Origin: a plasmid
Length of the DNA: 33,413 bases
Reading direction: 5' to 3' (one strand)
Sequence record: NZ_CP019031.1
Positions 1-33,413 of this stretch are shown here, piece by piece. Position 1 is the stretch's first letter. Every line of letters starts with the position of its first letter. The position numbers were made by a program, and so were the translations under genes. The notes beneath the pieces were generated by a model that saw only the letters and a program-made list of their open reading frames with translations, did no database searches and was not told the origin of the DNA.

Positions 1-1934
1 GTCCGGTTGCCCGGCTGTCTCACGGTGATATTTTTCTTGGTAAGCTTCTGGGTCAATTAGCCGTAGTTCTTCTTCGGTCAACTCGACACGCATAAAGGCG
101 CGTTGGCTACCATAGATCATCAGTGCTTCACCTTGTCTACGACGTTCTAGTAACTTCTTTTCTTTATCTGAAAAGGTCATGCGTAGTTTTGTAATGACAT
201 CATCGACACCTTTACCGTCAAGACCAAAGAACACTTTGGTATAGGAGTTCCCAATAATGGCTTCCCCAATGTTCTGCCCAGTATCTGTCGTTCCTTCGAT
301 CACATCTTGAATTTGCTGCGTTCCGGCAATGGCCCCGGCATTGTATTTTCTAAACCGCTTGTAAGCTTGATGGAAGAAGGTGGCGGCCGCTTTATGCAAG
401 GTCAAAAAGTGAAATTCATCGACAAACAATTTCTTGCGGCTATGCCGATCCTTGGTGATTTCGTCCCACAAATACTGGAAGGTATTCAGATAAGCCGCTG
501 ATTGGACTTCCTGTTCACTTTGTAGGGGTTTTAGATCAAAAGAAATGATCTTTCCTTTTAGGTTGACGTTGGTGTGTCCGTCAAATAGGCTGTTAGAACC
601 ATGGGTATAGCTGCCTAAGATATAGTAGAAGTCTTTAACCCGACTGAATTTGTCGGCGTCCTTGTCAGCTAGTTTTTCCAATTCGTCATAAACGTTGGAT
701 AGGGTCGGCCACTGATCGTCTTTAATCTCTTTTAAGCGGCTGTATTTCAAAACACCACTGTTGACGTAGGCCTGTTTAACCACATCATCAAGAATTGCTA
801 GCTCAACTTGGGTAATCCCGGTTTTAAGGACTTCAAAGAACCCTTTTAATCGCTGAATTTTATCTTTAACTAGTAAATCAAGGTTCATGACCGCTTCATC
901 AGCGCTTAGGATTTCTTCAGAAAAAATTTGTAGCGGGTTAATTTTGTACCTAGCATTCGAGGTTAGGTGCAAGACTGCCCCACCCAGGGCTTCGACAATC
1001 TTGGTATATTCGTTCTCTGGATCAATAATGTAAAGCTGATAATCTTGAATGGCATATCTTAGAATCTTCTGGATCATGTAGGTTGTTTTACCCACACCGG
1101 AAGTACCAATAACAACCATATTCTGGTTCAGGGTCTTGTTGCGATCCAACATATCTACGGCAATTAAGCTGTTGGTATCTTTGTTAACCCCTTCAATATC
1201 AGATCTAGGCTTCAAGTCCAAAATCTCCGCGTCGTCAAAGGGAAACATACTGCTGGCGACTTCGGTATTACTTTCTTTATAGGTGTAATCACCTAATAGA
1301 TTCTCGTTAATTGGCATGGTTGACCAGAAAGCTTGAAACGTTGCTTTAACGGGTACTAGCGGCTTCATCTGTAGCTTAATCAACGTATTCTTAACGTTTT
1401 CGGTTAAGTCATCTAGTTCTGCTAAACTGTTGGCCCGTAGATAAATGAGCATATGTTGGTACACAAATGTGGTAGAATTATCAAGGTATTTATCTAGTTG
1501 CATGTTGGCTGAATCAATATAATTTTGCAGAATCTTCTTTTTATACGGGTCGAACGTATTGAGCTTCTGCGCTTCCTTATTTTGAATCGTCTTCTTGTAA
1601 TAGGTAATCATTGAATTATTACTGGCGCTGTCGATATATTGCACAATATCGATAACGCCTTTTTTGCGCTTCAATTCTGACAACCAGTTGCCATAAACCC
1701 GCTTGGGATAATCAGCGATCGCTAACACCCGAATAAAATTCTCGCCCGACTGGACGTAGGTGGGGTACTGTTCCCAGCTGAACGGAAATAGTGAATGCAA
1801 GCTGTCGCGATCAATCAACTTGGTAAAATCCTCAATCTCCGGTTTGGGCTTACTACCCGTTTGGCCGCTGTCGCCTTGATGGCTTCCTTTTTTAGTTGGC
1901 ATAAATAAATCAATGACCTTATCACCAAAATTCA
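1..1934 (-). CDS. VirB4/TrsE-like conjugative ATPase. The N-terminal 644 aa are present; the C-terminus runs off the 5' edge of the window.
   Basis: Translating the reverse strand from the ATG at 1934 (GGAGG 7 nt upstream) gives an uninterrupted frame to position 1. It contains a Walker A motif (VVIGTSGVGKTT) and the length and architecture of T4SS VirB4/TraE/TrsE/PrgJ ATPases. It is not in the ORF track only because no stop falls inside the window. Confidence 0.85.
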
Positions 1935-1946
1935 TCCTGTTGCCTC

Positions 1947-2606
1947 CTATCCATTAAAATTGATCAAGTTCTTTAAAATCTCTTGGACTTCCTGACTAGT
2001 CAAAACTTTGGCCGTCACATCAAAATCCGTTAACGCATTTTCAATATCCCGTTTAACCTGTTCGATCTTTTCGTCTAAATGAGCGACCGCTAAGTTTAAG
2101 CTTTTAACGCTTTTGTCCTTAATTGGCACTTTAACGATTACTAGATGTTGCTTAGTTGTCATGTTTTTGGATTCTTGGACTTTAGTAAAGTGATCCAAGT
2201 AGCTGGCTATGAGCTGGATTTTGAACTGTTGCTCCGGGTGGTCTTTTTGTAAGGCGAGGTACCGCCGTTTGAGACCATTGAGATAAGTCGTCATATTGAC
2301 GGGAATCGTCGGTTCTAAGAACTGTAACGTGTCATCAACGCCTTCACCTAAGGTACTCATGAGAAACGCGCCATAGTCCTCAAAGACGTCCTGTTGTTCG
2401 GTTTCATTAAGTAGATCAAGGTTGATCCCACTAACTTCCAAAATGCCAACGAGATTACCCGTTTTGGTAACTTCGTAATTACCATACATACCCACTACCA
2501 AGCTCATGTCATCAATGGTTTCTTTGCCACCATTGATTTTAGGCGGTTGGTAATCCCAATCGAGCTTCACTGATTTATTGGCGGTTTTGCTCTTCTTCAA
2601 ACGCAT
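1947..2606 (-). CDS. Conjugation protein, TrsD-like, 219 aa. It sits between the VirB3-like and VirB4 genes.
   Basis: ORF with GAGGTG RBS. Its position directly upstream of VirB4 matches the pSK41/pGO1 trsC-trsD-trsE arrangement. Function is inferred from context only. Confidence 0.55.
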   Translation of the reverse strand: MRLKKSKTANKSVKLDWDYQPPKINGGKETIDDMSLVVGMYGNYEVTKTGNLVGILEVSGINLDLLNETEQQDVFEDYGAFLMSTLGEGVDDTLQFLEPTIPVNMTTYLNGLKRRYLALQKDHPEQQFKIQLIASYLDHFTKVQESKNMTTKQHLVIVKVPIKDKSVKSLNLAVAHLDEKIEQVKRDIENALTDFDVTAKVLTSQEVQEILKNLINFNG

Positions 2607-2937
2607 TTAGTTCACCTCGCTTCTTCGGTTTTAAGTAAAACAATTTCTGACTATTGGCATAACGGCGTTTCAACTTAAAGTTATCCCGCACCTTAATGTT
2701 CTTCCGCGCCGCAACTGGCCTAATTGTTAAAATAGCCATGACAATCGTCATGGCTAAGACAACAATCACTATTTTTATCAGGACTAAAATCAGACCATAG
2801 GGTGGAATCGCAATAAAAATTAAGCCCACTAGTCCTGCCAGTGCCGCATAGCCAAAATCCTTCAAGGTGTAGTCTTTCCAAATCCCGTAATCTTTATCTA
2901 CGTTCTCTGGGAAGATAAATTCTTTCCCTTTCTTCAT
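2575..2937 (-). CDS. Small two-TM membrane protein, VirB3/PrgI/TcpE-like, 120 aa.
   Basis: AAGGAG RBS. A long central hydrophobic stretch (two TM helices) is flanked by basic residues. This size and topology, and the position before VirB4, are typical of VirB3-like proteins in Gram-positive T4SS. Confidence 0.55.
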   Translation of the reverse strand: MKKGKEFIFPENVDKDYGIWKDYTLKDFGYAALAGLVGLIFIAIPPYGLILVLIKIVIVVLAMTIVMAILTIRPVAARKNIKVRDNFKLKRRYANSQKLFYLKPKKRGELNAFEEEQNRQ

Positions 2938-2957
2938 TTGGCAAGCTCCTTTTTAAA

Positions 2958-3293
2958 TTAAGTGAATAGGCTGTAGACCCAAGGCAATAGCCAGATAACC
3001 GCTGCCGCTAGGGCCACTAAACCAGCTACCCGACCAACTGCGTGATAAACTTCGGATTTCTCTCGCGGATCGTCTGCGTCAGGCATTCTTTTGATAATAA
3101 TAAATAGTGCGACACAAATCCCAACTAAAACGACCAAGCCAGTTAAAATACCTTGAATCGTCTTACCAGCGCTAGTTAGTTTGCTTTGAACTTCACCACC
3201 GTCCGCTGCCAAAACAACCTGAGTATTCATCAGGCCCAAGTAAATTGCAGTAGCTCCAGTAGTGGCTAACGCTTTTACTTTGCTGAACTTCAT
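2958..3293 (-). CDS. Small secreted or membrane T4SS protein with a signal peptide and a C-terminal TM. Pilin-like or VirB2-like is possible.
   Basis: Start moved to the internal ATG at 3293 (MKFSKVKALATT...), which is preceded by GGAGGAATAAC. Signal peptide ending in VLAADGG and a C-terminal hydrophobic helix. Confidence 0.5.
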   Translation of the reverse strand: MKFSKVKALATTGATAIYLGLMNTQVVLAADGGEVQSKLTSAGKTIQGILTGLVVLVGICVALFIIIKRMPDADDPREKSEVYHAVGRVAGLVALAAAVIWLLPWVYSLFT

Positions 3294-3294
3294 G

Positions 3295-3909
3295 TTATTC
3301 CTCCTTCCCATCGTCTTCTGATGTTCGTAATTGAATTTGTTCTGCCTGCGTTTCTTCTGGCTCACGCTGATAGAACTTGTTCAATTGTTCCTCGGCAATT
3401 TGCTGGCTTGGTAATGGATCGGTGGCTAATTTGACGCGGCCGTTTTCACTCGTGGCTAAGTAATACTCTTTTTCTGACTGGCCTAATTCTTGGACCTCTA
3501 AGACATGCAAATTATGTTCGTAACGGCCTAAGGCGTTATCAACTTCTAAGCCATAGAAGCCTAAGAAGCCTTCTAGAAAACTCTCACCAAAAAAGGTCAT
3601 TTCATTTTTGATCTGCTTATATTGATGGGTCGGTTTGTCACTCACCAACTTTTCGGCCTTTTTAGCACTTTGACTGTCTTGATGACGATTAAACCAGCCC
3701 CTAAGCTTTAATGGTGGCGTTTTTAGCTGACGTTTAACGGTCTTCTTAATCATTGCTTGTCGGACTTCGTCAACTGGCTGACCATCTTGATCCAAAATCG
3801 CTTGTAGCTGCTTTTGATCAGTTAATGCTTGGTCATTATCAACCACAATTGCCTGTTGCTCATCATGAACTAACTTGCCATTAATGCCTTGCCAGCTTTC
3901 CATTTTCAT
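3295..3909 (-). CDS. Conjugation-associated hypothetical protein, 204 aa, acidic.
   Basis: ORF with GAGGAGGTGA RBS immediately downstream of an intrinsic terminator. No recognisable catalytic motif. Confidence 0.5.
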   Translation of the reverse strand: MKMESWQGINGKLVHDEQQAIVVDNDQALTDQKQLQAILDQDGQPVDEVRQAMIKKTVKRQLKTPPLKLRGWFNRHQDSQSAKKAEKLVSDKPTHQYKQIKNEMTFFGESFLEGFLGFYGLEVDNALGRYEHNLHVLEVQELGQSEKEYYLATSENGRVKLATDPLPSQQIAEEQLNKFYQREPEETQAEQIQLRTSEDDGKEE

Positions 3910-3923
3910 TGGATCACCTCCTC

Positions 3924-3950
3924 AAAAAAAAGCGCGTTAGGGACGCTAAA
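3924..3950 (-). terminator. Intrinsic terminator or attenuator between the relaxase module and the downstream T4SS genes.
   Basis: The minus-strand RNA AGCGUCCCUAACGCGCU forms a short GC stem and is followed by U8 (forward sequence aaaaaaaagcgcgttagggacgct). It lies directly upstream of the RBS of the 204-aa gene. Confidence 0.45.
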
Positions 3951-4257
3951 CAACTAGCTTTCCCCTAACCCGCCCGGTAAAATGGATTGTTAGGAGGGTG
4001 ACACCTAGAAGTTGCGGTTCTAGGTGCTGATCCCCGTTAGCAACTCTACTGCTGACGAGGACGCCCTCTTTTTTTATGTGGTTTTTAATCCATTCAATAC
4101 CATCTTCAGATATTAATTTCACTTTGCCCGTTTCCATGAGCATTTCACTTGGTAACTCGTTAGGGTGCCGTCTTAACCAAACACTCACATACGTACTACC
4201 TCGTTCTAGTTTGAGACTAGCTTGAGCTAAGCTAAACCATTCTTGCTTCTTTGTCAC
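3946..4257 (-). CDS. Small hypothetical protein, 103 aa, possibly DNA-binding. Its 3' third is encoded in a hairpin-dense region.
   Basis: AAGGAG RBS 8 nt before the ATG at 4257. The N-terminal 65 aa look like a small helical domain. The C-terminal tail overlaps three inverted repeats and ends inside a hairpin followed by a T8 run. Confidence 0.4.
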   Translation of the reverse strand: MTKKQEWFSLAQASLKLERGSTYVSVWLRRHPNELPSEMLMETGKVKLISEDGIEWIKNHIKKEGVLVSSRVANGDQHLEPQLLGVTLLTIHFTGRVRGKLVV

Positions 4258-4340
4258 ATGTGAATACTCCTTTCCCTATATTATGGATTCATTATACCAT
4301 TAAATGAGCACGTTAGTGCACTTTTTATTTTACATTTAAA

Positions 4341-6404
4341 TTACAAGTGCATACCCCCATCTTCATGCCGGTTCCGGGTTTGGTGTTGCCGTTGCTTTTT
4401 CGTCATTTCCCACTCGGTCTCTTTTAAGCTGCGTGCCTGTTTTTGTCGTTCGTAATCTTCATCATGAGCATATAGGGCGGTCATGATTGCGTTACTAAAG
4501 GCTGTCTTTAAGTAGTAGCTTGGACTAACTGGCTTGTAATTTAGCGGTTGATAATGTCCCATATTTACTTTTCTATACTGGTCGTCCTTGGCCTGTTGCT
4601 CTTTTAACTGCTTTTGGATTTTCTCGATCTGACTGTTCTTAATCGTTGGATCGACTTTGCATTCACCCAAAAAGAGTTGTTTAGTGCCATCATGCTTTAA
4701 AACCCGTTGTAGGTGATGATTTTCTAACTGATCTAAGCTCAGCTGTCCCGATAGATAAGCTAGTCCTTGCAGATGCTCTTGGGTATTGAATACCCTTGGT
4801 GGATTTTCCTGCCACTGTGCGATTGTTTCAGCCTTGCATGGTTTTAAAGCTGGATCATAGTACATCACTGCTGTATAGGCCTGTTCCTGTTTAATCATTG
4901 GTAATTCATTAAAATCGCCGTTAGGAAAGGCTCTTCTTAAAACTTCCTGGTATTGGGTTTGAATAACTTGCTTCACAGCCATGATTGTTCGTAAATCTTT
5001 GACTGCGCGAGTAATCTTTTGCTGCTCGGTTGGTGAATACTTTTCTAGTAGACCTTGATCAACGTGTTCTAGACTTTCTAAGCTATCATCATGAATCATC
5101 AGCGTATATTTCAGTTCGATTTTGACTTCCTTTTCTTGTTGCATTAATAACTTCCAGCCAACGTACGGCCGTTTGGTAAAGGTCAATACTTGTTGGGTCA
5201 ACAAATCATCACGAATGTTCATTAAACGTTCGTTTAATTCACTGCCTTTGAAAATCGTTTGTTCGCTATCGGTTTCCTTAATTAATTCTCGTCTTTCAGC
5301 TTGCGTGGTCTGTTCAAAATTAAGCTCTGGATAAAGTTTTTTAGTCGTGCGATCAACCACTTTATTTAAGAGTTCATCTGCTTTTTTAAGTGAGCTTTCT
5401 TGTTGGTTAATTGTCAATAATTGTTTAGTCACATCTTCACCAACCGCATGTTTAATTAAGGTGCTGTTTTTCCAATTAAATAGCATGCGCCGCTTATCAT
5501 CTAAACTTTCCAAACTGATATAAGTTTTCAGTTCATGGCTTAACTCTTTAACTACCCGTTTTTCATTAAACGAGAAGTGTTTGCTTAGACTATCTAAATG
5601 ACCTCGATTGATTACTTTTTCTTGGTTGTTTTTATAACTGGCTTTGGCCTTGCGATAGTTCTTTACTTGTTGGTTAAATTCTTTTCTTTCATACCGCTTG
5701 CTATTGATTCCCTCATGTTGCATTGGGGTATCATCTATTCCCTGCTCGATAAAGGATTTTTCGCTGATCCGATCGGGTATATTTTTTTGCTCTAAAACTT
5801 GATTTACACTAACCGCCCAATTGTGCCGCCATTGATTGATTTTTTCTTTTTTATCCCAATCAACTAGCCACACCTTTCTTGATCTTGGAAAACGACTATT
5901 TCCTGTATAAGTCTTGTTCCCATTTTCATCTAATATATTTTCCCTTTTACTTTTCAATCCCCATGTTCCGTCTTGATTAAATGGACGATTAGTTAGCATA
6001 ACATGAGCGTGCGGATTATCTGGGTGATCTCTATGAATTGCTACGTCGGCAACCATACCCTCATCAACAAAATTTTTTTGTACATATTTTGTCAATAATT
6101 CTTTCTGTTCATCTTCACTTAATTCAACTGGTAAAGCCACGTTAAACTCTTTTGCATAGCGTGAATTTGCTCTACGATCTTTTCTTTCGACTTCATTCCA
6201 TAATTTCTCTCTATCACTCGCCCATTCTGGCGCATTCTTTGGTGTCAAAATAAAGCTTTCCGGCATAACCGAGCGGGCATAAAAATAGCTTCGTCCTTCT
6301 TTTTGATCAAATAGCTTTTTACCACTTCGATAAGCGGCACTGGCAATCGCACTTCGTCCTTTACCAGCACTAATATTACTAAAACTCATGTGAAAAATTG
6401 CCAT
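4341..6404 (-). CDS. MOBQ-family conjugative relaxase (MobA/MobL, TraA/Nes-like).
   Basis: N-terminus [31 protein letters not shown] with the catalytic Tyr motif. Histidine triad [15 protein letters not shown]. About 690 aa. Start placed at the ATG at 6404 (AAAGGCGG RBS) rather than the GTG at 6413. Confidence 0.9.
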
Positions 6405-6446
6405 ACTAGTCACCGCCTTTCTTTGGATCTATTGGTTGATTTTGTT

Positions 6447-6526
6447 GTCGCCAATGGCGACTTCTGATACAAGGGTTTAGCACAAGAACACAACCAACTT
6501 TAGTTGTTGTGTGTAAGTGCGCATTG
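6447..6526 (-). promoter_or_regulatory. Candidate oriT. A perfect 15-bp palindrome, then an 11-bp hairpin, then a nic-like motif GTAAGTGCGC|ATTG.
   Basis: GTCGCCAATGGCGAC at 6447-6461. Imperfect inverted repeat AACACAACCAACT / AGTTGTTGTGT at 6487-6514. This is followed by TAAGTGCGC, which resembles the conserved nick core of the pIP501/RSF1010 MOBQ oriT family. It sits directly upstream of the relaxase gene. The strand is nominal. Confidence 0.5.
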
Positions 6527-6674
6527 ACCTCGTTTCACTCGGTCTGCTGATTCCCTTAACTCCACTTTTAGTGTATGCCTTCCGCTTCGCTATTTCAACT
6601 TCTATACTTTGACTTAACGTTTCCTATATGATATAGTGTTCGTGATTATTTTTAAGATGATTGGAGGGATAATT

Positions 6675-6884
6675 GTGACCCAAAGTAACTTAGAAAAACA
6701 AGAAGCTAAATTAAAAGCCCTTAACCAAAAAATCAAGGATGAAAAAAATAAAATTGAACAACGGCTAGGTAAACAAATCATCAATCAAGCCAATTTAGAT
6801 TATGCTAATTTGTCTAACGATCAGATTAAGCTTTTAGCCAAGCAATTTTCTGAATTTTTAAAGGTAAAGTCCGTAGATCATTAA
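6675..6884 (+). CDS. Small coiled-coil protein, about 69 aa, possible relaxosome or transfer accessory protein.
   Basis: GGAGGG RBS 6 nt before the GTG at 6675. The earlier in-frame starts lack an RBS. Lys/Glu-rich heptad-like sequence. Confidence 0.4.
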   Translation: MTQSNLEKQEAKLKALNQKIKDEKNKIEQRLGKQIINQANLDYANLSNDQIKLLAKQFSEFLKVKSVDH

Positions 6885-6906
6885 CCACACGAGATGGGGA
6901 AGTTCC

Positions 6907-7185
6907 ATGTCTAATCAATATGAAAAACTAGTCGAGCAGCAAGCGCGTTTAAAACAAAAAATTGAGCGGGAAGATTTTAAATTACGACAATCTAAATACT
7001 ATGAAAATCGGCAAGCCCGCAAAGCCCGTTCTCGCCGATTAATTCAAAAAGGGGCTTTATTAGAAAAATACTTCCAAGCTAACAACCTCTCGGTCGAACA
7101 AACCGAAGAACTTTTAAAAATATTTGCTAATTACGTTAATGCGCATAAACCGAACAAATTCAAAAACGATCAACCTAATAACTAG
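6907..7185 (+). CDS. Small basic coiled-coil protein, 92 aa, TraD/MobC-like accessory protein.
   Basis: ATG with GGGGAAG RBS. The motif RSRRLIQKGALLEKYF resembles the RxRRLIxxGAL signature of small conjugal-transfer TraD-like proteins. Divergent from the relaxase/oriT. Confidence 0.45.
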   Translation: MSNQYEKLVEQQARLKQKIEREDFKLRQSKYYENRQARKARSRRLIQKGALLEKYFQANNLSVEQTEELLKIFANYVNAHKPNKFKNDQPNN

Positions 7186-7855
7186 GCCGATCGTTTTTAT
7201 TTTCAGGATCATTTTTAGGCTTTACTTCTGGGTTTTGATCTGCAAAATTTTGTAACTGCTTTTGCACCTTTTCTGGATAAGTAATATTTTGGTTTATCCA
7301 AGGAAAATGCCTCAAATCGTTCTTAAAAACTTGTCCCTTATCTCTTGCATAAACAGGGGTAAACTTTTCGCTATTATCATAAATCATGACCTTATCAGAT
7401 TTAAAGGCCACTAATGGCAAATTATGTTTGGATTGCTGATAACGTTTCTTGATCGTTGCTACTGGAACACCGTGCCCACCTTTTTGTACCCGTTCGTTGA
7501 CCCTTTGGATAGCTAAATTTTCATCTCGCAAAGCAACATACAATAAAGTCACTTCAAAGCCATTTTCATGCGCTTTATCAATCAAATTGAGTTGAGCTTT
7601 GCCTCTACCTGCCAGTGTTGTTTCTACGTGAATACTTTGCTGGTGATCTAAAGCATAGTGTAGTTGTTTGATTTCTTCACGCATGGCTTTTAAATTGTCG
7701 CTGTCTTTATGCCAATCGCCACCCATTTGTCGTAAAATCTCATCAGCATTAATCCGTTTTGTTTTATCAAACAAGGTGGGAAATGTATCGTACAGCGTAC
7801 TCTTACCTGCTCCGTTAATACCAGCAACAATAATGTATTGGGGTTTATCTATCAA
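7175..7855 (-). CDS. Zeta-toxin / AAA_33-like P-loop kinase, 226 aa, TTG start.
   Basis: Walker A IIVAGINGAGKST at residues 8-20. Size and N-terminal P-loop fit the zeta/PezT-like kinase family. RBS GAAAGGAC 8 nt before the TTG. The start overlaps the stop of the upstream small gene (TTGA). Confidence 0.5.
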   Translation of the reverse strand: MIDKPQYIIVAGINGAGKSTLYDTFPTLFDKTKRINADEILRQMGGDWHKDSDNLKAMREEIKQLHYALDHQQSIHVETTLAGRGKAQLNLIDKAHENGFEVTLLYVALRDENLAIQRVNERVQKGGHGVPVATIKKRYQQSKHNLPLVAFKSDKVMIYDNSEKFTPVYARDKGQVFKNDLRHFPWINQNITYPEKVQKQLQNFADQNPEVKPKNDPENKNDRPSY

Positions 7856-8037
7856 CGGACAAAGTCCTTTCGCTTAATAACCTCATCTTGCCTTTTATCT
7901 AAAAAGTAGGTATATAAAGCGTCATATACTTTGCGCTTTTCTGGATCTGGCTCATGTAATGACTTATCAAGTAAATCTTTTAAATCAGTTTCTTTGGCAA
8001 TTTCAAAAAAGTCATTAATTGTGATTGTATCTTTCAT
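7852..8037 (-). CDS. Small helical protein, 61 aa, a candidate antitoxin by position (epsilon-like).
   Basis: ATG at 8037 preceded by GGAAG. It is translationally coupled to the kinase gene and sits between a DinJ/RelB-like gene and the zeta-like gene. Confidence 0.35.
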   Translation of the reverse strand: MKDTITINDFFEIAKETDLKDLLDKSLHEPDPEKRKVYDALYTYFLDKRQDEVIKRKDFVR

Positions 8038-8083
8038 GTTTATCACACTTCCAAGTTATTAATTTATTTAATCTGATAAGCCA

Positions 8084-8365
8084 TTAGTCCTCATCTGGAT
8101 CATTGAGCCAATCGGCGACCTCTTTAGCGTCTTTGAACTCGGTGACTGGTGTCCCTTCGGTCGCCTTTAAAAAGCGTAAATTAGCTCTTTCTTCTTCGCT
8201 TAAAGACACATTAAAAGGTAAAGCACCATTAGCCACAATCCGCTTGTAAAACATGTTAATGGCCGTGGTTGGATTTAAGCCCAATTCGCTTAAAACTGCT
8301 TCGGTATTATCGGCCAAATCTTTATCAATCTTGACTTGGACCCGTTTCTTTTCCTTAACTGCCAT
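8084..8365 (-). CDS. RelB/DinJ-family ribbon-helix-helix protein, 93 aa.
   Basis: N-terminus KRVQVKIDKDLADNTEAVLSELGLNPTTAINMFYKRIVANGALPF matches the DinJ/RelB antitoxin fold signature (GL.ps.ain.f...v..g.lPF). Confidence 0.65.
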   Translation of the reverse strand: MAVKEKKRVQVKIDKDLADNTEAVLSELGLNPTTAINMFYKRIVANGALPFNVSLSEEERANLRFLKATEGTPVTEFKDAKEVADWLNDPDED

Positions 8366-8407
8366 GATTGTCTCATCTCCTCTCTTTTGTTACTACCATT
8401 ATGCTAC

Positions 8408-8436
8408 CTTTTGAGTACCTTATCAATAGATAAAGC
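8408..8436 (-). promoter_or_regulatory. Sigma70-like promoter for the DinJ-like / small gene / zeta-like operon.
   Basis: On the minus strand: -35 TTGATA (forward TATCAA at 8431-8436), a 17-nt spacer, then -10 CATAAT (forward ATTATG at 8408-8413). Confidence 0.4.
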
Positions 8437-8624
8437 CTTGGCCTCAAATCACTTGAGCTTGGCGTTGGTCTAAAGGCTGAACTTTTGAGCTGGTTAGCCC
8501 GGTTAGCTCTGACGCTCATTTAAAAGCCCCTATTCTTCTGTCTAAGCCATTTAAATCTAACTTAAGTATAAAAGGGTTAGTAAGTCTTAAAACCGCTTAG
8601 AAAGGATTTTGTAGCCTTTTAGGA

Positions 8625-9746
8625 CTAGTAGTACAACCCACTGTTATCGTTGTCGGCCGATTTTTCTTCTTCGGGGTGTTGGGCCGCATAGTCTCTAGCT
8701 GCTTGTTGGTTCCACCAAACATCAAATAAGTTTTGCATGGTACCGTACAGGTAATTCTCAACGTTCTTGATATGTTTCTCATCGCTTCTTAGGGCATTAA
8801 AATAGCGCCTTAATGTTTTGGTCATCATTTTTTTTAAATCAGGGTCATCTAATAGAATCCATACGCCTAAATCTTTATGTTCTTTTTCAACAGCATATTT
8901 GGCGTTTAAGATAATGCCAATAAAGCGCCGCATTTGTTGTGGGGTCCGGCACCAAAAGCTAAGTAGTTGCACTGCTTCTGGTTCTAAGAAGACCGGCAAC
9001 CCATTATCTTCGTCAGTTAAGAACTCATCAGCATGTTTTACTAAATCCCGATTTTGGGCTTCAATTTCAGCTGGTGAAAAATTGGCTGTGGAAAAGTCCA
9101 ACTTTTGAGTATCTATATCGTATCTATTAGTATCTATATTATTTTTATAGTCTTTATATAGATTGAGTTCATTTTTTGAACTTCCGCTTGTATCAAGGGT
9201 TTGAGAGCTGTTGTCAACGAACTTATGCGGAAGTTCATTTTTTGAACTTCCGCTTGTATCAAGGGTTTCAACGGTCTCTTGCGGAAGTTCATTTTTTGAA
9301 CTTCCGCTCGTAGCAAGGGTTTCAGGCTTTTTTTGCCCATATTCGCCCCTTAAATAAACATCAGTAGCTTTTACATCGAGCTTGGACAGATATAAGCGAT
9401 TTGGTTCATTTTTCTTAGTTTTCGGGTTAAAGCCCATTTGTTTCTGAACGAGTAATCCGATTGATTCCAGCTCTGCCTTTATTTTAATGACTTTTCCCTT
9501 TGAACAATTGAACAAGTCCATTAGCTCTTGATTGGTAAAAATAAAGTAGACGTGACCTTCCTCATCAACCCAGTTATTGCGCAAAGAATACTCTAATCGG
9601 TCTTTTAGTACCATATAGGCTAATTTAGCGTCATTGCTTAAATGCTTGTATTGCTCGCCATACATTAATACCTTAGGAAACTGGAAAAATAAGGCTCCAT
9701 ATACGTTATCGGCTTCATAGTAATTGAAATTTGTTGATTTTGTCAT
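8625..9746 (-). CDS. repA: RepA_N-family theta-replication initiator, about 373 aa.
   Basis: N-terminal block YGALFFQFPKVLMYGEQYKHLSNDAKLAYMVLKDRLEYSLRNNWVDEEGHVYFIFTNQELMDLFNCSKGKVIKIKAELE is the RepA_N signature of pSK41-type and many Lactobacillaceae replicons. Start at 9746 with AAAGGGAG RBS. A central low-complexity region carries the iterons. Confidence 0.85.
   Translation of the reverse strand: MTKSTNFNYYEADNVYGALFFQFPKVLMYGEQYKHLSNDAKLAYMVLKDRLEYSLRNNWVDEEGHVYFIFTNQELMDLFNCSKGKVIKIKAELESIGLLVQKQMGFNPKTKKNEPNRLYLSKLDVKATDVYLRGEYGQKKPETLATSGSSKNELPQETVETLDTSGSSKNELPHKFVDNSSQTLDTSGSSKNELNLYKDYKNNIDTNRYDIDTQKLDFSTANFSPAEIEAQNRDLVKHADEFLTDEDNGLPVFLEPEAVQLLSFWCRTPQQMRRFIGIILNAKYAVEKEHKDLGVWILLDDPDLKKMMTKTLRRYFNALRSDEKHIKNVENYLYGTMQNLFDVWWNQQAARDYAAQHPEEEKSADNDNSGLYY
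9166..9322. repeat. Three direct repeats (iterons) of about 37 bp inside repA. This is the candidate origin of replication.
   Basis: AGTTCATTTTTTGAACTTCCGCT(T/C)GTA(T/G)CAAGGGTTT occurs at 9166, 9232 and 9286. Each copy contains the palindrome GTTCAttttttGAAC. Three GTATCTAT short repeats lie at 9100-9150. The iterons encode the repeated SGSSKNELP linker. Confidence 0.6.
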
Positions 9747-9828
9747 AATAAAAACTCCCTTTCTTAACTGACACATGCTGTCTCGAAAGAGAGTTGCTAA
9801 AACATTTGATTTGCTTTAAAATACAAGT

Positions 9829-9940
9829 CTGATATGCTTTAACTGAATTACAAAGCAAACATTGGTTGTGAGGGCTTTGTAATTTACCAGCATGTGTCTG
9901 TCTGTGGGTTGCCCAATCGGCAACTTTTTTAATTTCTAAC
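9829..9940 (+). ncRNA. Candidate countertranscript (antisense RNA) against the repA leader.
   Basis: Plus-strand -35 TTGCTA (9794-9799), 17-nt spacer, -10 TAAAAT (9817-9822). A plus-strand hairpin GTTGCC-caatc-GGCAAC plus T6 lies at 9919-9940. The transcript would be complementary to the structured repA leader. Confidence 0.35.
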
Positions 9941-10301
9941 AACAAAAATGGACTAAATAGCTTCAGTTAGCTACTTAGTCCATTGACTTTAATTTGTTTT
10001 TAACTATCCTTAACTTGTCCTTTGGGACTGGTTTGCGGTATAATTAACCTACAAATTAAGAACAATGTTCAGTCGATTTAGACCGCCAAGTTAAAATCGA
10101 CTGAATCTAAGTAGCTGCCTGATAGCTACTTGCTAAACCAAAGGTCCCTGATTCCTCGTGAACTGGGGATCTTTTTAGTTTAGCTTGATCTCTTTATTCG
10201 GTTGTTAAATTAGTTTTAGTCTAGCATAGTGCTTACCTACCGGCAACTTTATTTGGTCTTGTATACTTTGCCAGCTTTTGGTTGAAACCAGTAAGCTGAC
10301 A

Positions 10302-10541
10302 TCACATATTTTTTATAAGCTCATTTAAAAATTTGGAGGCAGACTTAAAATTATGTTCTTTGGCTAGACCGTCAAGTCTTTTGCGTGCGCTAGGTTGAAG
10401 TGAAAAGGTATAGTTCTTAGTACGTTCCTCTTCATCTTTAAAAACAGGAATAACAAGTTGATCTTTAGTATCAGTTGGCTGTTCTGTTTCATTTTTTTGT
10501 AGTGCCTTTTTTATGTTTTTGTTCTCTGGATCGAATGCCAT
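10302..10541 (-). CDS. Small ParG/ParB-like partition adaptor, about 79 aa, predicted RHH C-terminus.
   Basis: ATG at 10541 with AAGGAGG RBS. It lies immediately downstream of parA. Small basic protein, the typical type Ib partner. Confidence 0.45.
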   Translation of the reverse strand: MAFDPENKNIKKALQKNETEQPTDTKDQLVIPVFKDEEERTKNYTFSLQPSARKRLDGLAKEHNFKSASKFLNELIKNM

Positions 10542-10612
10542 AGATAGTCCTCCTTTATAATTCATATGCACATACATTGAGTATACATGTAATTAATACG
10601 TGTACGGAACAT

Positions 10613-11404
10613 TTATAGTTTTTCCGTGATTTCATTAAATGTTTTGTCCATACTATCAAAAAATTCATGCTGATCAATATATGTTTTGTGGTCTTCAGCC
10701 ATTTTTGAAAGAGATTTTTTATCCAACGTTGAACGATTGAATAGCTCCTTTTCTGGAACTGTAGCCAATACACTGGGATCGCCTTTTAAGGCTTTTAATA
10801 ACTCGCGAGATGATCTTGTGTTGTGTTTAATCATGTTGGCGATAAAAAATAATTTGGTCGTGACATAAGATTTTCTAGTAGAGTAGTCAATGGCTTCTTT
10901 GCGTAATTCGTTAATTCTTTCTTCTAGGTTAAATTTTGCATTATACCCATGTTCGCTAGGTGTGATTGGACTAAGGATAGCGTTACTAATGATTACTGCA
11001 TTCTTGGTAGCAGTAGAAAAATCTGGGTGACAATCCAAAATAATATACTCGAATTTTCCTAAATTTAAACGTTCATAATTATCTGACAACCACATATAGA
11101 GGAACATGTTTTTGTTAGTCTTATTTTCAATGGAACGCTCAATATCGTCAAGGTGCATGTCTCCGGCAATTAGACTAATATAAGCACTTATTTCATGTAT
11201 TTTGACTTTCCCTCGATCTAAGAAGATGTTGCCAACGGTGTCTTGATTGTCGTAAATGTTGTAAGTCTGGGTTAAATTACTTTGGTGGTCTAAGTCAATA
11301 AATAAAACATGCTTGCCATTTTTTGCTAACCATTCACCATAATTAAAAGCTAGGGTAGTTTTACCAACGCCGCCTTTTATAGCTGAAAATGTAATGATTT
11401 TCAT
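10613..11404 (-). CDS. parA: ParA/Soj-family partition ATPase.
   Basis: KIITFSAIKGGVGKTTLAFN deviant Walker A. About 263 aa. GAGGGGG RBS. Confidence 0.85.
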   Translation of the reverse strand: MKIITFSAIKGGVGKTTLAFNYGEWLAKNGKHVLFIDLDHQSNLTQTYNIYDNQDTVGNIFLDRGKVKIHEISAYISLIAGDMHLDDIERSIENKTNKNMFLYMWLSDNYERLNLGKFEYIILDCHPDFSTATKNAVIISNAILSPITPSEHGYNAKFNLEERINELRKEAIDYSTRKSYVTTKLFFIANMIKHNTRSSRELLKALKGDPSVLATVPEKELFNRSTLDKKSLSKMAEDHKTYIDQHEFFDSMDKTFNEITEKL

Positions 11405-11540
11405 TAGTGACCCCCTCATACATACTAAGTAAGCTTAATAAACATCATTACATGCATAATAACACATAACACGTACGCTTGCAAATGATACATATACATT
11501 ATATTCATGAATTATTAGTATACACTAGCTAAGTGCCCTA

Positions 11541-11703
11541 TCTCTTGATATTAAACTTTTTGCGATATCTGATAAAGGTCGTCCGTTTAATCCCAGTATT
11601 TCGAGCCACATCAATGTCACTCATGCCTGCCTGGTAAAGCTTAAAGGCATGTTGCAAGCGGGGATCGTCTTGGGTGTATTGGGGTTTGCGCCCATGATAT
11701 TTG
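11541..11703 (-). pseudogene. Remnant of a serine-recombinase gene. Only the C-terminal ~54 codons plus the stop remain.
   Basis: Near-identical to the 3' end of the intact resolvase gene at 13835-14003 (encodes ...GRKPQYTQDDPRLQHAFKLYQAGMSDIDVARNTGIKRTTFIRYRKKFNIKR*). Homology stops abruptly at 11703. Confidence 0.6.
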
Positions 11704-11838
11704 CCTTAGCTAGGCAACAGGGTACAGTGGTTTGATTTACTTTACAAAACTTGCTGAATATATTTTTCCCTTTTTCAGCAAAAGAATAGTTAACTTTATC
11801 AGAAGTGAGGATTAGATATTTAACCTAGTTAAATACGG

Positions 11839-11867
11839 TTGGATTTGTACGCCAGATAACGTACAAT
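11839..11867 (+). promoter_or_regulatory. relB promoter with an operator-like palindrome.
   Basis: -35 TTGGAT (11839-11844), a 17-nt spacer containing the inverted repeat TTGTACG-N8-CGTACAA, then -10 TACAAT (11862-11867). Confidence 0.5.
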
Positions 11868-11885
11868 ATTACTGAGGTGATGAGA

Positions 11886-12131
11886 ATGGCAAGAATTGAA
11901 GCTCGAATTGACGGAACTATTAAAAGTAAAGCCAAAGACGTATTGGCTAATCATGGTCTAACAATTTCTGATTTTATGCGCATGACATTAACAACAGTTG
12001 CTCATGATGGTTTACCTAAATATTATTCAATCCCTAATCGGCAGTTAAAAAATTCGATTCAAGAAGTTATTGATGATCTATCTGGAAAAGAAAAACTACT
12101 CGAAGCCCGTAACCTTAAAGAATTAGATTAA
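11886..12131 (+). CDS. relB: RelB/DinJ-family antitoxin, 81 aa.
   Basis: MARIEARIDGTIKSKAKDVLANHGLTISDFMRMTLTTVAHDGLPKYYSIP is the classic DinJ/RelB N-terminus. GAGGTGA RBS. Confidence 0.75.
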   Translation: MARIEARIDGTIKSKAKDVLANHGLTISDFMRMTLTTVAHDGLPKYYSIPNRQLKNSIQEVIDDLSGKEKLLEARNLKELD

Positions 12132-12170
12132 TTGTTTAGCTCCGATAACGCATTGGAGTCTTCAAAATAA

Positions 12171-12378
12171 ATGGCGAGAGTAATTAAATATACCAAAACT
12201 TTTAAAAAACAGTTCAAAAAGCGGCGCAAGACCCCAAGTGGCGTTCAATATTTAAAAGTTCACTACCTCAAGAGCTTGATGATCAAAAGCGGAGTCCTTG
12301 GAAATATATTATTCAGTGTTTAATTGAAGATAAAACCATTCCAGATTATTTTTATCCACATACTTTAGAAGGTGTTAC
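12171..12378 (+). pseudogene. yafQ: YafQ/RelE-like toxin gene, frameshifted and 3'-truncated.
   Basis: MARVIKYTKTFKKQFKK is in frame 1. The reading frame then shifts by one base at an A-run (12216-12220) into AAQDPKWRSIFKSSLPQELDDQKRSPWKYIIQCLIEDKTIPDYFYPHTLEGV. It runs without a stop into the downstream lipoprotein ORF. The expected C-terminal catalytic region is absent. Confidence 0.55.
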
Positions 12379-12421
12379 AATGAAAAAGCAAGAAACGACA
12401 AGAAAGAAAAAGAGGTTTGAT

Positions 12422-13006
12422 ATGAAAAGGTCTTTCAGGCGGATTTCCGCTGTCATAGCAACGATGGCTTTCACGACAGGTCTGGCCGCCTGCGGTTCAT
12501 CCCAGTCGACTGCCCCATCGGCGAACAAAGCCACTTCCTCCGTCACTGCCCCCCAGGGCTGGAAGAAGTTCACGTCCAAGGATCTGGGCTATTCCGTCTA
12601 TTTCCCGGGCGTTCCGGAGAAGGACACCTATAAGGATCCCACTGGCGCTTATGCCCGCTATTCGACGGTCAATGACAAGGATCACATCAACTACGCTGTG
12701 TCCGTCACCAAATTCACTCGGAAGCAAGTCGAGGACTCCAAGGGGTTCAATGACGCGCAGAAACGTAAAGTCTTGACCAATGTCGCTCGTCTTCTGCAGA
12801 TTGACAAGTATTCCTTCACCACCGTGGACGGGCATATGGCCATTTCCTACACCGGTCACGATAGCGAGGACTCCTCGGTGATCATGCGTCGAGAGGTCGT
12901 TTACTCGTCCGCTGGCCTCTATGGCCTCGAATCCTTTGGAACTTCCAGCTCGGAATACAAGCAGTTCGTCGATACCTTCCGGCTTTCCGAAGATACGCAA
13001 AAATGA
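12422..13006 (+). CDS. Lipoprotein of unknown function with atypical (high-GC) composition.
   Basis: Signal peptide MKRSFRRISAVIATMAFTTGLAACG with lipobox LAAC. AAGAGG RBS before 12422. An alternative in-frame start lies at 12380. GC content and GC3 are far above the rest of the window from about 12440 to 13005. Confidence 0.55.
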   Translation: MKRSFRRISAVIATMAFTTGLAACGSSQSTAPSANKATSSVTAPQGWKKFTSKDLGYSVYFPGVPEKDTYKDPTGAYARYSTVNDKDHINYAVSVTKFTRKQVEDSKGFNDAQKRKVLTNVARLLQIDKYSFTTVDGHMAISYTGHDSEDSSVIMRREVVYSSAGLYGLESFGTSSSEYKQFVDTFRLSEDTQK

Positions 13007-13095
13007 AAGGAGTACTACTGGCGATATGACTAGTCTTGGTATTATAAGGTTAGTTATGTTCAGTAATGATTACCAAAAGAAGGAGATGATTTCTT

Positions 13096-13548
13096 ATGAT
13101 TGAGAAAGAAAAAGTTTTAAGCGATGCACCAAAGGCTCTAAATTCTGATAACAATCCTTGGGAAGTTGCTGTTGAAGGAGATTCGATTATTGGTACATGG
13201 AAATGGATGGATGCCCGGTTTTTCACTGAAGGTGGAATCTCCGATGAGGACAAAGAGTTTACTTTTACAGTTACTTTGAAAGATAACGGGAAATGGAAGG
13301 AAGTTGATAGCACTTCTAGTAAGACGTCAAGTATTAGGATGCATAACGGTAAACTATCTTTCAATAAAGACATCTCCTTTTCTAAGGGAAAGACTTATCA
13401 GAAAAGTATTTCTTTTGGTATTGGACAGGACAAGAAGAGCGGTAAAGTTGGAATTGTTGAATCTAAGTTAGATACTTCAATCATTAAAAAGTCGATTCGA
13501 GATTATTTGAAACAATGTGGCTGGAAGAAAGCTGGACTATTTGGATAG
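13096..13548 (+). CDS. Hypothetical protein, 150 aa.
   Basis: ORF with GGAG RBS, followed by an intrinsic terminator. No motif recognised. Confidence 0.45.
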   Translation: MIEKEKVLSDAPKALNSDNNPWEVAVEGDSIIGTWKWMDARFFTEGGISDEDKEFTFTVTLKDNGKWKEVDSTSSKTSSIRMHNGKLSFNKDISFSKGKTYQKSISFGIGQDKKSGKVGIVESKLDTSIIKKSIRDYLKQCGWKKAGLFG

Positions 13549-13615
13549 GAAATTATATGGTTCACGTGATGTAATACTGTTAGCAACAGGACTAAAGTTA
13601 CTATTGCATAATATC

Positions 13616-13656
13616 AAAAGGCCCGTTACCTCGTGGGGAAGGTAGCGGGCTTTTTG
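13616..13656 (+). terminator. Rho-independent terminator, probably bidirectional.
   Basis: GCCCGUUACC-ucguggggaa-GGUAGCGGGC followed by UUUUU, with an A-run on the other side. Confidence 0.6.
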
Positions 13657-13834
13657 AGAACAGGCAAAAGAAAAGCCATGCTAATCAATAAGAAAAGCAT
13701 GACACTAAGACTTTTACTAACTGAACATCAGCATGAATGGAAGGAGACCAATAAGAATCTCCATATGTCATATTATAGACCCTTAATTTTGCTGCTCATA
13801 AAAAACGGTTTTTAATTTACCTAACATATAAGTC

Positions 13835-14419
13835 TCATCTTTTTATATTAAACTTTTTGCGATATCTGATAAAGGTCGTCCGTTTAATCCCGGTATTTCG
13901 AGCCACATCAATGTCACTCATGCCTGCCTGGTAAAGCTTAAAAGCATGTTGCAAGCGGGGATCGTCTTGGGTGTATTGGGGTTTGCGCCCATGATATTTA
14001 CCCTGCTGTTTTGCTAGGGCGATTCCTTGTTGCTGACGTTCGATGATCCGCTTACGTTCACTTTCGGCCTGATACTTATAGAGTTCAATAATCAAGTTGG
14101 TCATCAGTTGACGCAAGTTAGGATCCGCGATCCCTGTCATGGACGGTAAATTTAACACATCTAAGGTGGCCCCCTTATTTTGAATGGTATTCATAATCTT
14201 AGTTAAATCCTGGTTGCTTCTGCCTAAGCGATCTAATTCAGTGACCAGGACAATATCACCCTCACGAATATAAGCCAGCATTTTTTGCAGTTCTGGCCGA
14301 TTAGTGTTTGCCCCACTTAATTTATCCGTAAATAATTTATCGACGTCTTTTAAAGCCGCTAACTGTCGATCTAAATGTTGCTCCTTGGAACTCACTCGCG
14401 CATAACCGATTTTAGCCAT
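13835..14419 (-). CDS. Serine recombinase (resolvase/invertase family), 194 aa.
   Basis: MAKIGYARVSSKEQHLDRQ catalytic-serine N-terminus with a C-terminal HTH. AAGGAG RBS. Start placed at the ATG at 14419. Confidence 0.85.
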   Translation of the reverse strand: MAKIGYARVSSKEQHLDRQLAALKDVDKLFTDKLSGANTNRPELQKMLAYIREGDIVLVTELDRLGRSNQDLTKIMNTIQNKGATLDVLNLPSMTGIADPNLRQLMTNLIIELYKYQAESERKRIIERQQQGIALAKQQGKYHGRKPQYTQDDPRLQHAFKLYQAGMSDIDVARNTGIKRTTFIRYRKKFNIKR

Positions 14420-14540
14420 TTTCAATTCTCCTTTTGGACAGTTCTAATGAACACTTACAATTCCTAGTATAGCACAGAAATAAAAAAGACCATTAGGGTG
14501 TACCCTAGTGGCCGTTTAATATACTTTTCTAAAGGGGGGA

Positions 14541-15068
14541 TTAGTATTGTTGCAGTAGCGTCATTAATAATGGCAGCTTTTTTTGAGTAAAATGACCATC
14601 ATTTCTTAAAATAAGTGTTCCACCCAAATGGTCAAATAAACTTCTTCCTTGCTTTTCATTACAATTGAAAGGATCGTTAAATGAATTGAATATATAAAAC
14701 TCATTTGAGTTCTTCTTGATTGTCTTCCAATCATAGGATTTTTTTAAGGTTGTGTGACGCATGCCATTAGGTTGACAATAGCCAGCAATCAAATAGACGG
14801 CTTTAACTGGTTTTGTTAGTTGTTCAAGTAAAGCTAAGATAATATTTGTTCCGGCAGAATGGCCGATTAAAATTGTGTTTTGATTAATGCCTAAGTTCAT
14901 TTCTCTAATTTTAACGAGTGTATCTGTTAGCGATTCTTGATCAAGCTTTGGTAAATCTGCCACAATTGTTGATATTCCTAAAGCGTTTAAACTATGAGCA
15001 ATGTTTTTATACCAAAACTTATCTGCTGTAGCATGCGGTGCTGACCCATGAAGAATGATTGCATTCAT
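14541..15068 (-). CDS. Alpha/beta-fold serine hydrolase, about 175 aa.
   Basis: GHSAG nucleophile elbow. Start at MNAIILHGS (15068) with GGGAGGGA RBS. Confidence 0.6.
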   Translation of the reverse strand: MNAIILHGSAPHATADKFWYKNIAHSLNALGISTIVADLPKLDQESLTDTLVKIREMNLGINQNTILIGHSAGTNIILALLEQLTKPVKAVYLIAGYCQPNGMRHTTLKKSYDWKTIKKNSNEFYIFNSFNDPFNCNEKQGRSLFDHLGGTLILRNDGHFTQKKLPLLMTLLQQY

Positions 15069-15114
15069 TAAAAAATCCCTCCCATCATTGATAATTACGC
15101 TAATAGTTGTTGAG

Positions 15115-15473
15115 CGCTTGGTCATGCAGTAAATTACCTGTATAATAGATTAAGCAAGAAGTTTTAAGGGCGATGGCTGTCTTTTCCCTTGTGAGGTGAG
15201 GCCCATGGGAACATGGAATAATCTTCAGGAAGGTTTCACAGTCGATGAGCGTCTTCCAGACACTCTCGTTGATGTTGCTGTTTGGCACGTTTTTGATCGC
15301 GCTCCTCAGCTATATCGACAAGCACCACAAATAAAAAAGCCGCCCTGTGTAACTTTGGCAGGTTACAGGACGACTAGTATCTAGTCTAATGTTAATGCCA
15401 CCGCCTTTGAAGCGGCTTGCGCGGGAAGTCCTGTTCTAGCGGGGCTTCCCTTTTTCTGTCTACATTATAGCAT
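15115..15473 (+). repeat. Direct repeat copy 1. It contains a promoter, a 62-aa ORF and an intrinsic terminator.
   Basis: About 95% identical to 21860-22219. -35 TTGGTC (15118), 17-nt spacer, -10 TATAAT (15141). ORF 15196-15384. Terminator GGGAAG...CTTCCC plus T5 at 15423-15456. Confidence 0.8.
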
Positions 15474-15676
15474 GACTATAACTGATTTTCGACTATTTTT
15501 AATCAGCTTCCTAGCAGCTTATGGGGAACATACGTTTGATAACTACGCTAATACTAGTGATATCACTATTGACGGTTGGTGAAGTTAGTGTGAAATTTTC
15601 TATAAGAATATGGTAATATAAGGGCATGTGATAATCTTTAGTATTGCGCATAGAAAACAAAGAAGGAGGTAACAGT

Positions 15677-18600
15677 ATGAGTAATAAATCCAGGCATCGT
15701 CGACTTTTATTTATGATGGGACTAGTCTTATTTTCGTTATTAGGGTCAATATGGATATCATCTAATAGTGGTATGACCGTATATGCTGATAGCAAGACAA
15801 ATATTACTCAGAACGGTACGGGGTCCGGGACTGTTATTAATCAACAGGAAGAACCGCAGATAAGTACCGTTAATAGTAATACCACAGATAATACTAGTTC
15901 TTCGGACGATCAGACGTCTCAGAAGCAAGTTACTAATACAGAAGCACAACCGAGAGCACCAACTAACAATAATCAACCAGTTCAGGAGGACCGTAATTAT
16001 ATAAGTAATAGTCAATACTCAACTTCTAATGGTGGGGCTAATACTAATCAGGGCCCATCAGTTAATAGTATTTCTAAGAGTAATAGTTCCCCATCTGCAT
16101 ATAATAAAGGAACTAGCGTTGATATTACTATTAGCAATCCCCAATTAACCACTAATAGTATTGAAGGACGCTTTGCCACTGAATTTAAATTCGATTTCTC
16201 AGTTCCAGATTCAGCCAAATCTGGGGATACAACAACTATTTCATTACCGGATCAGTTAGATTTCCAACGATCTCAGAAGTTTAATATTTATGCACTTGAT
16301 GGCAAAACTGTTGTAGCTACAGCAGTTATCGATAAGCCCAGTAGATCACTTGTTCTGACCTACACCGATTACGTTGATTCACATGACTCAATAAGTGGCC
16401 ATATTGATATGCAAGTAACGGCCGCTACAAGTGAAATTAATAAAGAAGAGACCATACCGGCGGAAATCAAGATTAATGGGCACACCGTTACGATTGATAG
16501 TTCTGGTATAAAACACAGACCTTCCAAGGGTGATACAGCAACAGACTTTTGGAAGTACGGATATGTTGATTATGACAATAACAAGAATGAAATTGTCTAT
16601 CACGTCAACATTAACGCATCTATGCAAAGTGTCAGTAATGTAGTCATCTCTGATAGTTTGGCTTCAAATGGTTTTTCTTATGTGCCCGGAAGTTTTTCTA
16701 TTTCTAAAGGGAATTGGGAAAGAAATTCTGAGAACTATTGGACATTGAGCAATCCACAAGATGTGACAAGCCAATATAACATTGATATTAATTCAAGCAA
16801 TAGTGCTTATACAGTGAAATTGGGCAATATATCTGAGGGTTATGCAATTGTCTACCGGGTTAAGTCAAACCATCCATTACTTAATGGCGAACTGGTCGAG
16901 AATGATGTTAGCTATAAATCTAATAAGAAGGTAATAAACAGTTCTATAAATAGAGTTCTTTACCAAGAGGCTAATGGCAAAGCTAATGGATATAATTATA
17001 GTTTAACTATAAATAAAGAGGATGAATCTGGAGCCCCACTTGCAAATGCTGTTTTTTCTGTTATTCGCAAGTCAACTAATGGGGTTGTTGGAACCATAAC
17101 TACTGGTCCTGATGGTAAAGGAACAATATATGGTCTTCTAAAAGATGATTATATTATACGTGAAACTTCGGCTCCATCGGGATACACATTGGCTAAAGAT
17201 GTTATTGTTTCAGCTGATAGTTTCGACTCTAAGGGAGCAACAGCAACGATCACAGATAAGAAAGCTGTTACCACCGTTTCAGGTACAAAGACTTGGAAAG
17301 ATAATGATGATCAAGACGGCAAGCGCCCTGATTCAATCAAGGTAAACTTATTAGCTAATGGTAAGGTTGTTCAGAGTAAGACAGTGAAGGCATCAGACAA
17401 CTGGAAGTACAGCTTCACTAACTTACCTGAATTTGAAAATGGTAAGAAGATTACCTACACAGTTATGGAAGACGCAGTTGCGGGGTACACAAGTACTATC
17501 GATGGTTACAACATAACTAACAACCACACTCCTGCCACCGTCAAGGTATCCGGAACCAAGACTTGGAACGATAACAACAATCAAGATGGAATCCGCCCAA
17601 GTTCAATCACAGTGAACTTATTGGCCAATGGTCAACAAGTCGCAAGTAAGACGGTAAGCGCTAGTGATAACTGGCAGTACAGTTTTGACAACCTAGCTGC
17701 TTATGCTAATGGTCAAAAGATTACCTACACAGTTACGGAAGATGCAGTTGCGGGGTACACAAGTACTGTTGATGGTTACAACGTAACCAACAACCACACT
17801 CCTGCCACCGTCAAGGTATCTGGAGCCAAGACTTGGAACGATAACAACAATCAAGATGGAATTCGCCCAAGTTCAATCACAGTGAACTTATTGGCCAATG
17901 GTCAACAAGTCGCAAGTAAGACGGTAAGCGCTAGTGATAACTGGCAGTACAGTTTTGACAACCTAGCTGCTTATGCTAATGGTCAAAAGATTACCTACAC
18001 AGTTACGGAAGACGCAGTTGCGGGGTACACAAGTACTGTTGATGGTTACAACGTAACCAACAACCACACTCCTGCCACTGTTAAGGTATCCGGAACCAAG
18101 ACTTGGAAGGATAACAACAATCAAGATGGAATCCGCCCAAGTTCAATCACCGTGAACTTATTGGCCAATGGTCAACAAGTCGCAAGTAAGACGGTAAGCG
18201 CTAGTGATAACTGGCAATATAGTTTTGACAACCTAGCTGCTTATGCTAATGGTCAAAAGATTACCTACACAGTTACGGAAGATGCAGTTGCGGGGTACAC
18301 AAGTACTGTTGATGGTTACAACGTAACCAACAACCACACTCCTGCCACCGTCAAGGTATCCGGAACCAAGACTTGGAACGATAACAACAATCAAGATGGA
18401 ATTCGCCCAAGTTCAATCACAGTGAACTTATTGGCCAATGGTCAACAAGTCGCAAGCAAGACGGTTAGTGCTAGTGATAACTGGCAATACAGTTTCGACA
18501 ACTTAGCCGCTTACGCTAATGGTCAGAAGATTACCTACACGGTAACGGAAAATGCAGTTGCGGGGTACACAAGTACTGTTGATGGTTACAATATTACTAA

Positions 18601-18847
18601 TACCCATAATCCGACAACACCTAAGAAGCCCCAGGTTCCTAATAACCCGACAACGCCTAAGAAGCCTCAAGTTCCTAATAATGGGAATAAGGTAACACCA
18701 AAGGCTTACACTCAAGGTAAAACCTACGAAAAAACAGGTAAATTACCTCAAACAGGTAATGAATCATCAATGGGTATGATGTTAATTGGACTAGTGACGT
18801 TATTGCTAAGCTTGGGTTTAGTAGTTATAAATAGATTTACTATTTGA
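15677..18847 (+). CDS. Sortase-anchored collagen-binding MSCRAMM-type adhesin, 1057 aa, with five Cna-B-type repeats.
   Basis: GGAGG RBS. Signal peptide, then a Ser/Thr/Asn-rich region, then an A-domain with Cna-like collagen-binding-domain features. Five 90-aa B-type repeats (GTKTWNDNNNQDGIRPSSITVNLLANGQQV...KITYTVTEDAVAGYTST). A PTTPKKPQVPNN x2 motif. LPQTG followed by a hydrophobic segment and a basic tail. Confidence 0.85.
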   Translation: MSNKSRHRRLLFMMGLVLFSLLGSIWISSNSGMTVYADSKTNITQNGTGSGTVINQQEEPQISTVNSNTTDNTSSSDDQTSQKQVTNTEAQPRAPTNNNQPVQEDRNYISNSQYSTSNGGANTNQGPSVNSISKSNSSPSAYNKGTSVDITISNPQLTTNSIEGRFATEFKFDFSVPDSAKSGDTTTISLPDQLDFQRSQKFNIYALDGKTVVATAVIDKPSRSLVLTYTDYVDSHDSISGHIDMQVTAATSEINKEETIPAEIKINGHTVTIDSSGIKHRPSKGDTATDFWKYGYVDYDNNKNEIVYHVNINASMQSVSNVVISDSLASNGFSYVPGSFSISKGNWERNSENYWTLSNPQDVTSQYNIDINSSNSAYTVKLGNISEGYAIVYRVKSNHPLLNGELVENDVSYKSNKKVINSSINRVLYQEANGKANGYNYSLTINKEDESGAPLANAVFSVIRKSTNGVVGTITTGPDGKGTIYGLLKDDYIIRETSAPSGYTLAKDVIVSADSFDSKGATATITDKKAVTTVSGTKTWKDNDDQDGKRPDSIKVNLLANGKVVQSKTVKASDNWKYSFTNLPEFENGKKITYTVMEDAVAGYTSTIDGYNITNNHTPATVKVSGTKTWNDNNNQDGIRPSSITVNLLANGQQVASKTVSASDNWQYSFDNLAAYANGQKITYTVTEDAVAGYTSTVDGYNVTNNHTPATVKVSGAKTWNDNNNQDGIRPSSITVNLLANGQQVASKTVSASDNWQYSFDNLAAYANGQKITYTVTEDAVAGYTSTVDGYNVTNNHTPATVKVSGTKTWKDNNNQDGIRPSSITVNLLANGQQVASKTVSASDNWQYSFDNLAAYANGQKITYTVTEDAVAGYTSTVDGYNVTNNHTPATVKVSGTKTWNDNNNQDGIRPSSITVNLLANGQQVASKTVSASDNWQYSFDNLAAYANGQKITYTVTENAVAGYTSTVDGYNITNTHNPTTPKKPQVPNNPTTPKKPQVPNNGNKVTPKAYTQGKTYEKTGKLPQTGNESSMGMMLIGLVTLLLSLGLVVINRFTI
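17261..18610 (+). repeat. Five 270-bp tandem repeats inside the adhesin gene.
   Basis: Unit boundaries at 17261, 17531, 17801, 18071 and 18341. Copies 2-5 are nearly identical at the nucleotide level. Copy 1 is divergent. Confidence 0.85.
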
Positions 18848-18932
18848 TCATGATTGAATGATCGTAAGCACTCCACAACGAACTGGGTTGAATCTTAACC
18901 ATTGATGGTATTTCAGATCCCTGGGTTCAAAC

Positions 18933-18986
18933 AAAAATAGCGGGCGACCAACGCAATTTTCTGCGTTAGTCGCCCGCTTTAGTTTC
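18933..18986. terminator. Bidirectional intrinsic terminator between the convergent adhesin and immunity genes.
   Basis: AGCGGGCGAC ... GTCGCCCGCT: a 10-bp GC-rich stem with A-run and T-run flanks. Confidence 0.6.
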
Positions 18987-19138
18987 TCTATTAAACACGA
19001 CACATGGCCTGAATTTCTGGAGCCCCCGGTAAATAAGCCTCAATATCTGGCGTGTTACGTTGCGTGTTAACAACCGTTAGTAATGGTTAAAAAACCTAAG
19101 GGGTATTGTACGAGAGGGCTTGCTACTTATTTCATTTC

Positions 19139-19642
19139 TTATGAGTTCATATACCAAAATTCGCTACCGTTTGTTAGTAAATAATTATTCAACCATTCAG
19201 TAAAGCCAATGTGGAAATATTTATTTAATTCATCAGGATATAATAAATAATCTTCTTGGTTTTCATATCGTTCCAAATTAAGTATTAGTTGACCGATATC
19301 TTGTAGTTCTAGAATTGGGAGAAGTTTATCCCACTCCGGGTAAAATCCTGAGCTTCTTAAAAATTCTCGCCAATGTAATACTTCTTGAATCGAATAGATT
19401 TTACATTTTTGGATATACTTTCCATCAGTAAATAACTCTGCACCATTTATTTGACTTATAAAGGCTAAATAATCGTTGGGAAGAGAGTAATTAATTTTAT
19501 CAAACTTTTTTAAATCAGCCTGAGTTGCTTTAGCTTTTAATCGAAAACCAACATTCATTGGTAAAGATCCAGAAACATAAATTTTATAGTCACTAACTTG
19601 AGACATTGTTTTGAGAGAATTTACAATTGAATCTATTTCCAT
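19139..19642 (-). CDS. SUKH (SMI1/KNR4)-family immunity protein, 167 aa.
   Basis: YSLPNDYLAFISQINGAELF matches the SUKH-1 LPxDYxxFLxxxNGG signature. AAGGTG RBS. It starts 12 nt after the upstream toxin-domain gene. Confidence 0.55.
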   Translation of the reverse strand: MEIDSIVNSLKTMSQVSDYKIYVSGSLPMNVGFRLKAKATQADLKKFDKINYSLPNDYLAFISQINGAELFTDGKYIQKCKIYSIQEVLHWREFLRSSGFYPEWDKLLPILELQDIGQLILNLERYENQEDYLLYPDELNKYFHIGFTEWLNNYLLTNGSEFWYMNS

Positions 19643-19654
19643 ATATTTAGCACC

Positions 19655-20020
19655 TTAATAGTTTCTAAACCAACTTGTTATTAAATAATGATTTGCATTG
19701 GGAACAGGGAGTAAATTATTAAAATCATCTGTACCATCATAAATTCTTGGACGAATATGATGAATTTGTCGAACAGACCACCAATCAGCAGATTGAGTAC
19801 CATAAGTAGCATTAAATTGATTAATAAAAGCTTGGCGTCCATTCCAACTAGGAGACTGACCTAGCCGAGTCCAATCTGTTCTAAGCGGAGACTCTGCATC
19901 TTTATGCGAGACTGGATCAACATATTCTGGAAAATTCTGGGCTAATTTATTTTGTAATTCAATAGGTCCTTGAGTTATGGGATAAAAAGCAACATTCCCC
20001 GAAGTAGACTTTAAAGACAT
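19655..20020 (-). CDS. Stand-alone HNH/EndoVII-fold nuclease toxin domain of the xHH ([AGS]HH-like) type, 121 aa.
   Basis: QIHHIRPRIYDG...DDFNNLLPVPNANHYL shows an HH dyad, a central Asn and a distal His in ββα-Me spacing. In-frame stops lie upstream. Weak RBS. It looks like an orphan C-terminal toxin module. Confidence 0.45.
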   Translation of the reverse strand: MSLKSTSGNVAFYPITQGPIELQNKLAQNFPEYVDPVSHKDAESPLRTDWTRLGQSPSWNGRQAFINQFNATYGTQSADWWSVRQIHHIRPRIYDGTDDFNNLLPVPNANHYLITSWFRNY

Positions 20021-20172
20021 CCAGTTTATTTAATTTTACCATTTGTACAATCCCAAACCAGATCGTATTAGCCTTTGCGCTTGCCGTTGGTTTTGTGAAC
20101 AGACTTATTCTTTCGCACCAGCGTTCTTGATTGTTTCCTCGATTAACTAGTCGGCTTTGTGTTTCTAGGGCG

Positions 20173-21522
20173 TTAGCTTTTCACAACCGGGGTCTTAAAA
20201 AGATCATTCAAGGCTTCAGACATTGTTGGATGAGTATAGATCATGTCGCGTAATCTTTCGTAAGGTAATTTGGCCTTCATTGCCAATGCAATTAGATTGA
20301 TGGTTTCATGAGCCTCAGCGGCATACAATGTTGCCCCCAAAATAAGGTGTGTTTTTTGATCAACGATTACCTTATAAAGCCCGCGTTGATCCTCCAAGAC
20401 CCGGGCCTTTGGAATCGCCTTAACTGATAGCTTGAAAGTTTGAAAGTTATAACCTGCACTCTTGGCCTGACGTTCATTTAAGCCAACGTTGGCCAGTGGT
20501 GGATTTAGGAACGAAGCAGTCGGTATCACCATTCGATCAGCCGTTGAGCGATCCCCCTTACCAAACAATTGATCTATGATAATACGAAAATCATCCAATG
20601 AGACATAAGTGAACATAGGACCACCATTAACGTCCCCTAAAGCCCAAATGTTTTGTACTGTGGTTCTTAAATGATCATCGACCTGAATAGCACCGCGATT
20701 GGTTAAAGCAATATCAGTATTTTCTAGTCCTAAACTACTTACATTAGGCCGCCGACCGACTGCAACTAATAACGCATCAAATTCTGCAGTGTTAGTTTGA
20801 TCACCTTGTTGATAATATAATGTAACCTTCTCACCATTATCTTTTACTTGAGTTAGTTGAGTCTCCAGTTTAATCTCGATCCCTGCGTTAGTCAGATCTG
20901 TTACGACCTCGGTCGCAATATCAGGATCTTCGCGCTCTAACAATCTGGTATGTTGGTCGAAAATCGTTACATGTGTACCAAAGGAATTAAACATTCCAGC
21001 AAATTCAAGGCCAATATAACCGCCGCCAATAATTGCTAGTCGTTTCGGTTGTTTCTTCAATTCCATAGCTTCTTTAGACGTAAAAATCCGCTGACCGAAT
21101 TCTAGCCCTGGGATTGATGGCCAATTTGGAACCGCTCCAGTATTAATGAAGATGCGTTCACCTCTCACCTTCTTAGTTGTTCCATCACTCATTACGACTG
21201 CCAAAACATAATTGTCGATAAAACGGGCTGACCCATTCCAAACCGTTGCTAGTGGCTCATCAGCCACCATGTGATAGTTTTTGTCTCGCAACTGTCTGGT
21301 CATCTCACCACGCTTATTAACTGCCGTAGTAAAGTCTAAGCCACGTTGACCATTTAAAATTAAATTTTTAGATGGTAGGCAGCCAACATTGATGCAAGTT
21401 CCTCCGTACATTTGTTTAGACCGTTCGATCAGAAGCACGGTCTCATCATGCTGCGCCAAGTACTTAGCTAATGTCTTACCCGCCTTACCAAATCCAATAA
21501 TAATATTTTTAAATTTATCCAT
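20173..21522 (-). CDS. Class I FAD-dependent pyridine-nucleotide-disulfide oxidoreductase, 449 aa.
   Basis: GFGKAGK FAD-binding motif. Redox-active GGTCINVGCLPSK. A second dinucleotide-binding motif IIGGGYIGLE. C-terminal dimerisation-domain His/Pro region. Confidence 0.8.
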   Translation of the reverse strand: MDKFKNIIIGFGKAGKTLAKYLAQHDETVLLIERSKQMYGGTCINVGCLPSKNLILNGQRGLDFTTAVNKRGEMTRQLRDKNYHMVADEPLATVWNGSARFIDNYVLAVVMSDGTTKKVRGERIFINTGAVPNWPSIPGLEFGQRIFTSKEAMELKKQPKRLAIIGGGYIGLEFAGMFNSFGTHVTIFDQHTRLLEREDPDIATEVVTDLTNAGIEIKLETQLTQVKDNGEKVTLYYQQGDQTNTAEFDALLVAVGRRPNVSSLGLENTDIALTNRGAIQVDDHLRTTVQNIWALGDVNGGPMFTYVSLDDFRIIIDQLFGKGDRSTADRMVIPTASFLNPPLANVGLNERQAKSAGYNFQTFKLSVKAIPKARVLEDQRGLYKVIVDQKTHLILGATLYAAEAHETINLIALAMKAKLPYERLRDMIYTHPTMSEALNDLFKTPVVKS

Positions 21523-21859
21523 TGTTTTACCCGCCTTTTACTAGTCATTTATTATTGCACTTATTATAAGTAAGTAAAGTATCAAAAGCAATTTGTATGC
21601 TCGATCACCTGTTTATCTGACTTGGCTTTATAGTCATCATTTCACCATCTTATTTGTCTTTTACCACAGTTTTCCCTCTAGTAGCTGATTTTATGACCTT
21701 CTTTACTTTTATAATCGTACTGTCTGGTAGGGTTTGCGCCCGCTCTTGGACCGCCCTACTGGACGCTTGTCATTTCCCATTGCAGCAGTATTATTAGCCT
21801 TGCTTGCTGACCTTGCTAGGGTTGTAGCTTTCCTTTGCTGTCAAGAGCAGTTTTATTGC

Positions 21860-22219
21860 TCTTGGTTGATTTTTAATTTCCTTGTATAATGGATTGAGCA
21901 AGAAGTTTTAAGGGCGGTGGCTGTCTTTTCCCTTGTGAGGTGAGGCCCATGGGAACATGGAATAATCTTCAGGAAGGTTTCACAGTCGATGAGCGTCTTC
22001 CAGACACTCTCGTTGATGTTGCTGTTTGGCACGTTTTTAATCGCGCTCCTCAGCTATATCGACAAGCACCACAAATAAAAAAGCCGCCCTGCGTAACTTT
22101 GGTCGGTTACAGGGCGACAATGTAGTTTTGTAATCTAGGCCACCGCCTTTGAAGCGGCTTGCACGGGAAGTCCTGTTTTCGGCGGGGCTTCCTTTTTCTG
22201 TTTATATTATAGCATGACC
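21860..22219 (+). repeat. Direct repeat copy 2, with a promoter, a 61-aa ORF and a terminator.
   Basis: -35 TTGGTT (21862), 17-nt spacer, -10 TATAAT (21885). ORF 21940-22125. Terminator at 22165-22197. Most of the differences from copy 1 cluster in the final 60 bp. Confidence 0.8.
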
Positions 22220-22231
22220 TTTAAAAACTGG

Positions 22232-23356
22232 CTAACGCTTTAAACTTTGATCCAGTTCGGATTTGGGTTGTTTGATCTCCGGATTCTGTTCAGCAAAGGC
22301 TTGCAGCTGTTTTTGCGTTCGATTACTGATTTCTTCGTGTATCTCATGTAACTGGTTTTTAAATTGTGCTTTTTGTTGTGAATTAGTCGTTTGCTGAACT
22401 TGTTGCTGCAAGCCTTGATAGGACTTATTAAGATCATGGGCTGATAGCTTTTTTAGATCATGCTCAGGCTCTTTTTGGGCTTCTTGTAAGCCTAATTGTT
22501 TGGTTAACCCGTCACTAAGCTCAATCACTTTGTTACTAACTTGCTGGATTTCACTTAAAGCACTATGGATCACGGCTTTATCTTTAGCCCAGGTGGCCAC
22601 GTAACCGAGTGAGTAGTTGCTGGTATCAACGCCAATATTTTGCATGGCAACATAGGCGACCGCTTCGGCCTGGGTTTCCTGATAGGCTCGTGGCCGATCT
22701 TTAAAGGCTGATTTTAAGCCGTGTAGCTGGCTATGCGCATATTCGTGATATAACGTCTTCAGTTTCAAGGCATTGTCAGGCTCATCGCTACCGATGACGA
22801 TTTCATTAGTGCTGGGTTGAAAATAGCCTTTAGCGCCACCAAGTTCTGACAATCTCTTTTCACTGACTTTAATATCAGTATTGTTATTCAAATAATTTTT
22901 GAGTTCGTTATATAGGTTAGTAACGTTTTTATGATCCGCTAAGTTTTCTTTGACAAAATCTTTAGCACTTAGGACTGGTTCGCCGCTTGTCTGTGATATG
23001 TCAAATACTGGAATATAGCGATAACCAACTATGGCTTTTTCTTCGGTCGTATCAAGCCTTTTCTGATCCTCTGGAGTTAGTTTTTTAATAATAGGGGCCG
23101 CAATCCTGATCCCTTTTTCTCCTTTATTTACTGATCGTTTAAAATCATTCTGCCATTTCTTAAAGCCTGCAACTTGGCTGGCACTTGGATTTTGAGAATA
23201 GATAAGGTCAATATTACGTTGGCTATACCGGTGAAACTTTGCTACGGTATCAAGATAACTTTTAAATTTTTCACTATCAGTTAGTTTTAAAATTTCTTTT
23301 TCGGCATTTTCGACAAGCTGCCTTTTCCATTTTTCAGTTTCAACTTTACTTGGCAT
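22232..23356 (-). CDS. ArdC-like antirestriction protein with an N-terminal ssDNA-binding domain and a C-terminal HExxH metalloprotease-like domain.
   Basis: YSQRNIDLIYSQNPSASQVAGFKKWQ is an ArdC-N-like block. HEYAH is a zincin motif. GGAGGG RBS. It is the last gene of the transfer operon. Confidence 0.65.
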   Translation of the reverse strand: MPSKVETEKWKRQLVENAEKEILKLTDSEKFKSYLDTVAKFHRYSQRNIDLIYSQNPSASQVAGFKKWQNDFKRSVNKGEKGIRIAAPIIKKLTPEDQKRLDTTEEKAIVGYRYIPVFDISQTSGEPVLSAKDFVKENLADHKNVTNLYNELKNYLNNNTDIKVSEKRLSELGGAKGYFQPSTNEIVIGSDEPDNALKLKTLYHEYAHSQLHGLKSAFKDRPRAYQETQAEAVAYVAMQNIGVDTSNYSLGYVATWAKDKAVIHSALSEIQQVSNKVIELSDGLTKQLGLQEAQKEPEHDLKKLSAHDLNKSYQGLQQQVQQTTNSQQKAQFKNQLHEIHEEISNRTQKQLQAFAEQNPEIKQPKSELDQSLKR

Positions 23357-23358
23357 GA

Positions 23359-23574
23359 TTAACCCTCCTCGGCGTCTACAAACTCTACAGAATTATCAAT
23401 TTGCAGTAACTTGATAGATTGTGTGCCGTAAAGTGCTAAATATTCGGCATTCTTTTTTTGCCACGCAACTTGAATATATTTGCCATTACCCGCAACTTCT
23501 GATAGGTACTTATAACTGCTTTTATCCGTTAAAATAGGTAATTCGCTTGCTAATGCTTCCAGTTCATTTTTCAT
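23359..23574 (-). CDS. Small hypothetical protein, 71 aa.
   Basis: GGAGG RBS. Lies between the topoisomerase and ArdC-like genes. Confidence 0.4.
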   Translation of the reverse strand: MKNELEALASELPILTDKSSYKYLSEVAGNGKYIQVAWQKKNAEYLALYGTQSIKLLQIDNSVEFVDAEEG

Positions 23575-23694
23575 GATATATCCTCCTTCTTTTACAATTA
23601 CACTCGTTGGTTAGGTTCACTTTTTGGTTTTTGAAAAGTAAACCTAAATGACGGGTTCACCAACCGGAACGTAGTGTAGGGCGGTAGGTAGGTT

Positions 23695-25830
23695 CTAATC
23701 AAAATCAAAACTTAATTTATGGCCGTCAAGCTTTAACTTGGCGTCAAACGACTTCCCCTTTTTGCTCTTGAAACCCTTTAATTTGCTGGTTTTCCCCTTG
23801 GTGACCAGCGCTTTAATTGCGGTCTTACCGAGGGTCTTACTACTCCATTTCTTGGGCAGGGTAAAGCTTTCGCCTTGCTTAGGCTTTACAATGTAAAACT
23901 TCTGTTTATTTAAAACGGTCGCTTGCGGTGTTTCTAAGAAGACCTCGTCGGACTTTTGTGCTTGCTGTTGGTGATTTATTTGTTGCTTAATGGCTGCATT
24001 GCCGGTTAATTGTGTGGGAACATCAGCGATTAACTTCGCCACAAACTTCTTAATCTGGCTCAAAAAATTATCCTGAGTGCGTTCTTCGGTACTGATTTGT
24101 TGTAACGCTTGCTCCCATTTAGCCGTCATTTCTGGACTAGTTAGCAAGGGTTCGAGTTCAACCGCTTTACATAAAGTAATTCCGGCTTCACTGACGTGTA
24201 GCTTGTTCTTTTCAGTGACGAGATAGCCGCGTTTCTTTAACACTTCCAGCACATTGGCCCGGGTTGCACTCGTTCCAATGCCTTGCACATCTTTAAGAAT
24301 CGCTTGGGCTTCTTCATCATCAAGCGTTTTGCCGGCGGTCTTCATAGCCGTAATCAGGGTACCTTCGGTAAAGGGTACCGGTGGTGTCGTTTCTTTTTGC
24401 GGCATTTGCAGATTTGCTTGAACTTGGTCGCCTTGGTGAACGAGCGGTAGGGTGGTTGCCTCTTGCTGGTCGGCTTTGTGATCATCAAATAAAGCTTGCC
24501 AACCTTGCTTAGTTGGCACCTTACCGGTTGCTTTAAAATTGGCGTCGCCAACCTGGGTGATAATGGTGGTTTCTTCGTACTCGTACGGATCAGCAAACAT
24601 CGCTAACGTCGTTCTTAAAACCAAATCATAGACCTGTTGCTGTAATTTAGGTAAGGCAGCTAATTGATCTTTAGTCGGGACGACTTTAGTCATGATAATG
24701 GCGTAGTGTTCTTCAACCTTTTTCCTATTGACGTAACGTTTATTTGGGGTGGTATTGGTTAAAGCGACTTGCTTAGAGACTAACCCCAGATACTTCGTCA
24801 GATTAGCTACTAAATACTCAAATTCTTCATCAGTGATATAAGCACAATCGGTGCGGGGATAACTGAGCAGTTTGTCTTCGTATAAGCTTTGAATAGCCGC
24901 TAAGGTTTGGCTGGCACTGGCATGATACCGTTTATTCATCGCACTTTGGAGACTAGATAGCGAAAACAACTGTGGACTAGCACTCTTTTTAGCCTGTTTT
25001 TGGACGTCCTTGATTAAGCCGCTCTGTGAGCCTTTCTGAACGTGTTTAGCTTGCATGAATGTCATTAGACCTGTTTCGTCTTTAAACCGCTGATAGGGGT
25101 CTAATTTTGCGACGAATTTTTGCTGATTGGCTAAAATTTCCGCATTTAGTTCAAAATAGGGTTCCGGCTTAAAGTTTTTGATTGCCTGGTCTCTTTGATA
25201 GACCATATATAAGGTTGGCGTCTGTACTCGACCAATCGAATACACCCCGCGTACCCCGTTTTGTCTTAATAACAAAGTATATAAAGGACTGCCATTCATA
25301 CCAATTAACCAGTCACTAATTTGACGGGTTTGGGCTTCTTTATAAGCCAAATAGTCTTTGTGCCAATCACCAAGATTTTTGAAGCCGGTAATAATGGCGT
25401 CTTTTTCCAAACTATTCAACCATAGCCGCTTAATCGTCTTCTTTTTAACATCAATGTGGGCTTGGTTCATGATTGACCAGGCGATATTTGACCCTTCCCG
25501 ACCACTATCGGTGGCCACAATAATGGTATCGGCCTTCGTTAACAGGTCTTTGACGACCTTGAATTGATCTTTTTTACTAGCTGACACCACAAACTTGTAT
25601 TTATCGGGAAAAATCGGTAAATTAGATAGGGCCCATTGCTGATATTTCTGATCATATTTATCCGGTGTGGCTAGTTCAACTAAGTGTCCGAGACCATACG
25701 TCACAAGCGTATTCTCGGGCAAAACAGGGTCACTAACCGTATAGTAACCCTGTTTTTTTGTGCTCTTTTGAAAGGCTTGGACGTATGAACGGGCTTGACT
25801 GGGTTTTTCAGCTAAGATAACAGTGGTCAT
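23695..25830 (-). CDS. Type IA DNA topoisomerase (Topo III-like, TraI/TrsI-type).
   Basis: Toprim N-terminus VILAEKPSQARS. 711 aa. AAGGAG RBS. Confidence 0.9.
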   Translation of the reverse strand: MTTVILAEKPSQARSYVQAFQKSTKKQGYYTVSDPVLPENTLVTYGLGHLVELATPDKYDQKYQQWALSNLPIFPDKYKFVVSASKKDQFKVVKDLLTKADTIIVATDSGREGSNIAWSIMNQAHIDVKKKTIKRLWLNSLEKDAIITGFKNLGDWHKDYLAYKEAQTRQISDWLIGMNGSPLYTLLLRQNGVRGVYSIGRVQTPTLYMVYQRDQAIKNFKPEPYFELNAEILANQQKFVAKLDPYQRFKDETGLMTFMQAKHVQKGSQSGLIKDVQKQAKKSASPQLFSLSSLQSAMNKRYHASASQTLAAIQSLYEDKLLSYPRTDCAYITDEEFEYLVANLTKYLGLVSKQVALTNTTPNKRYVNRKKVEEHYAIIMTKVVPTKDQLAALPKLQQQVYDLVLRTTLAMFADPYEYEETTIITQVGDANFKATGKVPTKQGWQALFDDHKADQQEATTLPLVHQGDQVQANLQMPQKETTPPVPFTEGTLITAMKTAGKTLDDEEAQAILKDVQGIGTSATRANVLEVLKKRGYLVTEKNKLHVSEAGITLCKAVELEPLLTSPEMTAKWEQALQQISTEERTQDNFLSQIKKFVAKLIADVPTQLTGNAAIKQQINHQQQAQKSDEVFLETPQATVLNKQKFYIVKPKQGESFTLPKKWSSKTLGKTAIKALVTKGKTSKLKGFKSKKGKSFDAKLKLDGHKLSFDFD

Positions 25831-25836
25831 GTTCGT

Positions 25837-26247
25837 TCACTCCTTATAATTCAATTTCTGTTCTAATTCTGTTTTGCCTTGTTCAACCGCTTTTAACCAA
25901 GTTTCACGGCGCAATTCTTGTTGTTGCTCTATCGATTGTTGCTTCAAATAATGTTGATACCGGTTGATGGCTTTGAGATCTGCATAGGCTGACCAACGGA
26001 ATAATAAGCCACCCAGCAGTAAAACTAAGGCCATTAGTGCAGTTCCTAAAAAATCGGTATGGTTCGCCGTGAAAAGCTCTTGGTATAAATCCATTAACAT
26101 GAGATAAATTCCCATTAGATAGAAGACCATGCTAACTAAGTTATCAAAATAGTAAGACAACTTAGTCCGCCGTGAAGGTGTTGCAAAAGGGTCGGTTCGC
26201 ATATCTTTTTTGGCTTTTTCCAATAACCAGTGTGCGATTTTCTTCAT
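25837..26247 (-). CDS. Membrane protein, 136 aa.
   Basis: Two TM helices and a C-terminal coiled coil. GGAGG RBS. Confidence 0.45.
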   Translation of the reverse strand: MKKIAHWLLEKAKKDMRTDPFATPSRRTKLSYYFDNLVSMVFYLMGIYLMLMDLYQELFTANHTDFLGTALMALVLLLGGLLFRWSAYADLKAINRYQHYLKQQSIEQQQELRRETWLKAVEQGKTELEQKLNYKE

Positions 26248-26261
26248 AACTATTTTTCCTC

Positions 26262-27101
26262 CTAGTGGTTACGGAAATAATTTTGAAACATTCTCATGGC
26301 ACCCATACCAGCACTTTTAGTCACACCGGTTGAAGCCCAGAAGTCTTTAACAGCATCAGGTGTTTTGACTACCAGAAAGCCGAATCCAATTGAACCAATA
26401 AAGGCAATGAACCCATATTTAGCCATATTAGTGAAACACCATACTGATAATGACATACAAAGCACCTGGCTAATAATGGAAGCATTGTAATAAATGTACT
26501 TCTTCCACCACGTACCACTATAATCAAAGCTTTCAGTCGCCATGCTCATTGCAGCTAAAGGAATCGTCAGATTGTACCAAGCCATATCAGCCACAAACGC
26601 ACACATTTTAATAAAAAACACGACGGTTACGACAGTGAAGATTAGCAGAAATAAAATCTGTAAAGGTAGCGAAATACCAACATCTTTTAGTCCAGGGACT
26701 TTATTCATGCCGGTAATCGATTTAGCAGTAAATTTCTGATCAGAACTAAACATATACTTTAACAGGGGTAAGGTAATTGACCCTTGAATAAAGCCCTGTA
26801 AGAACACGAAAACTGGAATCACGGCCGCTGATTTAATCCCGTCCATGATGATATTAGCCCAAGTGACGTCGGTACTTTCGTCTGCCTCTTTTAGAATTGT
26901 CATCACAATGCGGCCAAGTACGACCACAACGACTAACGATGTCGCAAAGGATAGGAAGATAGCATACCACGTTTTAACAATCGGCAAGCTTTGATTGGCT
27001 TGGTCAATGATTGCCTTACAGATGTTGAATAAACCATCTAACAAACCAGACAGTAGCCATTCGAAAAAGTGTGAAATAGCTGATTGAATAATTTCTGTCA
27101 T
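26262..27101 (-). CDS. Polytopic membrane protein, VirB6/TrsL-like, 279 aa.
   Basis: Five or more TM segments. GGAGGG RBS. Position within the T4SS operon. Confidence 0.5.
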   Translation of the reverse strand: MTEIIQSAISHFFEWLLSGLLDGLFNICKAIIDQANQSLPIVKTWYAIFLSFATSLVVVVVLGRIVMTILKEADESTDVTWANIIMDGIKSAAVIPVFVFLQGFIQGSITLPLLKYMFSSDQKFTAKSITGMNKVPGLKDVGISLPLQILFLLIFTVVTVVFFIKMCAFVADMAWYNLTIPLAAMSMATESFDYSGTWWKKYIYYNASIISQVLCMSLSVWCFTNMAKYGFIAFIGSIGFGFLVVKTPDAVKDFWASTGVTKSAGMGAMRMFQNYFRNH

Positions 27102-27119
27102 TTTAAATCCCTCCTTTGT

Positions 27120-27509
27120 CTATTTGGGAATGAGTGTGACCGTACCAGTATCACTTTTAGCTAGTGTGTTAATTGGTGTTAGTTTATATTTGTCTGACTG
27201 CTTTTTAATCTTAAATAGTCGTGTTTCTGTACTACCTGAAACACTGTTCTTACCAATGAACTTAATTTGTTCATTACCCTTGTTTTCAATCAACTTGTAA
27301 GTATAAACTTCGCTAAAGCCCGCTTGGGTAAGTGTTAAGTTGCTTTTCGAAAACTTTGCAGTAGCGGCCATACCATTATCTTTGCTAGAAGTAAACGTCC
27401 ACTGATGACTTTGCAAATCTTGTGCTGTCGACTTCCCACAAGCGGTTAGACCAACAGCAATCAGTAACACTGTCATCACGGCGATTATATATTTGCGATA
27501 TTCTTTCAT
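27120..27509 (-). CDS. Lipoprotein, 129 aa.
   Basis: Start at MKEYRKY with GGAGGG RBS. Lipobox LTACG. Confidence 0.5.
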   Translation of the reverse strand: MKEYRKYIIAVMTVLLIAVGLTACGKSTAQDLQSHQWTFTSSKDNGMAATAKFSKSNLTLTQAGFSEVYTYKLIENKGNEQIKFIGKNSVSGSTETRLFKIKKQSDKYKLTPINTLAKSDTGTVTLIPK

Positions 27510-27523
27510 TAATATGCCCTCCA

Positions 27524-29074
27524 TTATCCAAATAAGTTGTTGTCGTCTTCTTCTGGCGCCTCTGTTTGACTATCTTTATTTGAAACTCTCTCTAAGTCGC
27601 TATCTAGGTTGTCCTGTTGTTGCTCCTCCTCTTTCTGAGACATCTTGTTTGCGACTTCTTTTTGAGCAGTCTCCTTTAATTTTGCTTTCCATTTTTCTAC
27701 TTTATTCTTAAAGTTGGTTTCTTGACTGGCTTCTGGTTGGCCTTGATAATCGTTCTGTGACAAGTTAACCAAATGATCGGCTCCTGGAAATAGTTTAAAT
27801 TGGAACGCTTTTGTCGCTTTGACTGGTCGCGCATTACTAAAGATTAATAAGCTCTGATCTTCAGGCATACGCATGATTTCATCAGGTGTCATCAGCGAAC
27901 GGCTCGTATAGCTGTAACTATCGCTCTTACTATGGCTTTCTTCCTTGCTATGACTGGTACTCTCACTACCAGTTTCCACTTTCACGGTTGATTTTCCTAA
28001 CAGATCACTAAAGTATTTAGCGGTCACATCATTAGCGGCATTCAAGCAAATTTTAACCGCATGATTACCTAAGATACTCTCAGCCTTTTCCTTACCATAC
28101 AAGGCTTGTAGCTGGGTTAAGGTCTGACAAATGGTCGTCACGCCAATACCGTACCCCCGGCACGTTGCTAGAAATTCTTCGTACTTGGGAAACTTCCCTA
28201 AATTGACAAATTCATCAAGGATAAAGTCGACTTGGTGAGGCAATTTAGCGTGATGATCGGCGGCTAATTTGTATAATTCATCAAACAATTGTGAGAAAAA
28301 CAGATTGATGAAGCTTTCATAAGTGTTATCCATGACGGGGATAATCACGTATAGCACCACTTTGTCATTGCCGATCTCTTTTAAATCAAAATCAGAAAAG
28401 CTGGTAAAATCAGCCACTTCTTTGTCGACAAACTTCGAAATGGTCGCCAACAGGCTTTCAATAATGCTGGCTTTCATTTCTCCCTTAGCCTTTTTGAAAC
28501 CTAACTCATAAGCGCGTCTCGCTGGATCAGTCATAGTTAGATCAAGAAACAAGGTATCTAGCGGACTATCCGCACCCTTTTCCTCGGCTTCCACATCGTT
28601 TTCTTGCAACACTTGGGTCACACCCGCCAAATTTCGTTGCTCTGGTGACCGGTGGTTCATGACAAACAGGATTAGTGCCTTCAAAAGTTGGCGTTGGGTA
28701 CTGAACCACACGTCTTTTTTACCTTCGGCATTTTCACTTTGCACGATCTTTGTTGCCACGGTTTCAGCTTGAATATCCCGTTGAATATAATCAAAAGGAT
28801 TGTAGCGATCACTGTGAGCCATATTGGCAAAGTTGACGACATGTACTTGATAACCCTGGGCCAGTTTGATTCCGGCCGTCTTTTCGTATAATTCCCCCTT
28901 GGGATCGGTCACAACAATGCTGTTCTCTGTCTCGTTAAACAGGTTGGTAATCACGACTGATTGGGTCTTATACGATCCTGGGCCCCCAACCACAAAGATA
29001 TTCCGATTGGGTTTGGTACTGTTATTTTGGTAAACAATCTGTTTATCTACGATTCCTAAAATTGTCCCGTTCAT
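27524..29074 (-). CDS. Type IV coupling protein (VirD4/TraG/TrsK family).
   Basis: Walker A VVGGPGSYKTQSVV near the N-terminus. 516 aa. GGAGG RBS. Acidic C-terminal tail. Confidence 0.85.
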   Translation of the reverse strand: MNGTILGIVDKQIVYQNNSTKPNRNIFVVGGPGSYKTQSVVITNLFNETENSIVVTDPKGELYEKTAGIKLAQGYQVHVVNFANMAHSDRYNPFDYIQRDIQAETVATKIVQSENAEGKKDVWFSTQRQLLKALILFVMNHRSPEQRNLAGVTQVLQENDVEAEEKGADSPLDTLFLDLTMTDPARRAYELGFKKAKGEMKASIIESLLATISKFVDKEVADFTSFSDFDLKEIGNDKVVLYVIIPVMDNTYESFINLFFSQLFDELYKLAADHHAKLPHQVDFILDEFVNLGKFPKYEEFLATCRGYGIGVTTICQTLTQLQALYGKEKAESILGNHAVKICLNAANDVTAKYFSDLLGKSTVKVETGSESTSHSKEESHSKSDSYSYTSRSLMTPDEIMRMPEDQSLLIFSNARPVKATKAFQFKLFPGADHLVNLSQNDYQGQPEASQETNFKNKVEKWKAKLKETAQKEVANKMSQKEEEQQQDNLDSDLERVSNKDSQTEAPEEDDNNLFG

Positions 29075-29117
29075 GCGTTTACCTCCAATGTGGTTAGCTT
29101 TAGATGACTTTTCTGAT

Positions 29118-29288
29118 TTACTTCTTTTTCATCTGTATTCTGATTAACTGATAAATGAAAGATAAAATGACTGTGATAACTGTAAATACAAAAGTAGGTG
29201 TGTTCCAACCCTGAAATAGAAACAAAACTATCGCAATTAACGACGTGATGATCGTAACTATTCGTACTAATAAATCTGGTCTGTTCAT
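29118..29288 (-). CDS. Small membrane protein, 56 aa. It is an alternative to the overlapping 78-aa track ORF.
   Basis: AAGGAAG RBS. Translation MNRPDLLVRIVTIITSLIAIVLFLFQGWNTPTFVFTVITVILSFIYQLIRIQMKKK shows two hydrophobic helices. The 78-aa ORF in the other frame is Cys/His-rich with odd composition. Confidence 0.35.
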   Translation of the reverse strand: MNRPDLLVRIVTIITSLIAIVLFLFQGWNTPTFVFTVITVILSFIYQLIRIQMKKK

Positions 29289-29303
29289 GCTTCTTACTTC
29301 CTT

Positions 29304-29774
29304 TCACTTGTCTGTCTTGGATTGTGTTTCTTGTTTTGTTAATGCCTCTAATATTTCTGTTGTAGTGCTCCTGTTAAACGCTGTGGTGAGGTCTTTAGCA
29401 GTGATACTAAAGTAATGGTCGCTCAATTCTTTTAGATTGCCCCAGGTCGCACTTCCGTGGGTTTCAGTGTCCGCAGTTTCCCACGATTTATGTTTGCTAT
29501 TTCGTTTCAAGGCAAAATAGATGGTGTATAGGACCACGGCGACACTAACAATAATTAGTACTGGGTTCTTTTGGCCCAAATACAAGTTGTAATAATGCCA
29601 GGGGTGTAAAGCTAATTGTTTTAACACCGTTGGCATATGATCCGCAAAAGTTAGTTTATAGCGCGACAAGGCCATGACAGAGCCAGCTAAAATCTCCGCT
29701 AAATACAAGCCAATGATTAGTGTTAGTAAATACGGCCAACTAGCTTTAATGCTGTTTAATAATTTGTCTTTCAT
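29304..29774 (-). CDS. Membrane protein, 156 aa.
   Basis: Two or three TM helices. AGGTGA RBS. Confidence 0.45.
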   Translation of the reverse strand: MKDKLLNSIKASWPYLLTLIIGLYLAEILAGSVMALSRYKLTFADHMPTVLKQLALHPWHYYNLYLGQKNPVLIIVSVAVVLYTIYFALKRNSKHKSWETADTETHGSATWGNLKELSDHYFSITAKDLTTAFNRSTTTEILEALTKQETQSKTDK

Positions 29775-30143
29775 CTAATCACCTACTATCTGTTTAATTC
29801 TTTGTTGGTTGGTACCGGAATATCGTTGCTTACCATGGATCAAGGTTGGGACTGACGTTAATTGATATTGCTGAATGTAGTGCCGATTCTGCGATTGATT
29901 CATGTTAATAAAAACAACGTTATGGCTAATGACGTTGTGCCAATAAATTTGATGGAAAATAGATTGACAATCTGGGCAATCATCACGGTAAAAGAACAGA
30001 ACTTTATCAGAATGCTTAGCCAACGTCACAATTGGTCGCTGTTTTTCCACGTAATTCACATATTGATGACTAGCAAAACCACTAACGGTTAAAATCACCA
30101 CGATCACCGCTAGGGCTTTACTACCCCGCTTAATTAAGGTCAC
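29775..30143 (-). CDS. Membrane-anchored thioredoxin-like protein with a CPDC active site, 122 aa, GTG start.
   Basis: N-terminal TM. VLFFYRDDCPDCQ is a thioredoxin-fold CxxC motif. TSVPTLIHG is the cis-Pro loop. Confidence 0.55.
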   Translation of the reverse strand: MTLIKRGSKALAVIVVILTVSGFASHQYVNYVEKQRPIVTLAKHSDKVLFFYRDDCPDCQSIFHQIYWHNVISHNVVFINMNQSQNRHYIQQYQLTSVPTLIHGKQRYSGTNQQRIKQIVGD

Positions 30144-30747
30144 TGGCTTTAAAACTGCTACCTAAGTTTTGGACCGCGGTGATTCGATCCGTGGTGGTAT
30201 CGAAAGTCACTTGATAAAGTACCGTCGCCTTTTGCCAGTCGTTGTCGCCACTCTTGCTTTCATAACTAACGACGGCCAAGCCTTTCATATCTTGGCCCTG
30301 CTTACTTTGTGTATACAGGTTCAGCTGATCTAATTTGGCTGAAACACTATTGCTGTCACCATAAGTCCCTTTGTTTGAAAAGTATTGCTGGTACAATTTG
30401 TCGGAAATCAAGTCTTTCACGCCATCTTTACGCTGGCCGTAGGTCTTGGGCTTAAAGTTATTCATGACATCAAAGAACTTTGTGACCACTGTATTGAAGC
30501 TAATTTCAGCCGGACTTTTATCTTTATTATTTTGGTAGGTCTTATAGCTGTCAATTTGGGTGCTCAATAACTGCTTTTGTTGGTTAACTTTAGTCAATTG
30601 CTGGTTAACTTGACGCTTTTGTTGTTGTAAGCGACTGATCTGTTGTTGTGCCTGCTTAATTTGGCTATGCTGATAGGCATTCGCCCCTAATAACATGATT
30701 AAGATCAAACTACCCAGCGCAATACTTAAAACCATGCTGCGTTTCAT
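30130..30747 (-). CDS. VirB8-like (TraM/TcpC-like) channel component, 205 aa.
   Basis: N-terminal TM, then a Gln-rich coiled coil, then a C-terminal globular domain of about 120 aa. AAGGAGG RBS. Confidence 0.45.
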   Translation of the reverse strand: MKRSMVLSIALGSLILIMLLGANAYQHSQIKQAQQQISRLQQQKRQVNQQLTKVNQQKQLLSTQIDSYKTYQNNKDKSPAEISFNTVVTKFFDVMNNFKPKTYGQRKDGVKDLISDKLYQQYFSNKGTYGDSNSVSAKLDQLNLYTQSKQGQDMKGLAVVSYESKSGDNDWQKATVLYQVTFDTTTDRITAVQNLGSSFKASDLN

Positions 30748-30760
30748 TTACTCGTCCTCC

Positions 30761-31918
30761 TTACTTCTTGATTGGCCGGGCTAACGTTACATCGCTACCG
30801 TTCAATAAACTATAAAAAGCGGTGCCAAAAGTGCTTTCGTTAACCTTGTCGCCGACGCCACCTTGCTCAATGATTTTGGTGGCTTTACCTTGCCATTTAT
30901 CTAGCAGAATGGCAGTATGGCCGTTGTTTCCGGCTCCCGCACCTTGATTGACGATGACAATATCGCCGGCTTTCGCGTCATTTTCACTGATCTGTTTCAA
31001 GTATTGATGGCTGCCTTTGGCGTCACTGGCCATCGTGCCGGTAAACCAGCCCATGTTGGCCGGTACCTTGTAACCAGCTTTATTAAGCGCTAACCAGACA
31101 AAGCCCGAACAATCAGTTCCACCAGTTTTGCTGGGATTCTTTAAATCACTGCCTAAATCAGGGCTGGGGTGGTTTTGAACATAGTAGAAATCGCCTTTCA
31201 TACTTTCTGCGTTTTTAACGATACTACCGCCGGAATAGCTCGGGTCACTATCACAACCTAACTCGTTTAGATCGCCGGAACTCGCATTATCTAACGTATT
31301 ACCGGCCACTGGATCACTCGTACCCAACACGGAATACCAATGATCGGCATACCCGTATCTTTGGCTTAAATACCATTGTTCCGGGTTCTTACTCATGCCT
31401 TCATAATCCATTAACCAGGCTTTGGTCGCTTTGTGAACGTCCGTATACTTAAAGATCTGCTTGTTTGACGCATAGTAACTACTGTTCAATTCTTGGTCGA
31501 GATAATCCAGCTGCACCCCGAGATTGGTCGCTGGTTTGTTTTCTTTATGGGCTAAATCTTCTAGCTTATCTTTTCGACCACCTAACCACTGGGCTAAGCC
31601 CGTGGCCCCGGAATTAGAATTAACCGAATTGGGATCAAGGCGACTTTCTAGTTGTAAGACCCCCAAGATACCAGCGGCTGCTTGTGGGGTGGCACCATAC
31701 TTCTGCTTCCAGTGCGCATAGATATTTTTAGCATTGCTCGTCATATCCTTGCTATCAAGCTGGGTCTGGGTGGTGGTAGTCGAATTATCACAATTGTTTT
31801 CTTGTAACTGACCAGTGATTGCCGCAATTAACAAGATGATTAGCAGAAGGGCGCCACCCACAATATAAGCAATCAATTTCCACTTCTTTTTCTTATATTC
31901 AAATGACAATACCTGCAT
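30761..31918 (-). CDS. VirB1-like cell-wall hydrolase with an N-terminal lysozyme/transglycosylase-like region and a C-terminal CHAP domain.
   Basis: N-terminal TM. The CHAP domain has GGTDCSGFVW (catalytic Cys) and NGHTAILL (His). Confidence 0.75.
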   Translation of the reverse strand: MQVLSFEYKKKKWKLIAYIVGGALLLIILLIAAITGQLQENNCDNSTTTTQTQLDSKDMTSNAKNIYAHWKQKYGATPQAAAGILGVLQLESRLDPNSVNSNSGATGLAQWLGGRKDKLEDLAHKENKPATNLGVQLDYLDQELNSSYYASNKQIFKYTDVHKATKAWLMDYEGMSKNPEQWYLSQRYGYADHWYSVLGTSDPVAGNTLDNASSGDLNELGCDSDPSYSGGSIVKNAESMKGDFYYVQNHPSPDLGSDLKNPSKTGGTDCSGFVWLALNKAGYKVPANMGWFTGTMASDAKGSHQYLKQISENDAKAGDIVIVNQGAGAGNNGHTAILLDKWQGKATKIIEQGGVGDKVNESTFGTAFYSLLNGSDVTLARPIKK

Positions 31919-33337
31919 TTAATCACCCACTTTGTGCTTGGCCTGATCGACTTGTTTTTGCGCTGCTGATTGGTCACTCTGCGCGTTCTTTAAGTCCGAC
32001 TTAGCTGAATCCACCTTCTTGTCTTTATCCTTATCTTTACTATCATCAATTTTGTTGGCATCATCTAACTTCTTTTGGGCGTCGCTAACTTCTTTTTTAG
32101 CAGAGTTGAGACTTAATAGCGCTTTGAGGTACTTAGCTTTAGGACTGTTCACGCCAGCTAACTTGGTTTGAACAGTCTGGGCGTCTTGCGTATCGTTATG
32201 GGCGAGGAAAGCCTGCCCAATTCTCAATAACACATCAGCGTTCGTCGTAAAGGACAATTGGTTATTGAGCGTATTGGTGTTATAGTTAACAATCGCTTTT
32301 TCGAGTTTCAATTGGTCTTTTTGCTTACTTGTCGCCTTAGTGGGTAACTGCCAATCGGCCACTTGACCGCTATCTTTTTTGGCATAAGCCGTATTAACAA
32401 CCTTGTTCAACTGACTTGGGTCAACGTTTAAGGCTTGCTGATACTGTTTGTGTTTTAAGAATGTTTGAACTTGACTGTTCTTGCTATAACCAGCTTTCTG
32501 CATAGCCTTTTTTGCTTTCGACCATTGATGATTGTTTAAAGCTGTCTGAATTTGGTTATTGTACTTTAAACGAGTAACTTGGGCTTGGTTCTGGTTAGCT
32601 AAGCTTTGATACTTTCGTTCGTCACTTTTATGAACTAAGCCGACGGCCAAAACGGCCACAATCGCCACCCCGGCCATACTCAACCATAAACGTTGTTTGG
32701 TTTTCTGCTGGGTCGTTTCAACTTCCTGCCATTCATGATAGCTCACAAAGTCCTCAATGCCGTTAACCACTTCCGTTAACTCATTTAACGACGTAGCTTT
32801 AGCTACTTGTTGTAAATAGTCGTCCGGGTGTTTAGCTAGGGCTTCTTTAGGATTGCTTAGTAGCCGTTCATAGGGTGTCCCCGTCAAACAAAATAGAATC
32901 AGCGCTTTGTATTTAGCTAAATTGCTATGTTTGTCATCATAAGGCATAAGTTCATTGGCCCGGTAAGCGTACCAAACATGTTGCATGGGGTAATACCACA
33001 GATTAGCTGGGTTTAAGGCAATATGATACTGGCTATCAGCAACCACCTTTTGCGCCATGATTTTCTTGGCAATCGCTGACCGGATTGCTTTATTTTCATG
33101 TGGCAAGTCCTTTAATGATCTGACCTTATCCGGCAAGGTATAAGTTAGAACGACCTTCTGGTCTTGCTCAACCACGTTAACCAACTGCAAGAACTTGGAA
33201 TCAGCTTGTTTTAATTCGTTTAGCTCACTCAACTGGTCGTATCGAAACTGATTGTGATTGAGTTCGAGAATTAACTGGTTCCCTTGTCGCTTGAAGGTGC
33301 CAACCTCGATATTTAATAGCTGGTTTAGTTTACTCAT
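31919..33337 (-). CDS. TrsF/TraF-like conjugation protein, 472 aa.
   Basis: Strong GGAGG RBS. Central TM segment. Lys/Asp-rich coiled-coil C-terminus. Confidence 0.5.
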   Translation of the reverse strand: MSKLNQLLNIEVGTFKRQGNQLILELNHNQFRYDQLSELNELKQADSKFLQLVNVVEQDQKVVLTYTLPDKVRSLKDLPHENKAIRSAIAKKIMAQKVVADSQYHIALNPANLWYYPMQHVWYAYRANELMPYDDKHSNLAKYKALILFCLTGTPYERLLSNPKEALAKHPDDYLQQVAKATSLNELTEVVNGIEDFVSYHEWQEVETTQQKTKQRLWLSMAGVAIVAVLAVGLVHKSDERKYQSLANQNQAQVTRLKYNNQIQTALNNHQWSKAKKAMQKAGYSKNSQVQTFLKHKQYQQALNVDPSQLNKVVNTAYAKKDSGQVADWQLPTKATSKQKDQLKLEKAIVNYNTNTLNNQLSFTTNADVLLRIGQAFLAHNDTQDAQTVQTKLAGVNSPKAKYLKALLSLNSAKKEVSDAQKKLDDANKIDDSKDKDKDKKVDSAKSDLKNAQSDQSAAQKQVDQAKHKVGD

Positions 33338-33413
33338 TTAAAGCCCCTCCTTCCTCCTCGGTAGTGGTCAAGTCGTCAATTTCACTGGGAGTTAAGACCA
33401 CGCGCTTTTGATA
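33330..33413 (-). CDS. 3' end of an upstream gene. It could be the VirB4 C-terminus if the molecule is circular.
   Basis: Open frame ...YQKRVVLTPSEIDDLTTTEEEGGALNE* whose stop overlaps the ATG of the 472-aa gene (ATGAGTAA). Confidence 0.35.
   Translation of the reverse strand, partial: YQKRVVLTPSEIDDLTTTEEEGGALNE

Follow-up and report, generated by a model that had tools for sequence, protein, structure and literature searches.

The question raised by this locus is what a sequence of about 345 bp represents that occurs twice, in direct orientation, on pLU4 of Limosilactobacillus reuteri, the plasmid to which the window, a stretch of 33,413 nucleotides (sequence record NZ_CP019031.1), belongs. 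A preliminary description had read each copy, of roughly 360 bp, as a unit made of a promoter, a 62-aa ORF and a terminator. The direct repeats are indeed present, at 15118-15476 and 21862-22218, but their identity, previously given as 95%, is 91.7% over 349 aligned columns by BLASTN. The match is 96% between 15130-15374 and 21874-22118 and 88% between 15397-15476 and 22139-22218, and the differences between the copies, which had been assigned to the last 60 bp, lie instead mainly in a 22-nt spacer, with others in one hairpin preceding this spacer and in the final terminator. A conserved 24-mer, GCCACCGCCTTTGAAGCGGCTTGC, is found exactly twice in the window as compared to 0 by chance. Sequence and promoter scan agreed on the near-consensus plus-strand promoter of both copies, and both also contain the GC hairpin as well as the terminator GGGAAG..CTTCC+T5 (15423-15450 and 22165-22193), as they do the ORF itself (62 and 61 aa, at 15196-15384 and 21940-22125). 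The preliminary description had missed a 29-aa ORF in another frame and a convergent RNA gene on the minus strand. The boundaries of the repeat are the plus-strand -35 on one side and, exactly, the extended -10 of the minus-strand promoter (TGcTATAAT) on the other, so that what is repeated is a whole module with both of its promoters.

With high probability, each repeat constitutes an entire type I toxin-antitoxin module of the TxpA/RatA group (Pfam Hol_Tox), a function that we infer from the features listed in Table 1; the conjugative pLU4 would have two such modules. An mRNA of about 305 nt would be transcribed from the plus-strand promoter and an RNA of about 125-130 nt from the convergent minus-strand promoter, with ends placed by prediction.

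Table 1. Features of the two copies of the module, in window coordinates (predicted ends for both RNAs)
Feature	Copy 1	Copy 2	Strand	Details and basis
Toxin mRNA (RNA I) promoter	15118..15146	21862..21890	+	Copy 1: -35 TTGGTC 15118-15123, 17-nt spacer, -10 TATAAT 15141-15146; sequence, promoter scan, -10 kept in homologues. Copy 2: TTGGTT 21862-21867, 17-nt spacer, TATAAT 21885-21890; sequence, alignment with copy 1
Predicted RNA I start	near 15153		+	Predicted end
Predicted toxin mRNA (RNA I)	15153..15457	21897..22199	+	Copy 1: structured 5' UTR of 92 nt, 29-aa ORF, 3' UTR of about 120 nt with intrinsic terminator; folds, pair counts. Copy 2: fold
Long-range closing helix	15154..15177 (5' strand) with 15397-15420 (RNA I 3' UTR)	21898-21921 with 22139-22162	+	Copy 1: 22 bp, -31.5 kcal/mol. 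Copy 2: -38.2 kcal/mol
SD-sequestering 5'-UTR domain	15187..15233		+	CCUU 15187-15190 and UGAGG 15192-15196 with CUUC.GGAAGG 15223-15233; consensus fold
GNRA hairpin	15203-15216		+	CCAUG-GGAA-CAUGG, inside the SD-sequestering domain
Toxin SD	15228-15233		+	GGAAGG
Toxin ORF, 29 aa	15245..15334	21989..22078	+	MSVFQTLSLMLLFGTFLIALLSYIDKHHK, stop included; Pfam, annotation, frame test. Copy 2: identical peptide
Antisense-RNA intrinsic terminator	15335..15374		-	Hairpin 15372..15341, then U6
AU-rich spacer in RNA I/RNA II overlap	15375..15396	22119-22138	.	Predicted single-stranded, hypervariable
Predicted antitoxin RNA (RNA II)	15327..15457	22071..22199	-	RatA match, fold
Toxin mRNA intrinsic terminator	15423..15456	22165-22193	+	GGGAAG...CTTCCC + T5 (copy 1); terminator scan
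Antisense-RNA promoter	15464..15492	22206..22234	-	Extended -10 TGcTATAAT; promoter scan. Copy 1: -10 at 15472..15464, -35 outside the repeat, 10/12 matches + TG

By comparison of homologous sequences, the 29-aa hydrophobic peptide is the only conserved reading frame of the predicted mRNA. The synonymous share of codon differences among homologues is 0.44 in this frame versus 0.03 in the 62-aa frame, the length of 29 aa is kept in 95 of 107 distinct homologues, and the ORFs of the two copies differ by one silent change (15295, G versus A, in a Leu codon). The peptide matches Hol_Tox (PF16935) with 50.3 bits for a cut-off of 23.3 bits, and nothing else in Pfam; the other two variants of the family reach 48 and 36.7 bits, and TxpA 31.3 bits. 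Both ORFs are labelled 'putative holin-like toxin' in RefSeq (WP_021353390.1, in NZ_KM063576.1). The gap of 11 nt between the SD and the toxin ATG is rather long. The 62-aa ORF was rejected as a gene: it is in the wrong frame, and its start codon forms part of a stem in the 5' UTR, that of the conserved hairpin with the GNRA tetraloop. The earlier suggestion that the conserved unit is an RNA or DNA element rather than a protein thus holds insofar as the 62-aa protein is unconserved and the module appears to be RNA-regulated, but not in the sense of a mobile element.

On the minus strand, the covariance-model (Rfam) scan that the preliminary description had proposed placed RatA (RF01776, gathering score 49) above threshold in both copies, at 15378-15467 with 57.8 bits (full model, 1-91) and at 22119-22209 with 52.7 bits (across the full model). 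The extended -10 promoter of this strand looks stronger than the plus-strand one, and CATTATAGCATG at this promoter is invariant in 18 homologues. The predicted RNA II is fully complementary to the toxin mRNA 3' UTR and folds into three hairpins, albeit with modest folding z-scores (-2.2 and -1.6). The U6 of its terminator is the complement of the A-run 15335-15340 adjoining the toxin stop codon, while in the antisense RNA the terminator hairpin of the toxin mRNA serves as the 5' stem-loop. No complementarity of RNA II to the translation-initiation region of the toxin was found, and control must therefore act through the 3' overlap.

The structure of RNA I was evaluated over 100 homologues: 93.1% of the positions are paired compared to 35-46% with the partners slid, and pairs changed on both sides number 41 versus 16.2 in shuffles, with none of 500 shuffles reaching 41, the structure having been derived from the same sequences as those later used for these counts. 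Both terminator hairpins carry clear compensatory changes, namely UA<->CG (52/42) and GC<->AU (83/10) in that of the antisense RNA and changes on both sides at 6 pairs in that of the toxin mRNA. The closing helix shows 95.7% standard pairs in 89 homologues, compared to 35-52% when slid, and is conserved but unproven by covariation because its changes are mostly one-sided; the parts of the SD-sequestering helix show 98% and 100% standard pairs. Both helices are almost invariant, so that conservation and one-sided changes, and no covariation, speak for them. The GNRA loop changes from GGAA to GUGA in the homologues L013 and L014.

According to the predicted folds and their conservation, the toxin mRNA would be kept translationally inert by pairing of its SD with the upstream CCUU/UGAGG, and its extreme 5' end would be clamped to the 3' UTR by the 22-bp helix. 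By analogy with two known systems, txpA/ratA (B. subtilis) and EF3263 (E. faecalis), an abundant and unstable antisense RNA would pair with the 3' UTR, so that the toxin mRNA would be cleaved in a double-strand-specific manner and decay; this RNA would also free the mRNA 5' end for degradation, since it binds the same 24 nt as the clamp. A cell that had lost the plasmid would be depleted of the antisense RNA before the stable mRNA, and translation of the latter would yield the membrane peptide and hence growth arrest, resulting in post-segregational killing.

TxpA-family toxins have been catalogued in Lactobacillales (PMC2887945), and since this kind of module is already known the finding is an ordinary one. 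The txpA/ratA pair of the Bacillus subtilis skin element and EF3263 of Enterococcus faecalis share with pLU4 the Hol_Tox family of the toxin and the convergent genes with an RNA over the toxin-mRNA 3' end, and txpA/ratA shares the above-threshold RatA antisense RNA as well. Overproduction of EF3263 in E. coli is toxic, and its 3' UTR is covered by an antisense RNA of about 110 nt (PMC2887945), slightly shorter than that predicted here. TxpA, on the other hand, has 59 aa, of which only the N-terminal 17 residues match the profile, and unlike both systems the pLU4-type module is plasmid-borne, often multi-copy, and overlaps essentially in the 3' UTR only; the literature compared makes no mention of a 5'-3' clamp or a hypervariable spacer for txpA/ratA or EF3263. 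The Lpt type I module of Lacticaseibacillus rhamnosus plasmids has a convergent layout like the pLU4 modules (PMC5608710). Together with the Fst/RNA II system (par, pAD1), Lpt/RNA II resembles pLU4 in its 29-aa membrane peptide, its convergent RNA I and RNA II with a stronger antitoxin promoter, its presence, at times in multiple copies, on plasmids of lactobacilli, and a 5' UTR whose structure masks the ribosome-binding site (PMC5608710, PMC8003834). However, the Lpt core is AIIAPLLVGVFLLL (PMC11352940), which belongs to a different family, and unlike in Lpt and Fst the pLU4 RNA II lacks complementarity to the toxin translation-initiation region. In concept the module is also close to hok/sok of plasmid R1, in which a stable toxin mRNA is held inert by 5'-3' long-range pairing, termed fold-back inhibition, and post-segregational killing results from the instability of the antisense RNA; hok/sok is nevertheless a Gram-negative system with no relationship to pLU4 in peptide or RNAs, and Sok targets the 5' leader, in contrast to the 3' UTR that the pLU4 antisense RNA would bind.

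The unit is present on 546-647 plasmid records (at least 546 Lactobacillaceae plasmids), nearly all from Lactobacillaceae and mostly mobilizable or conjugative; most of these plasmids carry a single unit, several copies being often seen too, and this location fits a maintenance role. Among the neighbours of 97 sampled units, an ArdC-like gene is found in 61, with the unit 5' and the gene convergent, an arrangement of the common backbone to which copy 2 belongs, while copy 1 lies in an accessory region ordered recombinase-hydrolase-unit-adhesin.

It is unlikely that the copies are mainly a recombination substrate by which the 6.4-kb cargo between them (adhesin, HNH/SMI1 pair and FAD oxidoreductase) is deleted, inverted or swapped as a portable cassette. 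The length, identity and direct orientation of the copies would suit such a role, and the cargo between or beside units does differ among related plasmids, pLF3872 having only the adhesin between two units and others adding an NMN-transporter gene or insertion sequences near them. Spacer and toxin variants moreover form mosaics, so that family members must have recombined with each other. Excision of the island, as put forward in the preliminary description, is thus physically possible, but the predicted deletion joint, that is the hydrolase flank, a single unit and the ArdC flank, occurs in 0 of 786 matching plasmid records, and each copy keeps its own flank. After a deletion one hybrid toxin-antitoxin copy would remain, and the pair would therefore not protect the cargo. 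Recombination may follow from the duplication as a side effect but is not the nature of the unit, and the bracketing of the cargo is where the modules sit on pLU4, not their function.

There is a slight chance that the peptide is instead a small membrane regulator or effector, acting by ComI-like inhibition of competence or as a holin-like antibacterial, whose level is tuned by the antisense RNA. ComI (B. subtilis pBS32) and PepG1 (SprG1/SprF1, Staphylococcus aureus) are, like the pLU4 toxin, small single-helix membrane peptides with weak sequence similarity to it, the very name of the Pfam family is 'holin-like toxin', and Fozo et al. (PMC2887945) argue that the native role of certain type I 'toxins' may be a non-lethal one. 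The NCBIfam matches of 28.7 bits (E 8e-7) for ComI and 25.2 bits for PepG1 are however far below the curated cut-offs of 55 and 70 bits, so that the peptide belongs to neither equivalog, although such sub-threshold matches may leave room for other roles. Some family members are chromosomal or degenerate, and not every copy need therefore be an active addiction module, yet the module is overwhelmingly located on mobilizable or conjugative plasmids, and it is built like the type I systems that have been validated.

Even less probable is a 'mok-like' leader ORF starting at the upstream AUG (15205, with GAGGUGAGG), the translation of which would open the SD helix and enable that of the toxin. A ribosome from 15205 would cross 15223-15233, the strand masking the toxin SD, GAGGTGAGG followed by ATG is kept in nearly all homologues, and in most of these the frame runs for 44 codons or more without a stop. 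The RNA structure nevertheless accounts for this conservation, given that the AUG lies in the GNRA hairpin stem and UGAGG pairs with CUUC, and the frame stays open because the overlapping toxin gene is conserved at the nucleotide level. In L013 and L014 it is reduced to ATG-TGA and in L015 it shares the reading frame of the toxin; the overlapping upstream frame of pLU4, reminiscent of mok in hok/sok, is thus unsupported as functional.

The reading of the preliminary description, a promoter/62-aa ORF/terminator cassette or miniature mobile element with copy 1 as a regulated read-through leader of the adhesin, is largely refuted and its probability is minimal: the ORF with GAGGTGAGG upstream is present in both copies, copy 1 lies 200 nt 5' of the adhesin in the same orientation with no strong plus-strand promoter found by simple scan from the unit to the adhesin ATG, and this order recurs in a few plasmids, but the 62-aa frame bears no mark of purifying selection, varies in length (57, 49, 62, 58 ... 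aa), suffers indels of 1 and 2 nt in homologues and gives no Pfam or NCBIfam match. Only 6 of the 97 units precede the adhesin, the adhesin together with some 155 nt of the DNA 5' of it also occurs with no unit directly in front, and a 12-bp terminator and the convergent promoter separate the copy 1 toxin gene from the adhesin. As for a mobile element or IS end, no inverted repeats or target duplications were seen at the unit, the plasmid has no annotated transposase, and the flanks differ among plasmids. The unit is neither a mobile element nor an adhesin leader.

Within the toxin-antitoxin module, one mildly interesting point is the family-wide hypervariability of the spacer in the sense/antisense overlap, which has a mean pairwise identity of 45% with 22 variants, whereas the conserved segments flanking it are 94-97% identical.

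Apart from rotation and strand, the window corresponds to plasmid pLU4 of Limosilactobacillus reuteri LU4 (NZ_KM063576.1; 33,411 bp), which is conjugative and MOBQ, and it carries two direct copies of a unit of about 345 bp, copy 1 at 15118-15476 and copy 2 at 21862-22218. The direct repetition reported in the preliminary description was recovered, but not its figure of about 95% identity, the value being 91.7% over 349 aligned columns (96% for 15130-15374 against 21874-22118 and 88% for 15397-15476 against 22139-22218). The hairpin, terminator and 62-aa ORF (15196-15384; 21940-22125) listed in that description were each located in both copies from the sequence and from promoter and terminator scans. 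Base-by-base alignment of both copies places the 5' edge of similarity at the -35 of the + strand promoter and the 3' edge at CATTATAGCATGAC (15463-15476), whose complement contains an extended -10 of the - strand, TGcTATAAT. Consequently, the unit is bounded by two convergent promoters.

Features of the repeat unit and genes lying between its two copies (single ranges within the unit refer to copy 1)
Feature	Coordinates	Strand	Basis or remark
RNA I promoter	-35 TTGGTC 15118-15123; 17-nt spacer; -10 TATAAT 15141-15146	+	sequence alignment
RNA I (predicted toxin mRNA)	~15153-15457	+	predicted
Clamp helix, 22 bp	15154-15177 (extreme 5' end of RNA I) with 15397-15420 (its own 3' UTR)	+	consensus fold
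Shine-Dalgarno-masking 5'-UTR stem	GGAAGG 15228-15233 with CCUU 15187-15190	+	consensus fold
Second part of 5'-UTR stem	CUUC 15223-15226 with part of the 'GAGGUGAGG' motif	+	consensus fold
GNRA hairpin	15203-15216	+	consensus fold
Toxin ORF, 29 aa, MSVFQTLSLMLLFGTFLIALLSYIDKHHK	15245-15334; 21989-22078	+	same peptide in copies 1 and 2
3'-UTR hairpin	15341-15372	+	consensus fold; opposite strand is the RNA II terminator
RNA I terminator	15423-15451	+	consensus fold; opposite strand is the RNA II 5' stem-loop
RNA II (predicted antisense RNA)	~15457-15330	-	predicted; convergent with RNA I, covers its 3' UTR, overlap ~125 nt
RNA II intrinsic terminator	hairpin 15372..15341, then U6	-	U6 is the complement of the A-run at the toxin stop codon
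Adhesin	15677-18847	+	between copies
SMI1/KNR4 and HNH genes	19139-20020	-	between copies
FAD-dependent oxidoreductase	20173-21522	-	between copies

The + strand of the unit can be read as the 62-aa ORF or, in another frame, as a 29-aa ORF. The 29-aa peptide belongs to the TxpA/Hol_Tox family, matching Pfam PF16935 'Putative holin-like toxin (Hol-Tox)' with 50.3 bits (cut-off 23.3), with 31.3 bits for TxpA, and RefSeq labels both small ORFs 'putative holin-like toxin' (WP_021353390.1). The 62-aa ORF, for its part, has no family match in Pfam or NCBIfam. Homologues were taken from 12 plasmids and from 120 genome loci found by a DNA-pattern scan of genome contigs, giving 107 distinct units; chance matches (loci L049, L114 and L135) and six truncated or internally deleted copies were dropped from the set. 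The small peptide is 29 aa long in 95 of these 107, its two main forms being ...FGTFLIALLSYIDKHHK in 50 units and ...FAMFILALLTYIDKRNK in 29, while the length of the rival frame varies (57, 49, 62, 58 codons and others). Comparison of 34 distinct ORF sequences put the synonymous share of codon differences at 44% for the 29-aa frame, with conservative replacements (mean BLOSUM62 +0.58), and at 3%, with a mean of -0.06, for the 62-aa frame. The sole difference between the two copies inside the ORF, G/A at 15295, is silent (Leu) in the former and changes D to N in the latter, and diverged homologues have lost 6 nt from the toxin gene without a frameshift and carry 1- and 2-nt indels elsewhere under the 62-aa frame. 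The 'start codon' first assigned to the longer ORF sits in CCAUG-GGAA-CAUGG, a 5-bp hairpin with a GNRA tetraloop, and in two homologous loci (L013, L014) the loop is GUGA, so that GNRA is retained. The 62-aa ORF was therefore rejected as a gene on account of its varying length and the lack of a family match and of purifying selection, and the toxin frame is a small (<60 aa) hydrophobic membrane-type ORF under purifying selection. In one homologous locus (L015, NZ_CP045568.1, 264-383), a 1-nt deletion brings the hairpin AUG in frame with the toxin gene and the RefSeq entry is a 39-aa 'holin-like toxin', indicating that the naming of Hol-Tox family ORFs depends on the choice of start codon.

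On the opposite strand, Rfam model RF01776 (RatA, the RNA antitoxin to TxpA) matches both copies above its gathering score of 49 and over the whole model (positions 1-91 of 91), with 57.8 bits at 15378-15467 and 52.7 bits at 22119-22209. A promoter scan gave 10/12 matches plus the TG extension for the - strand promoter in copies 1 and 2. What is thus predicted is an antisense gene that has a promoter and terminator of its own and whose RNA is complementary to that of the toxin. A Hol-Tox toxin together with a RatA RNA and with a promoter and a terminator on the - strand identifies the unit as a type I toxin-antitoxin module. Its membership of the TxpA/RatA family is supported by the toxin profile, the RNA covariance model and the layout, in which transcription is convergent and pairing lies at the 3' end of the toxin mRNA with none at the ribosome-binding site. 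Indeed, RNA II displayed no excess complementarity to the toxin translation-initiation region (-21 kcal/mol vs -23 to -24 for shuffled RNA II). A 16-nt complementary run found in copy 1 in the RNA-duplex test is missing from copy 2 and was taken as chance.

From the layout, the unit had at first been assigned to the Lpt/Fst systems, and Lpt on L. rhamnosus plasmids does have an analogous layout (PMC5608710). This assignment was ruled out by a different peptide core and by the absence of RNA II pairing with the start region. Peptides of the Fst/Ldr superfamily, Lpt included, have an A-P-x-x-V-G motif in their core whereas the pLU4 peptide matches only Hol_Tox in Pfam, and its core LSLMLLFGTFLIALL is without the Lpt core AIIAPLLVGVFLLL (PMC11352940); moreover, in Fst/Lpt systems RNA II pairs with direct repeats spanning the toxin start codon, and no complementarity of this kind is common to both copies in pLU4. 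Since curated public models cover both components and the ORFs are publicly annotated, the finding is already known in kind. No experimental work on this holin-like toxin subfamily on Lactobacillaceae plasmids was found in the open-access literature, and the paper on the syntenic relative pLF3872 names only two toxin-antitoxin gene pairs there, the repeat units being absent from its account (PMC5286655). The relatives with validated toxicity and RNA neutralisation are TxpA and EF3263 of E. faecalis, the latter being toxic when overproduced in E. coli and having an antisense RNA of ~110 nt over its 3' UTR (PMC2887945).

The consensus fold of RNA I, computed on 89 cleaned homologues, comprises five elements, namely the clamp joining the 5' end to the 3' UTR (predicted stability -31.5 and -38.2 kcal/mol in copies 1 and 2, respectively), the stem masking the Shine-Dalgarno, the GNRA hairpin, the 3'-UTR hairpin and the terminator. 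The clamp is alike in working to the fold-back inhibition of hok mRNA, without homology. In an alignment of 100 homologous sequences, standard pairs occupy 93.1% of cells vs 35-46% with partners slid, it being noted that the structure was derived from the same sequences as those used for the pair counts. Pairs changed on both sides numbered 41 vs 16.2 in shuffles (0 of 500 shuffles reached 41), and the covariation score was 0.129 vs 0.035-0.067 with partners slid. These compensatory changes concentrate in the two terminator hairpins (e.g. UA/CG 52:42, GC/AU 83:10, CG/UA 58:20). The predicted clamp and Shine-Dalgarno-masking helices are 96-98% paired with near-invariant or one-sided changes, and are consequently conserved rather than proven. 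RNA II is predicted to fold into three hairpins with z-scores of -2.2 and -1.6, leaving single-stranded the spacer that separates the RNA II terminator hairpin from the clamp site.

In the txpA/ratA system of B. subtilis, the antisense RNA triggers RNase III-dependent decay of the toxin mRNA. By analogy with that system and with EF3263, we infer a mode of action for the unit, whose two genes, signals and family membership are shown here. RNA II, made from the better promoter, would base-pair with the RNA I 3' UTR, and the toxin mRNA would be cleaved and degraded as a result. The predicted binding energy of RNA II to 24 nt of the clamp site is -51.7 kcal/mol, compared with -31.5 and -38.2 for the clamp itself, and binding to these same 24 nt would also release the 5' end of the mRNA, which would then plausibly be open to 5'-dependent nucleases. 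Any leftover toxin mRNA would be poorly translated owing to the masked Shine-Dalgarno. Upon plasmid loss, the unstable RNA II would vanish, the membrane peptide would be made and growth would be arrested. Such a mechanism would follow the classical logic of post-segregational killing and would fit the plasmid distribution of the unit.

Copies 1 and 2 differ mostly in the 22-nt AU-rich spacer (15375-15396; 22119-22138). Across the 89 homologues the spacer exists in 22 variants with a mean pairwise identity of 45%, compared with 94% identity for the neighbouring clamp site and 96-97% for the 5' UTR and for the toxin gene in its N-terminal half. The same spacer variants are found with both toxin variants, which makes the family recombinationally mosaic, and pLU4 and pLF3872 have different spacers at equivalent positions. 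The spacer could be an unconstrained linker or a specificity determinant insulating co-resident copies. In the more specific and rather unlikely form of the latter, the spacer would be a fast-evolving 'address code' governing which toxin mRNA a given antisense RNA recognises first, so that co-resident copies would be mutually insulated and each would force its own replicon or segment to be kept. The residual interest of the unit lies in the predicted clamp competition and in this hypervariable spacer; together with the masked ribosome-binding site, they provide hypotheses for type I systems in lactic acid bacteria.

The annotation confirms that the repeats bracket the adhesin, the SMI1/KNR4 and HNH genes and the oxidoreductase. 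Recombination between the copies could in principle excise or swap this island, as suggested, but none of the 786 matching plasmid records covered at least 80% of a chimeric sequence in which the left and right flanks were joined through one unit to represent the predicted deletion joint. Each copy keeps its own flank: the unit with a convergent ArdC-like gene, as in copy 2, is widespread, and the recombinase-hydrolase-unit arrangement of copy 1 occurs in four other plasmids. The cargo is mosaic, with the adhesin alone between two units in pLF3872, an oxidoreductase-unit-MobQ order in pHN067-01 and an additional NMN-transporter gene in pMWLp-12A. The proposal that the unit acts as a leader of the adhesin gene did not hold. 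For the 97 units with enough sequence, the downstream neighbour is an ArdC-like gene in 61, the adhesin in 6 and another gene in 30; in pHL70_1, an adhesin homologue lies behind an alcohol-dehydrogenase gene and keeps ~155 nt of its own upstream region, the unit being absent from the position directly before it, and an Rfam search of the unit returned only RatA. The reading as a mobile or miniature element or the end of an insertion sequence or transposon is dismissed, with no inverted repeats of at least 30 nt in 14000-23500, no transposase in the plasmid annotation of 38 features, no target-site duplication (checked by eye only) and unit edges that are promoter elements. Taken together, the absent joint, the separate flanks, the ArdC linkage and the lack of inverted repeats and of a transposase indicate that the unit is a backbone maintenance module rather than a mobile element, insertion-sequence end or leader. 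The outcome is thus mostly a correction, the seemingly novel 360-bp repeat or leader being a plasmid addiction module of a catalogued kind whose reading frame had been misassigned.

The unit was found on 546-647 plasmid records. Almost all of these come from Lactobacillaceae, most are mobilizable or conjugative, and many have several copies (two matching places on pLU4, up to seven elsewhere); the unit thus represents a widespread, compact, putative natural stabilisation cassette across this family. Near-identical units were also seen in assemblies from outside Lactobacillaceae and in chromosome-sized contigs, the loci concerned being in Bifidobacterium mongoliense (L032), a Phoenicibacter MAG (L037), a Lactococcus MAG (L027), an Oenococcus chromosome (L024) and large contigs (L061, L062, L077); they could stem from horizontal transfer or plasmid integration, or else from contaminated or mis-binned assemblies. 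Decayed copies include two with deletions within the toxin ORF (L042, L133), four that keep the toxin gene and have lost the antisense-RNA half (L030, L048, L098, L124) and two without the toxin promoter and the 5' clamp strand (L013, L014). On many plasmids (matches H144-H155, window ~15395-15476), the last ~80 nt of the unit stand alone with no toxin annotated under the match. This fragment holds the clamp site, the RNA II 5' hairpin and the RNA II promoter, and may represent orphan antitoxin genes or the same antisense 'head' joined to different toxins.

Type II genes, two for RelB/DinJ antitoxins and one of the zeta-toxin family, lie at 1382-2572 and 31103-31279 of NZ_KM063576.1 and, with the two type I units, bring pLU4 to at least three or four maintenance modules. 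The presence of at least two type I modules besides the type II genes is relevant to how stably this probiotic, adhesin-bearing plasmid is maintained. Next to copy 1, on the - strand, lie genes for a serine recombinase (13836-14420) and for an alpha/beta hydrolase (14541-15068 in RefSeq, extendable to an ATG at 15125), which together with copy 1 form one block in CP116750, CP124738, CP141797 and CP102715. The gene with an HNH-endonuclease motif adjoins the SMI1/KNR4 family gene, a pair that resembles a polymorphic toxin and its immunity protein; related plasmids keep SMI1 in varying surroundings, with an NMN-transporter gene added in some. Finally, the collagen-binding adhesin gene carries, at 17276-18677, a tandem array of five 270-nt repeats, which share 67-79% identity with the reference copy, as well as two 36-nt repeats. 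As the adhesin is named a Cna B-type domain protein on related plasmids, the 270-nt repeats may be Cna B repeat units. In several of the related plasmids the adhesin gene is truncated or interrupted by an insertion sequence.

Follow-up and report, generated by a model that had tools for sequence, protein, structure and literature searches.

A probable orphan SUKH immunity gene with the truncated remnant of its HNH toxin gene on the L. reuteri plasmid pLU4

The L. reuteri plasmid pLU4 carries, on the minus strand, an intact gene for a 167-aa SUKH-1 (SMI1/KNR4) immunity protein (19139..19642), and just upstream of it a 121-aa ORF (19655-20020, minus strand), which is the 5'-truncated remnant of a gene for a 305-aa Sec-secreted HNH toxin. 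All positions are those of the window, that is, the whole stretch of 33,413 nucleotides that was analysed (NZ_CP019031.1). The locus is best explained as an orphan immunity gene that still carries the decaying stub of its toxin gene, a reading to which we assign a probability of about 0.55, and the intact immunity gene probably protects the host. The identities of both genes, the truncation, the insertion into the plasmid and the pattern of decay are directly observed. As such, the locus belongs to a known type of orphan immunity and is a small, already annotated remnant: RefSeq names the two products "SMI1/KNR4 family protein" and "HNH endonuclease signature motif containing protein", and neither is a chance ORF.

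The immunity protein, the HNH domain and the parent module

The original prediction saw an HNH-like pattern in the 121-aa ORF and a SUKH-1 signature in the 167-aa gene, and both features are found there, on the minus strand. The 167-aa protein contains LPNDYLAFISQINGAELF, and the profile match that had been expected of it was obtained with Pfam SMI1_KNR4 (PF09346; 37.1 bits against a cut-off of 25.4, E = 5.4e-9, profile positions 2-124 of 125). Precomputed PF09346 matches are also present on its cluster relatives. The immunity gene starts 12 nt past the toxin stop on the same strand, and the good ribosome-binding site ascribed to it can be read in the sequence: the Shine-Dalgarno AAGGTG (19651..19656, minus strand) shares bases with the toxin stop codon (19655-19657), and 8 nt separate it from the immunity ATG.

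Assignment of the 121-aa protein is less direct. The motifs IHHIRP, NNLLPVP and NH are readable in it, and on the single sequence Pfam HNH (PF01844) scored 15.9 bits, under the cut-off of 21.4; Pfam and NCBIfam together gave sub-threshold HNH and IscB matches only. As single-sequence profiles were sub-threshold, the toxin-domain family was built by a full HMMER scan, which in 1.8 billion cluster representatives found 209 relatives of the 121-aa protein with E <= 1e-3. Membership in the HNH superfamily is thus based on the family profile, because the 121-aa sequence by itself stays below the Pfam cut-off. Pfam HNH is matched by 39 of the 40 aligned family members at E <= 0.1 (best 1.4e-5), and at E <= 1e-3 by 38 of 83 mid-length relatives. 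Among solved HNH domains, the family profile matches Cas8f-HNH with E = 9e-6 and also an Rhs toxin. In this profile, the catalytic residues line up with those of Cas8f-HNH, maturase HNH, IscB, pyocin AP41 and colicin E7, the alignments to colicin E7 and pyocin AP41 being weak (E 0.03-0.1).

The HNH catalytic core, taken from invariant columns of the family alignment, spans 19688..19762 (minus strand) and includes H87-H88 (19757-19762), N102 (19715-19717) and H111 (19688-19690). H88, N102 and H111 are invariant among the 40 aligned relatives and are all present in the pLU4 copy, and H87 and G95-G96 are kept in at least 90% of relatives. The expectation that the protein would fall into a named nuclease family held for the HNH superfamily at the family level and failed for AHH, GHH and SHH, the 121-aa protein itself having no Pfam match above the cut-off. 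AHH, GHH, SHH, LHH and WHH gave no match to the 121-aa protein at E <= 1 and none among the 40 relatives at E <= 0.1, in which the only Pfam families seen were HNH, HNH_2, HNH_4, HNH_5 and Endonuclea_NS_2. On sequence grounds, the toxin domain is classified as a classical HNH (His-Me finger) variant with the motif [ED][IV]HHIRPR-YGGTN-NL-P-H, and not as AHH, GHH or SHH. The structure models are weakly supportive of a beta-beta-alpha-metal fold in this region, where the predictions are low in confidence (pLDDT 31-48 in one, mean 56.6 in the other).

As judged from its relatives, the 121-aa domain is the predicted C-terminal domain of an HNH polymorphic-toxin family with many N-terminal partners. 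In these relatives, it is joined to Sec signal peptides, RHS repeats, PT-HINT, PT-TG, WXG100_2 and Peptidase_S8, the last in one distant relative (P0087), and of the 89 relatives with 230 aa or more, 59 have a signal peptide by a simple heuristic. Full-length toxins of the LXG, WXG100 or YeeF-like type had been anticipated; a WXG100-like fusion was indeed found, together with Sec-signal proteins of ~300 aa and RHS/PT-HINT fusions, and LXG was not found among the 83 mid-length relatives.

The parent of the stub is seen in plasmid pSF118-44 of L. salivarius UCC118, where the same domain (about 99% nucleotide identity) ends a 305-aa protein (LSL_RS00165). This protein comprises, in order, a signal peptide, a middle domain without a Pfam model that is modelled as an all-beta Ig-like sandwich, and the HNH domain. 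The claim that the locus is a polymorphic-toxin nuclease tip with SUKH immunity, detached from a full-length toxin, is borne out. In both pSF118-44 and the LL7 plasmid, the 305-aa toxin is followed by an SMI1/KNR4 gene, and in the parent module, too, the immunity gene begins 12 nt past the toxin gene. The intact two-gene module is carried by L. salivarius plasmids such as pSF118-44 and by a 179-kb L. reuteri plasmid, and the pairing of toxin and SUKH gene is kept in distant relatives at 44-60% identity (L006, L008 and L009). The architecture of Sec signal peptide, Ig-like beta-sandwich and classical HNH domain, encoded just ahead of a SUKH gene, would represent an uncharacterised toxin type. 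The pLU4 immunity protein is only two residues apart from WP_011241750.1, the partner of the full-length UCC118 toxin, and both changes (N18D and S139L) are private to the pLU4 copy. WP_011241750.1 is found identically in three truncated-copy plasmids with an intact immunity ORF, and the exact protein occurs on at least 1000 contigs.

Insertion of the fragment and truncation of the toxin gene

The foreign fragment of ~915 bp (19096..20010) consists of the 3' end of the toxin gene, the whole immunity gene and ~45 bp downstream of it. It lies in the intergenic region between cbp, a collagen adhesin gene, and the gene for an FAD-dependent oxidoreductase (20173..21522, minus strand), which is ~150 bp upstream of the cassette. 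Homology to pSF118-44 (98.9%) is confined to 19092-20010, with a junction at 20010/20011, and in cassette-less sister plasmids window position 19099 is joined directly to 20011, the site being uninterrupted. The GC content of the insert is 32.6%, against 40% for the plasmid. A transposable element was considered as the vehicle and ruled out, because no terminal inverted repeats were found at the insert ends, the junctions show no clean target duplication (only an imperfect likeness of up to ~5 bp, CCTAA / CTTTAA against the target CTTAA), and no transposase lies within 19096-20010. The conjugative plasmid and the adhesin neighbourhood that had been proposed were both recovered: pLU4, a member of the rep_cluster_707 lineage, is typed as conjugative (MOBQ, MPF_T), and next to the cassette comes cbp, which encodes an LPXTG collagen-binding adhesin. 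Elsewhere in the window, there is no full-length toxin or other toxin-related sequence, and a search of the literature on pLU4, pSF118-44 and plca36 found nothing on the present module.

Residues 5-121 of the 121-aa ORF correspond to residues 189-305 of the full-length toxin, and tblastn aligned residues 188-305 of P0160 with 20011-19658 of the window at 97.5% identity. The start codon and first codons (20011..20020, minus strand) are plasmid flank and not toxin gene; the start codon is at 20018-20020, and the flank supplies MSL and the first base of K4. The upstream in-frame stop and weak ribosome-binding site noticed earlier are confirmed, with a TAA 4 codons 5' of the stub ATG and no usable Shine-Dalgarno before this first ATG (AAACTGG-ATG). 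The filled plasmids have ATG where 4 of 4 matched empty-site plasmids have ACG at the same spot. Selection for a start codon was considered from this difference and dropped, since the filled copies represent one event and show other nearby differences from the empty-site plasmids. The secretion and delivery module is missing from the ORF: the signal peptide is gone, and so is most of the beta-sandwich. The break lies inside the middle beta-sandwich of the toxin, and the ORF is an accidental 5' truncation, not a designed cassette. Because it has no signal peptide or delivery domain and borrows its ATG from the flank, the stub cannot be an exported weapon.

Decay of the stub and expression of the immunity gene

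Nine truncated copies of the stub and immunity gene were compared. The stub has suffered three independent nonsense mutations (K40*, Q68* and W50*), two further 5' deletions and the catalytic substitution H88Y, and its ORF is disrupted in five copies; the immunity gene is intact at 167 aa in eight and cut by IS256 in one. The difference in ORF disruption (5/9 against 1/9) is not significant (Fisher p = 0.13). Substitution density is ~2.3 times higher in the stub (14 in 2799 nt) than in the immunity gene (9 in 4207 nt), and nonsense changes make up 3 of ~15 stub substitutions against ~5% expected (binomial p about 0.04-0.06). The substitutions in the immunity gene, 6 nonsynonymous and 3 synonymous, are indistinguishable from neutral drift. 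With so few substitutions to work with, these tests of selection are underpowered. The pLU4 copy is the only one of 10 loci with G95D (19736-19738), at a conserved Gly, and this change is no sequencing error since the exact D95 protein is present on 127 contigs. Extra frameshifted stubs are found in the metagenome proteins P0007, P0008 and P0010, and disrupted or truncated immunity variants also occur in metagenomes. All cassette copies are at least 98% identical.

In a search for a promoter of the immunity gene, promoter-like matches were found at chance level only. No terminator is predicted between the FAD-dependent oxidoreductase gene and the cassette, and the oxidoreductase gene is therefore the one evident origin of transcripts that reach the cassette, presumably by read-through. 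A terminator-like hairpin (18939..18978, minus strand; 18 pairs, 11 of them GC, followed by a T-run) lies in the plasmid flank, past the 3' end of the immunity gene.

These features suggest a course of events in which illegitimate recombination placed the 915-bp low-GC piece of the module, with the last 117 toxin codons and the entire immunity gene, between cbp and the oxidoreductase gene in a plasmid of the rep_cluster_707 lineage. The insert has later spread across Limosilactobacillus, Lacticaseibacillus, Lactiplantibacillus and Lactobacillus. The toxin stub is now in the course of inactivation, and the immunity gene, which kept its own ribosome-binding site, would be expressed, most likely through read-through from the oxidoreductase gene. 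The immunity protein would bind the full-length HNH toxin that L. salivarius-type competitors release where they share oral and gut niches with the carrier, and would thereby block it. That toxin would enter target cells and act there as a nuclease, and the carrier would benefit by being protected.

If the immunity gene works, conjugative plasmids are passing on resistance to a nuclease toxin that L. salivarius secretes, and this resistance reaches at least four other genera of Lactobacillaceae. The carriers live in the human mouth, the gut and fermented foods, and the probiotic strain UCC118 is itself L. salivarius. A working gene would bear on competition among probiotic and food strains. 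It would also give Gram-positive bacteria a plasmid-borne equivalent of the orphan-immunity "defence islands" of Bacteroidales.

Alternative readings and related systems

Three roles had been suggested for the locus in the original prediction, namely immunity, addiction and donation of a toxin tip, and of these orphan immunity fits best. A further account, possible but on balance rather unlikely, is that the 915-bp fragment is a neutral passenger, that neither gene is usefully expressed, and that the immunity ORF is whole only through recency. The near identity of the copies points to a young event, the original promoter did not come with the fragment, and promoter prediction gave nothing significant. 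The 6:3 ratio of nonsynonymous to synonymous changes is about the neutral expectation, one copy of the immunity gene is interrupted by IS256 and truncated variants are known from metagenomes, and the contrast of the immunity gene with the stub in ORF disruption is not significant. However, mere passenger status sits poorly with the lower substitution density of the immunity gene, with the fall of all five non-IS ORF-killing events in the smaller stub, with the presence in several genera of exactly the immunity protein that accompanies the toxin in L. salivarius, and with an upstream oxidoreductase gene that is not separated from the cassette by a terminator. An improbable role is that of an addiction module like a toxin-antitoxin (TA) pair, in which the signal-less 121-aa nuclease would be checked in the cytoplasm by the SUKH protein and plasmid loss would kill or arrest the cells. 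Both pLU4 and three sister plasmids keep an open ORF with the full set of catalytic residues, the gene pair is translationally close and carried by a conjugative plasmid, and the excess of nonsense changes and H88Y could reflect selection against a leaky harmful product. Yet the ATG is accidental and has no usable ribosome-binding site, G95D in pLU4 affects a Gly kept in most relatives, the SUKH protein shows no sign of lability, and dedicated TA loci are already on the plasmid, one for a RelB/DinJ antitoxin and two for RatA (type I). The two genes of a type II TA module would be expected to stay intact together; here the stub is broken in 5/9 plasmids, all of which persist well, and its partner is intact in 8/9. 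That the stub was inactivated repeatedly among sister plasmids weakens the addiction role.

Slightly more doubtful still is the idea that an HNH stub rid of its signal peptide and started from the accidental ATG is made at low level in the cytoplasm, where it and the SUKH protein form a newborn plasmid-stabilising TA pair that is just emerging from a weapon used between bacteria; selection to tame toxicity would then have left its footprint in the surplus of nonsense and catalytic-site changes of sister plasmids and in the G95D of pLU4. The orphan toxin-tip/immunity modules of CDI and Rhs are known orphan modules of polymorphic toxin systems, and orphan cdiA-CT/cdiI and rhs-CT modules act as donors for toxin-tip replacement. 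The stub and immunity gene, a tip with its immunity gene and no N-terminus, resemble such modules, and the domain is truly polymorphic in its N-terminal partners, so that a silent donor cassette could be imagined, which would recombine into a full-length toxin gene and switch the toxin/immunity type. This is very improbable here. The break is inside the beta-sandwich and not at a conserved pre-toxin junction, and there is no homology arm, since only ~15 residues precede the toxin domain. The stub is decaying, and the cassette occurs in genera where full-length relatives were not seen alongside it. With no full-length toxin, other toxin-related sequence or upstream homology in the plasmid, the role of tip donor finds no support. 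An anti-phage role was also considered and set aside, as a PADLOC search had no match to the toxin and a negligible one to the immunity protein.

Orphan immunity, the preferred reading, has precedents. Isolated SUKH genes were proposed to confer immunity to non-self toxins (Zhang et al., 2011; PMC3113570). The Bacteroidales rAID/AID orphan immunity clusters include SUKH orphans active against a WHH nuclease, and orphan SUKH immunity genes protect experimentally against such an HNH-fold (WHH) effector (bioRxiv 10.1101/2025.05.03.651265). These systems, like pLU4, retain an immunity gene but no functional cognate toxin, a 5'-truncated toxin fragment directly precedes the immunity gene, the unit is on a mobile element shared among species of one niche, and a SUKH-fold immunity protein is matched with an HNH-fold nuclease. 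The pLU4 locus differs in its Gram-positive Lactobacillaceae host, in being on a conjugative plasmid instead of a chromosomal array or recombinase-associated island, and in having one immunity gene instead of an array. In addition, its parent toxin has a signal peptide for Sec secretion, whereas the toxins of the other systems are delivered by T6SS, CDI or T7SS. Unlike in orphan modules, the truncation point of pLU4 is arbitrary and within a domain, and protection is what we infer for it.

SUKH-associated HNH/EndoVII nuclease toxins were described by Zhang, Iyer and Aravind (2011; PMC3113570) and Zhang et al. (2012; PMC3482391). Like the pLU4 family, they have a C-terminal HNH-fold nuclease with many trafficking modules and a SUKH-1 gene immediately 3', and their presence or absence varies by strain. 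The pLU4 toxin domain matched none of the named Pfam toxin-HNH families at E <= 0.1-1 and looks like classical HNH. The pLU4 system is also plasmid-borne, in contrast to the 99.25% of recovered systems that were chromosomal in the earlier survey (Zhang et al., 2011; PMC3113570).

In the Gram-positive S8-PTS, a signal peptide, a BetaH domain and a toxin (including 'XHH' HNH) are accompanied by an immunity gene and an S8 peptidase (Li, Tan and Zhang, 2022; PMC9424270). The 305-aa toxin shares with them a Sec signal peptide, a domain of ~110-120 aa and a C-terminal toxin, and the Peptidase_S8 fusion of P0087 is a further likeness. BetaH consists of a sheet of seven strands that wraps round a C-terminal helix (PMC9424270), in contrast to the all-beta sandwich modelled for the 305-aa toxin, and the annotation of the full-length loci that were examined, in pSF118-44 and the LL7 plasmid, shows no neighbouring S8 peptidase gene. 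Neither the modelled fold nor the gene neighbourhood of the full-length toxin thus fits the S8-PTS/BetaH class.

The nuclease bacteriocins, colicin E7/E9 with Im7/Im9 and pyocin AP41, resemble the parent module in their HNH DNase killing domain, which in the parent is predicted from sequence. They also share with it the order of a toxin gene followed by a small immunity gene, a plasmid location and a receptor or delivery region ahead of the nuclease. The pLU4-type system differs from them in having no lysis gene and a Sec signal peptide for release, in its Gram-positive hosts, and in an immunity protein of the SUKH fold instead of the Im fold of colicins. In the pLU4 window, unlike in the nuclease bacteriocins, the immunity half alone is intact.

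The two genes and their families

pLU4 of Limosilactobacillus reuteri LU4 (NZ_KM063576.1, 33.4 kb) is 99.9% identical to the window, which is essentially this complete plasmid, and typing classes it as conjugative (MOBQ, MPF_T, rep_cluster_707). Both predicted ORFs are present on the minus strand and are already annotated by family in RefSeq: the 121-aa ORF (19655-20020), called the stub here, as "HNH endonuclease signature motif containing protein", and the 167-aa immunity ORF (19139-19642) as "SMI1/KNR4 family protein". Their neighbors are cbp (15644-18847, plus strand), which encodes an LPXTG collagen-binding adhesin, and a FAD-dependent oxidoreductase gene (20173-21522, minus strand). Downstream of the cassette lies a strong hairpin (18939-18978). 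The local details of the original prediction were read again from the sequence: the IHHIRP...NNLLPVP...NH pattern of the stub, a TAA in frame four codons before its ATG with nothing usable as a ribosome-binding site (RBS), the 12-nt gap to the second gene, the AAGGTG that precedes the second ATG by 8 nt, and the SUKH-1 signature LPNDYLAFISQINGAELF. As expected there, the 167-aa protein matches Pfam SMI1_KNR4 (SUKH-1) over nearly the whole profile (37.1 bits; curated threshold, 25.4).

The stub protein alone scores 15.9 bits against Pfam HNH, below the cut-off of 21.4. When 1.84 billion cluster representatives were scanned in full with HMMER, 209 relatives emerged (E <= 1e-3), and virtually all of them were matched at their very C-terminal end. 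Alignment of 40 C-terminal domains shows N24, P31, H88, P91, N102, H111, and W117 to be invariant and H87, G95, G96, and L103 to be conserved in at least 90%, and it yields the consensus [ED][IV]HHIRPRxYGGTNDFxNLxPxPxxxH, which corresponds to the classical HNH motif. Pfam HNH is matched by 39 of these 40 members (E <= 0.1), and AHH, GHH, SHH, LHH, and WHH gave no match for the stub and the 40 relatives at the thresholds used. Thus, among the nuclease families anticipated, HNH holds at the family level and AHH, GHH, and SHH do not. Against solved HNH domains, the family profile matches Cas8f-HNH (9e-6) and a group II intron maturase (3.6e-4), and more weakly an Rhs toxin (4e-3) and pyocin AP41 and colicin E7 (0.03-0.1). 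Most ~300-aa relatives have a Sec-type signal peptide; a simple heuristic finds one in 59 of 89 relatives with 230 aa or more. The domain also occurs behind RHS repeats with or without PT-HINT, fused to Peptidase_S8, after PT-TG, and, in the protein P0171, after a WXG100-like T7SS domain. Joined to so many different N-terminal modules, it is a true polymorphic-toxin domain.

Besides P0171, full-length toxins with the same C-terminal domain, whose existence had been foreseen, include 305-aa proteins (gene, 918 nt) encoded upstream of an SMI1/KNR4 gene on plasmid pSF118-44 of L. salivarius UCC118 and on a 179-kb plasmid of L. reuteri LL7. The 305-aa proteins consist of a signal peptide of typical form (MKNKRYLNKILLTAILVLFGSCISVKA/DINS), followed by a linker, a ~110-aa domain, and C-terminal 117 residues that are the same in the window ORF; the toxin domain proper begins near residue 206. 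Relatives 44-60% identical likewise have a ~300-aa toxin whose gene is followed by one for a small protein (155-168 aa), which is SUKH in two of the three loci checked. The middle domain (residues ~98-203 of P0160, the 305-aa toxin; alignment A3) is a conserved beta-sandwich of ~110 aa without a Pfam model, with a DSIxGxxP motif whose Gly is near-invariant. It precedes HNH in most Sec-signal relatives from Lactobacillaceae, Streptococcus-like, and Clostridium-like sequences, and is a candidate receptor-binding or translocation module. In-frame deletions have shortened two L. salivarius variants. P0162 (266 aa, 27 member sequences) is missing ~39 residues at the toxin-domain start, among them the invariant N24 and P31, and in P0161 (269 aa) a part of the N-terminal linker is gone. 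Decay may thus also affect the toxin in some of the lineages that produce it.

Insertion and truncation

The window and pSF118-44 are homologous (98.9%) only over 19092-20010. In cassette-less plasmids of L. parabuchneri, L. paracasei, L. plantarum, and L. rhamnosus, 19099 is joined straight to 20011, and comparison with the window revealed no missing target bases. Because the empty-site flanks are contiguous without target loss, a ~915-bp fragment was inserted. It is poorer in GC (32.6%) than the plasmid (40%). Terminal inverted repeats were looked for at the insert ends and not found, and junction similarity is imperfect and at most ~5 bp, from which illegitimate recombination is the probable route of arrival. 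The right junction corresponds to residue 188/189 of the 305-aa protein, a position inside the beta-sandwich; stub codons M-S-L and the first base of K4 derive from the plasmid flank. At the start-codon site, four empty-site plasmids with a matched junction have ACG, and the filled lineage has ATG. Judged from these junctions, the stub is evidently an accidental truncation of a toxin gene. No further toxin-like or immunity-like sequence was found in the window. The core of the original prediction, a detached polymorphic-toxin tip with its immunity gene, is supported.

An insertion hot spot adjoins the cassette (19067-19091; compare 1506-2531 of L004, a cassette-bearing plasmid). At least six sister plasmids have, in place of 19068-19090, a 1026-bp segment with pnuC (nicotinamide riboside transporter) that pLU4 and the empty-site plasmids lack. 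At 20124, between the oxidoreductase stop and the cassette, pLU4 lacks 131 bp present in L004 (3566-3695) and in the empty-site plasmid L005 (4359-4488); no minus-strand terminator is predicted in this piece.

Fate of the stub and the immunity gene

Nine plasmids descended from one insertion were compared. The stub carries K40* and the catalytic H88Y in plca36, Q68* in pMWLp-12A, W50* in pLPCDM001A, and additional 5' deletions in pLBF347 and pLTR1318. In pLU4 it carries G95D, which replaces a Gly that at least 90% of relatives share; the exact protein occurs on 127 contigs, so this allele is real and common. The immunity ORF is full-length in eight of the nine and cut by IS256 in the ninth. 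Three plasmids encode an immunity protein identical to WP_011241750.1, the partner of the UCC118 full-length toxin; at least 1000 contigs carry exactly this immunity sequence. Frameshifted stubs and disrupted immunity variants both occur in metagenomes. The statistics on differential decay are only suggestive: ORF disruption is 5/9 for the stub vs. 1/9 for the immunity gene (Fisher p = 0.13), nonsense changes make up 3 of ~15-18 stub substitutions vs. ~5% expected (p ~0.04-0.06), and the stub has a ~2.3-fold higher substitution density.

Gene identity, truncation, insertion, and differential decay being observed, a role for the immunity gene can be proposed. It keeps its own RBS, and read-through from the oxidoreductase gene, ~150 bp upstream, probably drives it; no terminator is predicted between that gene and the cassette. 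Where L. salivarius-type strains secrete the full-length toxin, the immunity protein would bind its HNH domain and would thereby protect hosts sharing oral, gut, and dairy niches. Isolated SUKH genes have been proposed to give immunity to non-self toxins (Zhang et al., 2011; PMC3113570), and orphan SUKH immunity proteins of Bacteroidales were shown to be protective against a WHH (HNH-fold) effector (bioRxiv 10.1101/2025.05.03.651265). As an orphan immunity gene that sits beside the remnant of a toxin gene, the cassette adds a further example of a known phenomenon.

The main rival to protection sees the whole fragment as a young, neutral hitch-hiker; the immunity gene has 6 nonsynonymous and 3 synonymous changes, indistinguishable from neutrality. 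A toxin-antitoxin-like addiction role of the two genes is disfavored by the accidental start codon of the stub, its missing RBS, and its repeated loss, and a function as tip donor would need a recipient gene and a homology arm, both of which are lacking. The more interesting by-products are the architecture of the parent toxin and the cross-genus spread of the immunity gene on conjugative plasmids.

Two metagenome proteins, P0009 and P0012, are chimeric ORFs with unrelated N-termini on different stub parts. One N-terminus has a P-loop motif and, as we read it, resembles the start of a zeta-toxin/AAA kinase; the other is hydrophobic and membrane-protein-like. They suggest further independent rearrangements around the fragment, or assembly chimeras.

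Repeats around the cassette

Within cbp, the repeated CnaB-type units of the protein correspond to five tandem 270-nt repeats (17276-18655; identity to the first copy, 67-79%), and their number seems to differ among sister plasmids, since annotated Cna B-type protein lengths vary. Direct repeats of ~350 bp (15130-15476 and 21874-22218; sub-blocks 96% and 88% identical) flank a 6.4-kb segment in which the cassette lies between cbp and the oxidoreductase gene. Each repeat contains a plus-strand 29-aa "holin-like toxin" ORF (RefSeq WP_021353390.1 both times) and a convergent match to RatA antitoxin RNA (Rfam RF01776; 15378-15467, 57.8 bits, and 22119-22209, 52.7 bits; gathering score, 49), and they thus form two type I toxin-antitoxin loci. 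Homologous recombination between the repeats could delete or transfer the 6.4-kb segment.
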